Sequence record: SRR20825019_2407
Strand: one strand, 5' to 3'
Length of the DNA stretch: 64,000 bases
Both the position numbers and the translations under genes were made by a program. The notes beneath the pieces are model-generated. The model was given only the letters and a program-made list of their open reading frames with translations. It had not been told where the DNA came from and made no database searches. Shown one piece after another: positions 1 through 64,000 of this stretch. The stretch's first letter is position 1. Each line of letters begins with the position of its first letter.

Positions 1-273
1 CAGCAGCGCTATAACTTCCAGTTTGGCGGTCAGCTCTTCTATGAAATCAAGGACGGCAAGATCGTCGATCAGATTGAAGACGTTGCTTACCAGTCCAACA
101 CACAGGAGTTCTGGAACAGCTGTGTCGCCATGGCTGGCAAGTCTGACTATCGCATCGGTGGTTCCTTCTTCGATGGTAAGGGTCAACCTTCACAGGTAAG
201 TGCCGTTTCACACGGCTGCCCGACCACGCGCTTTAACAACATCAACGTCATCAACACGGCCCGTAAGGTCTGA
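1..273 (+). CDS. tldD: TldD family metalloprotease, C-terminal fragment (truncated by window start)
   Basis: Frame 1 is open from base 1 to TGA at 271-273: QQRYNFQFGGQLFYEIKDGK...GGSFFDGKGQPSQVSAVSHGCPTTRFNNINV, a typical TldD C-terminus. It precedes a tldE-like gene and is absent from the ORF track. Confidence 0.88.
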   Translation, partial: QQRYNFQFGGQLFYEIKDGKIVDQIEDVAYQSNTQEFWNSCVAMAGKSDYRIGGSFFDGKGQPSQVSAVSHGCPTTRFNNINVINTARKV

Positions 274-313
274 TGAGCGATTTGGCGAAACAAGGAATCA
301 TTGAGGTACGAAC

Positions 314-1675
314 ATGGCTATTATGACACAAAGCGAAGCCAAAGCGCTGATGACCAGGGTTATTGGCTTCTCCAAGGCAGAATCAATCGAATGTAACCTG
401 AACGGCGAAGTGAGCGGCAACATCCGTACCGCGCGCAACACCGTCAGCACCGCAGGCGAACTCAGAGACATTATCCTGACGGTACAAAGCACCTTCGGGC
501 AGAAAACCGGCGTCGCAACCACCAACGAGTTCACGGACGAAGCGCTTGAAAGCGTTGTAAGCCGTTCGGAAGAACTGGCGAAACTCGCGCCCGACAACCC
601 TGAGTTCATGCCGATCCTCGGCCCTCAGGACTATATCGACGTTAACACGCACTTCCAGGCAACAACGGATGTGAACCCGGCGTGGCGAGCGGACGCAGCA
701 GATGCCTGTATCTCTGTCTCGAAAGAGCAGAATCTGGTGTCCTCCGGCTTCCTGAACGACAGCGATACCTTCGCGGCGATCATGAACAGCAAGGGCCTGT
801 TTGCCTATAACCGGTCAACGGATATCAACTTCTCAGCCACCATCCGTACAGAAGACGGCAAGGGTTCAGGCTGGGTGTACCGTGACTTCCACGATGCATC
901 CAAAATGGACACACGCGAAGCGTCCCGTATCGCAGCCCAGAAGGCTGTATCAAGCGCGGACGGTAAAGCCATGGAGCCGGGCAAATACACGGTAATCATG
1001 GAACCGGCGGCAACAGTTCAGTTGCTTCTCAACATGTTCAATAACATGGGCCAGCGTACAGCGGATGAAGGCCGCAGCTTCCTCAGCAACAAGTCCGAGG
1101 AAGAAGGTGCACCGAAAAACCGCCTGGGCGAGAAGATGTTTGACGAGCGTGTAACGATCTATACCGATCCGCAAAGCCCGGATGCCCCCACCCCGCCGTT
1201 TGCGGGCGACGGCGCGGCATGCCAGCGCACGGACTGGATCAAGAACGGTGTTGTTACCAACATGCCGAACAGCCGGTACTGGGCCGAAAAAACCGGCGTG
1301 CCTTATGTGCCAACCCCCTTTGCAGGCAACGGCCTTTTTGGCGGTAACACATCCATCATCATGGAAGGCGGCGACGAAAGCCTTGAGGACATGATCAAGA
1401 ACACCCGGCGCGGTGTGCTTGTCACCCGCCTCTGGTACATTCGCCAGCTTGACCCGCAATCCCTGATGTACACAGGCCTGACACGGGACGGGACTTTCTA
1501 CATTGAAGACGGTGAGATCAAATATCCGATCAAGAACTTCCGCTTCAACGAAAGCCCGATCATCATGCTCAACAACCTTGAGGCGCTTGGCAAACCCCAG
1601 CGTATTCAGGGCTGCATGATCCCGCCGATGAAAATCCGCGACTTCACCTTCAGCAGCCTCTCGGACGCTGTTTAA
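314..1675 (+). CDS. TldE/PmbA family protein
   Basis: 453 aa with PGKYTVIMEP and TGLTRDGTFYIEDGEIKYPIKNFRFNES, typical of TldD/PmbA. No HExxxH seen, so this is the TldE-like subunit. GAGG RBS upstream. Confidence 0.88.
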   Translation: MAIMTQSEAKALMTRVIGFSKAESIECNLNGEVSGNIRTARNTVSTAGELRDIILTVQSTFGQKTGVATTNEFTDEALESVVSRSEELAKLAPDNPEFMPILGPQDYIDVNTHFQATTDVNPAWRADAADACISVSKEQNLVSSGFLNDSDTFAAIMNSKGLFAYNRSTDINFSATIRTEDGKGSGWVYRDFHDASKMDTREASRIAAQKAVSSADGKAMEPGKYTVIMEPAATVQLLLNMFNNMGQRTADEGRSFLSNKSEEEGAPKNRLGEKMFDERVTIYTDPQSPDAPTPPFAGDGAACQRTDWIKNGVVTNMPNSRYWAEKTGVPYVPTPFAGNGLFGGNTSIIMEGGDESLEDMIKNTRRGVLVTRLWYIRQLDPQSLMYTGLTRDGTFYIEDGEIKYPIKNFRFNESPIIMLNNLEALGKPQRIQGCMIPPMKIRDFTFSSLSDAV

Positions 1676-1700
1676 GGGGAGCCGATAACACCTTGGGTTT

Positions 1701-1724
1701 GGGGGCGAGCACCTGCCCGCCCCC
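1701..1724 (+). other. GC-rich intra-operon stem-loop
   Basis: GGGGGCGAGC-acct-GCCCGCCCCC between tldE and DUF4159, with no U tract. Confidence 0.4.
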
Positions 1725-1745
1725 TCATCCCGGCGAGACACCATC

Positions 1746-2477
1746 ATGCATCGTAGAAATTTTATAAAGTCGCTAGGCTCGCTTGGGCTTTTGGGGACAC
1801 TGGGGAGCCTGTTGCCTGACGCCCGCGCAAATGCGGCGCCAGAGGCAAGCAGTGTGCCCAATGATTATGACTTCTATTTCACCCGGCTCAGTTACGAATC
1901 CGGTGACTGGGAGGTGGATGAACGCGCGCCTGCCAACATCCTCAATTCGCTCATTGAATATACCACCATCAGGGTAGACCTGCGCGAGCGTATCGTAGCG
2001 CTTGAAGACCCGGCGATGCTGACAGCGCCCTTCTGTTATATGGCGGGGCACCGGCTGGTAGAGTTCAACCATTCTGAACGGCAGAACTTTGAGACATACG
2101 TGAGAAACGGCGGTTTTGTGTTTGTGGACGACTGCAACCACGATATCGACGGCCTTTTTGCCCGTACGTTTGAAAGCCAGATGGAGGAAATTTTCGGGGC
2201 TGAGGCGCTCAAGAAAATCCCCAATGACCACCCGATCTATTCATCCTTTTTCAAGTTTAACGGCCCACCCAGCACCGGGCTGGAGTTGAACGGCTGGGGT
2301 GACGATCTGGTGCATGACTACTTAAAAGCAATCGAGATCAACGGCCGGATCGCTGTGCTCTACAGCAACAAGGATTACGGCTGCGAATGGGACTATGACT
2401 TCAGGAACAAAAGATGGCTGACGGTCGACAACACCCGCTTTGCGGTCAATATCGTCGTTTACGCCATGACGGCCTGA
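1746..2477 (+). CDS. DUF4159 domain protein with twin-arginine (Tat) signal peptide
   Basis: N-terminus MHRRNFIKSLG...ARANA. Motifs FTRLSYESGDW, YVRNGGFVFVDDCNHD, NKDYGCEWD. Confidence 0.85.
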   Translation: MHRRNFIKSLGSLGLLGTLGSLLPDARANAAPEASSVPNDYDFYFTRLSYESGDWEVDERAPANILNSLIEYTTIRVDLRERIVALEDPAMLTAPFCYMAGHRLVEFNHSERQNFETYVRNGGFVFVDDCNHDIDGLFARTFESQMEEIFGAEALKKIPNDHPIYSSFFKFNGPPSTGLELNGWGDDLVHDYLKAIEINGRIAVLYSNKDYGCEWDYDFRNKRWLTVDNTRFAVNIVVYAMTA

Positions 2478-2506
2478 GAGCCAAAACACACGACAGGTGA
2501 AGAACC

Positions 2507-3502
2507 ATGGATGAAGTGCATTTAAAATCGACAATTGGAAAACTGGACGATGTGATCGATGAGGTTGGCAAGGTTATTGTCGGCCAGCGCGATATCATTG
2601 AAGAGCTTCTCATCAGCATATTGGCTGGCGGCCACTGCCTGCTAGAGGGCGTGCCGGGGCTTGCCAAAACCCTGATGGTGAGCACGCTTTCAAAAACGCT
2701 GGAACTTGATTTCCACCGCGTGCAGTTCACGCCAGACCTGATGCCGTCTGACATTATCGGCACCGAAATTCTGGAAGAAGACCATTCAACCGGCAAACGT
2801 TTCTTCAAGTTTCGCAAGGGTCCAGTGTTCACCAACATCATGCTGGCGGATGAGATCAACCGCACACCACCCAAAACACAAGCCGCGCTTCTTGAAGCCA
2901 TGCAGGAACATAGCGTGAGTTACGGCGGGGAACGCTACGAGCTGCCCAAACCCTTCTTTGTGCTCGCCACCCAAAACCCGGTTGAGCAGGCAGGCACCTA
3001 TCCTCTGCCCGAAGCCCAGCTTGACCGTTTCCTCATGTTCATCCGCGTGGGTTACCCGACAGAAGCGGATGAAGTTGAAATTCTCAACCGCACCACAGGC
3101 TCCTACAGGGCTGACCTCAATAGGGTGATGGGCGCGGAAGATATCGTGGCGCTGCAATCCTTCGTGACCTCGGTGGAGATTTCAGAACCTATTCTCAACT
3201 ATGTCGCACAGATCGTGCGCGCCACCCGCCCGGCAGACAGCCCGGTTGAACTGGTAAAAAAATACGTACGCTGGGGCGCAGGCCCACGCGCAGGCCAGGC
3301 GCTGGTGCGCTGCGCCAAGGCAAAAGCGCTGATCTCAGGCCGCTTTGCCGTCACGCTGGACGATATCCGTTTTGTGGCCAAGGCCGTGCTGCGCCACCGC
3401 ATTCTCCTGAGCTTCCAGGCGGAGGCCGAGGAAATCGAGATCGAAGAGGTCATCGCGGCGCTTTTCAAGGGTGTGCCTGAACCCAAAAGCCCGATCGCTT
3501 AA
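2507..3502 (+). CDS. MoxR family AAA+ ATPase
   Basis: GHCLLEGVPGLAKT (Walker A), RVQFTPDLMPSD, LADEINR (Walker B), ATQNPVEQAGTYPLPEAQLDRF. Confidence 0.95.
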   Translation: MDEVHLKSTIGKLDDVIDEVGKVIVGQRDIIEELLISILAGGHCLLEGVPGLAKTLMVSTLSKTLELDFHRVQFTPDLMPSDIIGTEILEEDHSTGKRFFKFRKGPVFTNIMLADEINRTPPKTQAALLEAMQEHSVSYGGERYELPKPFFVLATQNPVEQAGTYPLPEAQLDRFLMFIRVGYPTEADEVEILNRTTGSYRADLNRVMGAEDIVALQSFVTSVEISEPILNYVAQIVRATRPADSPVELVKKYVRWGAGPRAGQALVRCAKAKALISGRFAVTLDDIRFVAKAVLRHRILLSFQAEAEEIEIEEVIAALFKGVPEPKSPIA

Positions 3503-3520
3503 GGACGAGCCGCCCGCGCC

Positions 3521-4429
3521 ATGGAACAGTTCATTGATCCCAAAACACTTGCTCGCGTGAAAGACATGCCGCTGATCGCCAAGACGGTCGCGGATGGCTT
3601 CCTGCACGGCTTGCATCAAAGCCGACAGCGCGGCGTGGGCATTGAGTTCAGCCAATACAGGCCCTATGGCGACGGCGACGACCTGAGCCGGATCGACTGG
3701 AAACTTTTCGCGCGCTCTGACCGCTATTTTGTGCGTGAGGCCGAGCGTGAAAGCGAAGTGACCGTATGGTTTGTGCTGGATGCCAGCGCGTCCATGGCGA
3801 TCGCAAGCAATGCCACCAAAGGCGACAAACCGGCATGGACCAAACTTGCCTATGCCGCCCATCTTGTTGCCGTGTTGTCTTACCTCGCCTACCGGCAAGG
3901 GGACCGTATCGGCTTTATGGCGCTTTCAAGCGACAGGCAGCATATCGTGCCGCTGGGTAGCGGGGAGCAGCATTGGTCCACCATCCTGCTTGAGCTCGCG
4001 CGGGTAAAACCCGGCGCTGTTTTCCCCGGCAAGGCGATGGTCAGCACGCTTTTACGAAGCCTGCAACAGCCAGGCATGATCATCATGATCAGCGACTTTT
4101 TTGAGCGTAGCGATGAGCTTCTTGGCTTCACCCAGTCGCTTGCGGGCAGCAAAACCGAAGTGTCTGCCATTCAGCTTAAAACAGGCGATGAACTGGCGTT
4201 CCCCTACACGGGCGCCGTGCGGTTTGAAGATGCAGAAAGCGGGGAGCAGGTGCTTGTTTCTGCGCGCAATGCCAAACAGTTTTACCTTGATGCCCACGCT
4301 GAATTTCAGGCGAACCTTGAGGCCACGCTTCTCCGCCAATCCGCCGACCTGACCAGCATCAACATTGATGAGCCGATGGATCAGGCCATGTATGATTTCC
4401 TCAAGAACCGCGGAAAGGTCGTGCGCTAA
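3521..4429 (+). CDS. DUF58 domain protein (MoxR-associated, VWA-like)
   Basis: GIEFSQYRPYGDGDDLSRIDWK, MIDAS-like DASASM, ISDF. Confidence 0.92.
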   Translation: MEQFIDPKTLARVKDMPLIAKTVADGFLHGLHQSRQRGVGIEFSQYRPYGDGDDLSRIDWKLFARSDRYFVREAERESEVTVWFVLDASASMAIASNATKGDKPAWTKLAYAAHLVAVLSYLAYRQGDRIGFMALSSDRQHIVPLGSGEQHWSTILLELARVKPGAVFPGKAMVSTLLRSLQQPGMIIMISDFFERSDELLGFTQSLAGSKTEVSAIQLKTGDELAFPYTGAVRFEDAESGEQVLVSARNAKQFYLDAHAEFQANLEATLLRQSADLTSINIDEPMDQAMYDFLKNRGKVVR

Positions 4430-4430
4430 C

Positions 4431-5747
4431 ATGGTCACTGCCTTCAGCGATTTCAGCTTCCTCAATCCGGGTGCAGGCCTTGCGTTCCTCGCGCTCCTCA
4501 TCCCCATTCTCATCCACCTTTTCAACCGCAGCCCGGGGCTTCGGGTGGTGGTGGGCTCCATTGAACTGATCAAACGCGCAAAAGCCCGGCGGGTGACCGA
4601 GATCAAGCTGATGCAGTATATCCTGCTGCTCATCCGGCTTGTCATCTTCAGCCTACTGGCGCTTATCCTGATGGGCCTTGCCTCCCGCGCGTTTTTCACC
4701 GCACCCGACAACACAGCCTATGTGAGCCCGGCATGGATCGCGGCGGCGAGTGCGGATGAAATAGCCGCACTGCAAAATGAGCACACCAGCGGCGACATCT
4801 TTCTGCTTGATGAAGAACTGTCCCCCCTCACTGACACTGCGATCAAGGCCATCAAATCAGAGGGCACCTTGAGCCAGCTAACAGGGCAAAGCGGTGCAAC
4901 CCTTCTGGCGGCGCTCACCGAGATCAAGCACAGCGCAAACACCCATGTTTATGTCACAGACCTGAGCGGTGAATACGCGGGCGAAGCGCCGGGTGATTGG
5001 CCGCTTGTCTGGCACGTCAAGGAGAGTGCCCAGCAGAGCGCCCAGGAAAGTGCAAAGCCACCTGCGGTCCCCAAAGTACCGCTCGCGCTCACCGTGTTCT
5101 CAAGCCCCGCCCGTTTGGCAGACGCGGCGCTTATTGAACGCGCTGTGCTTGCCCTCAACCGCCACCGCAATGTGGATATCCGCCTGAACCTCGCTTCAAG
5201 TGATGCGGCAACTGCTAATGATATCGAAGACGCGGATTGGGGCATATGGCTGAGCCCTGACCCACTGCCGGAGGCACTACTGAGCGGTACGCGCTCAACA
5301 CGTTTCATCAGCCTTGGTGCGGCGCGCCCTACCGGGCTGACCCGTGGCCGGGCCGATATATACCCCTTTACGCAAATTGAAACCCGCCGCCTTGCACCAC
5401 GCACGGACGGTGATGAGGTTTTGTGGATGACAGACGCGGGCCAAGCTCTGCTCAGCCGCAGCGTCAACTCCGGCAGCGAGGTTTACCATCTGCTTACAAG
5501 CCTTGAAGGCTCAACCCTCGGCACCGCACCGGGCTTCGCAGACCTGTTGCTTGAGTTGTTGACCAGCCCTTCCGGCTTCGATCGTGGTTTCAGGCACGCG
5601 CCCGTCATCATTGCCCGCAACGGGACAGCCGAAAGCCCCACCTTTACCTACCCTCAGGTGCCACGCGCCAACTGGCTTGTGCTGATGCTTGTCATCTTCT
5701 GGGTGCTTGAGCGCTGGCTCAGCGAAAGGGCTGGCCGTGACGCATAA
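4431..5747 (+). CDS. BatA N-terminal domain membrane protein
   Basis: FLNP...LLIPILIHLFNR...LLLIRL double-TM BatA motif and a C-terminal TM ending LERWLSER. ATG at 4431 lies directly after the DUF58 stop. Confidence 0.85.
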   Translation: MVTAFSDFSFLNPGAGLAFLALLIPILIHLFNRSPGLRVVVGSIELIKRAKARRVTEIKLMQYILLLIRLVIFSLLALILMGLASRAFFTAPDNTAYVSPAWIAAASADEIAALQNEHTSGDIFLLDEELSPLTDTAIKAIKSEGTLSQLTGQSGATLLAALTEIKHSANTHVYVTDLSGEYAGEAPGDWPLVWHVKESAQQSAQESAKPPAVPKVPLALTVFSSPARLADAALIERAVLALNRHRNVDIRLNLASSDAATANDIEDADWGIWLSPDPLPEALLSGTRSTRFISLGAARPTGLTRGRADIYPFTQIETRRLAPRTDGDEVLWMTDAGQALLSRSVNSGSEVYHLLTSLEGSTLGTAPGFADLLLELLTSPSGFDRGFRHAPVIIARNGTAESPTFTYPQVPRANWLVLMLVIFWVLERWLSERAGRDA

Positions 5748-7989
5748 ACAAGATACATCCCTGTTCGCATCCCCGCTCACGCTGCTGCGCCGCCGCGCGC
5801 TCATGCGCCGTGTGACGACAGTGTTGCCGCTCGCACTCGCGGTCGCCTTTACACTCAATTGGTTTTTGGTGCCTTTTGGGGTTTCAGTCGGTATCTCACT
5901 CACTGTGTTCGCGCTTGGCACTGGCCAGTTGTGGCTCAGCAAAAGCTATCAGCACATCACTGTGGAAAACTTCCTCCTCCACCTCAACCGGGCAGATGAA
6001 GGGTTTGAAGAAAGCGCACAGCTTATCGCGCGGGAGAGCGCGGGGCTTGATGCGCTGCAACGCCTGCAACAGGAAAAGGTGCAGGCACACTATGATAGCC
6101 TGATTGCCGACCCTGCCCGCTGGTTGCCTGCACGCGAGACAAAAACCATCAAGCTCGCAAGCCTGATGTGCGTGGCGGCGCTGGTCCTCAACCTGCTGCC
6201 GTCCCCCAGCTGGACAGGCACCACACCACCCTCAACCGAAGGCACGACCGGGCCAAATGCACCCGCACCTGCGGCGGTCGCCTCCGCCCGCGTTAGCGTC
6301 ACCCCGCCTGATTATACGGGCCTGCCGGTAACGGATAGCACGGACCTTAACGTTAGCGCGCTTGAGGGTGCGCGCATCACATGGCAACTGCGCTTCACGC
6401 GCAGCGATGGCCGCTTTGAAATTCGCATGCGGGACGGCACCACCGCGCCCTTCACCCGACAGGAAAACGGCGAATATACCGCCAGCATGATGGCCGCCAA
6501 CACCGGCCTATACCGTATCGTGCATATCCTTGATAATGAGGCCGCGCCGCTTGAGGATATCTATACCCTGACGGCCGAGAAGGACCGCGCACCCCAGATC
6601 AGGGTGCTGGAACCTAAAACCACGACGCTTGAAATCCCGCGCAAAGGCCCGGCTGAATTTCCGTCCACCGCCTTGATCACCGATGATTATGGCATTGGGG
6701 AAGTTTTCATTCGCGCATCCGTCGCTAAGGGCACGGGGGAGGCAGTGAAGTTCCGCGACGAAATTTTCACCTTTGACCGGCAAGAGCCGTCCGCGCAGGG
6801 CACGCTTTTCCACAAGGATTGGGACCTGCCCGCTCTTGGCATGGAACCGGGGGATGAAATTTATTTCACCGTCATCGCGCTTGATAACAAAACCCCGGAT
6901 GCCAACGAGGGCAAATCCGCCACCGTGATCGTGCGCTGGCTTGATGAAGTGGAACGCGAGATCGCCGCCGAGGGTATCGTCAGCAATTTTGTGCCGGAAT
7001 ATTTCAAAAGCCAACGCCAGATCATCATTGAGACCGAACAACTGATTGCGGACAAACCCGTTCTTGAAAAACAGGTGTTCGCAGACACATCCTACAGCCT
7101 TGGTTATGCGCAGAACGACCTAAAACAGCGCTACGGCCAGTATCTTGGTGACGAGTTTGGCGAAGGCCCCGGTGACCAGTTGAACGACAGCGGCGCGGGC
7201 ACCGAGCCAGAGCATCATGATGATGACGAAGAGGAAGAGCATCATGAAGACCGTGAGCGGCCCGAGATTGGTCACGACCATGGCAACGAGGCCCCTTCCA
7301 CGGACAAGACCGGCGCGTCTGAGCTGATCGCGCGTTTCGGGCACGCCCATGAAGACGCCGACATCGGCCCGATTTCAAAACGTGACCCAAAAACGCTGAT
7401 GAAAAAAGCGGTGAGCATCATGTGGCAGGCAGAGCTGCATCTGATGCTGGCGGAGCCTGAGAAAGCCCTGCCGTTTGAATATGAGGCGCTGAAATACCTC
7501 AAGCTCGCCAAACAGGCTGACCGCATTTATGTGAAACGCCTTGGTTTTGAGCCACCGCCGGTGTCTGAAGATCGCCGCCTTGACGGTGAGCTGGACGAAA
7601 TTGAAAACATTGACAGCGGCATCAAACCCGGCCTTGAAACCGTGGCGGATGAACGGCTGGTGGCCGCTGTCTACTCCCTGCTGTCAACCAAAAGCGCGGG
7701 CCTTGACCTGACAGCCGAGGAACGTGATCTTTTGAGTGATTTGAGCGCGCATTTGATGGCCCTGTCCGCAGACCGGCCCGCCATGATCACCTATGCCGCA
7801 ACGGTTGAAAAAATGCTGATCAGCGGCTCGCTCACGCTGCCTGAATGTGAGGGCTGCACCATGAAGCTTGGCCAGGCGCTATGGGCCATGCTGCCAAGCG
7901 TGACAGCACCCCCACGTGGCCGGGACGGTTTTGTGCTCTTTAAGGACCCGCTTGCTGTAGACATGACGGAAGAAGGGGAGCAGCCATAA
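5737..7989 (+). CDS. Membrane-anchored protein with Ig-like region and His/acidic-rich helical C-terminus (DUF4175-like)
   Basis: N-terminal TMs, VTPPDYTG, DRAPQIRV, DDYG, SQRQIII, HHDDDEEEEHHED. GTG start at 5737 overlaps the upstream gene (ORF track start 5689). Confidence 0.7.
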   Translation: MTHKQDTSLFASPLTLLRRRALMRRVTTVLPLALAVAFTLNWFLVPFGVSVGISLTVFALGTGQLWLSKSYQHITVENFLLHLNRADEGFEESAQLIARESAGLDALQRLQQEKVQAHYDSLIADPARWLPARETKTIKLASLMCVAALVLNLLPSPSWTGTTPPSTEGTTGPNAPAPAAVASARVSVTPPDYTGLPVTDSTDLNVSALEGARITWQLRFTRSDGRFEIRMRDGTTAPFTRQENGEYTASMMAANTGLYRIVHILDNEAAPLEDIYTLTAEKDRAPQIRVLEPKTTTLEIPRKGPAEFPSTALITDDYGIGEVFIRASVAKGTGEAVKFRDEIFTFDRQEPSAQGTLFHKDWDLPALGMEPGDEIYFTVIALDNKTPDANEGKSATVIVRWLDEVEREIAAEGIVSNFVPEYFKSQRQIIIETEQLIADKPVLEKQVFADTSYSLGYAQNDLKQRYGQYLGDEFGEGPGDQLNDSGAGTEPEHHDDDEEEEHHEDRERPEIGHDHGNEAPSTDKTGASELIARFGHAHEDADIGPISKRDPKTLMKKAVSIMWQAELHLMLAEPEKALPFEYEALKYLKLAKQADRIYVKRLGFEPPPVSEDRRLDGELDEIENIDSGIKPGLETVADERLVAAVYSLLSTKSAGLDLTAEERDLLSDLSAHLMALSADRPAMITYAATVEKMLISGSLTLPECEGCTMKLGQALWAMLPSVTAPPRGRDGFVLFKDPLAVDMTEEGEQP

Positions 7990-9848
7990 TGTTTGCTGAT
8001 TGGGTATTCACATCGCCGTCCCTTCTTGTTGTTGCAGCCATTCTTGTGCTGGCCGCGTCTTGCGCCATGACCCTGCGCGCAGCACGGAAGCGCATCACCG
8101 CATCACCGCGCTGGTGGGTGGTTGTCATGCTCAACCTCGCGGCATACGGGGTTATTGTTCTGCTCCTTTGGCAGCCCATGAAACCGCGCGAGGTCACGGG
8201 TACGGTCACGCTGGTCACCGACAAGGGTTTTGAGGCCGACAATGCCTACGCGGGGCCCGGCGTGCTGGCGGGTGCTGACGATGCAATTGGCCTGACCCCG
8301 CTGCCGAGCGTTGCGGTTTTGCCCCAACGCGAACCGGATATGGCCATGCTGACTGTGAAAGGCCATGGGCTTTCAGACGCTGACCTTGCTGCCCTGCCCG
8401 ACGATATTGTGATCAATTGGCAAGCACCCACGCTCACAGGCATTATGGGCGCACGCTGGCGCAAATCGCTGCCACTTGGTGAAGAGCTTGTTGTCAGCGC
8501 TGAATACCATGCCCCTTTGGGCAAGGAAGGCGAGATTTTCACCGCTGGGCTTAAAGACCCTGCGGGCAATACGGTAGCAGAGGCGCGGCTGAAAAGCGGT
8601 GACCGTTTTGTGCTACGGGCGACACCAAAGCTATCCGGGCCGCTGATGTATTCGCTCACGCTTTCTGACCGGTTGGGCACGCCCATGCAGGCGGAGAACA
8701 TCCCGGTCTCTGTGCAGATGCCCGCACCGATTAATATGCTGGTGGTGCAGTCTGCACCGTCTTTTGAAGCACGGCATCTTCTTGAGTGGGCCGCCCGGTT
8801 TGACGCAAAGCTTGCGGTGCATACCCGCATGAGCAAGGACCGCTATATCCGGCAGGCCAGCGACGGGGCGGAGGACACCGGCCTGCCGCCGCTTGCGCAA
8901 AGCTCGCTGGACGCGGCTGATTTCCTGCTGATGGATGGACGGTCGCTCATGCTGATGAACGCAGGCGAGCGCAACGTGCTCCAGCAAGCTATCAAAGGCG
9001 GCCTTGGTGTGCTGGTGTTAGCCGATAGCGCGCTTCTAGGCGCCCTTGATGATTTTGAGTTTAGTCCGTTTGAGGGTTTTAGTGCTGCACCGATTGCGGG
9101 CCAGATCACCAGCGCTGTACCCGTTTGGGCTGGTGGCAGCAACGAGGTGGCATTGCCTATCCTGCCCATGCAGTTGATGCACAGTGAGGCCGACGTGCTG
9201 GTGCGGGCAGCATCGGGGCGCGCGCTCAATCTGGCAACCAGCTTTGGGCTTGGTAAAATCGCGCTTACCACGCTACGAGACCGGCATGTGTGGACCACAA
9301 GCGGCGACAGCACCACCTTCGCCAACTACTGGACATTTATACTCTCCAACATCGCGCGGCAAACCCGTGACCAGATGCTGTTGCCGCAAGCTGATGGCAC
9401 GCTCGCACGCGTGCATGAAATGATCCCCCTGTGCCTCGCTTCACAAGACGAGAACACGGGCCTCAAAATACGGGCCATGACGGGGGACTTTTTACGCCAC
9501 ACTCGCGCCACACAAACCAGCACACTTTCGCCATACCACTGTAGCTTTTTCCAGAGCGAGACCCCCGGTTGGTATGAAATATCGCTGGAAAATTTGGCTA
9601 ATTCTACGGACGAGCCTGCCATTCACACCACAGATAAGAGCTATATTTATATCCATGAGCGTGACGAGTGGCGCACGGAGGACCAGTTTACTCGCCAAAC
9701 TGCTACCAATCGCTATCTGGCACTTCACCGGAACACGGCGGAACAGGCGCCCCGACAGCTGCTCCAGAAGGCCATTCCAACCTTCTGGCTTTGGTTATTG
9801 CTCGTGGTCTCCGCGAGCCTTCTGTGGCTTGAACGAAAGCTGGATTAG
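7989..9848 (+). CDS. Hypothetical membrane protein of the MoxR/BatA cluster (possible GATase1-like domain)
   Basis: Two N-terminal TMs, APSFEARHL, GGLGVLV and a C-terminal TM ending WLERK. TAATG start/stop overlap with the upstream gene. Confidence 0.7.
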   Translation: MFADWVFTSPSLLVVAAILVLAASCAMTLRAARKRITASPRWWVVVMLNLAAYGVIVLLLWQPMKPREVTGTVTLVTDKGFEADNAYAGPGVLAGADDAIGLTPLPSVAVLPQREPDMAMLTVKGHGLSDADLAALPDDIVINWQAPTLTGIMGARWRKSLPLGEELVVSAEYHAPLGKEGEIFTAGLKDPAGNTVAEARLKSGDRFVLRATPKLSGPLMYSLTLSDRLGTPMQAENIPVSVQMPAPINMLVVQSAPSFEARHLLEWAARFDAKLAVHTRMSKDRYIRQASDGAEDTGLPPLAQSSLDAADFLLMDGRSLMLMNAGERNVLQQAIKGGLGVLVLADSALLGALDDFEFSPFEGFSAAPIAGQITSAVPVWAGGSNEVALPILPMQLMHSEADVLVRAASGRALNLATSFGLGKIALTTLRDRHVWTTSGDSTTFANYWTFILSNIARQTRDQMLLPQADGTLARVHEMIPLCLASQDENTGLKIRAMTGDFLRHTRATQTSTLSPYHCSFFQSETPGWYEISLENLANSTDEPAIHTTDKSYIYIHERDEWRTEDQFTRQTATNRYLALHRNTAEQAPRQLLQKAIPTFWLWLLLVVSASLLWLERKLD

Positions 9849-9865
9849 CCTGCCAGAACCGGCCC

Positions 9866-11575
9866 TTAGAAAAGCCCAACAACCCGGCCGTCATCCCCCA
9901 CCCGGATGGAATTGGCGGCGGGTACTTTTGGCAGGCCCGGCATGGTCATGATATCCCCGCAAACCACGACAAGGAACTCCGCCCCCGCAGATAGCCTGAC
10001 TTCCCGGATCGGCACAACATGTCCGGTAGGCGCGCCTTTGAGGTTCGGGTCGGTCGAGAAACTATACTGGGTTTTGGCGATGCAGATGGGGAAATGCCCA
10101 TAGTCTGCCTCAAGTGTCTTGATCTGCTCCCGCACCTTTTTATCGGCGATGATATCGCTCGCGCCATATAGCTCGGTCGCGACCGTATGGATCTTGTTCC
10201 AGAGGTGAACGTCGTCTCTGTAAAGCGGCTCAAATGCGCTGCCACCCTCGTCTACAAGCTTCACCACAGCACGCGCCAGATCCTCCGCGCCCGCGCCACC
10301 ATTGGCCCAATGGTCCGCCTCCACCGCGTCCACGTGCAGGCCTTTGCAGATGGTTTTCACAAGGTCCAGCTCGGCTTGTGTATCGGCGGAGAAACGGTTG
10401 ATGGCAACCACCACCTGCATGCCAAATCGTTTCAGGTTTTTGATATGCCGCTCAAGGTTCACCGCACCGCGCTTCAGTGCCTCAAGGTCCTCCTTGCCAA
10501 GCTGGTCTTTCTCAAGCCCGCCGTGCATTTTGAGCGCGCGGATCGTGGCCACAAGCACCGCCGCATCCGGCTTCAAACCGCCCTTGCGGCACTTGATATC
10601 AAAGAATTTTTCTGCGCCCAGATCAGCGCCAAAGCCCGCTTCTGTCACCACATAATCAGTCAACTTCAGCGCCGCTTTTGTGGCGATCAAGGTATTGCAA
10701 CCATGCGCGATATTGGCGAATGGCCCACCGTGGATGAACGCCGGATTACCCTCAAGCGTTTGCACCAAATTGGGTTTGATCGCGTCTTTCAGAAGCGCTG
10801 TCATCGCGCCGTGGGCGTTGATATCCCGCGCGAAAACCGGCTTTCGCTCCCGCGTATACCCGATGATGATATTGCCAAGCCTGCGCTCAAGGTCCTTGAA
10901 ATCTGTGGCCAGGCACAGGATGGCCATCACTTCGCTGGCCACCGTGATATCGAAACCCGCTTCGCGCGGCGCGCCGTTCGCCACCCCGCCAAGCGACGTG
11001 GTGATCTGCCTGAGCGATCGGTCGTTCATGTCCACCGCGCGACGCCAGGTTATGCGCCGGTTATCAAGCCCGGTTTCATCGTTCTGGCGCCAGTAGACAT
11101 GGTTATCGATCATGGCCGCCAATAGGTTGTTTGCGGCGCCGATAGCGTGGAAATCACCGGTAAAATGCAGGTTGATGTCTTCCATCGGCACCACTTGGGC
11201 GTAACCGCCACCGGCCGCCCCACCCTTCATGCCAAAACAAGGGCCAAGGCTTGGCTCACGCAAGCAGATCATCGCTTTTTTGCCGATACGGTTCAGCCCG
11301 TCCCCCAGCCCCACGGTGGTGGTGGTTTTGCCTTCACCCGCTGGCGTTGGGGTTACGGCTGTTACCAGAATAAGCTTGCCATCTGGCTTGCTTTCGCGGG
11401 CCTTGATACCTTCAAGCGAAAGTTTGGCTTTATAATGACCGTATGGTTCCAGCTCCTCCGTCTTGATGCCGAGCTTGTCTTCCGCAAGCACTATGATCGG
11501 TTTCATGGTGGCTGCCTGAGCGATCTCGATATCTGATTTCGGTTGCGCGTGCTGGTTCGCCGATGTGTTGGCCAT
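9866..11575 (-). CDS. fhs: Formate--tetrahydrofolate ligase
   Basis: [60 protein letters not shown]. Confidence 0.97.
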
Positions 11576-11753
11576 CGCGTTATGCTCCGTGGTTCGTGGC
11601 TGCTCGTTTCGGCGGCCTTGTTTATCCCTTGCCGCGCAGTTTGGGCGCGCCCGGCTGCCAAGTCAATTACTCAACCGCCCCTGCGTTTGTCTTGCCTGTG
11701 CCTGGCGGCCTGATAGACTGTGCAGCCATACTAACCTGTGAGCAAACCGCATC

Positions 11754-12308
11754 ATGACAAATGACAGTCCTGCACCTTCGCCCTTCAACCACCGTGTCGC
11801 AAAGGAGGACGATATCCCCTTACTGCGCAGTATTATGAATGCGTCCATATCCAAGCTTCAGGAGGGTTTCCTGAACGCCAAACAGGTAGAAGCATCGTTT
11901 GAGCTCATGGGCATGGATACCCAGTTGATTGAGGATGGCACCTATTATGCGATCCTTGATAGCGATGAAATTGTCGGTTGTGGCGGCTGGTCACGCCGGG
12001 CTACGCTATACGGCGGCAATCATACCAAAGGCCGCAACGCGCGCCTGCTGGACCCCAAGACTGAGGCCGCCCGAATCCGCGCCATGTATACCCACCCGGC
12101 CCACGCGCGGCGCGGTATTGGCCGCCTGATCATGGAGCTGTGTGAAAAAAAAGCTGCGGAGGAGGGTTTCACCCGTTATGAGCTGATGGCAACACTGTCG
12201 GGTGAACCGCTTTACCGCAGCTGTGGTTACAAGCCGATTGTGCATGAAAATGTGCCCACATCCTCGGGCATCACCGTTCCACTGATCAAGATGGGAAAAC
12301 GTATCTAG
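11754..12308 (+). CDS. GNAT family N-acetyltransferase
   Basis: IVGCGGWS, RIRAMYTHPAHARRGIG, ATLSGEPLYRSCGY. Confidence 0.9.
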   Translation: MTNDSPAPSPFNHRVAKEDDIPLLRSIMNASISKLQEGFLNAKQVEASFELMGMDTQLIEDGTYYAILDSDEIVGCGGWSRRATLYGGNHTKGRNARLLDPKTEAARIRAMYTHPAHARRGIGRLIMELCEKKAAEEGFTRYELMATLSGEPLYRSCGYKPIVHENVPTSSGITVPLIKMGKRI

Positions 12309-12312
12309 TCTC

Positions 12313-12975
12313 ATGAGTGCCCCCACCCTTAAAGATTACGACCCGCCAATGGTGCCGCTTGATATCATCTATGTTGATGATGATATCCTTGTGCTCAACA
12401 AGCCCGGTGGGCTTCTCTCCGTGCCCGGACGCACGCCGGAAAAACATGACTGTTTGGCAACCCGCGCGGAAGCCCAGTTTACCGGGGCGCGCATCGTGCA
12501 CCGGCTGGATATGGAGACATCCGGCGTTATCATCATGGCGCGGCATATGGATGCGCTCAGGCATCTTGGCCGCCAGTTTGAAGACCGCAAGACCGATAAG
12601 ATCTATGAAGCGCGGGTATACGGCCATGTAGTGCGCGATGAAGGGGAGATCGACCTGCCGCTTCTCATCGACTGGCCCAACAGACCCAAACACCGGGTGG
12701 ATTTTGAAAATGGCCGGTCTGCTTTCACGCGCTACAAGGTGCTGGAACGGGACGAGAAAACCACCCGCGTTGCCCTCTATCCTGTTACCGGCCGTTCCCA
12801 CCAGTTGAGGGTGCATATGCTCAGCCTTGGCCATGCCATTCTGGGTGACAACCTTTATGCGGAAGGGGAAGCCTTCACGCTTGCCGACCGGCTTCTGCTG
12901 CATGCCCGTGAGCTGACCGTGACGCACCCAGAGACGCTTGAATCGATGACTTTTACCGCACCAGTGCCATTTTAA
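12313..12975 (+). CDS. rluA: RluA family pseudouridine synthase
   Basis: NKPGGLLSVPG, VHRLDMETSG, TGRSHQLRVH, LLLHA. Confidence 0.93.
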   Translation: MSAPTLKDYDPPMVPLDIIYVDDDILVLNKPGGLLSVPGRTPEKHDCLATRAEAQFTGARIVHRLDMETSGVIIMARHMDALRHLGRQFEDRKTDKIYEARVYGHVVRDEGEIDLPLLIDWPNRPKHRVDFENGRSAFTRYKVLERDEKTTRVALYPVTGRSHQLRVHMLSLGHAILGDNLYAEGEAFTLADRLLLHARELTVTHPETLESMTFTAPVPF

Positions 12976-13061
12976 GGGACTGATCGGCCACGAGATTCAC
13001 GTTCAAAATTGGCCGAAAAACGCCACTTTGAAACCCGCATTCCCCTGCCCAAAAAAAAGTC

Positions 13062-13090
13062 TTGCAATGCGACTAAAAAAAGCGCAAATG
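13062..13090 (+). promoter_or_regulatory. Putative sigma70 promoter for the ornithine decarboxylase leader
   Basis: TTGCAA-17 bp-CAAATG, preceded by an A tract. Confidence 0.45.
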
Positions 13091-13096
13091 CCGCTC

Positions 13097-13507
13097 AGAC
13101 GTAAAAAGCGCACGTGCCACGACTCCCGGGCAACCCTGTCGTTCCCCACTGCAAGACATGGGAAAGACATCCGGTAGACACGTACGGGTAACGACGCAAA
13201 TCGTCCTTTGTTGATTGGGGTACGGCCAGGCCGCACCAAAGTTGATTGAAGGGGTTTGCCGGAATGATCCGCACGACAAAAATGGGCGCGCTTTCGCTAC
13301 TGTCTGCCTCCCACGAATTTGAAGCCAACCGGCAGTTCCTGCCGCGCGAGATGTTTGATTATTTCTCAAGCGTCATAGAGCTGACCTATATCACCGCGCA
13401 TCCTGCGTGATGCGCCAAACACCGGCCTATGCTGGTGGTCCTGTTCCGGCACCGACGAATGTTCTGGTGCCAGTTTCTGTCATCCTTTTTAGATAGGGAT
13501 CAGGTCG
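13097..13507 (+). ncRNA. Long structured 5' leader, candidate alphaproteobacterial speF leader
   Basis: About 410 nt without a long ORF upstream of a type III PLP ornithine decarboxylase. Several hairpins at 13396-13500. The context matches the known speF RNA motif, but no covariance search was run. Confidence 0.55.
13264..13410 (+). CDS. Putative leader peptide (uORF), 48 aa
   Basis: ATG13264..TGA13410 encodes MIRTTKMGALSLLSASHEFEANRQFLPREMFDYFSSVIELTYITAHPA, with GAAGGGG upstream. Below the ORF-track cutoff. Confidence 0.4.
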   Translation: MIRTTKMGALSLLSASHEFEANRQFLPREMFDYFSSVIELTYITAHPA

Positions 13508-14686
13508 ATGCAGGTTATTGAAGCTTTCCGCCCACTACCACAGAACCAAAACTGGGCGCTTGATGGACTAAAAACATACATGAGCGCAGAAGAAGCCATT
13601 GCCGGTGAGCAGTGCAACGATTCTGTGCATCTTTTTTACCCTGAAAAGCTGATGGAAACCGCGCGTCGGTTCCTCGCGGGTTTTCGGGGCACCAACCTTT
13701 ATGCGGTGAAAGCAAACCCGCATGAGGCAGTGCTCAAGCACCTGTGGCAAGCAGGCGTGCGTGATTTTGACGTGGCGTCGCTTCGTGAAGTTGAGCTGGT
13801 GGCCAAAACACTGCCGGGCGCGAACCTTTATTTCATGCACCCGGTTAAAAGCCGCCAGGCTATTCGCTATGCCTACGCTATGGGCGTGCGTGGTTTCTCT
13901 TTTGATAGCCTTGATGAGCTTGTGAAAATCGAGGAAGAAACCAGTGGTGCATCTGACCTCAAGCTGTTCCTGCGCCTTGGTGTGGTTGTCAAAGGTGCAG
14001 CTTATGAGCTGAGCGGCAAGTTTGGTGCGCCTCTTGATATCGCACCCCTCATCCTGCAGCGCGCGCGGATGTCGGCGCAGCGCCTGGGTGTTTGTTTCCA
14101 TGTCGGGTCTCAGTGCATGAATCCGCAGGCTTTTACGGATGCCATTTCGCAAGCGGCAACTGCCGTGAAAGCTGCCGGTGTGCATCTTGATGTGATCGAC
14201 GTTGGTGGTGGTTTCCCTGTGGCCTACCCCAGCATGGAGCCGCCTGCGCTTGAGGAATTTTTCACCGTGATCCACCAAGCACTCGACGCCAACGGCTTCG
14301 GTGGTACCGAGACCCTGTGCGAGCCCGGCCGTGCACTTGTGGCGGAAGCGGGTGCTGTCGCCGCGCGTGTTGAGCTGCGTAAAGGCGAAGACCTGTATCT
14401 GAACGACGGCACCTACGGTGCGCTGTTTGACGCAGGGGTGCCTGAGTGGCCCTTCCCGATCCGCCTTGTTGCGGCAGACGGTCGTGAAACCTCGCGCGAG
14501 ACCATTGGTTACCGCGCTTATGGTCCAACATGTGACAGCTGCGACAAGATGGCGGGCCCGTTTCCGCTGCCTGCTGATGTGCGTGAAAGCGACTGGGTGA
14601 TTTTTGAGCACCTCGGCGCATATGGCCATTCAATGCAAGCCCGCTTCAACGGCTTCTATTCCGAGACCATGGTCGCCATCGTTTAA
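13508..14686 (+). CDS. Ornithine/lysine decarboxylase (fold type III PLP enzyme)
   Basis: YAVKAN (PLP lysine), FDVAS, KFGA, FHVGSQC, DVGGGFP, EPGR, GPTCDSCD, GAY. Confidence 0.92.
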   Translation: MQVIEAFRPLPQNQNWALDGLKTYMSAEEAIAGEQCNDSVHLFYPEKLMETARRFLAGFRGTNLYAVKANPHEAVLKHLWQAGVRDFDVASLREVELVAKTLPGANLYFMHPVKSRQAIRYAYAMGVRGFSFDSLDELVKIEEETSGASDLKLFLRLGVVVKGAAYELSGKFGAPLDIAPLILQRARMSAQRLGVCFHVGSQCMNPQAFTDAISQAATAVKAAGVHLDVIDVGGGFPVAYPSMEPPALEEFFTVIHQALDANGFGGTETLCEPGRALVAEAGAVAARVELRKGEDLYLNDGTYGALFDAGVPEWPFPIRLVAADGRETSRETIGYRAYGPTCDSCDKMAGPFPLPADVRESDWVIFEHLGAYGHSMQARFNGFYSETMVAIV

Positions 14687-14750
14687 TAAGAGCAATTGGG
14701 TGCGAAAGAAAATACGCGGCTTTTGATGTGATACACTGCGCTGCAAGACA

Positions 14751-14780
14751 AAAAGGGGCGTCCATGACGACGTCCCTTTG
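14751..14780. terminator. Bidirectional intrinsic terminator at the left edge of the glycosylation island
   Basis: AAAGGGGCGTC-catgac-GACGTCCCTTT between convergent genes. Confidence 0.7.
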
Positions 14781-14794
14781 GGGCAACCGGTTGA

Positions 14795-15964
14795 TTAGTT
14801 TAGTTCCTTTACACCGGGATAACCAAGAGTTTCCATTACGACAAAAGAGATATGCTTGTTTGCTTGGCTCTGCTGCAAGGGTGACAGAACTTCCCGCCAT
14901 TCCTCTTTCAGCCCGCTGCGGAAGTGCGGATTTGCATCTTTCTCACTAACTGAAAGTTGCTCGGTCGAATACCCATAGAACGCAGCAATCTGCTTCATAT
15001 GACCCAGGGCATCTTCCCGCATGTCCTCAAAGCGCAAAACTAGAATTTCCGGCCCACACTGATCAGCGATCACCTGACACCAGCGCTCCATCCAACTCAT
15101 GGCCTTGGGTAACCAGCCATCAATGTAAAAATCAATCTTTTCGCCAAGGCTCCATTCAGCCCAGGCGGAAGGGATATGTGGATCGAGCCTCGCCCTATAA
15201 TGAAGGTTCTGAGCGACGAGGTTGCGATCTACATGATGGATAAACGACAACATGGCTTGTCGCGGGTCTCTCACTTGCAAGACCAGTTTATCGATGCCCG
15301 CGCGGCAAAGTGCCTGGATATTATCATCACTCGCATCAAGGTGGTTCCATGACGACCGTCCCCCCCGGGCAAAAAGCTTGGCCGCTTCAATAACGACTTG
15401 ATCGCTAGGAAAATGGTCAAGTGAGATACGAATATCTGGTAGGCTGAATTCATGTTGTATATTCTGCGCGAGGTAGAAACTTCCGGCTTTTGGAAGTGTG
15501 CATAAAAATATCGAAGTTTTCTCTGACGAGGGGCTATTTCTGACTTTGTGCGCCGCGGAAACATTCAGGTGATACAGTAAGCTGTCTTTATCCCCCATAT
15601 ATGTCAAAGCGTTACCAACAAACGGATTGTGGATATAGCTCTGTATGAGCGTCGACGAATCTAAAGTAGCAAGAATAACCCTTGAGCCAAGATCCAGAAG
15701 ACCAAGCTCGGCACAAGACTGTGCAATATAAACCAGCGCTTCGGTGGAGGGGCTAATATTGGTTTGGTGGCTCTGGCTCAGATTGGATAAGGCCGCCTGA
15801 TCACCATTATTAGCTTTTGAGATACTATCCAGATATCCCACAGCCATTTCGCGTGTGACACCGGGAAACAGGTTGGCGATGTCCTGCGCCAGGGCTATTC
15901 GACCCTCATCCTTTAACGCGCCAAACAGGCGCTCAGCAGAAATTGGAGAATACCTCTCTCTCAT
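14795..15964 (-). CDS. Sulfotransferase domain protein
   Basis: TLPKAGS (5'-PSB), VRDPRQAMLS (3'-PB), LRFEDM, HFRSG..EEW. Confidence 0.8.
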   Translation of the reverse strand: MRERYSPISAERLFGALKDEGRIALAQDIANLFPGVTREMAVGYLDSISKANNGDQAALSNLSQSHQTNISPSTEALVYIAQSCAELGLLDLGSRVILATLDSSTLIQSYIHNPFVGNALTYMGDKDSLLYHLNVSAAHKVRNSPSSEKTSIFLCTLPKAGSFYLAQNIQHEFSLPDIRISLDHFPSDQVVIEAAKLFARGGRSSWNHLDASDDNIQALCRAGIDKLVLQVRDPRQAMLSFIHHVDRNLVAQNLHYRARLDPHIPSAWAEWSLGEKIDFYIDGWLPKAMSWMERWCQVIADQCGPEILVLRFEDMREDALGHMKQIAAFYGYSTEQLSVSEKDANPHFRSGLKEEWREVLSPLQQSQANKHISFVVMETLGYPGVKELN

Positions 15965-16986
15965 GGATGGTGACCAACCGGTGTAGCCGAGCCATGATGA
16001 ATATTTGCTCGTACATCTTCAGAACAATTTCTGCAAAATATGGGTGACTGGGTAGTATAGGCAGCCAGGAATTTCTGAAACGCGGGCGAGTGCCAAATTT
16101 CCGGCAGGCCCTGTTTACCCAAATTCTGGTACCCCAGTACACTAGGGTCCCACTCTACACAGCAGGGCGTCAAATATCCCTCAACGGTGACACCCGGGTC
16201 GAACCAAGGCGCCATACACATGGGAAGGGCCGTTTTCTTTTCTACATATTTGCTAGAGAAATAGATCTTCAACTCGGGTAAGCGAGGTCTCAATTCGGCG
16301 AGCCATTGTTCCAGCAAAACAGTGTCTTCCAAACTCAGGCCCGCATCGCCATCATCATGATCAATATAACATTGAATAAACACATTGCATTTAACCACCT
16401 CAGATAACAACTGCAACGTGGATGGAATATCCAGTAGGTTTTTTTTGCTCGCCACCATCGTGATGCCAAACCTCAAACCCTCATTCTGAAAGGCTGCAAG
16501 ACGAGTGGTGAGCTTCTCCGTGTCTGTACCGGCACGTGTGCGTTCGGCAAATACAGGATTGAGACTATCGACCGAGACATTGAAATTCGTGAGCCCTGCG
16601 AACTGCAGTTCCCCATAGAGAGAGGTCGGCTTTGCCAACGCGTTGGTATTGCAATGCAAGCTCCCAAACTTTCTACTCTCTGCTGCTATGGTGACAAGTT
16701 CCTTGTACTGGGGGTGCAACAGTGGCTCTCCTATTCCATGCATCACCAAAAGCTTGGCGGGCGGCAGGTTGGCAACCACATTTCGGAAAACCTCGACGCT
16801 GATATGACGGTTGGTCCACTGATTTTTCTGGATATCTATCGTGCGAATACATCCTACGCAGGAGAGATTACACCATGTCGAAACCTCAACTGTCACACGA
16901 CCTAACTCAGTCGGGCACTCACTTAGATTGTTGATATATTTTGCTGTCACACTTTTCTCACCTGCAATTACACGTAGTAGTATCAT
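15961..16986 (-). CDS. Radical SAM protein with SPASM/twitch domain
   Basis: CNLSCVGC, GIGEPLLHP, C-terminal CMAPW...GYLTPCC...CRNC. Confidence 0.9.
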   Translation of the reverse strand: MILLRVIAGEKSVTAKYINNLSECPTELGRVTVEVSTWCNLSCVGCIRTIDIQKNQWTNRHISVEVFRNVVANLPPAKLLVMHGIGEPLLHPQYKELVTIAAESRKFGSLHCNTNALAKPTSLYGELQFAGLTNFNVSVDSLNPVFAERTRAGTDTEKLTTRLAAFQNEGLRFGITMVASKKNLLDIPSTLQLLSEVVKCNVFIQCYIDHDDGDAGLSLEDTVLLEQWLAELRPRLPELKIYFSSKYVEKKTALPMCMAPWFDPGVTVEGYLTPCCVEWDPSVLGYQNLGKQGLPEIWHSPAFQKFLAAYTTQSPIFCRNCSEDVRANIHHGSATPVGHHP

Positions 16987-17112
16987 AGTATTCTTGTGGT
17001 TTCAGGTTAACCAACCAACACTTCACGTATCGAGGAAACGTTCTGTTGACTAGCCACCCACACAGCGTGGCACCTTCTGAATACTTCCTTGCCTGTGCTC
17101 GATGACTTAAGA

Positions 17113-17916
17113 TCATGCCACCGCAGATTTGTCGACACTCTCTCTTTTTGCCACTTCCAGACTTTGCTGAAGCGCCACGTTATATCCGTACATGACTTCA
17201 TCAAACGACTGTACTTCAAATATCAACACTACGCGTTCCTGCCCCTCATGTACTGGGCCGTGAAAATGTGGTTGACTGCTATCGAACACCACTATGTCCC
17301 CGAGCGCGGCTTCAACCTTCGTGAAGCCTCCCGTATATTCCCGCAGTGCATCGTCTGGGATCTCTAGGTATGAATGCGATGATTTTTTATATAGAGACCT
17401 GATGGCTTCGCTTTGCTTTACCCAACAAGCATCACCAACGTACAGATGGCCACCCGTTGCCGCCACATCGCTCAAATAGAAATAAAACTTGAGTGTTCTC
17501 ACACGATCAAAATGAGGAACGTAAGGAATAACACTCGGCACCCTGGCTACGTGCCTGGATTTAACAAGTTGTATCCTCGCGCCAAAAATCGCCGACGGTC
17601 CCAAATATAACGTCGCCAAGTCCGTCGCAAACGCCTTCTCAAAAATTGTCTGCAAAAAATGCGACGCACCGGATGAATGCTCCCCAATCCACAGAGAATT
17701 CGAAAACTGGACACTGCACGCGTCTGATATAATAAAGTGGGCAACCTCATTGGAGTGGTGCCGGCACCCTTGGGCTTCGCCTTCGAAGGCCGCGCTTCCC
17801 ATCTGGACGAAACGCTTTTGGTCCTCTGGCGGCAAGAAATTCCGCAACACCATATAACCGTTTTCATCCAGCTGCCGTTTGTACCGACGTATTCCAGCGC
17901 TCAAAAACTGCTTCAT
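17113..17916 (-). CDS. PhyH-family Fe(II)/2-oxoglutarate dioxygenase
   Basis: ENGYMVLRNFL, HFD (HxD), YLSDV..GG, GDIVVFDS..HFHG..R. Confidence 0.8.
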   Translation of the reverse strand: MKQFLSAGIRRYKRQLDENGYMVLRNFLPPEDQKRFVQMGSAAFEGEAQGCRHHSNEVAHFIISDACSVQFSNSLWIGEHSSGASHFLQTIFEKAFATDLATLYLGPSAIFGARIQLVKSRHVARVPSVIPYVPHFDRVRTLKFYFYLSDVAATGGHLYVGDACWVKQSEAIRSLYKKSSHSYLEIPDDALREYTGGFTKVEAALGDIVVFDSSQPHFHGPVHEGQERVVLIFEVQSFDEVMYGYNVALQQSLEVAKRESVDKSAVA

Positions 17917-17940
17917 CTATTGTCCACCTCACTGTTGACC

Positions 17941-18762
17941 TCAGTCAATCAGGAGACGGGAAGCAAAATCTGTACCATGAATTCTCGCCGCCATAGCATA
18001 CAGCTTTTCCATTTCGAGCTTTCCCATAACAAGACCGCTCGGAACAGAGCACTCCTTCCGGGGGTTCGCTCTGGAATATTCACAAATCGCTTTACTGCTA
18101 ATACCGAGAGAAAAGCGCTCATTGACATTATGCAGAAGCGCCACATTATCCCGTTTCAAGGCTGCATAATCTATCACCAATAAACGATTAAATTTGCGGA
18201 AGGAATTTTCCCAGTTGGCGACATACTGAATATACCAAGGCGCTACATTCTCTATTAGAAAGGCCAGTTGCTGGTCTGCTGAAACCTCCAAATATCGCTG
18301 CAAGGCGCAGGAAGAAATCTGAAGTGGTGCCCACAACGCCTGCCCTATGGCGTCTATTTCTTCCTTGCGTGCATGAGCTTGCTTCACCATCACGTGGTGC
18401 CAACTCAAAAGACAGTCAACAAGATTTCGCCGGTTAAAGACAACGGCCACGTTTTCCCTATTAGCATGATAGGCAAGTGCCGGTGTAGCAGAAGGGTGAA
18501 AGTGTGCCACAAATGGTGTCGTCCGCGTTACCTGCTGCTTCAGTTTTTCCACTGAAAGCTGAGGGCTATGCCAAGAACTGTGACCATCTGTTATACTCGG
18601 CTCCGTCAGCGCGTGGGTTATCCTTACCAGCTCACAATCCAAGAGCCGCGTCAGTGCTCGAGCAACAAAGGACGTACCACTCCGGGGCATACCCAACACA
18701 AAAAAACCAGCGGGCCTTTCCGCAGCCATAATCACATTTATTCTCCCGTTATTGCCATTCAC
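17941..18762 (-). CDS. Sulfotransferase-like P-loop protein
   Basis: VLGMPRSGTS, RRNLVDCLLSW, IDYAAL. Confidence 0.7.
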   Translation of the reverse strand: MNGNNGRINVIMAAERPAGFFVLGMPRSGTSFVARALTRLLDCELVRITHALTEPSITDGHSSWHSPQLSVEKLKQQVTRTTPFVAHFHPSATPALAYHANRENVAVVFNRRNLVDCLLSWHHVMVKQAHARKEEIDAIGQALWAPLQISSCALQRYLEVSADQQLAFLIENVAPWYIQYVANWENSFRKFNRLLVIDYAALKRDNVALLHNVNERFSLGISSKAICEYSRANPRKECSVPSGLVMGKLEMEKLYAMAARIHGTDFASRLLID

Positions 18763-18888
18763 CTCAAAACATGAAGATGATGCAAACCATGACGACTAGG
18801 GCCGACAGACATCAAGAAACTTACATTAGCCACAATGTGTATACTCACCATGTTTTAGTTTTAACAAACTCTGGTATGAGCATCTAAA

Positions 18889-19977
18889 ATGAGCCACACA
18901 GAAAAAACAATTCTGGTATTTCCGTTCGGGCCACCAGCATCAATAGAATTTGCCAAGGCTTGCCAAAGCCAGGGGCACACGGTGATTGGTGCCTCCTCCC
19001 TCACGCTTGAACCCACGAAAGAGCTTGCTAGCGGGTGGCTGCGGTTACCTTTTTTCAACGCACATGACTTTACAGAGCGACTGCTTGCAGGTCTGAAAGA
19101 ACTGGACATAGACGAAATTTACTGTTGCCATCCATTGGTTTATGAAAAGATAAACGATATCTGTGCAACAGAAACGACACGTGCGTCACTTATCTCAAAC
19201 AATGGATGGCAAGACGATCTTACGTCCTTTCGCTCTGCCGAAGCTCTCGTCAACCTCTATCACAGCAAAAGTAGCTCCTGTAAGCTCGCCCGCGCGCAAA
19301 TAACGCCGATCTACTATCAGACCCTTAAAATCCCCGGCTGGTGCAGCACAGAGAAGATTGCGGCATTCATCGATGTTTTCGACAGCGTCCCCAAGGGAGA
19401 CATCATTGAAATTGGCGTCTGGTGCGGAAAGTCCGCAACGGCGCTTGCAATGCTATCCCGCCATTTCGGGCAAGGCAACCTGCTTTGTATCGACCCCTGG
19501 GCCAATACAAATACCTTTCAGGAGGAGGACGAGGGGGTCAACAAGGCAATGCTGACTTTCGACATGGATGAGGTTTGGCGTCACTTCATTTGCAACATGC
19601 TTGCGCTCGTACCGAACCATATCAACTATATCCGTGCCGCGTCAGCAGCAGCTCACGCCAAATATGCTGAGAACTTACGGATTAAAACTGTCGAGTTTGG
19701 CGAGACCCAATATGCGGGCCGGATCGCACTCCTGCATATCGATGGAAACCACGATCAGAAAATCGTATCACAAGACCTTCGGAACTGGTGTCCACACCTG
19801 ACCCAAAATGGCTGGCTTGTCATTGATGATTATGTCCACGCATGGGGGCAGGGACCAAGAATTGTCGCGGACGCATTTTTGTCAGAACACCGCGACGACA
19901 TCCTGCAATCTTTCGTTTCAGGGTCCGCTCTTTTTATACAAATGAAGAACCCCGTATCACCAAGATTGTGGACCTAG
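18889..19977 (+). CDS. Class I SAM-dependent methyltransferase (Methyltransf_24-like) with an extra N-terminal domain
   Basis: IIEIGVWCGKS, CIDPW, LHIDGNH, GWLVIDDY. Confidence 0.85.
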   Translation: MSHTEKTILVFPFGPPASIEFAKACQSQGHTVIGASSLTLEPTKELASGWLRLPFFNAHDFTERLLAGLKELDIDEIYCCHPLVYEKINDICATETTRASLISNNGWQDDLTSFRSAEALVNLYHSKSSSCKLARAQITPIYYQTLKIPGWCSTEKIAAFIDVFDSVPKGDIIEIGVWCGKSATALAMLSRHFGQGNLLCIDPWANTNTFQEEDEGVNKAMLTFDMDEVWRHFICNMLALVPNHINYIRAASAAAHAKYAENLRIKTVEFGETQYAGRIALLHIDGNHDQKIVSQDLRNWCPHLTQNGWLVIDDYVHAWGQGPRIVADAFLSEHRDDILQSFVSGSALFIQMKNPVSPRLWT

Positions 19978-20054
19978 GCATCGACAATTGTCTTGGAGCC
20001 TTGTATTCAATATGGTCTTATATTGTTCAAGCACTTAGCAGACTGGGGGCGCTG

Positions 20055-21152
20055 ATGAAAATCTTGACCATCTTAGGCACCCGACCAGAAATTATACGCC
20101 TTTCACGCATCATCCCGAAACTGGATGCCAACTGCGACCATGTGGTTTTGCATACCGGTCAAAATCACGACCATGAACTAAGTCAGGTCTTCTTCGAAGA
20201 ACTCGGCATCCGCAAACCCGACGAGTTTCTTGGCCTCAACGGCAAGACTTCACTACAGCGCGTAGGGGAAATTCTGTCTGGCTGTGAAGAAGCTATGCTG
20301 CGGCTAAAACCCGATAGAATTCTAATTCTTGGGGATACCGATTCCGGCATGGCCGCGTTTACTGCAAGTCGATTAGGCATTCCGGTTTTTCATATGGAGG
20401 CCGGGAACCGCTGCTTTGACAATAGAGTGCCGGAAGAAACCAACCGCCGCGCCATTGACCATTCGAGTAACATACTGTTGCCATATACGGAAAACAGTCG
20501 GCAAAACCTGTTGCGAGAAGGGATATCCTCCAATCGGATTTATATAACGGGCAATCCAATCCATGAAGTGATTCGTGGTATGGCTTTGAAGATAGATTCT
20601 TCAAAAGCTCTCGATACCTTGAATCTAAAAAAGAAAGGATATTTTCTGGCCACCTTTCACAGAGCCGAAAATGTCGATGTGCCCTATCGCCTGAAAAATA
20701 TTGTGGCCTCTTTAGATGATTTGGCAAAAGCATACATGGTGCCCATCGTTGTAAGCTGCCACCCGCGCACAAGAGCCAAACTGAGTGAGCTGAACATAGA
20801 GCTGCCTGACACCCTTAAGTTCTTGAAGCCGTTTGGTTTTATTGATTTTCTGAGCCTTCAAAAACATGCTCTCTGCGTCCTGTCAGATAGCGGAACAGTA
20901 CAAGAAGAGTGCGCAATCCTGAAGGTGCCGAACGTGACTCTTCGAGACGTTACCGAGCGTCCAGAAACACTTGATGTAGGTAGTAACTTCATCGCCGGTG
21001 TAGATCCTCTCTCGATAGCCAGAGCCGTAAAATACTGCCTTTCGGAGGACAGTGAGTGGAGGGCTCCTCAGGAATATTTAGTGGAAAATGTAAGCTCAAT
21101 CGTTAGCCGGATACTGCTAGGCCACTTTGAGGGCCTCAAGGCCCAGATGTGA
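20055..21152 (+). CDS. Non-hydrolysing UDP-N-acetylhexosamine 2-epimerase (FnlC/WbjD/QnlB type)
   Basis: GTRPEIIRLS, HTGQN, HMEAGNRCFDNRVPEETNR, SDSGTVQEE, TERPE. Start at ATG 20055. Confidence 0.9.
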   Translation: MKILTILGTRPEIIRLSRIIPKLDANCDHVVLHTGQNHDHELSQVFFEELGIRKPDEFLGLNGKTSLQRVGEILSGCEEAMLRLKPDRILILGDTDSGMAAFTASRLGIPVFHMEAGNRCFDNRVPEETNRRAIDHSSNILLPYTENSRQNLLREGISSNRIYITGNPIHEVIRGMALKIDSSKALDTLNLKKKGYFLATFHRAENVDVPYRLKNIVASLDDLAKAYMVPIVVSCHPRTRAKLSELNIELPDTLKFLKPFGFIDFLSLQKHALCVLSDSGTVQEECAILKVPNVTLRDVTERPETLDVGSNFIAGVDPLSIARAVKYCLSEDSEWRAPQEYLVENVSSIVSRILLGHFEGLKAQM

Positions 21153-21174
21153 AGGGCCAGGATAAATATCAGCA

Positions 21175-22089
21175 ATGAAAGCACAGCGAAAAGTTTTGGT
21201 CTTGGGTGGCACCGGCATGTTGGGATGGGCAGTAGCTTCCCTACTCGCCCGACAGGCCAACTTCAACGTTACAGCTACCTACAGCCAATCATCGCCGCTT
21301 GGTTTACCAAACCTGCAATGGCAGCATTTCGATTGTTTGCAGTTTAAGGAAGGCGTTGTAGAAGGGTTTGACTATGTCATCAATTGCCTTGGTTTAATTC
21401 GCCAAAAGATCGACGTGGATAACCTAGAGCATCATATGCGCGCCATTGAAGTGAACGCCAGCTTCGCCTTCAAGCTGGCTCTAGCGTGCAAGAAGTATCG
21501 TGTTAAATGTATCGCGATCGCCACGGACTGCGTGTATTCGAGTGATGACGCCCCTTTTCGGGAAGACCACCTTCACTCACCAACCGACATCTACGCCGCC
21601 ACAAAAAGCATGGGGGAGGTATGCTCCGATAGCATGGCACACATCAGGTGTTCAGTTGTCGGTCAGGAGTGGTCCGAAACATCCGTATCGCTTATGAGCT
21701 GGCTTCTTAGTCAACCCGAAGGCAACCGCGTGCCTGGGTACATTGATCACCTGTGGAATGGAGTGAGCAATCTGCATTACGCCCGTGTCCTGATAGGTAT
21801 GATCGAACAGGAAATTTTCTGGCAAGGTGTCCAACACCTTGTGCCTGGATCAACAATCAACAAAGCCGATTTACTCAGGGAAATTGCGGTGTCTTTTGGT
21901 CGTCAAGACCTTGTTATAGACCCGATCTCATCTGGCAAACCCAGCAACAGACTGCTCTCCACATCTAATACGGAAATGAACCTCTCCTTGTGGCGGGCTG
22001 CGGGCTATGATCAACCGCCGGATATTCCGTCCATGATACGCGAGCTATCGAAAGTGACCGCACAAATACAGCCTTTGGAGTCAGCATGA
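21175..22089 (+). CDS. RmlD-like NDP-sugar 4-reductase (QnlA-like SDR)
   Basis: GGTGMLG, INCLG, ATDCVY, YAATKSMGE, WNGVS. Confidence 0.85.
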   Translation: MKAQRKVLVLGGTGMLGWAVASLLARQANFNVTATYSQSSPLGLPNLQWQHFDCLQFKEGVVEGFDYVINCLGLIRQKIDVDNLEHHMRAIEVNASFAFKLALACKKYRVKCIAIATDCVYSSDDAPFREDHLHSPTDIYAATKSMGEVCSDSMAHIRCSVVGQEWSETSVSLMSWLLSQPEGNRVPGYIDHLWNGVSNLHYARVLIGMIEQEIFWQGVQHLVPGSTINKADLLREIAVSFGRQDLVIDPISSGKPSNRLLSTSNTEMNLSLWRAAGYDQPPDIPSMIRELSKVTAQIQPLESA

Positions 22090-22092
22090 ACG

Positions 22093-23643
22093 ATGAATAA
22101 GCGCATCCATGTTGCGGACCTGCCCCGCCAAGAGTATCTGGACACCCTTCATGTATTGGCTTCCCCTCGGCCCAGCTGCGAAACAACCGTCACAACCGAG
22201 TATGCACACAGCAATGCTGAATGCGAGCCCAACTGGTTATTTGAAGACCTTGATGGCGCCCGCCAGCTAATCGCCGACCGCGGCCAGTCGTTTGATGATC
22301 ATACCATTCCGCAGATGCGCAGCACCTTGGTGTTTCATGGCTCGCAGACGTTCACCCCCGCAATGCAGAACATTGCACTCCAAGGCGCAGCGACGGAATA
22401 TTGTATAGTGATTCTCGCCAAACTCGCAGACTTGGAGTTTCTCGACCCGTTGCTTGGGGACGAATGGATATTTCTCTCACACGCGGATGAGAGACACCGG
22501 GGCGAACACGACCTTGCAGCACTATGTTGGTTTCGAGATGGTAAAGCTCAAGCCCAACGACCCTCGTTTTCCGTGATGACACCACTTTACAACCACGGGC
22601 CATTTATTGAGGAAACACTGCTTTCTCTTCGCACTCAAAGCTATGAAAACTGGGAAGTTATCGTCGTCAATGACGGCTCCACAGACGATGGCCCCGCCCG
22701 CGTTGAAAAAATGGCTGCCGACGACAAACGCATTCACCTCATCAACAAAGGAAACGGGGGTGTTGCCACCGCACTCAATCGAGCTATCCGGGAGGCCAAC
22801 AACGAGTGGATCGCATGGCTCTCCAGCGACGATCTATTTCTTAACCAGAAGCTTGCGCTTCATGCTGCGTTGGTTAGAAAACTTGGCAACGAGAAGCACG
22901 TTGCCTTCACAAACAACCTTACCTTCACAACAACAGCGGAAGACGCCATTTATCCCTATCCTGCCAGCCCCCTGCAGTTTGCTACAAACGATAACTTGAA
23001 GGTCATGATGTCCGCCAGGAACATCATCAGCGGAATCACGCCAGTCGTACATCGTGATCTTTACCTGAAGGCAGGTGAGTTCGACACCAGCCTCAAGTAT
23101 ACGCAGGATTACGATATGTGGCTTAAACTGTTGCGTATCTCCCCGTTCATCTATCTGCCTGCTGCGACAACAGCTACACGCCTTGGGCCACAACAAACAG
23201 CAAACCAGCAATACAGCGCATCACGGATCGAAATTATTACTTCCTATTACAAGCACTTGGCCAGCATTGAACCAAGGCATAAAGGGGGAACCGACCGAGC
23301 AACGGTCATGGATGACGTTCTACTGCTGGTGTCTGCGGCTGCAAATCCCCGGTCTTTTTTTACTGCTATTGGAATGGGGAAATTTTTCTTGGAAAAGGCA
23401 GCTGAACTCCTGAGACCCTTTGTCGATAGCGAAACAGAGATCCAGTCCTTGAAGCGTCAACTCTTTGCCGCGACACCAACTGTCCCCTGGTCGCTGGGGG
23501 CACATGCCGACATCAACTATCTGTGTGATCTACTGCGGGGTAAAACACCGATCAACTGGTCGTTGGATATTGGTCTTTCGCGGGTCAAAGAAGAGTGTTC
23601 CGTTGAAGAAATCCGCTCTCTGCTAGCTATGTCAGATATCTGA
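22093..23643 (+). CDS. Glycosyltransferase family 2
   Basis: SVMTPLYN, VNDGSTD, GNGGVATALN, WLSSDD, QDYDMWL. Confidence 0.9.
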   Translation: MNKRIHVADLPRQEYLDTLHVLASPRPSCETTVTTEYAHSNAECEPNWLFEDLDGARQLIADRGQSFDDHTIPQMRSTLVFHGSQTFTPAMQNIALQGAATEYCIVILAKLADLEFLDPLLGDEWIFLSHADERHRGEHDLAALCWFRDGKAQAQRPSFSVMTPLYNHGPFIEETLLSLRTQSYENWEVIVVNDGSTDDGPARVEKMAADDKRIHLINKGNGGVATALNRAIREANNEWIAWLSSDDLFLNQKLALHAALVRKLGNEKHVAFTNNLTFTTTAEDAIYPYPASPLQFATNDNLKVMMSARNIISGITPVVHRDLYLKAGEFDTSLKYTQDYDMWLKLLRISPFIYLPAATTATRLGPQQTANQQYSASRIEIITSYYKHLASIEPRHKGGTDRATVMDDVLLLVSAAANPRSFFTAIGMGKFFLEKAAELLRPFVDSETEIQSLKRQLFAATPTVPWSLGAHADINYLCDLLRGKTPINWSLDIGLSRVKEECSVEEIRSLLAMSDI

Positions 23644-23644
23644 G

Positions 23645-25186
23645 TTACCGTTGCTCAAGCAACATGCTGTATACCTCTTCGTGTAACTTCGTCATCCGAA
23701 CCGGGTCTCCACGTAATGCGGCAACGTGACTTCGGCATCTCTCTTTAAGGCTTGCGCTATCAATTGTATCCGACATGTATGCGAGCGCCAAAGATACAAT
23801 TCCTTCTTCCTTCCCCGGCGCAACCACGAGTTCAGGCAAAGCAAATTTATAAGCTACGGACCATTGGTCGCTCTTATAAGGTCGCCTGACATCGTCCCCA
23901 ACACATATGCTTGGGATTTCCAAAGCCATCGCGTCCTGCACCGTTATGCCGCCCCCAGATGGAAAGGTATCAATCAGCAAATCTCCCAAGATCAGATGAC
24001 CAAGATAATTGCGTCCCCAAGGTACGATGCGAATTCTCGACGCCACCTGGTTTGGAAAACGCGCCAGGAAGTTTTCTTCTTCGTTTTTGGGTATCCCCAA
24101 CGTCAGCAAGAAGATCCGCTCATTCCCCGACAGGATCTTGGCTAGAGTGTCACAATATTGGGCGCTGAACTTTGTGTACCTGCCTGCAGCAACCACTATT
24201 CTTGCCGTCGCGGGGATATCTATCTCGGACCTGTAAGCCGGTTGGACATCGTCGCGATCAGGGAGGGTCGTTTCTACCGGCACTACGACCCCGTCGACGG
24301 GGCACTCCATAAGTAGTCGTTCATCGCTCGCGACCACAAAGTCTGAGTTGGGCGCGGCAAAAAGCGGCGGCGGTCCAACCACAAGAGAGCATCTGAGGAT
24401 ATTGGGTAGAGATGCTGACAGGAGTAGGCCCTCGGCGGATGCTAACGCACAATTGGTAACCAGCAGATCCGGTCGCCAATCATGCAGGCGGCGTGCAAGC
24501 TTGGTAACCCGCCCGGTTACGGTTAGGTCTGGTTCGAGAAAAAGCATCCACCCCTTTGCTTCGGCCAAGTGAATAAGCGCTGCGGTTTCTTCAGTGTTAT
24601 AGAGCTTTTTTTCATCGTCTGTAAACACGAGCCCAAACTCGAATTTGGAAGTGTCATGTGCATCGATCATAGACAACAATACTTTCGCGAGTACTGAGCC
24701 AACTTGTGCCAAATTTGTGCCGACATAGAGAACCTTTGGCTGCAGTGGATTGACCTCACCTTGTTGCGCCATCGAGGTGATTGTCAGTTGAGCTTTAAGA
24801 TCAGCTACTGCCCTTTCCATCCCAGCTAGGGCTAAAAAATCGAAGCGATAATCCTCAACACCTACACTTTGCGTCGTATAATATTGCCACCGCCGATAGC
24901 ATTGCACGATCAGGTCTAGATCACCCGACTGGACGGCTTGGTGTAAGCCAGCCTGCAGGACTTCCCGCGCATCTTCCAGCTTGTTATTTTGGGTAAGCAG
25001 GCTTGCCAGTCTTTCAGAAATTTCAGCTGAATGCCCTGTCAGTTCAAATGCGCGCCTAAGGCACACCTCCGCCAGGTCCAAGTCTCCCGCAGCCTGCCAG
25101 TGCTCAGCGTCACGAAGATTGGCGTCGACGCGAACCGTAAGCTCGCGACTGTCCAATCCACTATGTACCTCGTCTGCCTGCCCCAT
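23645..25186 (-). CDS. TPR-containing GT-B glycosyltransferase, GT41 (OGT/HMW1C)-like
   Basis: N-terminal TPR-like helices and C-terminal DLLIDTFPSGGGITVQDAMALEIP, which resembles the GT41 LDTFPYxGxTT motif. Confidence 0.7.
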   Translation of the reverse strand: MGQADEVHSGLDSRELTVRVDANLRDAEHWQAAGDLDLAEVCLRRAFELTGHSAEISERLASLLTQNNKLEDAREVLQAGLHQAVQSGDLDLIVQCYRRWQYYTTQSVGVEDYRFDFLALAGMERAVADLKAQLTITSMAQQGEVNPLQPKVLYVGTNLAQVGSVLAKVLLSMIDAHDTSKFEFGLVFTDDEKKLYNTEETAALIHLAEAKGWMLFLEPDLTVTGRVTKLARRLHDWRPDLLVTNCALASAEGLLLSASLPNILRCSLVVGPPPLFAAPNSDFVVASDERLLMECPVDGVVVPVETTLPDRDDVQPAYRSEIDIPATARIVVAAGRYTKFSAQYCDTLAKILSGNERIFLLTLGIPKNEEENFLARFPNQVASRIRIVPWGRNYLGHLILGDLLIDTFPSGGGITVQDAMALEIPSICVGDDVRRPYKSDQWSVAYKFALPELVVAPGKEEGIVSLALAYMSDTIDSASLKERCRSHVAALRGDPVRMTKLHEEVYSMLLEQR

Positions 25187-25201
25187 CCTGCCTGACGACC
25201 T

Positions 25202-26176
25202 CTATTCGGTATCTTTAAATTCTTGAATCATGTTGGCGTATGATCGGCCTTGCTCGGGCCAGCGGGTTGCCTCCCAGTCCGGACAACCACCACAAAGGGA
25301 ATGTTTCGTGAAATCATTGTCAATGTGGGCCTGACGCAAGCTGCGCATATATTCCCCGCTCCACACTTCTTTTATTGTTGTCTGACGGTAGTCCGTAATC
25401 GTTGCTCCTTTCGTCCAGTCTGCAGGACAAAAAGACAGAAAACCTCGTGGATTGAGAACGATGCGCTCCCAAGGATAAAGGCAGGGGCGCCTGGGGCTTT
25501 GAGACGCTTCAGCCATTTCGTGAACGCGCTCTTCCTGAAAGCCCGCACAGGAGTGCAGTCTTCTAATCACCACAAAGTCTACCCCCTGAGCTTTCCAGTA
25601 TTTTTCGAATCTATCAGTCTCATCGACATTAAATGGCTGCTCAACATAGGAAACCACTATCTTGGGCGGGATAACGCGTTTCTTTGCTGCGGCAAGAAGG
25701 GCAAGTATATTTGACCGTACCTTATCCAGCTTTCCACCAACACGTATACGCTCATAGGTTTCGTCTTCAAACGCGTCAACGCTGATGTCAATCACATGAA
25801 GGCCCGTGTCAAGAAGCCGGTGAAGACGGCCATCGTCCAACAGAGTACCGTTTGTGGTAATTGAAACCGTTGTTTCAGAACGGTCTACAGCATATTTGAG
25901 CATCTCAAATATATGCTTGTGGGCCATAGGCTCACCCTCTGCAGTATACCGGATATACCCGGTGATGCCCTGGCCGTGCTCGCGAACCTCATCCACCATG
26001 CGCGCATTCAATTCCGGCTCCAGCATGCGTCCGGTATAGACGTTTCCCTTCTTGAACTCAGGATGCGGGCAGTGAACACACGCCAAGTTACATACCTCAG
26101 TTACATCTACATTAATCTGGGAGGGGAAAAGCCCGGAGAGCCGGTCGTAAAATCCATATTGCTCGGTAACGTTCAT
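25202..26176 (-). CDS. Radical SAM protein with SPASM/twitch domain
   Basis: CNLACVHC, EGEPMAH, ITTNGTLL, CLYPW...FCPAD...CGGC. Confidence 0.9.
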   Translation of the reverse strand: MNVTEQYGFYDRLSGLFPSQINVDVTEVCNLACVHCPHPEFKKGNVYTGRMLEPELNARMVDEVREHGQGITGYIRYTAEGEPMAHKHIFEMLKYAVDRSETTVSITTNGTLLDDGRLHRLLDTGLHVIDISVDAFEDETYERIRVGGKLDKVRSNILALLAAAKKRVIPPKIVVSYVEQPFNVDETDRFEKYWKAQGVDFVVIRRLHSCAGFQEERVHEMAEASQSPRRPCLYPWERIVLNPRGFLSFCPADWTKGATITDYRQTTIKEVWSGEYMRSLRQAHIDNDFTKHSLCGGCPDWEATRWPEQGRSYANMIQEFKDTE

Positions 26177-26184
26177 TAAATTCC

Positions 26185-26889
26185 CTATCTGCGCGGCACA
26201 ATGTTTTCAGCCTGGCTCTTGAGATAGAGCGGCGCTTCAGGTCCGGTATTAAACAGCAAGTCCAGAACCGTAACATCCCCGGCAAAACCTTGCCACTGTT
26301 GTGAATATTCCGGATATTGATAGGACTTATATTCAAGATAAATCCCGCATTCCTCAAACCTCGAATGCTCAATATAGGACTGGGCAGCCGGGCCACTAAG
26401 ATATTCTGTAGCCCCAACCTTATTGAGGACTGACAATAACCGCTCAGTCTTTTGACCAGTCGCCCCCAATCCAACAGTTGAGCGAACCTCCGTTTCAATA
26501 CCTAAATGAACCATAACCCACCGAATGAGGTCTTCGTTGAGTTCCGACAAGTAGCACCGGTTCTTTGTAAGCTCGTTCTCAAGTTCACCATAATAGTTGT
26601 CAAAGTAAGGAGCTCCTTTATAGGCTTCCCGTATCTGATTTAGATGGCGCTCTTTCCAGTTCTCTGTGCCGTCGATACGTGTGTCACAAATCAGATGCCC
26701 CCGCGGCATCTTCTGAACGGGCACACTGATCCAACGGGTCCCTTCTCTCGTCTTGATTTTATTGCGAGTACGCCAACTACGTTTCACGTATTGGACGTCG
26801 TCAAACAAAAGAAATAGGTCCACATCATCAATGAAGTTGAAATACCCTCGCCAGGGAAGATAGGAGGACTGAATAATGCCAACGCGCAT
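26185..26889 (-). CDS. wbqC: WbqC family protein
   Basis: IQSSYLPWRGYF, DDVQY..RSWRTRNKI, YLSGPAA, VLDLLFN. ATG at 26889. Confidence 0.9.
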   Translation of the reverse strand: MRVGIIQSSYLPWRGYFNFIDDVDLFLLFDDVQYVKRSWRTRNKIKTREGTRWISVPVQKMPRGHLICDTRIDGTENWKERHLNQIREAYKGAPYFDNYYGELENELTKNRCYLSELNEDLIRWVMVHLGIETEVRSTVGLGATGQKTERLLSVLNKVGATEYLSGPAAQSYIEHSRFEECGIYLEYKSYQYPEYSQQWQGFAGDVTVLDLLFNTGPEAPLYLKSQAENIVPRR

Positions 26890-26890
26890 T

Positions 26891-28057
26891 TTAGGCCGCA
26901 CCCAATACTTTTTGCAGCGATTGGCAAATATAATGCGCATCGTCGGTCGTCATCCGACCACTGATCGGCAGGGTTAGAATACGATCCATGACCAGATCGG
27001 CACCCTTAAGCGAGAAGCGGCAATATTTTTCATAAAGCGGTAGCGTATGCATCGGTGTGTAGTGGAGTGCGGCCCCAACACTCAATTTCCTCAACGCTAA
27101 TATAATAGCATTGCGCGACTGTTTCGTATGATTGGCATCCAGTGTCAGCACAAAAAGATGTCGGGCGTGTAACCCGCCTGTAACGCCCACCTGAAGTGTG
27201 ATTCCCATATCGAGAGCGGCAATAAATTCTGCATAGATCTCTGCAATCTCGAGGCGTCGCTTCTGCATTTGCTCAAGCCTTTTTAATTGCACACGCCCGA
27301 TCGATGCCTGAAGGTCGGTGTAGTTCATCTTGTACCCGAGCTCGACCGGGCTGGCAGTGAACATTGTCGACGGTGTCTGATACCGTTGCCAAGCGCTATG
27401 GTGCAAGCCGTGAAGGCGCAAGCCGCGCAAACGTTCCGCAACATCCTTGTCATCGATGGCGATAAACCCGCCTTCACCGGTAGACAGATTTTTGTTCGCA
27501 TAGAAGCTAAAACACACCATGTTGCCAGAGCTGCCAACACGACCGCCATCAAGGTATCGGCCTCCCATTGCGTGAGCTGCGTCTTCAATGAGTGCGACCG
27601 AACTCGGGAGGATACTTCTGATGCCTGCGATATCTACCGGATACCCGCCAAAGTGCACGACAATAACCGCTTTAGTTTTCGGTGTCAGACAGGCCTTCAC
27701 AGTGTCTGGTGTCACATTGAACGTGGCGGGGTCAACATCACAAAGAATAGGTGTCGTTCCCGCATAAAGTGCTACATTTGCCGTCGCGTACCACGTCAAG
27801 CTTGGCACGATTACTTCGTCTCCAACACCGACGCCATGCACAATCAACGATAAGAAGAGGGCAGACGTACATGAATTCACAAGCACGCCTTCGGGCCGAC
27901 CACAGAAGTTGGCCAACTCTTTTTCAAAAGTTACCGTCTGTTGCCCCATCCCCACCCAGCCAGAACGAACGACGTCGCTAACAGCCGCCACTTCGTCGTC
28001 CCCGAAATCCGGACACCCAAAGGGTATAAATGGACGAACCTCGGTCTTTTCGCTCAA
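26891..28057 (-). CDS. DegT/DnrJ/EryC1/StrS sugar aminotransferase
   Basis: NSCTSAL, IEDAAHA, FSFYANKNLSTGEGG, GYKMNYTD. Confidence 0.93.
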   Translation of the reverse strand: MSEKTEVRPFIPFGCPDFGDDEVAAVSDVVRSGWVGMGQQTVTFEKELANFCGRPEGVLVNSCTSALFLSLIVHGVGVGDEVIVPSLTWYATANVALYAGTTPILCDVDPATFNVTPDTVKACLTPKTKAVIVVHFGGYPVDIAGIRSILPSSVALIEDAAHAMGGRYLDGGRVGSSGNMVCFSFYANKNLSTGEGGFIAIDDKDVAERLRGLRLHGLHHSAWQRYQTPSTMFTASPVELGYKMNYTDLQASIGRVQLKRLEQMQKRRLEIAEIYAEFIAALDMGITLQVGVTGGLHARHLFVLTLDANHTKQSRNAIILALRKLSVGAALHYTPMHTLPLYEKYCRFSLKGADLVMDRILTLPISGRMTTDDAHYICQSLQKVLGAA

Positions 28058-28271
28058 CGTGCTTCTCCGGTCGCTATTCGTTTCATAACTTATATAATCA
28101 AATATCGGACCAGAAGTTGCGGTGGCAAATATCCGGCGATACCTTCGAATTTCAAAACGATAGTTGCAAAAACGGCTTATAATCCTAACATACTAAAACT
28201 AAAGCGTAATTTAGTAACTCACAACATAGAATGATTAGCCAAAACGCCAGATGGCATGAAGGGAGACCCCG

Positions 28272-29279
28272 ATGAGCGATCAAAATGACAAGCTTTTCAG
28301 GGAGTTGTTTTTGGCGCTCATGCACAGACCTCCCCATGAAGGGGAATTATCTGCCTATTTTGGTAATGTTGCCCCCCCCAAGGAACTCTCGGCAAGTTTA
28401 AGAAAATTGCTACAAACACCGGAACGAGCCAGCATAGCAAGAAATCAGCCTTTCCCTCCAGGTCATTATTACTCTCCGGTCATAGATGTTGCAGACATTG
28501 AAAGAAGACGTCACCAGATATTTGACATCCGAGACCCGTTTTTTCAGATTCAACTCGACCCTGAAAGGCTTCACGAAATATGGGAAATACTAGTCCCGTA
28601 TCTGGAAAATATTTCTTTCCCCCATGATCCTTCAGACAAAAGCCGATACTATTGGGGACCCAAGAACCAGTCCTTCCCATTCGCCGATGCAGCTGTCTGG
28701 TCGGCGATGCTTCAATGGATCCGCCCAAAAAGGGTGATAGAAGTTGGCTCTGGTTTCTCCTCCGCTGTCCTGTTCGACACACAAGAATTTTGGCTAGACT
28801 ATGAAATGGATATTACTTTTATCCAACCCAACCCCTATGGGATTAACAAGCTACTCCAAAAGCAAGATCATCAAAAATACACACTGAAGCAATGCATTGT
28901 TCAGGAGGTGGAGACCAGCTTGTTCACACATCTGGAGGCAGGGGATATCCTTTTCATTGATTCTACCCATGTTGCCAAAACCGGTAGCGACGTGTTGTTT
29001 GAAATTTTCGAGATTCTGCCAAGACTTGCCCCTGGGGTACACGTACATTTCCACGACATATTTGACAGTTTTGAATATCCCCAGTCTTGGATCATCGGGA
29101 ATGGCTGGTCATGGAACGAACAATATCTGTTACGTGCCTACCTGATGAATAACGCTGACTACGAAGTTCAGGTATTCAACAATCATTATATACCGCGCAA
29201 TCTAACCCCACGAATGCCGCATATCGAAAATTTCAAGGCAAATCCGGGGGGTAGTCTTTGGTTAAAGAAAATTGGCTAA
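28272..29279 (+). CDS. Class I SAM-dependent methyltransferase (Methyltransf_24-like)
   Basis: PPGHYYSP, IEVGSGFSS, LFIDSTHVAKTGSDV, HFHDIF, WNEQY. Confidence 0.88.
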   Translation: MSDQNDKLFRELFLALMHRPPHEGELSAYFGNVAPPKELSASLRKLLQTPERASIARNQPFPPGHYYSPVIDVADIERRRHQIFDIRDPFFQIQLDPERLHEIWEILVPYLENISFPHDPSDKSRYYWGPKNQSFPFADAAVWSAMLQWIRPKRVIEVGSGFSSAVLFDTQEFWLDYEMDITFIQPNPYGINKLLQKQDHQKYTLKQCIVQEVETSLFTHLEAGDILFIDSTHVAKTGSDVLFEIFEILPRLAPGVHVHFHDIFDSFEYPQSWIIGNGWSWNEQYLLRAYLMNNADYEVQVFNNHYIPRNLTPRMPHIENFKANPGGSLWLKKIG

Positions 29280-29281
29280 CA

Positions 29282-32200
29282 TCAAACTTGACATATAAGC
29301 GCAATCTCCCGCTCAACCGTTTGTGTCGGTGAACTCTGGCGCCTTACACGCCCAGCCGCCGCTTTTGAAAGGGCCAAAAACTTATCGGGAAGCCTGGATA
29401 ACTCAAGGATGCACGTCGCCATTGCATCTGCATCCTCTGCCGGCACCAAAATGCCAGAAGTTTCATCTACAAACTCCGGCACTGCACCCACAGTATTCGT
29501 AACAGGCACCAGCCCTGAGGCCATTGCTTCATCTCGGGACACACCCTGAGTATCACTTCTAGTGGGGATCAGAAAAATTCCGTGTTCGTGGTGTAAAGCG
29601 GCGATCTCTTTGCGTGTCAGAAACCCCTGTCTGATATTCACGTTTGAAAACCTACGGATCGGCCCCAAGCAGTCGTCGAAATCTGGACCATCGCCAACAA
29701 TAGTAAAACTGAACATAGCAAAATCAGGGCTCTTTGACATTTTCAGAATGGTATCCACCACAAGATCATTGCCATAAATTGGCGAAGAGAATGGCCGAAT
29801 GGTCAATATCTTATACCGGCATGAAGGCTCCTTCTCGGTAAAAGCAAAAAAGTCAGTATCAATAACATTATGTATAACATGGCATTGCTCTGCCGGCGGC
29901 AAACAGCCTACATCCGAATGCACCCACTTCTTGAAGGTCTCCGAGACGAAGACAAAATCGACATTTGGATGGGCTCCCGAAAAGACCTGCTTCCAAAATG
30001 CCAATCTGTGGTCGCAGGCGCGCTGATGCGCAGATTTCTCATCATCAGTTTTGAAATAATCGATACGCCTAGCCGCCGCTTGTGCTTCATATCCATGCAG
30101 CCAGACTGTTACTTTAACACCTTTGAGATACGGTTCGATTGTTCGCCAAAGAGAAGGCTCGAGAAAATGTAGCGAGAGCGTCTTCACGCCGCCAGTTCGC
30201 AAAACTTTGGCAAGATTGCTATGATCAGCCTCGATGACATCAACACCCTCAAAAGAGGAACATTCCAATTGCCCGCCTGGCTTCAGGCGAAATACCTCCG
30301 TTCGGAGGCCTCGCGCTTTATAGCCGAGCACTCTCGAATGTAAGAAGCCGCCCCGATATAGGTGAGCAGAGCTAGGATAAATGGGTGCCGCCAATAAATG
30401 ATCCGCTATTGGAGCCGGCGGACTCTGTAAGTTGGGAATGGCAAAAAACCGGATCGCCTTCAGGCTCAAGTCTATACGCTGCCTGAACCGAAGACCCAAT
30501 TGAAGGAACTCCGCACCACCAGGAATACGAACCGTCATATACCGGCCGGCCGAACGCGTGGTCGTCTGCATGATTTTCTTGTTTCGATCCAAAAACCTGA
30601 ACACCACGCGTGATTGCAAGATACCTGTTTCGGTCTCTTCTCGCTCCCAGCGGCAATAGAAAGAAGACCGCAATGCCCCGTGAAGAGGTACATGCATGTC
30701 TTTGATAAAAACAAAAATCTCCTCTTCTCCGGTCGCGACACCACTGAAATAGGCGCTGTCCGGATCAGGAGAAAAGTATCCACACTCTCCGCGCCTGGAT
30801 ACTTTTACCGTAGGCTGCACGGATTGCCCTTTTTTGACCATCGCGCGCGAATAACCTGACACGTTACCAAGTCCGATTCCTGCGGCCATCTCAGCACCAG
30901 TTATGGAAAAAATCCCGACCAACTCCGGCTGCTGTTGTGCATTGAGATCGCCGTAGGCGTCATTCTCTGTGTCCAGGATGTCTATATCCCTGCCAACGTC
31001 CAAACCCTCTATGTCAAGAAGACCAGCCAACGCATTTTCAGGTAGGTTGGCCCCCAACTCGCAATATTGCAGCCTTCCAATAGCCAGCATGTTATCAGGT
31101 AACGTACTGAAGTTTCTCCCCCGCATCAGCGATAGCCCGCCTTCTGCACCTAAAAGAGACCAAGGCGCGGCACTTCTGCGAGGGACAGCGGATTCTGCCC
31201 CATACGTGTAGGGGCGCACACTCCCGCTAAAGAACCAGCTTTCACCGGCTTTTTTGGCAAAACAGGCCTTAGTCAATACGTTACCCGGAGAGGCGTCTAC
31301 GAGATGTGCAAACTCTTCCAGGTAACTCGGCCCATAATAATCATCCGGTGAAATAAAAACATAGTAATCACTCTGTTTACGTGCATGCGACATTACAGCA
31401 TCAACCTGCTGCTCCACGCAGAGCGTTACTCCCTCGACGGTATGCCTGCCCAATAGTTCTTCTGGCACCAAAATATGCAGAGATTTGGATTTATATGCCT
31501 GACGCTCAAAGTTAGCGATTGCCCTACGTACGGCATCGTCTGTTTCAGCGTGTGCACAGCAGAAAAAATGTGCCCCATTCATTTTCAAGCCCTGCCCTCG
31601 CACGAGGGAAAGAACCCTAGACATACGATGTTTATAAAGATGCTTTGAAAATACCTGACGCATTAACATAGCGTTCAGCCGCTCACGATAAAGCTCATCG
31701 CTCCGCATAGAGGAAATTTGTCGAGTAAGTTCATGTGGGTCATCACATGAGATGATAAGCTCCCCAAACATGCTACGGATAGCACGCGAGTAATTTGAAA
31801 TTATCATGGTATTACACGCCGCGAGTTCAAACAGACGGCGAGCCATCATGGTACTCGAGCTTTTCACTGTGTTGATATTTACACTTGCGTCATAACCTTT
31901 GTAGGCCCGGTTTACTTTGTCGAACGGGAGGTAACCAACTATTTGGCCACGGTACTGTTCAGGAAACTGATAGTCGGGGTGGTCGTCATTATAATGGCGA
32001 TCATAAATTTCAATCGGCACATCTTCTTCCGCCAAAACCTCGAGTATGGCATCAAGGTCCTTCGCCCGCTGTGGGAAATTCTTGTAATAAGTCCCTGCAA
32101 AACTTGCTTTTGCACGGCGGGGCTCTTCTTCGATTGGGTTGTGTAATTCCGGGCATGCTGCGAAAGGCAGAGCATACACTCTATCATGTTGAGCGTGGAA

Positions 32201-32557
32201 ACTATAAAGCGGCTTCAGGCTTACGTCGGTGGTAAAAATATAATCGCATAAAAGCGCTGTCGGTAGAAACAGGTCAAAATGTATAGGGTCCTCTTTATTC
32301 CAGAATACTGTGGGAATTCCCTTCGCCTTAAATGCTTCGATAACTACCCTAATCTCAGGCTCGGAATCCTGAATAATGAGAAACCACGTATTTTCATGCC
32401 CATGCCAGGCACTTTCGATAAACAAAATGTCGGGGTTATTCTGATGTAATACATCATTAAAATTTGAAGGCGTGACATGATTGACGTGGCACAAGGTCTC
32501 AAACGCAAACGACGTAAACTCATCAGCAATCAGTGCAATATTCACGGGTAGTTTCAT
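29282..32557 (-). CDS. Multidomain glycosyltransferase (N-terminal CgeB/Glyco_trans_1_2-like module, C-terminal GT4)
   Basis: FWNKEDP, INTVKSSSTMMARRLFE, DDYYGPSY, PTRSDTQGVSRDEAMASG. Confidence 0.85.
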   Translation of the reverse strand: MKLPVNIALIADEFTSFAFETLCHVNHVTPSNFNDVLHQNNPDILFIESAWHGHENTWFLIIQDSEPEIRVVIEAFKAKGIPTVFWNKEDPIHFDLFLPTALLCDYIFTTDVSLKPLYSFHAQHDRVYALPFAACPELHNPIEEEPRRAKASFAGTYYKNFPQRAKDLDAILEVLAEEDVPIEIYDRHYNDDHPDYQFPEQYRGQIVGYLPFDKVNRAYKGYDASVNINTVKSSSTMMARRLFELAACNTMIISNYSRAIRSMFGELIISCDDPHELTRQISSMRSDELYRERLNAMLMRQVFSKHLYKHRMSRVLSLVRGQGLKMNGAHFFCCAHAETDDAVRRAIANFERQAYKSKSLHILVPEELLGRHTVEGVTLCVEQQVDAVMSHARKQSDYYVFISPDDYYGPSYLEEFAHLVDASPGNVLTKACFAKKAGESWFFSGSVRPYTYGAESAVPRRSAAPWSLLGAEGGLSLMRGRNFSTLPDNMLAIGRLQYCELGANLPENALAGLLDIEGLDVGRDIDILDTENDAYGDLNAQQQPELVGIFSITGAEMAAGIGLGNVSGYSRAMVKKGQSVQPTVKVSRRGECGYFSPDPDSAYFSGVATGEEEIFVFIKDMHVPLHGALRSSFYCRWEREETETGILQSRVVFRFLDRNKKIMQTTTRSAGRYMTVRIPGGAEFLQLGLRFRQRIDLSLKAIRFFAIPNLQSPPAPIADHLLAAPIYPSSAHLYRGGFLHSRVLGYKARGLRTEVFRLKPGGQLECSSFEGVDVIEADHSNLAKVLRTGGVKTLSLHFLEPSLWRTIEPYLKGVKVTVWLHGYEAQAAARRIDYFKTDDEKSAHQRACDHRLAFWKQVFSGAHPNVDFVFVSETFKKWVHSDVGCLPPAEQCHVIHNVIDTDFFAFTEKEPSCRYKILTIRPFSSPIYGNDLVVDTILKMSKSPDFAMFSFTIVGDGPDFDDCLGPIRRFSNVNIRQGFLTRKEIAALHHEHGIFLIPTRSDTQGVSRDEAMASGLVPVTNTVGAVPEFVDETSGILVPAEDADAMATCILELSRLPDKFLALSKAAAGRVRRQSSPTQTVEREIALICQV

Positions 32558-32602
32558 TCAATGCCCCTCTATCAACTCAACCATCGCAGGCTAGAACTTC
32601 TC

Positions 32603-34270
32603 CTAGCCCCTGTCGGATAACCACTTCTCTAATTCTCCGACAACTTTTTGTTCCGAAGCAATCCGATAGTTTTTTGCGTAGTTGATATAGATAAATCGAT
32701 AGTTGGGAGCAAAAGGCATCTTCACGTCGTTCCCAAGGTTGAAAACCCACCAAGGCACACCGCGATGAACGCACCATGTCTCCACCCCTTGTGCCATGGC
32801 TAATGCCTGCGTCGCCGTCGAAGGACCAATAACCAAGTCCAGGTTCGCCATGATTGCCAGATTTGCTTCCAGATCTTTTTTTAGATCAATATCCGGAAAG
32901 GCAACAAAACGCTCCCCTGCGACACGAACTATCTCCTCTAGCTCAGCCTCCTCTGCATCGTATTGCAAATTGACAAGTTGAATTCCGGGTATTGCAGCAA
33001 CGGCTTTTACCATCGCTAAGTCCATATAGCCGTGCTTCCTACCCTCACTCAAGTTGCCGCTCCGCCACGACACCCCCACGCACGGTCTTTGACCCCGCGC
33101 TGCTAACTTCGCACCGAATTTGGAAACGCGAACAGAGTCCGCCAAAAGGTATCCACCTGAAAATGAAGATAAATCTCTCAAGTTCGGCCAAAAAATACTG
33201 GGCAATGACCCAATCGGTATTGCCCTGTCTATTCGAGGCAGTCTGTCACCCTTAGTGCAATTTTCCACTTGCGGGAAAGAACGAGTTCTCTCCCCCAAGC
33301 GCACAGTATCCTCGAAGCCCACTACATAGGCTTTCGGGAAACTCCGTTTGTAGATGTTAATAAGCCTTGGATCGCATCCAATAACAATCCGGCCGACCTT
33401 TTCGGCAAGCCGGTTGAAAAATATCGCGAATAACACCTCGTCACCCAGACCTTGTTCTGCTGTTACCAACAAAGTCTTCTTTTGGAGGTTTTCTCCCCGC
33501 CACCGCTTGATCTTGTGGCTATAGGTGAGCGATTTTCTAGTTCCTCGGCGATCAGACAATCGAGCTTCATATAGGCTCCATGCCCTCTGCAATTTTCCGT
33601 TCCGCAACAAAATCATTGCACAACCCAACTGCAGGTCAGCATTTTGCGGATCCAGCGCTAACGCGCGCTCATAATACTCCAATCCCTCTGGCATATTCGA
33701 ATATGTTTCGGCTAAGTTAGCCCAAGCCTGAGGATGCTTATCATCATACCGAATGGCTTCAGAAAAAAAGGCCCGGGCCGAGGGCACATTGTTACGAAAC
33801 TGAAGTGTAATTACACCCACCAAGTTCCATAAATCCGGGTTGGTAGGAAATTGTGGCAACACGGACTGCAGAAGTCCAATAGCTTCCTCGGAGTCACCCA
33901 TCTGGTGCAAGCACTGAGCATAAGAAAAATAGTGGTCCGGCAGGCTGGGGTTCAAGTTGATTGCGTGCTCAAGAGTTCTCTTTGCGAGATCTAGGAGTTC
34001 AAGATCAAGGGCGATCTTGGCCATCAAGGACAGAAGCGTCTCAGTAGGAGGCAATGCACGCATAGCATCTGCTAATAGATCGATGGCCTCGGATCGACAT
34101 CCCATCTCAGCCAGTCCATATACGGCCAAAGTTAATACGTTCGTACTTTTAGGGCTCGATCGCCAAGCTGTCAGTATCTCCTTTGATGCAGTCACCGCAT
34201 CAGCGGTCTTGATGGCGGCGTCAATGCGCATAATCGCCCGCCGCTCTGCTTGTTTCTCGATACTAGACAA
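32603..34270 (-). CDS. TPR + GT-B glycosyltransferase, FlmG/FlbA-like (candidate flagellin glycosyltransferase)
   Basis: Several TPRs, then AWSLYEAR, W.GE.L..K.LLV.AEQGLGDEVLF, VGVSWRSG, VNLQY, LDLVIG. Co-oriented downstream of pseI and pseF. Confidence 0.75.
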   Translation of the reverse strand: MSSIEKQAERRAIMRIDAAIKTADAVTASKEILTAWRSSPKSTNVLTLAVYGLAEMGCRSEAIDLLADAMRALPPTETLLSLMAKIALDLELLDLAKRTLEHAINLNPSLPDHYFSYAQCLHQMGDSEEAIGLLQSVLPQFPTNPDLWNLVGVITLQFRNNVPSARAFFSEAIRYDDKHPQAWANLAETYSNMPEGLEYYERALALDPQNADLQLGCAMILLRNGKLQRAWSLYEARLSDRRGTRKSLTYSHKIKRWRGENLQKKTLLVTAEQGLGDEVLFAIFFNRLAEKVGRIVIGCDPRLINIYKRSFPKAYVVGFEDTVRLGERTRSFPQVENCTKGDRLPRIDRAIPIGSLPSIFWPNLRDLSSFSGGYLLADSVRVSKFGAKLAARGQRPCVGVSWRSGNLSEGRKHGYMDLAMVKAVAAIPGIQLVNLQYDAEEAELEEIVRVAGERFVAFPDIDLKKDLEANLAIMANLDLVIGPSTATQALAMAQGVETWCVHRGVPWWVFNLGNDVKMPFAPNYRFIYINYAKNYRIASEQKVVGELEKWLSDRG

Positions 34271-34305
34271 AGTTTATGCCGCCTTGAACCTGAGTATATT
34301 GAGGC

Positions 34306-35364
34306 TTAGTTGTTAGCACAAAATACTCCGTATCTGTATAGCGTCCACCGCACTAGGCACGCCTCAAATGTTCCCGGCCTCAGCGCTTCAAATGCGGAAA
34401 GTACCCTTACATGAACATCGTGATAGCCTAAGCGTGCAGGGTTTGGTGGAAGGTGCTCATTACCCGATTGAAGGTGAGTCAAGTCGTACGCACTTCGGTC
34501 ACCCAGATCATAAAATGGCAAAGACCTCGCTAGCGTTTCAATCCCACGATCAAAAAGTTGCAATGCATCATCGCATTCGTAACGTTCCCAAGCATCATGC
34601 AACCCTAACAAGGCATACATAAAGCCATTCAGAACCAACGACGGGCGCAGTGTCGGATATTCTTCGTAGAAGGGATATTCTCCCAAAAATTGAGTGACGA
34701 CACCACCTGCCGAAACCGGCTTTTGAAAGGGGAAAAGGGCCTTCCTTACGGCGGCTTCTATCTCGGCACTACGCATCTCCTCAGGTGCACGGCATAGTGC
34801 GGATATGCACAAACCCTGTGCAAGTGCGGAGGCCCAATTCTTGGATAACGCTCCACCGGTTCGGCCGGGGAAAAAATCGTATGAAAATGGTACTTCCCAA
34901 GCGCCAGAATCTTGGTTCTGATTTTCCAAAAGCCATGCGACGATACGCTGATATCGCTCATAACATTTACTGTCCGAAGTGTGGTTATACTTGCTGATTT
35001 GGTTGATAGCGATCAAGCCAATGGTAACTGGGTATGTTTGACGTATCTCGGACCACCCATATTTATTCGTCGGAATACCAAGCTGCTCGTCGAACTGAAC
35101 AAACCCATTGTTCCGAATGTAATCAAAAACATGAAAATTGAAGTAGTCGGTATTCACCGAAAATTCTTCTACCCAGTACCCTTTAGCCTTAGCATCTGAG
35201 AGAATATCAGTGATCTGTAGTGGATGGTTAGGGGCGGCAGATTTACAGACATATGGTGCGCCTTCCTGTTTTGCCTGATCTACAGGTAGCGGCGAAGGAT
35301 ATAATGCGTCATAGCCATATTCTTTGATTTCGGCTGGCACTTTTATTGTTGGATTTTCACTCAC
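34306..35364 (-). CDS. D-glucuronyl C5-epimerase family protein
   Basis: SALAQG, FYEEYPT, VLNGFMYALLGLHD, LPFYDLG..SAYDL, PPNPARLGYH match the C5-epimerase C-terminal domain. Confidence 0.85.
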   Translation of the reverse strand: MSENPTIKVPAEIKEYGYDALYPSPLPVDQAKQEGAPYVCKSAAPNHPLQITDILSDAKAKGYWVEEFSVNTDYFNFHVFDYIRNNGFVQFDEQLGIPTNKYGWSEIRQTYPVTIGLIAINQISKYNHTSDSKCYERYQRIVAWLLENQNQDSGAWEVPFSYDFFPGRTGGALSKNWASALAQGLCISALCRAPEEMRSAEIEAAVRKALFPFQKPVSAGGVVTQFLGEYPFYEEYPTLRPSLVLNGFMYALLGLHDAWERYECDDALQLFDRGIETLARSLPFYDLGDRSAYDLTHLQSGNEHLPPNPARLGYHDVHVRVLSAFEALRPGTFEACLVRWTLYRYGVFCANN

Positions 35365-35397
35365 TCCGCTACCCTATCTCCGCTGCTAACTAACAGT

Positions 35398-36174
35398 CTA
35401 ACCTTTGATTTCTTTCGAGGCATCTCTGTATATCTCAGTGTTTTTTTCCCGCCATATTGGTTCCAGATGAGCGTTAATTTCACGCAATTTATCATGTTTA
35501 TCAATCATACTAAGTATTTGCTTCCAAGACATCATTTCAACCGCCTGTGCAACACCAAACAAGGTTTCCAGAAACTTATAATCCTCAGGATAATCGAGCA
35601 CCCAACGGTTGCCGATCTGATAGTTTATATCGGGCTTACAGATATATGATGACCAGTTTTTCTGCCGTTTGATCCACAGTGTTACGTGTTCCCGGTCCAG
35701 CGCGCCCGTTGCACACTCATTTGCTAATTCAAGCGCATTTGCGGTCATGACCTCGCAGTCAAGACCATGCGGCCACCACGCGGTAGCACCATAGCTAGCA
35801 CCGCGTGTTTTAACGCCATCAAGTAAGTCTTGGCATATTTCAGGGTCAAGGAGCGGGCAATCTGAGGTCACGCGCATGATATAGTCGGCCGGGAACATCT
35901 GGTACGCTTTAACATAACGCGAGAGCACGTCCTGCTCGCTGCCCGCGATCACCTCGGCACCGCTCTCAAACGCCAGGTCGGCAAGCGGCTGATTATAGTC
36001 TCCTTCAGGGATCGCGACGATCACTTTGTCAACGCCCGGAATTCTCTGGCACCGATCTATCACCCGGCGCAGGACAGGCACACCGCCAAGCGGCATCAAT
36101 ATCTTGTCCGGCAGCCGGGACGATGTCCGGCGTGCTTGAATGACACATATGCAGTGAAGTTTTTCAGCTTTCAC
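35398..36174 (-). CDS. SpsF/PseF(FlmC)-like cytidylyltransferase
   Basis: IQARRTSSRLPDKIL, GSEQDVLSRY, RVTSDCPL, REHVT, LDYPED. Confidence 0.88.
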   Translation of the reverse strand: MKAEKLHCICVIQARRTSSRLPDKILMPLGGVPVLRRVIDRCQRIPGVDKVIVAIPEGDYNQPLADLAFESGAEVIAGSEQDVLSRYVKAYQMFPADYIMRVTSDCPLLDPEICQDLLDGVKTRGASYGATAWWPHGLDCEVMTANALELANECATGALDREHVTLWIKRQKNWSSYICKPDINYQIGNRWVLDYPEDYKFLETLFGVAQAVEMMSWKQILSMIDKHDKLREINAHLEPIWREKNTEIYRDASKEIKG

Positions 36175-36184
36175 AAACTACTCG

Positions 36185-37150
36185 CTAGTTAGTTGGCATC
36201 ACGAGCCGGTCGGTCGCGTACCGGAGGGAGGTCAATCCAACTCTTATGGGCCTTGCAAGCCGTGCATCGGTATCCTTACCGAGCATCAACTGTATGATCC
36301 GCTCCGGGGAAGACAGCCCGCCCTGAATACTAAGATTGGAGCAACCACCAAACCGTGCGTTCACCTCAATAAGGCGCGGCCCTTCGGTTTCGCTATAAAA
36401 CATCTGTACCAGATTATGCCCGCGCAAGCCCAAATCTTGAGCGAGCGTTAGAGCGAGTTTTTCCGCGTCCGGCAGCGAGACAATGCGGGAGCGCCAGCTT
36501 TCGCCGTTCACGAGCTTAAGCCGCTCCCGCGCGACCGCCTGCATGGGGTTGCCGTCAAAATCCAGCAATATATCGCAGCTGATCTCCCGGTCCGTCACAT
36601 AGGGCTGCATGACATAGTCGTTGATGTCGACCTTAAGCCGTTCAAATGCCGAAAGGCTTTCTACCATCACGCCGCCGCCGGTGAAGGTGCCGTCCCGGTG
36701 ACGCATGAAAATCGGGAAAGCATTTTCCTTCTGCACATCCGCTAAGGGCAGCACAGGGAAACCCTTATCTACGCAATATCCTTGAAAGTTTTTCTTGTCC
36801 TGACACGCAGACAGCACCGATGCATCAGGAAGCGGCACGGTAACGCCAAGCGCTTCAAGCTTTGGTTTCATGCCTGCTATGCGCTGCAATTCCCCGTCCC
36901 GTGTCGGGATCAGCAACGTAATCTGATGCCGCTCGCAGATATCCAGCAACCGCGTTTCATAATCAGGCGCATCATCTTTCGGCAGCCATTCGAACGCGTC
37001 AGCAAAATGCCCGGCACAGCAGTCCCTGTCCATATCGCTGGCAACAACCCGGCCACCGGTAGGGTGCACCGCAGCCTTGAAGGCTTCCACCAATAACACC
37101 TTGGCTGATGCACTGGTGATCAGGCAATTGACAGCACCGTCTTTGTTCAT
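36185..37150 (-). CDS. ATP-grasp domain protein
   Basis: LLIPTRDGEL, CQDKK, MQPYV, IEVNARFGG. ATG at 37150 overlaps the pseI stop (TGATG). Confidence 0.85.
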   Translation of the reverse strand: MNKDGAVNCLITSASAKVLLVEAFKAAVHPTGGRVVASDMDRDCCAGHFADAFEWLPKDDAPDYETRLLDICERHQITLLIPTRDGELQRIAGMKPKLEALGVTVPLPDASVLSACQDKKNFQGYCVDKGFPVLPLADVQKENAFPIFMRHRDGTFTGGGVMVESLSAFERLKVDINDYVMQPYVTDREISCDILLDFDGNPMQAVARERLKLVNGESWRSRIVSLPDAEKLALTLAQDLGLRGHNLVQMFYSETEGPRLIEVNARFGGCSNLSIQGGLSSPERIIQLMLGKDTDARLARPIRVGLTSLRYATDRLVMPTN

Positions 37151-38226
37151 CAAGCCAACATTTCCCATGTCAATGGCGTCCCCGCCGGTGTGTCTGCCAA
37201 AACAGCGCGACCCAATACCTCATTCAAATGGCGCGGATGAAGCCCACCCGTCGGTCTAATGCTACGGACGTCCGCGCTGGTTAGCTTTTCGCCCTTCTTG
37301 AGGTCCCTTACGATATAAAGGGACCGCTTAAAGCGCAAACTTTCTTCTTCGATCTTGAGCGGCGTCGTCTTTTGACCGCGTACGGCGTCATGGACCTCAC
37401 GGCACTGCCTCACAAGGATCGCAAGTTCGTCAGGCTCAATCGAGAAGGCGCTGTCCACAGCACCACCGGCGCGAGAAAGGCATACGTGCTTTTCAATCAC
37501 ATCGGCACCCAGCGCAACAGCTGCAAGTGGTGCGGCCAGCCCTACGGTGTGGTCAGAAAACCCGATAGGCACATCATATTTTCGCCGGAGATGCGCGAGG
37601 GACCCGAGATTGGCCATTGAGACAGGTGTCGGATAAGCACTCACACAGTGTAATATAGAAAGGTCAGCAGCGCCTGCTTCTTGAAGCGCAGCGACAGCCT
37701 CATCAAGCTCAGCATCATTGGAGGCGCCAGTTGAAACAAAAACGGGTTTGCCCGTTTCCGCCACTCGGCGAATAAGGCCAATATCCACAAGCTCACATGA
37801 CGCTATTTTATAAGCTGGCGCATCCAGGCTTTCGAGCAGATCAACCGCTGTCTCATCAAACGGCGCACTGAAAGCAATAAGCCCGAGCGAACGAGCATGC
37901 TCAAAAAGCGCCGCGTGCCACTCAAAAGGGGTATGAGCCTCACCATAGAGGTCATAAAGTGTGCGTCCAGCCCAGAGCCCGTCTTCATCAACACGAAAGG
38001 CCGGTGCTTCACTATTCAAGGTGATGGTATCGGGCGTATAGGTCTGAAACTTGACCGCTTCAGCGCCTGCATCCTTGCAGGCAGAAACAAGCGCGAGTGC
38101 CTGATCAAGCGAGCCACCGTGGTTTCCGGATAGCTCAGCGATAACAAGCGGCGGGGCACCCCCACCGATCTTGCGCCCTGCAATCTCAAAAGCCTTGTTG
38201 AACATCTGAACGTCTTTCGCCGCCAC
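37150..38226 (-). CDS. pseI: Pseudaminic acid synthase (NeuB family)
   Basis: IAELSGNHGG, KFQTYTPDTITL, LYDLYGEAHTP, YKIASCE, SDHT, IEKH, DSAFS, C-terminal SAF/AFP domain. Confidence 0.88.
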   Translation of the reverse strand: MAAKDVQMFNKAFEIAGRKIGGGAPPLVIAELSGNHGGSLDQALALVSACKDAGAEAVKFQTYTPDTITLNSEAPAFRVDEDGLWAGRTLYDLYGEAHTPFEWHAALFEHARSLGLIAFSAPFDETAVDLLESLDAPAYKIASCELVDIGLIRRVAETGKPVFVSTGASNDAELDEAVAALQEAGAADLSILHCVSAYPTPVSMANLGSLAHLRRKYDVPIGFSDHTVGLAAPLAAVALGADVIEKHVCLSRAGGAVDSAFSIEPDELAILVRQCREVHDAVRGQKTTPLKIEEESLRFKRSLYIVRDLKKGEKLTSADVRSIRPTGGLHPRHLNEVLGRAVLADTPAGTPLTWEMLA

Positions 38227-38287
38227 CGAACCAGAACCTATAATTCGTTGGAATTGCTACATTTTGCAAGGCGGAATATGTGTGGCG

Positions 38288-39208
38288 TCAGGCGCGTGCG
38301 CCAACCTGCTGGGCGATAGATGTTGCTGCCCCTCGTGATACAGCAGCAGCTTGCACACCTCCGGTACTATGCTGCAGGGCAAGTGCGGAGATCTGCGGTG
38401 CATCAAACGCATCAAGCGCAGCAACCCCCATCGTGGGCAGGAAACCAACATTCAGGTGCTGGTCAGCCTGCGTGGCCGCAGCGCAAACCTGACAACCGGC
38501 CGCAAGGGCTTCAAGCACCGTGGCACCAGCCGCCCCCACATAAGTGCGGGCACCGCCGAGAAGCGCGGCCATATCCGGTGCACGTAAAATCTTTACCTTA
38601 TCACCATCAAGCGCAAGCAGTGCCGCGCAAGGTTCCTGATAGGAGGGGATAGGCACATAAATCGGCTCGTCGGTCTGGGCTGCAAGCCCTGCAGCAACTG
38701 GCGCCGCCAAGCTGCCATCATCCGTACCGCCAAAACTCACCACATAGCCCCGCCGGGCGTCTTGCGGTTTGGCATTCTCAAAGAACACATCATCGATGAG
38801 TGAATAAGAAGGTCCGCGCAAAATTTCCTGCGCTTTATAAGCGGAATAATCCAGATCAAGTGCATAGAGGTTGGGGTTGATGACAAAATCACACGTGACC
38901 GGGCGCTCAGCAAGATCATCGATCACACAACTGATACGAGCCGTCGCGCATATTGCGCTGACCTCTTCAGCCGAAAAACTGCATGTATCCATAATGAGCA
39001 GGTCATGTGTCGCCGGTAGTTCAGCAACCGGACGCGCGGTGAACCCCATCGCGCTCACAAGATCACTACCTTCGCCGCTCGTGACAAAAACGTCGCAAGC
39101 AACACCTTGGGCAACAAAGGCACGGGCGAGGGTCAAGGTCCGGCGGACCCTGCCAAGGCCGGACTTCTTACCACATTCAATAATGATCGACGCCTGCGTC
39201 ACATTCAT
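38288..39208 (-). CDS. PseG/SpsG-like GT-B protein (UDP-sugar hydrolase homologue)
   Basis: GLGRVRRTL.LA, IDDLAER, INPNL, GPSYSL, VSFGGTD, AAGAT..E. Located upstream of pseI. Confidence 0.75.
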   Translation of the reverse strand: MNVTQASIIIECGKKSGLGRVRRTLTLARAFVAQGVACDVFVTSGEGSDLVSAMGFTARPVAELPATHDLLIMDTCSFSAEEVSAICATARISCVIDDLAERPVTCDFVINPNLYALDLDYSAYKAQEILRGPSYSLIDDVFFENAKPQDARRGYVVSFGGTDDGSLAAPVAAGLAAQTDEPIYVPIPSYQEPCAALLALDGDKVKILRAPDMAALLGGARTYVGAAGATVLEALAAGCQVCAAATQADQHLNVGFLPTMGVAALDAFDAPQISALALQHSTGGVQAAAVSRGAATSIAQQVGARA

Positions 39209-39468
39209 CTCCCAGTTTCAGACATCTCGGCAACACCCTGCCGCATCTCAACAATGTCTGAAGCACCCATATTGAATGCCACTATGCATACTATATGCCA
39301 AGCGTTAATAAACTACATCCTAAAGAGAAATTGGAACGAAGCCTCCAAAACCGCGCTTATCAAGCCTGCAGAATCTGCCCTAACGAAGCCTCAACTGGCG
39401 AAACTTGCCGCGCTTGCGCCAAAGAGCTATGGTGCGCGCTCATCAGCTATATGGAAACTGAAACCACC

Positions 39469-40704
39469 ATGCCAGACGCAGCCAATGCCGTAGATTTTGC
39501 CATCATTGGCGCCGGGCCTGCGGGCCTGATGGCAGCAGAGATATTGTGCGCCGCGGGCCACAAACCTCATATATTCGAAGCAATGCCGACGCCTGCGCGC
39601 AAATTCCTCATGGCGGGGAAGTCGGGGCTTAACATTACGCACAGCGAAGCGCTGGAAAGCTTCCTCACGCGCTATGGTGCTGCTGAACCCCAGCTTGAGA
39701 AAGCAATTCGTGCCTTTTCTCCCGATGATATCGGGGCATGGGCCAATGATCTCGGCGTTGAGACCTTCACAGGAAGTTCCGGCCGGATATTTCCGACCGT
39801 GTTTAAGGCTTCTCCCTTGTTGCGGAGCTGGCTCAAACGTCTGGAACAGGGCGGGGCCAACCTTCATACTCGGCATCGCTGGCGTGGCTTCGCTGATCCG
39901 AGCAATTTGATATTTGATACGCCGGAGGGGGAAAAAACCATCTCCGCACACACCGTGCTTTTTGCGCTTGGTGGTGCCAGTTGGCCAAAACTTGGCTCAA
40001 ACGGCGACTGGCAACAGGCGTTCAAGGGCGCAGGCATCACTCTCGCTGAATTCCAACCGTCCAACTGCGGTTTTGACAGCAGCTGGAGTGCGTTTTTCTC
40101 CGACCGCTTTGCTGGTGAGCCGATTAAGAACGTAAAACTAAGCTTTCAGGAGCAGACCGTTCAGGGTGATTTTATTGTCACAAAAAGCGGGGTGGAGGGC
40201 AGTGCGATCTATGCACTCTCAGCCGCGATAAGGGCTGCGCTGGTGAAGGGCGACGACGCCTCCATCACCATCGACCTCACGCCTGATCGCTCCACCGAAC
40301 GGTTAACCACTGCCTTGTCTCAAGGGCGGGGCAAAAAGTCCTTTTCCACGTTTTTGAAGAAGGCGACCGGACTTATTGGTGTGAAGGCCGGTCTGTTGCG
40401 GGAAGCTGACCCGGGTGCACATACCCTTGAAGCCGATGCGCTGGCCACGCTTATAAAGGCACTGCCTATCAGGCTCATTCGACCCCGGCCACTGGCAGAA
40501 GCGATCAGCTCGGCTGGGGGTGTTGTATTTGGCGCACTGGATGAGAACCTGATGATAAAGACAAGGCCCGGCCACTTCTGCGCCGGTGAAATGATCAATT
40601 GGGACGCACCAACAGGTGGCTACCTGCTCACTGCCTGTTTTGCACAAGGCCGTCAGGCGGCAAATGGCATGCTCAACTGGCATGAAAAGCATCATTCTAA
40701 ATAG
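39469..40704 (+). CDS. HI0933/TIGR03862-type flavoprotein oxidoreductase
   Basis: IGAGPAGLMAA, RKFLMAGKSGLNITH, ALGGASWP, AISSAGGV, DAPTGGYLLT. Confidence 0.88.
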   Translation: MPDAANAVDFAIIGAGPAGLMAAEILCAAGHKPHIFEAMPTPARKFLMAGKSGLNITHSEALESFLTRYGAAEPQLEKAIRAFSPDDIGAWANDLGVETFTGSSGRIFPTVFKASPLLRSWLKRLEQGGANLHTRHRWRGFADPSNLIFDTPEGEKTISAHTVLFALGGASWPKLGSNGDWQQAFKGAGITLAEFQPSNCGFDSSWSAFFSDRFAGEPIKNVKLSFQEQTVQGDFIVTKSGVEGSAIYALSAAIRAALVKGDDASITIDLTPDRSTERLTTALSQGRGKKSFSTFLKKATGLIGVKAGLLREADPGAHTLEADALATLIKALPIRLIRPRPLAEAISSAGGVVFGALDENLMIKTRPGHFCAGEMINWDAPTGGYLLTACFAQGRQAANGMLNWHEKHHSK

Positions 40705-40776
40705 TTGGTGTCTTTCAACGCATCCTTAACGTTTTCGTGGCCAGAATAGCCGCGCAAACAAAAGGCTGTACAATCA

Positions 40777-43572
40777 GTGATGTCCCAATCTCTCACTGCG
40801 GCGCTTCGGCCTAAACCGCCGAAGCATTTCCTGCTACAGCTCGTGCTAGTGGCCATGCTTTATTTTGCCACCGGCAAACTTGGCCTCTTTCTCGCAACCG
40901 ATAATGATTATTCAACCCTCATCTGGCCACCGTCAGGCATAGCCCTTGGCGCCATACTGCTTCTTGGGTACCGCGTCTGGCCCGCCATCATGCTCGGGGC
41001 GTTTGCGACCAATGTTTCCTTCAGTATTGAAAGCATGACACTGGTCGACATTCTTATTACCCAGCCACAAAACTACTTTATTGCCGTTGGCAACACCGGA
41101 CAGCCGTTGCTGGCGGCTTATCTCTTGCGCAGGTATAACGCCTATCCAAACCCGCTCACACAATTTGCAAAGATCGTACAGTTTTACCTGATGGCGGGGC
41201 CCCTGGCTTGCTTGGTCGCAGCAAGTGTTGGTGCGGGCAGTCTGTACCTCTTTGGGGTTATCCCGGCGGCAGACGTCTTCAACACCTGGGGCACCTGGTG
41301 GATCGGCGACACCAATGGTGTGATCCTTATTACCCCGCTTATTATCGCCTGGGGCCTGCCGCGTGATAACGCATGGATGCTGCGGCGTGTTGCCGTTACA
41401 TCCGGCCTGCTTCTTGTCCTGCTGATGCTCAGCATTTTTGTCTTTCATTCTCGCAAATGGAATGAAGACGAATTGCAAAAACGTGTTGCTTTCGAGGCTG
41501 ATACCATCGCCCGTGCATTAGAGGGCGAAGTGGCAAATGCGGTCACGACTGTATATGGCCTTGGTGGCGTGATGGCCCTGGCGCCTGGCATTCGTTTTGA
41601 AGAGTTTCAGACCTATGCCCGCACACTGCTCGGCCGAGCACCGGGCCTTTCCGGTCTTTCTTGGAACCCTCATATTGCCCATGCTGATCGTGTATGGCAT
41701 GAGGCGCGGCTATCACGCGACTATGGCGGAGAACGTACGATCACCGAGCGTGGGCCTGACGGTGAGTTAACGGTCGCAACGCCCGCAGGGGAATATGTTT
41801 ATGTTCATTTTCTGGAGCCTCTTGCCGGCAGCGAAAACGCGGTGGGTTTCAACATATGGTCAAACACCGCGCGGCGTACCTCAATCAATAAAGCGAGGGA
41901 GATAAACAGTGCGGTGATCACACCCCGCATCTCGCTCGTACAGGGCACATATGGCGCTTTGATCCTTTTGCCTGTCAAAAACAACGACATGATTTCCGGA
42001 TACGCGACCGGTGTACTGCGGATCTCCCACGTTGTCGAAAAAGCCATGGTCGCCGCGTCAGCGCGTGGCCTTTATATAGACCTCAACGACCCTGACGCCG
42101 AAGCGGACCGCGCTGAGCTTTATAGTGGCTTCCCTCTTGATGCGCCACCCAGAGACAAGAAGCGGGATAGCCTGACACACACGAAAAACATAAAGGTCGC
42201 TGACCGCACATGGCAATTGAGCGTTACACCAACCGATAGCTATGTCTTCGCCTACCGCTCCAAGACCTCGTGGCTGGTGATGCTTGCGGTCTGGACGTCT
42301 GCGGCAACTCTTGGTGTGCTTTTCCTTGTACTTACAGGCCGACACTTTGAAACCGAACGCCTTGTGGCGGAACGCACGGAAGAACTTATTCTGGCCAACC
42401 GCGCCAAAACTGATTTCCTTGCAAACATGAGCCATGAGATCCGAACACCGATGAACGGCGTTCTCGGTATGCTCAATCTGCTGGAAGACGGGAAGCTGTC
42501 TGACGAACAGAAGGAGCTTGTCGGCGTGGCTCATAAGTCAGCCAAGTCACTTCTGGTTGTCATTAACGACATTCTCGATTTCTCAAAACTGCAGAAAGGC
42601 GAGGTTAAGTTCACGGCAGAACCGCTGGAGCTAGAGCTGGTAGTGGCCGACACCATACAGCTCCTTCACCCGACAGCAGCTGAAAAAGGCCTGCAGTTGA
42701 ACTTCCGAAGCGGACCGCCGCAAACCTTGCCTGTTGAGTTTGATCGCGCGCGACTGCAGCAGATACTTTTTAACATCATCGGGAACGCAATAAAGTTTAC
42801 GGACGCTGGCAAAGTTGACGTTGATATTGCTGTCACTGCTCAACGGTTCAATAAAGCTAAAGCAACCATCACGGTGAGGGACACCGGCATTGGTATCGAC
42901 GAAAAAGACCAGAAGCGCATATTCGACCGCTTTGTGCAGGTAGACGGCTCTTCAGCCCGCCGATACCAAGGGTCTGGCCTTGGTTTGGCCATCAGTCGCC
43001 AGCTGGTGGAGCATCTAGGTGGTACCTTGTCGCTGGAAAGTACTTTGGGTGAAGGCACGACCGTGACCATTCACCTGCCGGACCTGACCCGGAGTGAGCG
43101 TGAAGGGCGCGAGATAAAAGCCGAAGTACCCAAGATCACATCTGCGCGCAAGGCGCTGAAGGTGCTGGTAGCCGAGGACAATATGGTCAATCAGATGTTG
43201 GTTCAAAAACTGCTTACCCGGCATGGGCATAGCGCTGTGATGGCCTCAAATGGGGCCGAGGCCGTGAAGACTCTAGAGCATATGGCGAAAGACAAAGCAT
43301 CGCTGCCTGATCTGGTGCTGATGGATATCCAGATGCCTGAAGTTGATGGTATTGAAGCAACCAGGCGCATTCGCGCGTCCGGCGGTGTTTTGGCAAATCT
43401 TCCCATCATCGCCCTCACGGCCAATGCCTTGCCGGAGCAACACGCGAGCTACCTGGAAGCAGGGATGAACGACTGCATCAACAAGCCCATAGAGTTTGCA
43501 AAATTCTATGGCGTGATCGCCGCTGTGTTGGGCCTGAAGGTTTATGACCTTGCGGAACGCCGACAGGGATGA
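40777..43572 (+). CDS. Hybrid sensor histidine kinase (MASE1-CHASE-HisKA-HATPase-REC)
   Basis: IWPPSG/WWIGD (MASE1), FLANMSHEIRTPMNG, NAIKFT, GSGLGL, AEDNMVNQ, LMDIQMP. Confidence 0.93.
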   Translation: MMSQSLTAALRPKPPKHFLLQLVLVAMLYFATGKLGLFLATDNDYSTLIWPPSGIALGAILLLGYRVWPAIMLGAFATNVSFSIESMTLVDILITQPQNYFIAVGNTGQPLLAAYLLRRYNAYPNPLTQFAKIVQFYLMAGPLACLVAASVGAGSLYLFGVIPAADVFNTWGTWWIGDTNGVILITPLIIAWGLPRDNAWMLRRVAVTSGLLLVLLMLSIFVFHSRKWNEDELQKRVAFEADTIARALEGEVANAVTTVYGLGGVMALAPGIRFEEFQTYARTLLGRAPGLSGLSWNPHIAHADRVWHEARLSRDYGGERTITERGPDGELTVATPAGEYVYVHFLEPLAGSENAVGFNIWSNTARRTSINKAREINSAVITPRISLVQGTYGALILLPVKNNDMISGYATGVLRISHVVEKAMVAASARGLYIDLNDPDAEADRAELYSGFPLDAPPRDKKRDSLTHTKNIKVADRTWQLSVTPTDSYVFAYRSKTSWLVMLAVWTSAATLGVLFLVLTGRHFETERLVAERTEELILANRAKTDFLANMSHEIRTPMNGVLGMLNLLEDGKLSDEQKELVGVAHKSAKSLLVVINDILDFSKLQKGEVKFTAEPLELELVVADTIQLLHPTAAEKGLQLNFRSGPPQTLPVEFDRARLQQILFNIIGNAIKFTDAGKVDVDIAVTAQRFNKAKATITVRDTGIGIDEKDQKRIFDRFVQVDGSSARRYQGSGLGLAISRQLVEHLGGTLSLESTLGEGTTVTIHLPDLTRSEREGREIKAEVPKITSARKALKVLVAEDNMVNQMLVQKLLTRHGHSAVMASNGAEAVKTLEHMAKDKASLPDLVLMDIQMPEVDGIEATRRIRASGGVLANLPIIALTANALPEQHASYLEAGMNDCINKPIEFAKFYGVIAAVLGLKVYDLAERRQG

Positions 43573-43667
43573 CCCAGGACGCTTATCTGCATTGCGAATT
43601 GACAACCGCCGCCAAGTAGCGAAATTTGACAGCAAGATTTTACCGCTTTGCCTGTCAGGAGACGCCC

Positions 43668-44561
43668 TTGCCATCGCTCACCCCCTTTTTAAAACTCATG
43701 GTTTTGGCCTTGGTGCTACCCATCAGCACAGCAAGCTATGCTCAAGACCCGGTTCATTCTGACCCTCTGGAGATTGACCGCACCGCACCCCCCGGCCTTG
43801 TTGAACTCACGGTCCCAAGCGGTGGACACGACATGGTTGGGCACCTGTATACCGCGAACGGACCCGGCCCTCACGCCACGGTGGTCATGCTCCACGGTTT
43901 CCCCGGCAACGAGAAGAACCTTGATCTCGCGCAGGCCCTCAGGCGCGCCGGGTTCAATACGCTTTATTTTCATTACCGCGGCGCGTGGGGCAGTGGTGGC
44001 ACCTATAGCGCCCAACATGTGATTGAGGACGCGCATGCGGCTCTCGCTTACGTGCGGGCACAAGGTAAGGCGGGGAAATTCAGGATCGACCCGGCGCGTA
44101 TCAGCCTTTTTGGGCACAGCCTTGGTGGGTTTAATGCCATCATCACCGGCGCGGATGATAAAGACGTCAGATGCACAGTCGCGGCCGCACCAGCTGACCT
44201 TGTCCCCTTCGTGAAAACTGCCACAAGCGATGTTGTCTCTGGCACTGATGCTGAAGCGCCAGTACCAGGGCTTGATGGATATTCTTTCGCTGATCTGGTG
44301 CGGGAAACAAAAGAAAATGCAGCTACGTTTAGCCTTGTGCCCCGAATGGCCGCCTTTGGCGGCAGGGCCCTGATGATTGTATCTGGTGACAAGGACAATG
44401 TGGTCCCGCTGGAGACGCAAACACCGCTTGCTGGTGCTGCGCGAGCGGCTGGTGCAGACCCCTTTGTGCACGCCGTTCTGGATGCGGATCACGGTTTTTC
44501 ATGGGGCCGTTTCAAGTTCATGGACACAGTCGTGCCGTGGATGCAGCAAAACTGCCAATAA
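43668..44561 (+). CDS. Secreted alpha/beta hydrolase
   Basis: Signal peptide, HGFPGNEKNLD, GHSLGG, D..V, DHGF. Probable TTG start at 43668 after CAGGAG. Confidence 0.82.
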   Translation: MPSLTPFLKLMVLALVLPISTASYAQDPVHSDPLEIDRTAPPGLVELTVPSGGHDMVGHLYTANGPGPHATVVMLHGFPGNEKNLDLAQALRRAGFNTLYFHYRGAWGSGGTYSAQHVIEDAHAALAYVRAQGKAGKFRIDPARISLFGHSLGGFNAIITGADDKDVRCTVAAAPADLVPFVKTATSDVVSGTDAEAPVPGLDGYSFADLVRETKENAATFSLVPRMAAFGGRALMIVSGDKDNVVPLETQTPLAGAARAAGADPFVHAVLDADHGFSWGRFKFMDTVVPWMQQNCQ

Positions 44562-44582
44562 AACAGCTGAGGAAAATCAGAT

Positions 44583-45560
44583 ATGAAACACCAGTTGAAC
44601 TTTCGCGCCTTATTCGTCGCATGCACGTTATTGATGCCCGCGCTTTTCTCGGCCCAGGCCGCCGCCGACAACACCATCTATCTGGTTCGCCATGCGGAAA
44701 AGGTGCTGGACGGCACCCGTGACCCTGCCCTCACGACGGAGGGGGAGGCCCGCGCACACTGGCTCGCCACCTATTTCAAAGACAAGGGTATTAAAACCAT
44801 ACTCTCAACGGATTATGCCCGCACCCGCGATACAGCACTGCCAACGGCCAATGATCAGAACGTGAGCATCGCGCTATATGACCCGCGCGACCTCAAGAGC
44901 TTCGCTGTCGACCTGAAAGCTCTTGAAGGCACGGTCCTTGTTGCAGGGCACAGTAACACCACACCGGTGCTTGCTGGCTTATTGGTAGGTGAAGACCGTG
45001 AGGAACTGGATGAGCGTGTCTATGACCATATTTATATCGTCACCCTCGCCGATAACGGCAGCGCCAGCCTGACAATTGGGTATAGCGAACCCAGAACCGT
45101 GCTTGAAGTGGCCGAGTTGAAAGCCGCTATTGACGCACGGCTTGGCGTGATGGAAGAGGTGGCGCACTATAAGTGGGCAAACAACCTCGCCATCGAGGCG
45201 CCTGAGCGCGAGGCGGCTGTTCTTCGTGCAACTGTCACGCAAGCAACAGCGCTTGGTCTCGGTGCCAGAGACGCAGAAAGCGCCGTGAAAGCCCAGATGG
45301 CAGCTTCCAGGCTCCTGCAAGCGTCATACTTTGAAACTTGGAAAGCCGCACCACCAACTGGCCCGGTGCCCGACCTGGAAGGTAGTTTACGCCCTAGGAT
45401 CAGTGCACTGACAGAAACATTCTTGAACGCTTTGAAAGCCGCCGAACCATATCTCAAAACCTGCCACACCGCCGCCCCACTTTCGCGCACAGATATGACC
45501 ACACCTGAGGTATGGAATGCCGCGACAACGGTCCTGTTGCCAAAGGGTGGATGTTCATGA
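44583..45560 (+). CDS. Secreted histidine-phosphatase-family domain fused to an AroQ-gamma chorismate mutase domain
   Basis: Signal peptide, LVRHAEK...STDYARTRDT...GHSNT, then IDARLGVMEEVAHYKWANNLAIEAPERE...PDL...LRPRI. Confidence 0.75.
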   Translation: MKHQLNFRALFVACTLLMPALFSAQAAADNTIYLVRHAEKVLDGTRDPALTTEGEARAHWLATYFKDKGIKTILSTDYARTRDTALPTANDQNVSIALYDPRDLKSFAVDLKALEGTVLVAGHSNTTPVLAGLLVGEDREELDERVYDHIYIVTLADNGSASLTIGYSEPRTVLEVAELKAAIDARLGVMEEVAHYKWANNLAIEAPEREAAVLRATVTQATALGLGARDAESAVKAQMAASRLLQASYFETWKAAPPTGPVPDLEGSLRPRISALTETFLNALKAAEPYLKTCHTAAPLSRTDMTTPEVWNAATTVLLPKGGCS

Positions 45561-45585
45561 TTTTGGGCCGAATTTTGGGCGAGGC

Positions 45586-46800
45586 CTAGATGGCCTCCCC
45601 AAACGGATCATCGATGCTATGGCTAGGCTCGGTAAACCATTTTGGCCCGTCTTCGGTCATATAGAAGTGGTCCTCAAGGCGGACACCAAATTCACCATAA
45701 AGGCATAACATCGGCTCGTTTGAGAAACACATGCCTGGGGCAAGCGGTGTGTCGTCAGACGCTACCAGATACGGCCATTCATGGATATCAAGCCCAATAC
45801 CGTGCCCGGTGCGGTGCGGAAGGCCCGGCACATTATAACCGGGGCCGTAACCAACACTTTCCAGATAGGAGCGGGCCGCCATGTCGACGTCCCCGCAGCG
45901 CACACCGATTTTGGCGGCGTTGAATGCCCGCGCTTGTGCTTCCTTCTCATGCGCCCACACGGTGCGCTGTTTCTCGCTCGCTTTGCCAAACACGTAACTG
46001 CGGGTGATATCTGATTTATAACCCAACAGCTCGCACCCGGTATCGATCAGCACCATATCCCCGTCCTTGAGGATTTGCGGGTTTTTCACACCGTGGGGGT
46101 AAGCGGTTGCTTCACCAAACAGCACGATACAAAAGACCGAACCGCCGGGCGCGCCAACCTTCTTGTGTGCTTCATGAATGAAGGCCGTTACCTCTGTTGT
46201 GCTGATGCCCGCCTTCAGGATACGGGCGGTTGCTTTATGTACCTCGATGGTCATGTCTTTCGCGCGCTGCATCAGGGCAATCTCGGCGGCAGACTTATGC
46301 ATGCGGCAAGCGGCGGAGACAGGCCCGGCATTCACAAACTCGGCATCTGGCATGGCTGCGCGCAACCCTTCCGCCAAAAAGAAAGGTGCTGCTTCATCGA
46401 CACCAACACGCCCGGAGATGCCGAGCGTGCCGAACAGGTCGGCAGTCAAAGCATATGGGTCTTCATGTTCCTGCCAGCCATGAACCTTGCCGGGCAGACA
46501 CATGTATTCGTTCAGGGTGCTGACCTCAAAAGCAGGCGCAATATAAACAATATCGCCAGTGCTCGGGATGAGCGCACCGACCATGCGTTCACTTGGCCAC
46601 CACCGTGTGCCAGTAAAATAATAAAGGTTGGTGCCCGCGTTGATATAAACCGCAGAAAGCCCCTTCTCCCGCATGACCCGCTGTGCCTTTGCAACCCGCG
46701 CTTTAAACTCATTCAGCGCTATAGGCTGTGCGCCCGCTGTCATATCCTTAAGTTTGGCCAATTCTGTTTGCTGGTCTGACCCACCAATACCCCGTGTCAT
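45586..46800 (-). CDS. Xaa-Pro dipeptidase, M24 family
   Basis: IDTGC...SDITR, HRTGHGIGLDIHE, FSNEP, GVRLED. Likely start MTRGIGG at 46800. Confidence 0.92.
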   Translation of the reverse strand: MTRGIGGSDQQTELAKLKDMTAGAQPIALNEFKARVAKAQRVMREKGLSAVYINAGTNLYYFTGTRWWPSERMVGALIPSTGDIVYIAPAFEVSTLNEYMCLPGKVHGWQEHEDPYALTADLFGTLGISGRVGVDEAAPFFLAEGLRAAMPDAEFVNAGPVSAACRMHKSAAEIALMQRAKDMTIEVHKATARILKAGISTTEVTAFIHEAHKKVGAPGGSVFCIVLFGEATAYPHGVKNPQILKDGDMVLIDTGCELLGYKSDITRSYVFGKASEKQRTVWAHEKEAQARAFNAAKIGVRCGDVDMAARSYLESVGYGPGYNVPGLPHRTGHGIGLDIHEWPYLVASDDTPLAPGMCFSNEPMLCLYGEFGVRLEDHFYMTEDGPKWFTEPSHSIDDPFGEAI

Positions 46801-46954
46801 AAACCCATCCTTATTGCTTTTAAAACCCTGATAAGGCGGGAGCCTATCACGTCCGTGGAACACCGAAAGAAAAATTGTATACAAAATGACATTAGGCCGC
46901 GATCCCAGCATATGATAAGCAAAAATGAGGATCATCAGGGGCATACTTTCGCCA

Positions 46955-48106
46955 ATGAACTCAGAGCTGACCATCGTTATTGTTGCAAAGGATGCGGCCA
47001 CAACAATTGGCCGTGCGGTTGCGTCCGCACGAGCTTCAGGTGATTGGCCCATCCTGCTTATTGATGATTGTTCCGGTGACGAAACAATAAAGTCTGCGCA
47101 AGACATGGGTGGGAACCATATCACTGCTCATCAAACAGAACGATCAATCGGTATTGGTAACGCCCGACAAACAGCGCTTGAGTATACCCAAACCGAATTT
47201 GCCATGTGGCTTGATGCGGATGATGAAATACTACCCCACCGTCCAGCCGCCATGCTGCAATCGCTAAAAAATGGGGCCGACCTTTGTTTTGACCCTGCCG
47301 TCCTTTTTGACCCATCTTCAGGGAAAGACACTCAGGCGCTGCCCATACCTGACTTCCTCTCGAAGCCCGACGGCGTCTTGCGCTCGTTTGAACGGAACTG
47401 GATACCCGCACTCACCGGTGGTTTCAGGACCGGGTTTGCTCAAACGGTCGGGTACGACCGCACCTTTAAGTGCGCCGAAGACTATGACTTCCTCTTGCGT
47501 GCGATAACCCAAAACGCAAAAATCGACTTTCTGCGCGACGCAGGGTACCGCTATGCACACTCCCCTACATCTGCATCGCGGAACGTCGAGCTAACACGGG
47601 CTGCGAGCCAAGCTGCACTTGCAAAACACAACTTTAGTGAGATGAGAAGGCGCGTCGAAAACAGCACCCTTCCCGGTTCCGAGCAATATCTTACTCTGGC
47701 CCATATAGCCACAGCACTTGACCTTGAGAATGAATGGAACTCGGTCATCACTAAGCTGGGTAAATCCAGTGAGGCTGTCCCGCCGTATGACCGGTCTGGC
47801 AAGTGGTTATCCGCCTACCTGCGCGCGACGGCTGCCTTGCTTTCCGGAGACCATAGGTTGGCGGCAAGCCTACTCACACCGCTTACGGAAAACGATAACG
47901 CAGCAGATGCACACAACAACCTTGGCATCGCGTTGTGGCATCTCGGCGATCATACCGCCGCCCGAGTTCACTGGCAGAAGGCGCTTGCGATCATGCCACG
48001 ATATTTGGATGCTACCGAGAACCTTCGGGCAGCGAAGCAGCACCCCACACACATCACCCATGCTCCCCTGAGGCGAGCTCCCAGCCGCTCTGGATATAAG
48101 CGCTAA
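46955..48106 (+). CDS. GT2 glycosyltransferase with C-terminal TPR
   Basis: IDDCSGD, GIGNARQ, WLDADD, EDYDF and TPR AHNNLGIAL...ALAIMP. Confidence 0.82.
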   Translation: MNSELTIVIVAKDAATTIGRAVASARASGDWPILLIDDCSGDETIKSAQDMGGNHITAHQTERSIGIGNARQTALEYTQTEFAMWLDADDEILPHRPAAMLQSLKNGADLCFDPAVLFDPSSGKDTQALPIPDFLSKPDGVLRSFERNWIPALTGGFRTGFAQTVGYDRTFKCAEDYDFLLRAITQNAKIDFLRDAGYRYAHSPTSASRNVELTRAASQAALAKHNFSEMRRRVENSTLPGSEQYLTLAHIATALDLENEWNSVITKLGKSSEAVPPYDRSGKWLSAYLRATAALLSGDHRLAASLLTPLTENDNAADAHNNLGIALWHLGDHTAARVHWQKALAIMPRYLDATENLRAAKQHPTHITHAPLRRAPSRSGYKR

Positions 48107-48215
48107 TAATAGGTACCAGTCTATTGCTTAGGTCATTTGCGAGCATTTAATCTTGCGTAACCGCTCCTTTACCAGTTGGTGATAAAGGTTGAGGTGGGGT
48201 TCGGAGACGGTTCGC

Positions 48216-48746
48216 ATGTTAACAGAACACGGTAAAGCACTGCATCAGACGTGGGAGGCCCTACCCAGGCGCTCTGGCGAGCAGCTCCCTGTCTGGCAGG
48301 ATATCAAGGCCGCCTGCATCGCCCCCATCATGAAACATCTTTGGGTGCTGGAATATCAGCCGCCTGAAGCATTGATCGTGCGCTTCATGGGTTCGGAGGT
48401 CGTCCGAATCGGCGGGCAGGACAACACCGGAAAAGACTTTCTGAGAACCCGTACTGCGCCTGAAAACAGAGAAAAAATGCTCAAGATATACAGCACATGC
48501 TGGCAAACACCTTGCGGCGCCCAACTCACACGTATTCTGCGGAACAAAGGACAGGATACACAGCTGCTTCAAACTGTGTTCTTCCCGCTTGCCCACGAGG
48601 CTGATGGGCAATGGGCGCTTTTGGGCATGAGCGAGATCGTCAAGATCGCACCAAACGCCGAGGACGCGGGTATCGCAGACTATGCAGACAGCGAGTTACT
48701 ACCGCCCGAGTTTATCGACATTGGATACGGCACCCCTAAACCCTAA
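48216..48746 (+). CDS. PAS_5-like domain protein
   Basis: W..LP...LP, RFMGSEV....G.D.TG, typical of alphaproteobacterial PAS_5 proteins. Confidence 0.65.
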   Translation: MLTEHGKALHQTWEALPRRSGEQLPVWQDIKAACIAPIMKHLWVLEYQPPEALIVRFMGSEVVRIGGQDNTGKDFLRTRTAPENREKMLKIYSTCWQTPCGAQLTRILRNKGQDTQLLQTVFFPLAHEADGQWALLGMSEIVKIAPNAEDAGIADYADSELLPPEFIDIGYGTPKP

Positions 48747-50302
48747 GGCGTTACCTTGGCGTCATTCTCGTCATCAAAGGTATGACCATAATCAACCGCC
48801 ACGCCGTACTTCGGATCCTCAACCTCCGACGCCCGCACCATGGTGCCAGCCTTCTTAAGCAGCTTCCTGCAATCTGCACTCAGGTGCCTGAGTTGCAATG
48901 TTTTGCCTGCCCGTTCGTATTTATCGGCAAGGCTATCGATAGCTTGCAGACCGGAGTGGTCCAGCACCCGTGACCCGACAAAATCAACAATCACTTCAGC
49001 AGGGTCAGATTTCGGGTCAAACAGGTCAGCGAAGCTTTCAATTGAACCAAAGAACAGTGGGCCATTGAGGCTATAGACCTTGCGGCCCTGCTCATCCATT
49101 TCAGACCGCGCAGAAATCCGGCGCGAGGCCTTCCAGGCAAACACAAGTGCGGAAAAGATCACGCCCACAACAACGGCAATGGCCAGATCGCTGATCACCG
49201 TAACCGCAGATACAAGCACAAGCACGAAGGCGTCAGTGCGTGGAATTTTATGCATGATACGGAAGCTCGACCACGCAAAGGTGCTGATCACCACCATGAA
49301 CATCACACCCACAAGGGCCGCGAGCGGTATCTGCTCAATCGCACCCGATGCAAACAGGATAAACGCCAAGAGGAACATCGCAGCAGACCCGGACGAGAGC
49401 CGCGTGCGACCACCGGATTCGATGTTAATCATGCTTTGGCCAATCATCGCGCACCCGCCCATGCCACCAAAAAAGCCTGTCACGATATTGGCTGCACCTT
49501 GAGCCGCACATTCCTGGCTCGCACCACCTTTTGTGTCTGTAATCTCCGCCACCAAGTTGAGCGTCAGCAACGATTCGATCAGGCCAATCGCCGCAAGGAT
49601 CACTGCGTAGGGCAGGATGATTGTGAGCGTTTCCAAGTTAAACGGCACAGTGGGGATATGGAATGCAGGCAGATCACCAGCGATAGAAGCCAGATCACCA
49701 ACACGCCCGACATCAAGGTTGAAGACTGTAACGACCACCGTGGTCACAAGGATACCAACAAGAGGCGCAGGTATGAATTTGAGGAAACGACCGGCCAGAA
49801 CAATCACCGCCATGGTGGCCGCAACGAGCGCCAGCATCAGGTAAAGCTTCTCACCAGTGAGCCATACAGGCACACCGTCCGGACCTGCGATCTTGAACTG
49901 CCCAAGCTGGGCCAGAAAAATCACGATCGCAAGACCGTTCACGAACCCAAGCATCACCGGGTAGGGCACCATGCGGATAAATTTACCAAGGCGAGCTATC
50001 CCCGCCACCACCTGTATGATGCCCATCAACACAACGGTCGCAAACAGATACTCGACACCGTGGTTGATCACGAGCGATACCATCACCACAGCCAGAGCGC
50101 CGGTCGCACCGGAGACCATGCCCGGTCGGCCGCCAAACAGCGCCGTAATAAGCCCCACGATAAAGGCTGCATATAGCCCCACGAGCGGATGAACATGTGC
50201 GACAAAAGCAAAAGCCACCGCCTCAGGCACAAGTGCCAGAGCCACCGTTAGGCCGGAAAGCAATTCGGTTTTAATGCGGGCCGGAGTGAAGGAGACGGTC
50301 AT
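48743..50302 (-). CDS. SulP family inorganic anion transporter with STAS domain
   Basis: GLTVALALVPEAVAF, GGRPGMVSGATG, GGCAMIGQS, GPLFFGS. Confidence 0.93.
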   Translation of the reverse strand: MTVSFTPARIKTELLSGLTVALALVPEAVAFAFVAHVHPLVGLYAAFIVGLITALFGGRPGMVSGATGALAVVMVSLVINHGVEYLFATVVLMGIIQVVAGIARLGKFIRMVPYPVMLGFVNGLAIVIFLAQLGQFKIAGPDGVPVWLTGEKLYLMLALVAATMAVIVLAGRFLKFIPAPLVGILVTTVVVTVFNLDVGRVGDLASIAGDLPAFHIPTVPFNLETLTIILPYAVILAAIGLIESLLTLNLVAEITDTKGGASQECAAQGAANIVTGFFGGMGGCAMIGQSMINIESGGRTRLSSGSAAMFLLAFILFASGAIEQIPLAALVGVMFMVVISTFAWSSFRIMHKIPRTDAFVLVLVSAVTVISDLAIAVVVGVIFSALVFAWKASRRISARSEMDEQGRKVYSLNGPLFFGSIESFADLFDPKSDPAEVIVDFVGSRVLDHSGLQAIDSLADKYERAGKTLQLRHLSADCRKLLKKAGTMVRASEVEDPKYGVAVDYGHTFDDENDAKVTP

Positions 50303-50495
50303 CTTTTTATCCAGAAAACTGATTGGGGTTGAACAGCCAAACGCTGGCCACCGGGCACGGATGCCCTAAAAATCAGGATGCCTTCTGCGCTATTTGGCGC
50401 TGAAATGCAAGCCTACGGGGGATTAGTTCAAAGCACAGAACCCAAGGTAGCCCGGACTGTTACATTGCGTAAAATCGGAAACAGGTATTGGCCAA

Positions 50496-50768
50496 TCAGG
50501 CTTCCAGCGGAATTTCGATCGCCGTTTCGCCAGCGTCCAGCATGTACACCACGGCAAACATGGCAATTTTTCCCATCTCTTCCGTCACCTGCCCGGCATC
50601 CCGCGCGTGCATATATCCGCTGATCAGGCTGGCTGCTTGCCCATGGTCCATCTCAACCTCGCTGAGCAGGCCCAGAACAACCTCATAGTCATTCTCTGAA
50701 ACATCAAAAGTGCCGTGAAGAAAGGTCTCTCCGTCCTTCAGGACTGTTACGGACAGGCTTTTGGGCAT
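50496..50768 (-). CDS. Hypothetical protein (90 aa)
   Basis: ATG with a GAGGA RBS and protein-like composition. It fills the sulP-kefC gap. Confidence 0.65.
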   Translation of the reverse strand: MPKSLSVTVLKDGETFLHGTFDVSENDYEVVLGLLSEVEMDHGQAASLISGYMHARDAGQVTEEMGKIAMFAVVYMLDAGETAIEIPLEA

Positions 50769-50833
50769 GGGAAATCCTCATTCGGCTTTTGGCCATAAGT
50801 TCGGCCCTTTAGTGCCCGCCACTGTCCGCCTTG

Positions 50834-52633
50834 TCAACGCCAGTCTTTGTCAGATGTAAGCTCGGCTTCATCCGCGTTCATGAGCCTTTCAAGCTGCTCG
50901 CGCGACTTTTTTGCGTAGTCGATAGACTTCTTCTCATCACCCCTGAACGCCGCAGACGCTACCAGCATCTTTTCATCATAGGTGCGGAACCTGTGAGCAG
51001 CCCGGTTGGCTTCGTGTGCGCCAAAACCCAGCTCCCTTAGCGCCAGTTCCCCCAGCTCAAGCGCAGACGCAAACGTCTCTCGCTTCACTAGGGTCACGCC
51101 CAGTTCGCGCAGGTCGTTCACATTGGGTCGGTTCCGCGCCCGCGCTAAAATCGTCAGGTTAGGGAACTGCTCACGCGCCGCCTTTGCGGCTGCCAATACG
51201 GCATCAGCATCATCCATAGCCAGCACCAGAAGTCGCGCCTTATCAGCCCCCGCAGCCTCAAGAAGGTCGAGCCGGGTAGCGTCACCGTAAAAGACCTTGT
51301 AGCCAAATTTGCGGATAAACTCGATATGGTTGGGGTCGTGGTCAATGATGGTAAGCGGCATTTTAAGCGACATCAGGAAACGCCCGATGATTTGCCCGAA
51401 CCGGCCAAACCCCGCAATGATAACATGTTCCTGATTTGCCACCACGTCACTGGGGCGCAGCTGCTCATTACTCGCCAACTGGCAAAAGAAACGATCATAA
51501 AAATAAAGGAGAAGCGGCGTCGCCAGCATGGAGAAAGTAGCAACCACCACAAGGAGTGCCGCCAGCTCTGGCTCAACAAGGCTGGCGCCTAGCGCCACCG
51601 AGATCAGAACAAACGCAAATTCACCGCCCTGAGAGAGAAGTGCTGCCAGCAGCAACCTGTCTGTCCGCACATGTCCCGCAAAACGGCCAATTGGCAAAAG
51701 AACCAGCATCTTGACCGAGACCAGAAGTGCGACGAGCCCAAGCACGACCAATGGCCGCTCCACCAGCAGGGAGAAGTCGACCGACATGCCAACCGCAATA
51801 AAAAACAGCCCGAGCAACAGGCCCTTGAACGGCTCGATATTGAGCTCCAGCTCGTGCCGGTACTCCGATTCCGCCAAGAGCACGCCTGCGAGAAATGTGC
51901 CTAGTGCCATCGACATGCCAACCGCCTCAGCCAGCAAGCCGGCGCCAACCACCAAAAACAGCGAAAAGGCGGTGAATATTTCCCTGAGCCGGGTAGAAGC
52001 GATAAAGCGGAAAATTGGCCTTAGGGCAAAACGTCCGCCAACAACGATAAGGGCAAAAAAGGCAAACACCTCAAGCGCAGCTGTCCAACCGTCCACACGC
52101 GAGCTATGCGCGCCCGGCTCAAGAAGCGGCACGATCGCGAGGATCGGCACCACGATAATGTCCTGGAAAAGCAGGATAGCAAAGGCAGACACGCCCACAC
52201 CCGCCCGCGCAAGGCCGCGCTCTTCAAGCGATTGCAGCGCGATAGGCGTCGACGACATGGCAAGGGCTGCGCCCGAAATCACTGCAGCGGTGAACCCCAG
52301 GCCCAGCCCAAGACCCACAAGAGCCAGCAAAAGCGCCGTGCCCAATACCTGCATGCCCCCAAGCCCGATTGCGGGGCGCCGCAGTTGCCACAACTTCTTA
52401 GGATTAAGCTCAAGCCCGATCAGAAACATCAAAAGGACGACGCCAAACTCGGAGAATTTGAGGATGGCGTCCACATCGCTGATCAGCTCAAACCCCCAAG
52501 GACCAATAACCATACCCGCCACCAGATAGCCTAGCGCAGCGCCGAGACCGAGACGTTTGAAAATTGGCACCGCAATGATCGCAGCACAAAGATAAATCAG
52601 CGCACTTCCGAGAAAGCTTTGCTCCATGATCAT
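50834..52633 (-). CDS. kefC: Glutathione-regulated K+ efflux antiporter KefC/KefB
   Basis: CPA2 TMs, YRHELELNIEPFKGLL, KTN domain GFGRFGQ, YGDATRLDLL. Confidence 0.9.
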   Translation of the reverse strand: MIMEQSFLGSALIYLCAAIIAVPIFKRLGLGAALGYLVAGMVIGPWGFELISDVDAILKFSEFGVVLLMFLIGLELNPKKLWQLRRPAIGLGGMQVLGTALLLALVGLGLGLGFTAAVISGAALAMSSTPIALQSLEERGLARAGVGVSAFAILLFQDIIVVPILAIVPLLEPGAHSSRVDGWTAALEVFAFFALIVVGGRFALRPIFRFIASTRLREIFTAFSLFLVVGAGLLAEAVGMSMALGTFLAGVLLAESEYRHELELNIEPFKGLLLGLFFIAVGMSVDFSLLVERPLVVLGLVALLVSVKMLVLLPIGRFAGHVRTDRLLLAALLSQGGEFAFVLISVALGASLVEPELAALLVVVATFSMLATPLLLYFYDRFFCQLASNEQLRPSDVVANQEHVIIAGFGRFGQIIGRFLMSLKMPLTIIDHDPNHIEFIRKFGYKVFYGDATRLDLLEAAGADKARLLVLAMDDADAVLAAAKAAREQFPNLTILARARNRPNVNDLRELGVTLVKRETFASALELGELALRELGFGAHEANRAAHRFRTYDEKMLVASAAFRGDEKKSIDYAKKSREQLERLMNADEAELTSDKDWR

Positions 52634-53169
52634 TCTCTCTCCCGCGTGAGCGCTGTCAGTTGATCGATATATTTATCAGCGATTTTGGCCCGTTCCGATG
52701 TATTCAACCCGCGCGCTGCATGTACGATAAAACTGGGAAGTATCTTCATGCCACAAAAAGTCGCGGTTTGCTTAAGTGGCGTTAGATATGTGTCGATATG
52801 CGCACCGTGAGGCTGGTCTTCCGCATAGGACGTGACGTCGCCCCCCGTGCTGGCGGTGATCATGAACTCCTTGCCCGCAAGCGCGGTGCCGCCCTTGCCA
52901 AATGCAAAACCGGGAGTGAGAACACTGTCCTGCCATTCCCGGATGATGGACGGCACATTGAACCAGCGCACGGGAAACTGCATCAACACAATATCACTGT
53001 TGAGAAGATGCTCCTGCTCAGCCGCAGTGTCGATATAGAAATTCGGATAGAGATGGTACAGGTCCCGCACCACGACATTTGGCAAAGCCGAAAGGCGCTG
53101 CATCAAATATGCGTTCAGATATGAACTTCGCGGACTTGGGTGGGCATAAAGCGCCAAAATACGTTTCAT
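52630..53169 (-). CDS. kefF: KefF/KefG ancillary NAD(P)H oxidoreductase
   Basis: LYAHP, DLYHLYPNF.ID, QFPVRWF..P, GFAFG. Overlaps the kefC start. Confidence 0.85.
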   Translation of the reverse strand: MKRILALYAHPSPRSSYLNAYLMQRLSALPNVVVRDLYHLYPNFYIDTAAEQEHLLNSDIVLMQFPVRWFNVPSIIREWQDSVLTPGFAFGKGGTALAGKEFMITASTGGDVTSYAEDQPHGAHIDTYLTPLKQTATFCGMKILPSFIVHAARGLNTSERAKIADKYIDQLTALTRERE

Positions 53170-53251
53170 AAAAGAGCGGCCTTCAGGTGGATACGGGATC
53201 AAGTTTAAGGCCGAGACCACGCCTACACCAGTACCGCCATCAAAATATTCT

Positions 53252-53277
53252 CTAAACCCGAGTTAAAATGTTATTAA
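53252..53277. promoter_or_regulatory. Putative CtrA binding site(s)
   Basis: TTAA-AATGTTA-TTAA (53263-53277), an exact TTAA-N7-TTAA, overlapped by CTAA-ACCCGAG-TTAA (53252-53266). Confidence 0.5.
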
Positions 53278-53392
53278 TATAAAAGATGCATAGTCACATG
53301 CTTCGGTGGTGCGGGTGTGAGTGGGCACCTCTCCCTGCCGGTGTTGTTGTAACGGTGTAGTCTTCTCTCACGTCAAAAAGATGGGCGGTAAA

Positions 53393-53767
53393 ATGAAACT
53401 TTCTGCATCTTCACTTATCAAGGCATCAATGCTGGCAGCAGCACTGGTTTTTGGCACATCTGTTTCACATGAAGCATTTGCGGACGCCATGTCTGACTGG
53501 CAAAAAGCCGTAGTTCATAAGGTAGCAGCCAAGCAGGTCTATCCACGCATGGCCGTGGCCCAGCAGATTGAAGGCAAGGCCAAAGTCCGGCTGACTGTAG
53601 CCGCCGATGGCACGATCAGTCATTTTGAGATCGTTGAACCCACAGGCGAAGACGTGCTGGATAAATCGATTCCCAAATTGGTGGAACGCCTGAGCCCTTT
53701 GCCAGCACTGCCCGATGGGCAAAACGAGCTGTCTTTCATGCTGCCCCTTAACTGGTCACTTGATTAA
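53393..53767 (+). CDS. Stand-alone TonB C-terminal domain protein with signal peptide
   Basis: MKLSA...EAFA signal followed by YPRMA....IEGKAKVRLTVAADG...G..VLD. Confidence 0.8.
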   Translation: MKLSASSLIKASMLAAALVFGTSVSHEAFADAMSDWQKAVVHKVAAKQVYPRMAVAQQIEGKAKVRLTVAADGTISHFEIVEPTGEDVLDKSIPKLVERLSPLPALPDGQNELSFMLPLNWSLD

Positions 53768-54650
53768 AGGGTTTGTGTGCCTGACCGGCGAGAGCCAGTT
53801 CAATCTGCGGTGCCCTATCAAGTATATATTGCCGGAAGGCTCGCATCCGCGCGGCCGCCCGCATATCCCTGTGTGATAGAAGCCAGACATCCAGTGTCGC
53901 CTCCGGCTCACTAATCCTTACAAGTTCCGGATAGGCGTCCGCAAGCAGGCAGGGCACATAACCGATGCCCGCACTCTTCCTGATCATGGAAAGCTGTATC
54001 TGCACATTGTTGAAGTGCCCCCGTATCTTGAGATCAGGGAAAGGGGAATGCGCGACCCAATCCGGACAATCAACCGGGTCACCCCAGGCGATCCATCTGG
54101 CGCCACTCCCCGCTACATGAGGGTCGTGTTCTGCCAGATAGTCTTTCGCGCCGTATATTGCCTGATGTACATTGCCTAACCTGCGCCCAATCAGATGCTC
54201 GGGCGGGGCAGCCGTAAACCGGATTGCGACATCCGCCTCCCGTTTCGAGAGGTCAAACACCTGCATCGAGTCTTCGATTTTGAGCCGGATATCCGGGTAT
54301 TGGTCCATAAAACCAATGAACAGATCTGTGAAACACCCAATCGCCAACATGGCGTCTGGTAATGTGACTCGGACTTCCCCGCTGAGCGCATCATCCCGCC
54401 CCGCTACAGCACGTCCGAAACTATGCAGATTTTCATCGGTTGAAAGGGCTGTTGGCATCAGTTCTTCGCCCGCCTTTGTCAGCCGAAAACCATCCGGTAA
54501 CCGATCAAATAGCCGCACATTCAATGCATCTTCAAGTGCATCGATGCGCCGTGAAGCTGTGCTGTGGCTGATGCCCAAATGCTTCGCCGCCAAACGCATT
54601 GAAGGCGCTTCGGCAACGGCGAGGAAAATTTTGAGATCGTCCCAGTTCAT
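53748..54650 (-). CDS. LysR family transcriptional regulator
   Basis: MNWDDLKIFLAVA...AA..LG.SHST.SRRI..LE, DLSKREADVAIR. Confidence 0.92.
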   Translation of the reverse strand: MNWDDLKIFLAVAEAPSMRLAAKHLGISHSTASRRIDALEDALNVRLFDRLPDGFRLTKAGEELMPTALSTDENLHSFGRAVAGRDDALSGEVRVTLPDAMLAIGCFTDLFIGFMDQYPDIRLKIEDSMQVFDLSKREADVAIRFTAAPPEHLIGRRLGNVHQAIYGAKDYLAEHDPHVAGSGARWIAWGDPVDCPDWVAHSPFPDLKIRGHFNNVQIQLSMIRKSAGIGYVPCLLADAYPELVRISEPEATLDVWLLSHRDMRAAARMRAFRQYILDRAPQIELALAGQAHKPFNQVTS

Positions 54651-54729
54651 GGTGTGAATTTGCACCACATATGCGACTGTCGCAATAATATACTGCACCA
54701 CTCAACAAAGATGTGATTGGTCCCAGAGT

Positions 54730-57700
54730 CTAGAAGTCGACAACCACACCAATGTAAAAGCGCCGCCCGATAACATCATAATATTCGGGGAATGTATCGC
54801 CAACGGAACCGCCATAGATTGCATTCGGCTTCGTATCCAGAAGGTTACGAACACCGCCGTAGATCGTGGACTTTTGGCTAATGCGGTAACGCGCAGACAG
54901 GTCGTGATACCAAACAGATTTGATCTGAACATCATCAACCGCATCCGGGTTGGTGGCCAGAATAGCCTGCATGGCCGCCTGATTGGAGATAACACTGCTG
55001 CGGAACCGGGCGTCCCAGTCAATAGCCCAATCGCCAACACCAACGCTCATGCCAACCTGAAAACGGTGCTTTGGAAACCTTGCCGAGCCACGCTGGTGTA
55101 TAATGGGCGCTTCGTCAGATGCCTGCCAATCAACTTTATGGTTGTAGGCGTAGCGGCTAACCACCGAAAGCTCATCAATAAAGCCAAAGAGCCGGTTGTT
55201 CTGGAAGGTCGTGACATACTGAAAATCAACATCCATTCCCTCAAGGGTTTGACGGCCTCGGTTGATATAGGTTGTCTCAATAGCAAACAGGCGGCCGGTA
55301 TCTCGCTCTCTGCGGATGTATCGCTGCCCGGTAACCGGGCTAATACCACAAAATCTGTCGCTCAGGCCTTCGCTCTCGTAACAGGCTGACAGGATATCCT
55401 CTCCCGAAGACGGCACAATCAGGTTGTCGATCTCCATACGATAAAGATCTATGCCAACCCTGAACCGCCCGGGAATCGCTGAAGAAGCATCTTCGCTGTC
55501 ATACACAAAACCAAGTGTAAAATTGGTCGAATGCTCTTCCTTCAAGTTTGGGTTGCCAAAAATAAGACGCTCAACCAAGCCAGGGCCAGTGTTACTCGTG
55601 CCTCCCACACCAAGAAGCCCTGTGGAGGCACAATTCTCTTTAACGGTGTCAGAAACATCAGCCCCTTTGGCGCATGGATCCGCGTAGCCCGCAAACGTAT
55701 TCGGCCCTGCCGAGAAAAGCTCGGCAATATTCGGGATACGGCGACCTTCCTGATATGAAACCCGGATCCCAAATCCGGACACTGGTGACCACAGCCCGCC
55801 CAAATGCCAGTTGGTAACTGACCCTACAGTCGACGCGGATGAAACTCGCCAACCCGCTGTCATTGTGAGTTCTTCTATCGCCGGGATATTTGCAAGGAGT
55901 GGCAGTGTGATGTCCGCATAAGCGTCATAGACACTAAAGGAACCGGATGAACCCGGGTACCGGAGCGTACCCGCCACTGGGCGCTGTACCAGGGTACTGT
56001 CCGGCACGTCATCAAGGCCTTCGAACCGGTATTCGACGCCAAAACTTACCCGGGCAGGCTCCTCGGTAAATAGCTCAACCGGACCCGCGAACGCGGCGCT
56101 TACAATGTGCTGGTCTGCATGCAGACGCCTGACAGCATCCGGCGCTGTGAGAAAGTTGATCTGATCCAAGCTCATCGCATTGGCCCCGAAGGGGTTAATC
56201 AAGGTACAACCGGCAACCCCGCTGCAAAGGTCAGGGTCAACAGCCGCCTGATAATTGGTCAAATCCAGCAAGCCGGAACGAACTTCCGTTACCTCACTGC
56301 GCCCGAATTGATAGTAAAGATCATATGACCATTCTGGCGCCAGCATACCTTGCAGCCCCAGCATGGACCGTATCGTTTGCCTTTTGATTTTCGTTCGGCG
56401 CGGACCAAGTTCAATAAACCGGCGCTGAACGATCAAACCGTCTACATCGGGGATATCCGCCAATATGTCCCTGAGATCATCGGAAACATAAGGGTTGGTA
56501 ATTGGTATGGTAATCAGGGTGTCTTTATCGACCAACAACCCGCTGGAGTAATAGACCGGTATAGGTGCAAGCGTGGTGGTTACATTGGTCGTCGCGACAC
56601 TATTCTCGAATATCAGACGGTCACCAGATGAAAACTCATATTTAGCGTTCAGCGTACCAAAAACGCGACTGAGGGGGGTTACGAGCGTCTGGCGGTCAGC
56701 ATAATTGTAAAGTTGTTCTTCGCGACCCTCAAACTGCCGCAAGCTCCGGCCTTGGATGTCAAAGAAGTAATATCCATCAAGCTCCACTTCCTTGCCACTG
56801 CTGTTGACCACTGTTCCAATCGCGGCTTGACCACCAAGCGAGCTACCGCCAAAACCGGGCAGGAACTCAGCGCCGGGGGTCGCCAGAGATGCCTGCCAGC
56901 CATTCAGCGCAAAACCGCTTGGATTTTGGGTCAAGGAGCGAGAATTCATCATAAGGCCCGATTGATAATCAATCGCCAGGTTTGCAACAATGCTGCCTCT
57001 GCCTTCAGCAAACTGGGTGCCGTAGGTCAGCGAGCCAACAATCTCTTCCCTGTCTCTCTTGCCGCTTATTCCAGTTTGGACTGCGGCCGTTATTCCCTCA
57101 AACGTATCTCTGAGCTTGAAGTTGATAACGCCTGTCACGGCTTCACCGCCAAAGGACGTCGCGGCACCACCACTCACCAGTTCGACACGCTCCACAAGAC
57201 CCGCAGGTATGGAGTTCAAGTCAACACCATAGAGCGACTGGTTACCGCCGTATGTGGGAACAAACCGACGACCGTTGACGAGCACCATGGTGCGTTCAGG
57301 ACCAACACCACGCAGGTCTGCCATATTCAACCCAGCCACTGTTCCAAACAGCGTGGTGTTTGCTGATGTCACGTCGCTCAGCATCGCAGGCAACTGGAAC
57401 AGATAATCGGAAACGTTGATATTGCCGCTGAACTGTATGCGCGTGCCGTCAAGCGACATTGTTGGCTTGAACTTGAAATAAGGTGGATTGCTGGTACGGG
57501 TACCAACAATAAGGAGCTCATCAACAATCGCGTTGGAATCAAGCGCCAGAGCCTGTAGTGTGCCGTAGGTATCGCCTGTCCCAACGCTGGCCAACACTAC
57601 TTCCTTGGGTAGCTCCTCTGGCACGATCGCAAGCATATCGCCGCCCACGTCGACCGCACGCAGACCTGTACCATCCAGCAGCAAATGAAGAGCGACCTGA

Positions 57701-57936
57701 GCCGTATAATTGCCGTGCAAATCACGCGACTTTTTATTGTCGACAATGCGGCTATCAAAAACCAGTGCGAGGCCGGTCAGGTCTGTAAATTCAATGAGGG
57801 CGTCGGCAAGGGGTTGCGTAGCGAAGTTGAACTGCACGTGGGTGTTCAGGCCAGCAAATTCCTCTGCCAACACAGAGGAAGACAGTAGTATCGCCATTAC
57901 TCCCGCAGATACCGTCGTTTTCAACTTCAAAGCCAT
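54730..57936 (-). CDS. TonB-dependent receptor with N-terminal signalling (STN) domain
   Basis: Signal peptide, STN (QPLADAL...LLDGTGL), plug (LRGVGPERTMVLVNGRR), terminal Phe. Confidence 0.92.
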   Translation of the reverse strand: MALKLKTTVSAGVMAILLSSSVLAEEFAGLNTHVQFNFATQPLADALIEFTDLTGLALVFDSRIVDNKKSRDLHGNYTAQVALHLLLDGTGLRAVDVGGDMLAIVPEELPKEVVLASVGTGDTYGTLQALALDSNAIVDELLIVGTRTSNPPYFKFKPTMSLDGTRIQFSGNINVSDYLFQLPAMLSDVTSANTTLFGTVAGLNMADLRGVGPERTMVLVNGRRFVPTYGGNQSLYGVDLNSIPAGLVERVELVSGGAATSFGGEAVTGVINFKLRDTFEGITAAVQTGISGKRDREEIVGSLTYGTQFAEGRGSIVANLAIDYQSGLMMNSRSLTQNPSGFALNGWQASLATPGAEFLPGFGGSSLGGQAAIGTVVNSSGKEVELDGYYFFDIQGRSLRQFEGREEQLYNYADRQTLVTPLSRVFGTLNAKYEFSSGDRLIFENSVATTNVTTTLAPIPVYYSSGLLVDKDTLITIPITNPYVSDDLRDILADIPDVDGLIVQRRFIELGPRRTKIKRQTIRSMLGLQGMLAPEWSYDLYYQFGRSEVTEVRSGLLDLTNYQAAVDPDLCSGVAGCTLINPFGANAMSLDQINFLTAPDAVRRLHADQHIVSAAFAGPVELFTEEPARVSFGVEYRFEGLDDVPDSTLVQRPVAGTLRYPGSSGSFSVYDAYADITLPLLANIPAIEELTMTAGWRVSSASTVGSVTNWHLGGLWSPVSGFGIRVSYQEGRRIPNIAELFSAGPNTFAGYADPCAKGADVSDTVKENCASTGLLGVGGTSNTGPGLVERLIFGNPNLKEEHSTNFTLGFVYDSEDASSAIPGRFRVGIDLYRMEIDNLIVPSSGEDILSACYESEGLSDRFCGISPVTGQRYIRRERDTGRLFAIETTYINRGRQTLEGMDVDFQYVTTFQNNRLFGFIDELSVVSRYAYNHKVDWQASDEAPIIHQRGSARFPKHRFQVGMSVGVGDWAIDWDARFRSSVISNQAAMQAILATNPDAVDDVQIKSVWYHDLSARYRISQKSTIYGGVRNLLDTKPNAIYGGSVGDTFPEYYDVIGRRFYIGVVVDF

Positions 57937-57989
57937 TCGCCGCTTTCAACACTCAGCATTAACGCCCCACAGATCGAGAATGCCGATGT

Positions 57990-58988
57990 TTACTCGTTTT
58001 GGCTGGCGTACAAAAGAATAACACCGTCAATACGCTTTACGGCCATCAAAGAGAAGGCAGATTCGAGCGCATCGACGACAACATTCTGATCATTCAGGTT
58101 GAATGTGCCAGTTACGGGCAAGTTTGCAATGTCTTCATCAGCTATTTCGAGTGGCACTTCGAAGTAACGGTTGAGGTCTGCAACAACTTCAAATAATGGA
58201 GTTTTCTCGTACAGAGCTTTTCCTGTGCGCCATGCAAATACCGACGTCTCATCAAAGTCGCTCACGATAGCGTCGTTCATGGACGGCATGTGCTCAACCT
58301 GCTGGCCTTGCGTCAATCGCGCCAGTTCCTTGGCAGGCTGCCCACCCCGGGTGTGCTGCGATACCGCTACCAAACCGGAAAGCACAGAAACCAGATTGGA
58401 CGACGCACCGAGGCGCACGTTGAACTGGGTGCCCAGTACAGTGACGTCTGTCTTGCCAGCGTTCACCACAAATGGGCGCTCTTTATTATGCGACACATCG
58501 AAAAAGGCTTCACCGCTCTCAAGGCTTACATGGCGAATGCCATCGCTAAATTCGGCTTTAAGTTTTGAATTGGTGTTGAGCTGTACTCTGCTGCCATCTT
58601 CCAGTTGCACAACCCGACGCTCGCCAACAGCGGTCTCATAAATTTGTGCATCAGGCGCGGGCGACCACATAGCAACGCTCAGCGCAACTGCCGCAACGAA
58701 AGTTGCCGCGATAGAGGTAACACCAGCAAACATCCGGCGACTGCGCTTGTCGTCCACGGCGGCATTCAGCTCTTGTACCATCTGGTCGGCGAGCACGTGC
58801 TCACCCACATGGTCCAGCTCGACAAGCATTGCCTCAAGCTCAGCCTGCGCGGCATCCTGAGCCTGGTCTTCTGCTCTCCAGTCTGCATTCGCGCGCTTCT
58901 CCGCCGCTGAGACCTTTCCGCTCAGGAGCTTCGAAACCCAGGCTGCAGCCTGTTCATGTATGTCCAACCGTTGATTCATCGTCATCAT
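57990..58988 (-). CDS. fecR: FecR family anti-sigma/sensor
   Basis: AAAW, TM, TAVGERR..LEDGS..LNTNS, GEAFFDV, VLGTQFNV, AWRTG. Confidence 0.9.
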   Translation of the reverse strand: MMTMNQRLDIHEQAAAWVSKLLSGKVSAAEKRANADWRAEDQAQDAAQAELEAMLVELDHVGEHVLADQMVQELNAAVDDKRSRRMFAGVTSIAATFVAAVALSVAMWSPAPDAQIYETAVGERRVVQLEDGSRVQLNTNSKLKAEFSDGIRHVSLESGEAFFDVSHNKERPFVVNAGKTDVTVLGTQFNVRLGASSNLVSVLSGLVAVSQHTRGGQPAKELARLTQGQQVEHMPSMNDAIVSDFDETSVFAWRTGKALYEKTPLFEVVADLNRYFEVPLEIADEDIANLPVTGTFNLNDQNVVVDALESAFSLMAVKRIDGVILLYASQNE

Positions 58989-59017
58989 TTCAAGGCCCTT
59001 TACTGCCCCCCAGTCAC

Positions 59018-59704
59018 TCAGGCTTTGCCTCGGCGCGCTTTACGCGGAAGCGGCAAACCTGCATTATTTTCCTTACGGACAAGACGCGACCTCAATCTCT
59101 TGAGCGCATCCATCATATATTTCTCAACCGTACTTTCAGACACGCTCAGTTCCTCAGCTATGTCCGAGTAGGTCTTACCTTCAAATCGGTTTTTCACGAA
59201 TGCCGACCGCGCCTTTTCAGGCAACTGACGAATGGCCTGAACCATTGCATCGACATCCTGCTTGTGTCCTAACGCCTCCTCGGGCGTTGGGTCCTCGCAT
59301 GGAAGTGCCGCTACCGTGTCTGCAACACCGTCCTCTTCAACCTGCACATGGCGGCTAAGAACCCTGCCCCGGCGTTTCAGCTCGTTAATGGCAAGATTGG
59401 CTGCCGTCTTAAACAGGAGTGCCTGCGGATTATCGATCCGTTCAACAGAAGCGAAGCGGTACACACGCATGTATACGTCCTGCGCAACATCTGCAGCATC
59501 CGACACACTGCCCAGCTTTTTGGTCAGCCATCCAACAAGCGTGCCGTGGTGCGTCTTGATGCATTGCTCAAGAGCGCGCACGTTGCGCTTACGGCTGACA
59601 TCATCCAGTAGCCCACTCACAGCTGGCTCACGTGTTTCTTCATCATGGCGACGCGTGTCGTAGCCATCAGAAACCAAACCAATATGCGGTGTGCGCTGAA
59701 GCAA
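59018..59704 (-). CDS. ECF RNA polymerase sigma factor (FecI-like)
   Basis: DAADVAQD (region 2), AIRQLP...F...RFEG.TY.DIA (region 4). TTG start with AGGA upstream. Confidence 0.9.
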   Translation of the reverse strand: MLQRTPHIGLVSDGYDTRRHDEETREPAVSGLLDDVSRKRNVRALEQCIKTHHGTLVGWLTKKLGSVSDAADVAQDVYMRVYRFASVERIDNPQALLFKTAANLAINELKRRGRVLSRHVQVEEDGVADTVAALPCEDPTPEEALGHKQDVDAMVQAIRQLPEKARSAFVKNRFEGKTYSDIAEELSVSESTVEKYMMDALKRLRSRLVRKENNAGLPLPRKARRGKA

Positions 59705-59830
59705 AAACTGTCAGTCCTATTCCTGTTGTCCTGAGCGAAAACCGTAACGCCCGAAGCATCTATAAACCGAAACCTCTGTGCTAATCTTTCGGTCCGCCAA
59801 GTAATAAGTCTATGGAAATAAGCCATCAAT

Positions 59831-59905
59831 AAAAAAAATTGGAGGGATACCCCAATTCCCGCTGTCATAGAGGGTGAAACACTTTTGGTGTTTCCTCTCA
59901 TGTTT
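59831..59905 (-). ncRNA. Candidate small two-hairpin RNA or attenuator upstream of the ECF sigma gene
   Basis: On the minus strand, GAAACAC-caaaa-GTGTTTC is followed by AATTGGGG-tatcc-CTCCAATT and a T run. Confidence 0.3.
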
Positions 59906-60262
59906 TACCTTGGACGCGGAGAAGGTGTTTTACTTTCTCCGCCCCATTTTTTATTTTCTTTTCACGTCTCAACTTGCGCGATATTGCAATAATTCCTGTG
60001 TTTTTCGTTACTTTATTATGGTTAATTCTAGTGACGATCTTCACTGCTGCATATTTGCAACACACCCTCGGAAACTTCCCTCACTGTCAACCAAAGGCCT
60101 CCTCCCTGTCCACAGTGATACCGAGATTATAAACCAAAGATATAATCGAGACCGCCTTAACCTCACCAAGGCCTCATACCGATTCGTTTTAGGTCGTTGG
60201 CAAATAGCCCCATCGCTATCATAATTCCCCAAATATGAACCACGCCAGCAACAGGTGACCAT

Positions 60263-60823
60263 GTGAACAACCACCAACAACAACGTCCCCGCTCTGCTCC
60301 CCTCACCGGCATCATACTGGCGGGCGGGCAAGCCAGACGCATGGGGCGGGACAAAGCCGAGATACTATTTCGCGGCAAATCGCTCCTTGATCGGGCGATC
60401 AATCTCCTGTGTAGCTTGCCCGTGGACGACATTGTTGTTTTGGGACGCGAGGGTGCCGAGCATGGTGTCGCTGACGAGACGCCTCACCTTGGTCCGGCCC
60501 GCGCAATAAAAGCCTGGTTGGAACGTCAGCCTAAACCGGCACACCTGATCGTTATACCCGTTGATATGCCTGCACTTGGGCATGATCAGCTCAACCGCCT
60601 TTTGACCCAACCGGGCGGCGCTTATTATCACGATCTCTACCTGCCATTTTATGCACCAAATGCGCAGATGAACAGGCTCAAAGACAATATAGTGCGCATG
60701 CGGGATATCCTGTCCGGCTTCCAACTTACCGAGCTCAAAGCGCCTTCTGAGTGGCGCGCCCCCCTGATGAATGTGAACACGCCTGAAGACCTCCACACCC
60801 TCGAACAAACCTTCCCTGAATGA
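60263..60823 (+). CDS. mobA: Molybdenum cofactor guanylyltransferase-like NTP transferase
   Basis: GIILAGGQARRMGRDKA, LGP, PVDMP, NVNTPED. Confidence 0.85.
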   Translation: MNNHQQQRPRSAPLTGIILAGGQARRMGRDKAEILFRGKSLLDRAINLLCSLPVDDIVVLGREGAEHGVADETPHLGPARAIKAWLERQPKPAHLIVIPVDMPALGHDQLNRLLTQPGGAYYHDLYLPFYAPNAQMNRLKDNIVRMRDILSGFQLTELKAPSEWRAPLMNVNTPEDLHTLEQTFPE

Positions 60824-61063
60824 AGTTATGAAGCTAAGCGGTTTATGGCTGCTGCGATATTTGCGCCACAGCAATGAAAATTTAACCAAACTGTAGTTTG
60901 ATTCCGCTGGACAGTACCGATGGTTGTTATAAGGTGCGCGTGCATGGTGCGTGGGCTCAGTTGTTCGCGCCCCGCATGCGGACTGCGACTGATCTGCCTG
61001 GTACCGACCTGTTAACAACACCGATGCCAAGACTGACTTCGCGATATTATGGAGACCATGATT

Positions 61064-61270
61064 ATGGCAAAAGGTACTGTTAAGTGGTTTAACACCACAA
61101 AAGGTTTTGGATTCATTAAGCCAGAAGCTGGCGGCGACGACGTATTCGTGCACATTTCTGCACTTGAGCGCGCTGGCCTTCAGTCGCTTGACGACAACCA
61201 AGCCGTTTCTTACGAGCTTGTTGAAGACCGTCGCGGTCGTATGTCAGCTGGTGACATTCAAGTTCTCTAA
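61064..61270 (+). CDS. cspA: Cold-shock protein
   Basis: [17 protein letters not shown]...DVFVHISA. Confidence 0.95.
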
Positions 61271-61292
61271 TCGGGTTTTAACCTGATTGCTG

Positions 61293-61320
61293 AAAGGGGC
61301 GGTTTTTCCGCCCCTTTTTT
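61293..61320 (+). terminator. Intrinsic terminator of cspA
   Basis: AAAGGGGCGG-ttttt-CCGCCCCTTT followed by more T. Confidence 0.88.
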
Positions 61321-61526
61321 GTTGTCTTCCGATACCCTCTCCAGAACCAGTACTTCCTCTCATCGCATGACTCCCTCAAAGCACCGCTGATCACGCCCGA
61401 AACAGTTGCAAAAGCAACCTCCGAGTGGCAGGAACAATAAGCATATAGTTTGGCAACCGCAGCCAACTGCCATGGGGGACAGCACCGGCACACCCGGTGA
61501 ACAAGCATCGACGACAGGGGGATATT

Positions 61527-64000
61527 ATGTTCAGCAGGAAATTAATGCGTGGCGCGTTTGCGGCCGCGCTTGTCACCACGTGCCTGACAAAAGGGTCATT
61601 CGCGCAGTCCAGTGCTGAAATCGGTCCTGATTTTTTGCGTCACGCGGCTATCTCGCCTGACGGCAATACGGTCGCCTTCAGTTACCGCGGAGATATTTAC
61701 AGCGTGCCCACCAGTGGTGGTGCCGCAATCCCGCTGACCCTTAACGCCGCCTGGGAAGGCCACCCTGTCTGGTCACACGACGGCAAATCCATCGCTTTCG
61801 CCAGCGACCGCAACGGCAATCTCGATGTCTATGTTATGCCGTCTCAAGGCGGGGATGCCACACGCCTGACCTTTCATAGCGACGATGACATCCCTTCAGA
61901 TTTCAACGCGAGCGGAGACAAAGTGCTCTTCTCAAGCGGCCGCCTCAAGTCAGCGAGGGCCGCGCTTTTCCCCACCTCGCGAGTGCCTGAGCTTTATGAA
62001 GTTTCCCTCAGTGGCGGCACCCCAACACAGGTGTCCAGTAGTGGCATGGCGGAAGCGCGTTGGACAAATGACGGTGAAACCATTCTTTACCGTGAAGAGA
62101 AAGCTTACGAATCAGCCAACCGTAAACATGACAGGTCAGATTTCACGCGCGACATTTGGGCTTACAACACCAGATCCGGCGCCCATACGCAGCTCACCAC
62201 AGACCCGGCAGGTGACCACACTCCCGTGCCAGACGGACAAGGCGGTTTCTATTTCCTGAGCGAGCGCGACGGCACATTTAACGTCTGGCATCAGGACAAG
62301 GCTGGCAAAACCGAGCAGGTCACCAAACATGGCCCTCATGCGGCGCGGGCGCTCACAGCTTCCACCATGGGCAAGAAAAAAGGCACGCTTGCCTATCTCT
62401 ATCTTGGTGATCTCTATACCGTCACACCGGGCGGGCGGCCCAAAATCGTCGATATCACCTTCACCGTTGATGGGCATGGGCGCGCGGTAGAAACCTTCCC
62501 TGTGGCAGATAATATTGAGGAATTTGCTGTCTCCCCGAATGGAAAAGAGGTTGCCTTTGTCGTGCGCGGAGACGTTTTTGTCACCGCCACGGACTATGGC
62601 ACCACGCGCCGCATTACAGATACCCCTGTGCGCGAACGTCATGTCTCTTTCACGCCTGATGGTAAAGGTCTGCTGTATGCAGGTGAGCGTGACGGCCGGT
62701 GGCAGATATTTGAAAGCAAGCGGGCGGACGAAACCGAGCCCTATTTTTTCACCGCTACCAAGCTTGAGGAAAAACTGCTCTTCAGCACAGACGATAACGC
62801 CTTCCAGCCGCAATCGTCACCAGACGGCAAAAAGGTGGCGTTCGTCGCGGGGCGTAACGGCTTGGATGTTTATGACCGCGAAAGCGGTGCCATCACCACA
62901 GCACTTCCCAAGGAGTATAATTATTCCTATGTGGACGGTGATATCACCTACGCATGGGCACCCGACAGCCAATGGTTGACTGTTGATTTTGCACCAAACG
63001 GCCGTCTCTTTTTCACCAACATCGCTGTGGTGAAGGCCGACGGCAGCGAAGCACCACATGACATTAGCCTCTCAGGCTACACGGATATGGCACCAAGCTG
63101 GCACGGCACCGGTGGCATTGTCACATGGGCGACCGCTCGTTTTGGCCAGCGCGACCACGGAAGCCACGGCACACAATTTGATATTCATGCGGCTTTCCTT
63201 AACAAGGAAGCCTGGGACGAGTTTAACCTGAACGCTGAAGAGCTAGCTCTCAAGAAAGAAGCCGAAGAAGAAGCCAAAAAGGCCGAGAAAAGCGATGAGG
63301 AATCGGAAGATAAAAAAAACGCCGACGATGCGGATAAAAAGGTTGAACCAATCTCTATTGATTGGGGCGGTATTGAAGACCGCCAGAAACGGCTGACCAT
63401 CCATTCGTCTGACCTCGCGGGTGCTGTGCTTAGCAAGGACGCAGACAAGCTCTACTATTTATCAGCCTTTGAAGGCGGTTATGATCTCTGGGTTCATGAC
63501 TTCCGCGAAGAAGAGACCAAGAAACTCCTGCCTTTGGGCGCCGACAACGCGGCCTTGGAGCTGTCTGATGACGGCAAAGCCTTGTTTGTGCTGGCAGGAG
63601 GATCTTTACAAAAAGTCGACCTCGGCAGCGCCAAACCAAAAGGTATCAAGGTTGCCGCAAACCTCACGGTCAATCCAGATGCTGAACGCCAGTATCTTTT
63701 TGAACACATCTGGCAGCAGGTGAACGACAAGTTCTATAAACCCGATTTTCACGGAGCAGACTGGAACGCCATCTACCGTGACTATGGCCGCAAAATCGCC
63801 GCCCTTGGCAACAACCGCGACTTCGCCGAATTGATGGATGAAATGCTGGGCGAGCTGAACGCTTCCCACACAGGTGGCAGGTACCGTGCCAACCTGGGTG
63901 GTGACCGCACTGCATCCCTTGGTCTCCTCTTCAAGCCCGGCAGCTTTGAGGTCACCGAGGTTCTGGAAAAGAGCCCCATCAACGACCAATCAGAACCGGT
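61527..64000 (+). CDS. Tricorn-like S41 protease with PD40 beta-propellers (runs off the window end)
   Basis: ATG61527 MFSRKLMRGAFAAAL...LRHAAISPDGNTVAFSYRGDIY...WSHDGKSIAFASDRNGNLDVY and, near the end, FYKPDFHGADW...EMLGELNASH. Absent from the ORF track because there is no stop in the window. Confidence 0.88.
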   Translation, partial: MFSRKLMRGAFAAALVTTCLTKGSFAQSSAEIGPDFLRHAAISPDGNTVAFSYRGDIYSVPTSGGAAIPLTLNAAWEGHPVWSHDGKSIAFASDRNGNLDVYVMPSQGGDATRLTFHSDDDIPSDFNASGDKVLFSSGRLKSARAALFPTSRVPELYEVSLSGGTPTQVSSSGMAEARWTNDGETILYREEKAYESANRKHDRSDFTRDIWAYNTRSGAHTQLTTDPAGDHTPVPDGQGGFYFLSERDGTFNVWHQDKAGKTEQVTKHGPHAARALTASTMGKKKGTLAYLYLGDLYTVTPGGRPKIVDITFTVDGHGRAVETFPVADNIEEFAVSPNGKEVAFVVRGDVFVTATDYGTTRRITDTPVRERHVSFTPDGKGLLYAGERDGRWQIFESKRADETEPYFFTATKLEEKLLFSTDDNAFQPQSSPDGKKVAFVAGRNGLDVYDRESGAITTALPKEYNYSYVDGDITYAWAPDSQWLTVDFAPNGRLFFTNIAVVKADGSEAPHDISLSGYTDMAPSWHGTGGIVTWATARFGQRDHGSHGTQFDIHAAFLNKEAWDEFNLNAEELALKKEAEEEAKKAEKSDEESEDKKNADDADKKVEPISIDWGGIEDRQKRLTIHSSDLAGAVLSKDADKLYYLSAFEGGYDLWVHDFREEETKKLLPLGADNAALELSDDGKALFVLAGGSLQKVDLGSAKPKGIKVAANLTVNPDAERQYLFEHIWQQVNDKFYKPDFHGADWNAIYRDYGRKIAALGNNRDFAELMDEMLGELNASHTGGRYRANLGGDRTASLGLLFKPGSFEVTEVLEKSPINDQSEP

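Follow-up and report, generated by a model that had tools for sequence, protein, structure and literature searches.

What controls the putative ornithine decarboxylase gene in this stretch of DNA (the window; 64,000 nucleotides of sequence record SRR20825019_2407), and does its long leader act as an RNA, through a small peptide, or through both? To our knowledge, control of ornithine decarboxylase by a small leader peptide is established only for SpeFL of gammaproteobacteria. The gene in question (13508..14686; this and all features below lie on the plus strand) encodes a PLP decarboxylase of 392 residues in the ornithine/DAP/arginine group, with Pfam domains PF02784 and PF00278. Its top relatives of solved structure are the human and mouse ornithine decarboxylases (E 6e-40), and against the NCBIfam models it stays under every cut-off. 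Judged by these similarities, the product is most likely an ornithine (or lysine/ornithine) decarboxylase.

The leader of about 410 nt consists of a 5' RNA domain, a 48-codon upstream open reading frame (uORF) and a series of hairpins. Ahead of it lies a promoter-like site (13062..13090), in which the -35 element TTGCAA (13062-13067) and the -10 element CAAATG (13085-13090) are separated by a 17-nt spacer. An earlier reading of the sequence alone had placed this site about 420 nt 5' of the gene; its end is 418 nt from the decarboxylase ATG (13508). The TTGC of the -35 element is invariant in all 12 aligned same-genus leaders, where the -10 region is also conserved, and the same conservation is seen again in alignment A4. 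A generic sigma-70 scan made no promoter call at 13062..13090. The conserved RNA begins a few bases 3' of the promoter-like site, and transcription would presumably start there. Public RNA data included no run of this organism and yielded two short metatranscriptome contigs of relatives, which cover 13109-13297 (less than 90% alike) and 13306-13455; since DNA carry-over is possible in both, neither the ends of the transcript nor its abundance can be read from them. A terminator scan detected no terminator-like site in the interval from the uORF to the decarboxylase start, and composition (C/G 0.6-1.4) gave no clear signal of a C-rich, G-poor stretch for Rho.

The uORF extends from an ATG at 13264 to a TGA at 13408-13410 (13264..13410), exactly as first read, and encodes MIRTTKMGALSLLSASHEFEANRQFLPREMFDYFSSVIELTYITAHPA. 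Its Shine-Dalgarno sequence, AAGGGG (13249-13254), is located 9 nt 5' of the ATG. Aligning homologous leaders, a check proposed in the sequence-only reading, revealed a conserved frame with a coding substitution pattern. All 18 related loci keep the frame open, whereas frames +1 and +2 are each interrupted by stops in 17 of them; among 12 same-genus loci, 11 have a frame of 47-48 codons. Third positions take most of the substitutions, with 5/8/24 and 4/3/15 variable columns by codon position, compared with 13/10/15 and 3/5/3 for the neighbouring RNA domain. In close pairs, the NG86 omega of the uORF is 0.05-0.26. For the same genome pairs, pN is 0.048-0.050 in the uORF versus 0.117-0.124 in the enzyme, and in three loci (L003-L005) the peptide is 96%, 94% and 76% identical to the window copy where the enzyme is 81-82% identical. 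As far as these comparisons go, the uORF peptide is better conserved than the decarboxylase. Synonymous sites are constrained as well (pS 0.00-0.29 versus 0.49-0.69 in the enzyme), and part of the conservation therefore resides at the RNA level, so that omega is not a clean measure here. One sister pair (L076/L079) gave no coding signal, with an omega of 0.97. A second uORF group (f3/f4) has an omega of 0.15-0.47; its alignment to the first (hhalign, A3 versus A6) falls in the expected register but with a probability of 0.1%, and homology of the two peptide groups is thus not established.

Conservation is concentrated in a core from F25 to H46, and the 22-residue C-terminal pattern reads F-L-P/S-x3-F/Y-D-Y-F-S-x-V-L/I-E/K-L-x-H/Y-x2-A-H/R. 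The part before the core varies in sequence and in length, from 11 to 27 residues. At the other end, the spacing YF-x10-A-[HR] is fixed and is followed by 0-3 residues before a stop codon that itself varies. The core is kept across loci with strongly diverged DNA, including an AT-rich lineage, and a profile detects similarity of the peptide where similarity of the DNA is undetectable. On this comparative evidence, 13264-13410 is a protein-coding frame whose C-terminal 22 residues are under purifying selection. The peptide belongs to a rare family without a Pfam domain, in which existing names read 'hypothetical protein'; PGAP annotates the product under that name in several Kordiimonas genomes. 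AlphaFold2 models it with low confidence (mean pLDDT 66, pTM 0.33), placing a helix at residues 28-45 near the C-terminus (block pLDDT up to 86). A search of the ESM Atlas gave no usable match for the peptide, and our literature searches, some of whose terms were swamped by unrelated meanings, found no paper describing this uORF.

The uORF travels with the decarboxylase gene. Among 31 sampled Kordiimonas genomes, the peptide profile matches 13, once in each, and exactly the same 13 carry the decarboxylase orthologue. All eight peptide loci examined (L033-L040) lie directly upstream of that orthologue. The uORF also precedes decarboxylase orthologues in three other genera, which extends the linkage across four. 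A search for related loci with alignment A1 returned 11, one of which, in a MAG of Elusimicrobiales, was rejected as a chance match of 14 residues. A match in one further genome (G318; E 0.0059, with an internal TGA) was likewise discarded as spurious; the locus has no decarboxylase, and the orthologue lies on another contig. At the level of the class, a six-frame search with peptide alignment A3 found no match in 400 genomes beyond the window's own.

Upstream of the uORF, leader alignments and a covariance model (R1) delimit a conserved RNA domain (13096..13263). Its blocks follow the order GACGUAAAAAGCGCACGUGCC, a variable hairpin, GUACGGGUAACGACGCAAAUCGUCCUUUGUUGAUUGG, a second variable hairpin and UUGAUUGAAGGGGUUUGCC. 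Model R1, built from this domain, scores 124 bits on 13079-13266 and matches decarboxylase leaders in 17 other alphaproteobacterial families. RNAalifold resolves two helices. Helix 1 (13108..13197) pairs GCG and CGU (13108-13110, 13113-13115) with ACG and CGC (13191-13193, 13195-13197) around the first variable hairpin; all of its cells are paired in 22 distinct sequences, and two of its six pairs show two-sided changes. Helix 2 (13205..13254) pairs CCUUU and UUGAUUGG (13205-13209, 13211-13218) with UUGAUUGAAGGGG (13242-13254), and this predicted pairing would sequester the uORF Shine-Dalgarno sequence. Here 93.9% of cells are paired, and one pair is C-G in 12 sequences versus U-A in 10. For helix 1 and the Shine-Dalgarno-sequestering helix 2 together, 95.9% of cells are paired, compared with 35-58% in slid controls of the whole structure. 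Helix 2 is predicted by the single-sequence fold too, which for the 5' domain has no thermodynamic excess (z -0.20).

A Shine-Dalgarno sequence and a start codon occupy the homologous spot in all 25 loci that carry the RNA block. The domain also ends in a Shine-Dalgarno sequence and an ATG in ten of 11 decarboxylase leaders taken from other families of alphaproteobacteria. There the frame behind it belongs to the enzyme itself in 2 loci and is a uORF of 16-55 codons in 8. Compared by eye, the peptides of these eight uORFs show no mutual similarity, and no conserved peptide emerges from them, suggesting that in these leaders translation alone may suffice.

The sequence-only reading had connected the leader with the speF RNA motif, and at the level of Rfam models this connection failed. 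In Infernal searches at the gathering score (37 bits for speF, RF00518; 40 bits for ar45, RF02347), no Rfam covariance model, these two included, matched the 64-kb window. At E<=10, the leader region 12900-13650 returned two chance matches only (Cardiovirus CRE and Six3os1), speF had no match across the whole genome, and an Rfam/ar45 search at E<=1 in 14 related loci returned nothing. The search itself works, as the same speF search matches 6 of 151 genomes of the class. The domain at 13096..13263 does sit in the 5' leader of an alphaproteobacterial ornithine decarboxylase gene, and it shares with ar45/speF loci, in the same order, CGCACGUGCC, a variable hairpin, AACGACG, a U-rich stretch, a second hairpin and a purine-rich GAAG(A/G)GG. 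In its blocks, the domain resembles the ar45/speF element of alphaproteobacteria. On the six canonical speF loci, model R1 gives a weak signal (9-10 bits, E 0.16-0.37) in three of the six only. The enzymes of the canonical loci are 32-37% identical to the window decarboxylase, and in the four of these loci read on the printed strand (L016, L017, L020 and L021) inspection by eye finds AUC or UUC where the window-type leader has its start codon. The extended speF element described in PMC1273637 (ar45 RF02347 plus speF RF00518) resembles the window leader in being an alphaproteobacterial leader of a decarboxylase from the same Pfam families, with conservation that begins at the putative transcription start. 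The window leader is nonetheless scored by neither Rfam model, and its peptide has no counterpart in the canonical loci. The 2005 tests on the alphaproteobacterial speF leader RNA reported no ligand (Corbino et al. 2005, PMC1273637).

The peptide profile finds no relative in the six canonical Rfam speF leaders (best E 1.4), and a peptide mechanism can thus not be generalised to alphaproteobacterial leaders as a whole. The earlier proposal that the alphaproteobacterial leader may work by ribosome-mediated attenuation through a distinct peptide is supported in part: the frame is conserved and linked to the decarboxylase in four genera, but the six leaders that Rfam does score lie outside it.

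Downstream of the uORF, all four stems named in the sequence-only reading are in place. Hairpin 1 (13396..13415) pairs GCGCATC (13396-13402) with GATGCGC (13409-13415). Its 5' arm consists of the Ala-His codons of the uORF, and the uORF stop straddles the junction of the loop and the 3' arm. The stem begins at the Ala codon in 18 of 18 related loci, 17 of the 18 folds place the stop within the loop, and the stem covaries, with at least six different stem sequences counted by eye among relatives. Folds around the uORF stop average a z of -2.5 (24 loci). Hairpin 2 (13420..13437; CACCGGC/GCUGGUG) follows 4 nt 3' of hairpin 1, and its stem letters, compared by eye only, vary among relatives with pairing kept. 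Hairpin 3 (13448..13471; GGCACC/GGUGCC) is variable in sequence. Hairpin 4 (13482..13500) pairs AUCCUU (13482-13487) with AGGGAU (13495-13500), the decarboxylase Shine-Dalgarno sequence; its arms vary with pairing kept, by eye, as in AUCCU/AGGAU versus UUCCU/AGGAA. The array as a whole (13390-13512) folds at -47.5 kcal/mol with a z of -3.18, and none of 200 shuffles folds as well. One candidate route, in which a ribosome at the uORF stop unmasks the decarboxylase Shine-Dalgarno sequence, is not supported by constrained folding of 12 leaders, in which the accessibility of that sequence stays the same (0.12-0.58 versus 0.11-0.63 unpaired).

Since a real and conserved 48-codon frame lies between the RNA domain and the hairpins, polyamine synthesis is probably controlled here via translation of a small peptide. 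The best reading, to which we give about even odds, is that the leader encodes a regulatory peptide that acts in cis and whose translation is under the control of the 5' RNA domain. In this model, CCUUU of the 5' domain would pair with the uORF Shine-Dalgarno sequence and, by virtue of this pairing, gate uORF translation. The peptide of 48 residues would then exert its effect in cis, while still a nascent chain within the ribosome. Hairpin 1, whose 5' arm is formed by the last conserved codons and whose loop holds the stop, would have to be melted by any ribosome arriving or pausing at the end of the frame. Melting could in turn set the downstream fate of the message, either continued transcription or translation of the decarboxylase. 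By analogy with speFL-speF, the peptide may arrest the ribosome in response to ornithine or a polyamine.

An unlikely alternative assigns all sensing to the RNA domain, be it of a ligand, a protein or Hfq; the uORF would be only an expression platform whose translation, regardless of the peptide made, shields the leader from Rho or reshapes it, and the conservation of the peptide would be secondary to constraint on the RNA. Such a division of labour fits the other-family leaders, where the domain leads into a Shine-Dalgarno sequence and an ATG ahead of peptides that look dissimilar by eye, and the strong synonymous constraint in the uORF. It also recalls S. meliloti, for which PMC3346310 describes the equivalent 5' region as accumulating as an Hfq-binding RNA. 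However, constraint on RNA does not produce third-position periodicity, of which the adjoining RNA domain shows none, and neither the persistence of the peptide core through strong DNA divergence, AT-rich lineage included, nor the omega of the second uORF group is accounted for in this way.

Similarly improbable is a uORF product that works in trans as a free small protein, for example one that binds or modulates the decarboxylase much as an antizyme does, co-transcribed with the enzyme and followed by hairpins that are ordinary intercistronic structure. In its favour, the peptide is under purifying selection and always adjoins the enzyme gene; the modelled C-terminal helix could be a binding helix, and PGAP annotates the product as a protein, if a hypothetical one. 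Set against this are the embedding of the uORF Shine-Dalgarno sequence in a conserved leader RNA with which it is predicted to pair, a stop locked into a covarying hairpin and the constrained synonymous sites. The N-terminal half, moreover, is free in length and sequence, and the model shows no confident fold. That the uORF is not translated at all and is a by-product of the conserved leader RNA would agree with its low synonymous divergence, but is highly improbable for a frame that alone stays open, with periodic substitutions, a Shine-Dalgarno sequence and start codon at the homologous spot in every locus with the RNA block, and peptide similarity that a profile finds where DNA similarity is absent.

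Returning to the gated, cis-acting leader peptide, the window links a speF/ar45-like domain to a gated Shine-Dalgarno sequence and start codon, and within one lineage that frame encodes a peptide under strong conservation, with its stop in a covarying hairpin. We know of no ligand reported for the alphaproteobacterial speF leader RNA since 2005. A wider and more speculative reading, which we regard as rather doubtful, is that the speF/ar45 'riboswitch candidate' might be the gate of a translated leader frame and not a metabolite-binding aptamer. In Kordiimonas-type leaders, ornithine or a polyamine would then be sensed by the ribosome jointly with a nascent arrest peptide of a new class (core F-x6-[FY]-D-Y-F-x10-A-[HR]), which stalls over a hairpin that holds its own stop. 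If the peptide does sense ornithine or a polyamine, the pathway would have a second and independent nascent chain that responds to a metabolite, and this would suggest how the orphan speF RNA works.

The peptide is distinct from SpeFL in several respects. It has 48 residues versus 34, none of the 15 aligned peptides contains HIRRXXH, the motif of ornithine recognition, and hhalign of peptide alignment A3 against E. coli SpeFL found no detectable similarity (probability 0.2%), in agreement with the visible lack of resemblance remarked on earlier. Unlike in SpeFL, the uORF Shine-Dalgarno sequence appears gated by a conserved 5' RNA domain, and no rut-like region is seen by composition. The enzymes differ too, in that the window decarboxylase belongs to the alanine-racemase-fold group and SpeF to another fold class. 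The parallels lie in the architecture. According to the preprint 10.1101/604074, the 3' end of the leader frame forms part of the speFL hairpin, which a ribosome positioned at the stop unwinds; each of the three stop codons is found, and an aromatic core makes up the effector portion of the peptide. Like SpeFL (orf34) of speF-potE in that account, the window has a short leader frame before an ornithine decarboxylase gene, a hairpin containing the 3' end of that frame, a conserved and aromatic-rich C-terminal part, and a stop for which any of the three codons is usable (10.1101/604074).

Unlike trp and his attenuators, the window leader has no run of codons for a regulating amino acid in the uORF peptide and, in the scan, no terminator-like site between uORF and gene. 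Peptides of the TnaC type are ligand-dependent arrest peptides that act at or near termination, with a tail stricter than that of the window peptide. The likeness to TnaC consists in a conserved C-terminal segment of the nascent chain that lies a defined distance before the end of the leader frame, whose stop region controls downstream expression in the TnaC type. Unlike TnaC, the window leader has no shared motif and no evident Rho site, and the tail of 0-3 residues after A-[HR] is not strictly fixed.

A further relative in kind is the odc1 motif (uORF-25-1; Brewer et al. 2021, PMC8632094), described there as a short hairpin-pseudoknot in which two UUG starts stand 2 nt apart and a uORF of 11 residues overlaps the main start. 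Like the candidate control region of the window, odc1 is an element with a conserved uORF before an orthologous decarboxylase (46-51% identity among the matches listed), in the same order by the taxonomy used for the genomes. Unlike odc1, the window gene starts with the ATG at 13508, and comparison by eye finds no paired UUG, 11-codon uORF or pseudoknot arrangement upstream of it. An arrangement of the odc1 type is visible by eye in 12 loci (L084-L095) of family f7.

The decarboxylase gene (plus strand, 13508-14686; 392 aa) carries two Pfam domains of the ornithine/DAP/arginine decarboxylase group. Its closest solved relatives are the human and mouse ornithine decarboxylases (E 6e-40), followed by lysine/ornithine decarboxylases. 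Since the protein falls under every NCBIfam cut-off, we regard the name ornithine decarboxylase as well founded but short of an equivalog call. The upstream neighbour, assigned by gene prediction and Pfam, is an RluA-type pseudouridine synthase that ends at 12975; the first gene 3' of the decarboxylase lies on the opposite strand. Nine nucleotides past the synthase stop, a 7-bp hairpin (UCGGCCA...UGGCCGA, 12984-13016) is followed by an A-run, not a U-run. A match of this hairpin to the Rfam Cardiovirus CRE (18.6 bits, E 1.8) was discarded as chance.

The leader itself begins with a promoter-like site on the plus strand (TTGCAA at 13062-13067, a 17-nt spacer and CAAATG at 13085-13090). The TTGC of its -35 hexamer does not vary across 12 of 12 aligned leaders, and a scan for generic promoters returned no call at 13062-13090. 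The 48-codon uORF follows on the same strand, with its Shine-Dalgarno sequence AAGGGG at 13249-13254, its ATG at 13264 and its TGA at 13408-13410. This stop lies at the junction of the loop and the 3' arm of hairpin 1 (GCGCATC/GATGCGC, 13396-13415). Further plus-strand stems occupy 13420-13437, 13448-13471 and 13482-13500, the last of which (ATCCTT/AGGGAT) covers the Shine-Dalgarno sequence of the gene starting at 13508. Read directly from the DNA, the hexamers, the uORF and every stem lie where the sequence-only reading had placed them.

The uORF is very probably a translated gene under selection, judging from its homologues. A conserved reading frame does exist in homologous leaders: every one of 18 loci with the Kordiimonas-type peptide has it open, stops interrupt frames +1 and +2 in 17 of these, and its length is 47-48 codons in 11 of 12 same-genus loci. 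Its variable columns are distributed over the codon positions as 5/8/24 (window and the related loci L003-L005) and 4/3/15 (L006-L009); the respective columns of the conserved non-coding RNA domain adjoining it number 13/10/15 and 3/5/3. NG86 omega is 0.05-0.26 for close pairs. The peptides of L002-L005 are 100%, 96%, 94% and 76% identical to the window copy, the enzymes 95%, 81%, 82% and 82%. Across the same genome pairs, non-synonymous divergence is lower in the uORF than in the enzyme (0.048 vs 0.124; 0.050 vs 0.117), and synonymous divergence is much lower (0.00, 0.26 and 0.29 vs 0.49, 0.69 and 0.63). Between the window and L002, 13264-13407 shows no substitution in 144 nt, while 49% of the synonymous sites in the decarboxylase genes are different, which is an unusually strong synonymous constraint. 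Low divergence of both kinds, the open frame and the periodicity together mean that the uORF is constrained at the peptide level and at the RNA level. AlphaFold2 models the peptide as a helix-loop-helix with low confidence (pLDDT 66), and we consider it unlikely that a free small protein acts on the enzyme. A uORF that is a mere expression platform of the adjoining RNA domain is equally improbable, given that the constraint extends to the peptide. An untranslated by-product, set beside the codon periodicity, is very unlikely.

The peptide and the gene are closely linked. Within the genus, 12 of 24 sampled genomes gave a match to a 601-nt stretch across the leader; 16 genomes from the order's other genera gave none. 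The peptide profile, in a six-frame search of 401 genomes of the order, matched 20; matches came from the genome of the window itself, 13 of 31 other genomes of the genus, both genomes of genus g168, one of g2 and two of g192. A weak match in genome G318 was discarded, as it has a TGA inside and no decarboxylase nearby. Within the genus, peptide and decarboxylase orthologue occur in the identical set of 13 genomes, and in all eight loci examined (L033-L040) the frame lies directly upstream of an orthologue with 51-63% identity. The twelfth same-genus locus (L012, identical to L037, in the 80% complete genome G005) has an in-frame TAG at codon 33, the Tyr of the DYF motif. Homology persists beyond the TAG and an intact close relative, P0008, is known; the TAG may have arisen recently by nonsense mutation or result from faulty assembly. 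Distant copies (35-51 codons) vary in length and sequence in their N-terminal part and retain the core F-[LI]-[SP]-x3-[FY]-[DK]-Y-F-[SA]-x-[VI]-[LIM]-x-[LM]-x-[HY]-x2-A-[HR]. Outside the order, none of 400 genomes of the class matched. There are only 8 matches among 1.84 billion representative proteins and 17 among 5.8 billion clusters, the latter lacking a Pfam domain and named 'hypothetical protein'. Term searches of the published literature returned no description of this uORF.

Between the putative start of transcription and that of the uORF, nucleotide conservation is high. The sequence-only reading had named the speF motif as one that precedes this enzyme in alphaproteobacteria; Rfam speF (RF00518) does not match the leader, and no Rfam model scores its 5' domain. 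Leaders that do score as Rfam speF, here called canonical, occur in six genomes of the class, with ar45 (RF02347) immediately followed by speF (seen for L016 and L017). They share with the window the block order CGCACGUGCC, variable hairpin, AACGACG, U-rich stretch, second hairpin and purine-rich GAAG(A/G)GG. Applied to 23 leaders of four families in the order, RNAalifold yields two predicted helices, one pairing GCG/CGU with ACG/CGC and the other CCUUU and UUGAUUGG with UUGAUUGAAGGGG, the uORF Shine-Dalgarno sequence. Over both helices 95.9% of cells pair, against 35-58% with the partners slid, a generous control because the structure was drawn from the same sequences. Two-sided changes occur at five pairs, a count equalled in 20 of 500 shuffles; one of them, which lies in the Shine-Dalgarno helix, alternates between C-G and U-A (12 vs 10 sequences).

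R1, a covariance model of this domain (13096-13263), reaches only 9-10 bits on three of the six canonical loci, albeit at the ar45 position. Of 150 other genomes of the class, 17 gave a match; each of these belongs to a different family, and the six Rfam-speF genomes are not among them. Of 14 R1 loci examined, 11 are followed, after 150-340 nt, by a decarboxylase homologue in the same orientation, and 10 of these 11 have a Shine-Dalgarno-led ATG 95-112 nt past the CGCACGUGCC block. From such matches and ATGs, the 5' domain is predicted to be a widespread decarboxylase-leader RNA ending in a gated start codon, and the window a version whose putatively gated frame encodes a conserved peptide. 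In L098 and L105, from other alphaproteobacterial families, this ATG is the start of the decarboxylase reading frame (413 and 462 aa), bridged to the enzyme in L105 by a long low-complexity N-terminal extension. This hints that uORFs split off from the main frame, or the reverse. In eight other loci the ATG opens a uORF of 16-55 codons, with peptides unlike one another by eye. Canonical L016, L017, L020 and L021, read by eye on the printed strand, carry AUC or UUC at the corresponding position. The distinct-peptide leader proposed earlier stands in part: homologous leaders do keep the frame, and it goes with the gene, but the peptide cannot be assumed for leaders scoring as Rfam speF.

As far as the description by Corbino et al. 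2005 (PMC1273637) goes, the extended speF element bound none of six pathway compounds, and 'further conserved blocks' ahead of the start codon are given no role. According to del Val et al. 2012 (PMC3346310), S. meliloti accumulates the 5' part as Smr45C, an RNA that binds Hfq and is in every case syntenic with the decarboxylase gene. At 13192-13215 the window has a small hairpin, GACG-CAAAU-CGUC, then CCUUUGUUGAUU; the equivalent in other families is a short hairpin and U5. This U-rich stretch could be a weak terminator tail yielding an ar45-like short RNA, or a strand that pairs with the uORF Shine-Dalgarno sequence.

At the other end of the uORF, the Ala codon of the terminal A-[HR] is the exact starting point of hairpin 1 in all 18 loci of the Kordiimonas peptide type, and the stop lies in the loop or at the loop/3' arm junction in 17 of 18 minimum-energy folds. 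The tail beyond A-[HR] is 0 to 3 residues long and all three stop codons are used. Pairing is retained with at least six different stem sequences (counted by eye), as it is in a second hairpin 4 nt further on, whose sequence differs among relatives. Folds around the stop have a mean z of -2.5 over 24 loci (17 under -1.5), and the array at 13390-13512 (-47.5 kcal/mol, z -3.18) was equalled by none of 200 shuffles. A ribosome decoding the final codons would have to melt hairpin 1. This arrangement matches the part of the speFL model set out in 10.1101/604074, where RNA polymerase is paused by a hairpin that takes in the 3' end of the leader ORF; a ribosome at the stop unwinds this hairpin and, once stalled, covers a Rho site. 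As the sequence-only reading had remarked, the peptide does not resemble SpeFL; no similarity to the E. coli peptide is detectable.

Participation of the uORF in cis control of the decarboxylase is probable. In the composite reading, which we rate at even chances, the RNA domain would gate uORF translation, the nascent peptide would work in cis at the hairpin carrying the uORF stop, and the output would be decarboxylase expression. A ligand-modulated nascent-peptide pause, by analogy with SpeFL, is a somewhat more tentative proposal. Leader-peptide control of ornithine decarboxylase is already known; here it would be fused to a speF/ar45-like RNA gate. Simple unmasking of the decarboxylase Shine-Dalgarno sequence by the ribosome is not supported by folding, as its predicted pairing did not change when 12 leaders were folded with the ribosome footprint forced open. 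The composition of the leader shows no clearly C-rich, G-poor stretch, and a terminator scan from uORF to gene reported no terminator-like site. Public RNA data yielded no transcriptome for this organism; two short contigs from metatranscriptomes, which come from relatives, cover parts of the leader and are uninformative on starts, ends and levels.

Within the order, all 25 block-carrying loci have a uORF, of 41-56 codons in 24 and of 32 in L012, owing to its TAG. The peptide profile does not match those of families f3, f4 and f6, nor does profile comparison establish homology (probability 0.1%). They agree in location and length, have an aromatic core some 15 residues before the end and show omega of 0.15-0.47. 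In L076/L079 (genus g171) a frame of 48-56 codons at the uORF position has omega 0.97 and no third-position excess; this may be a leader ORF in decay or one of a non-peptide kind. Twelve family f7 genomes (L084-L095) carry the orthologous decarboxylase behind a quite different short leader, with a conserved hairpin CUGCCCCAUGGGACUUCC...GCAAGGCAG, then GGAGGUCCC, then UUG-AA-UUG, and an 11-codon frame, LNCTSIIARWG, that overlaps the main start. By eye, these leaders fit odc1, a motif that Brewer et al. 2021 (PMC8632094) report from Sphingomonas in front of the orthologous gene and with a uORF of 11 residues; the window element is different.
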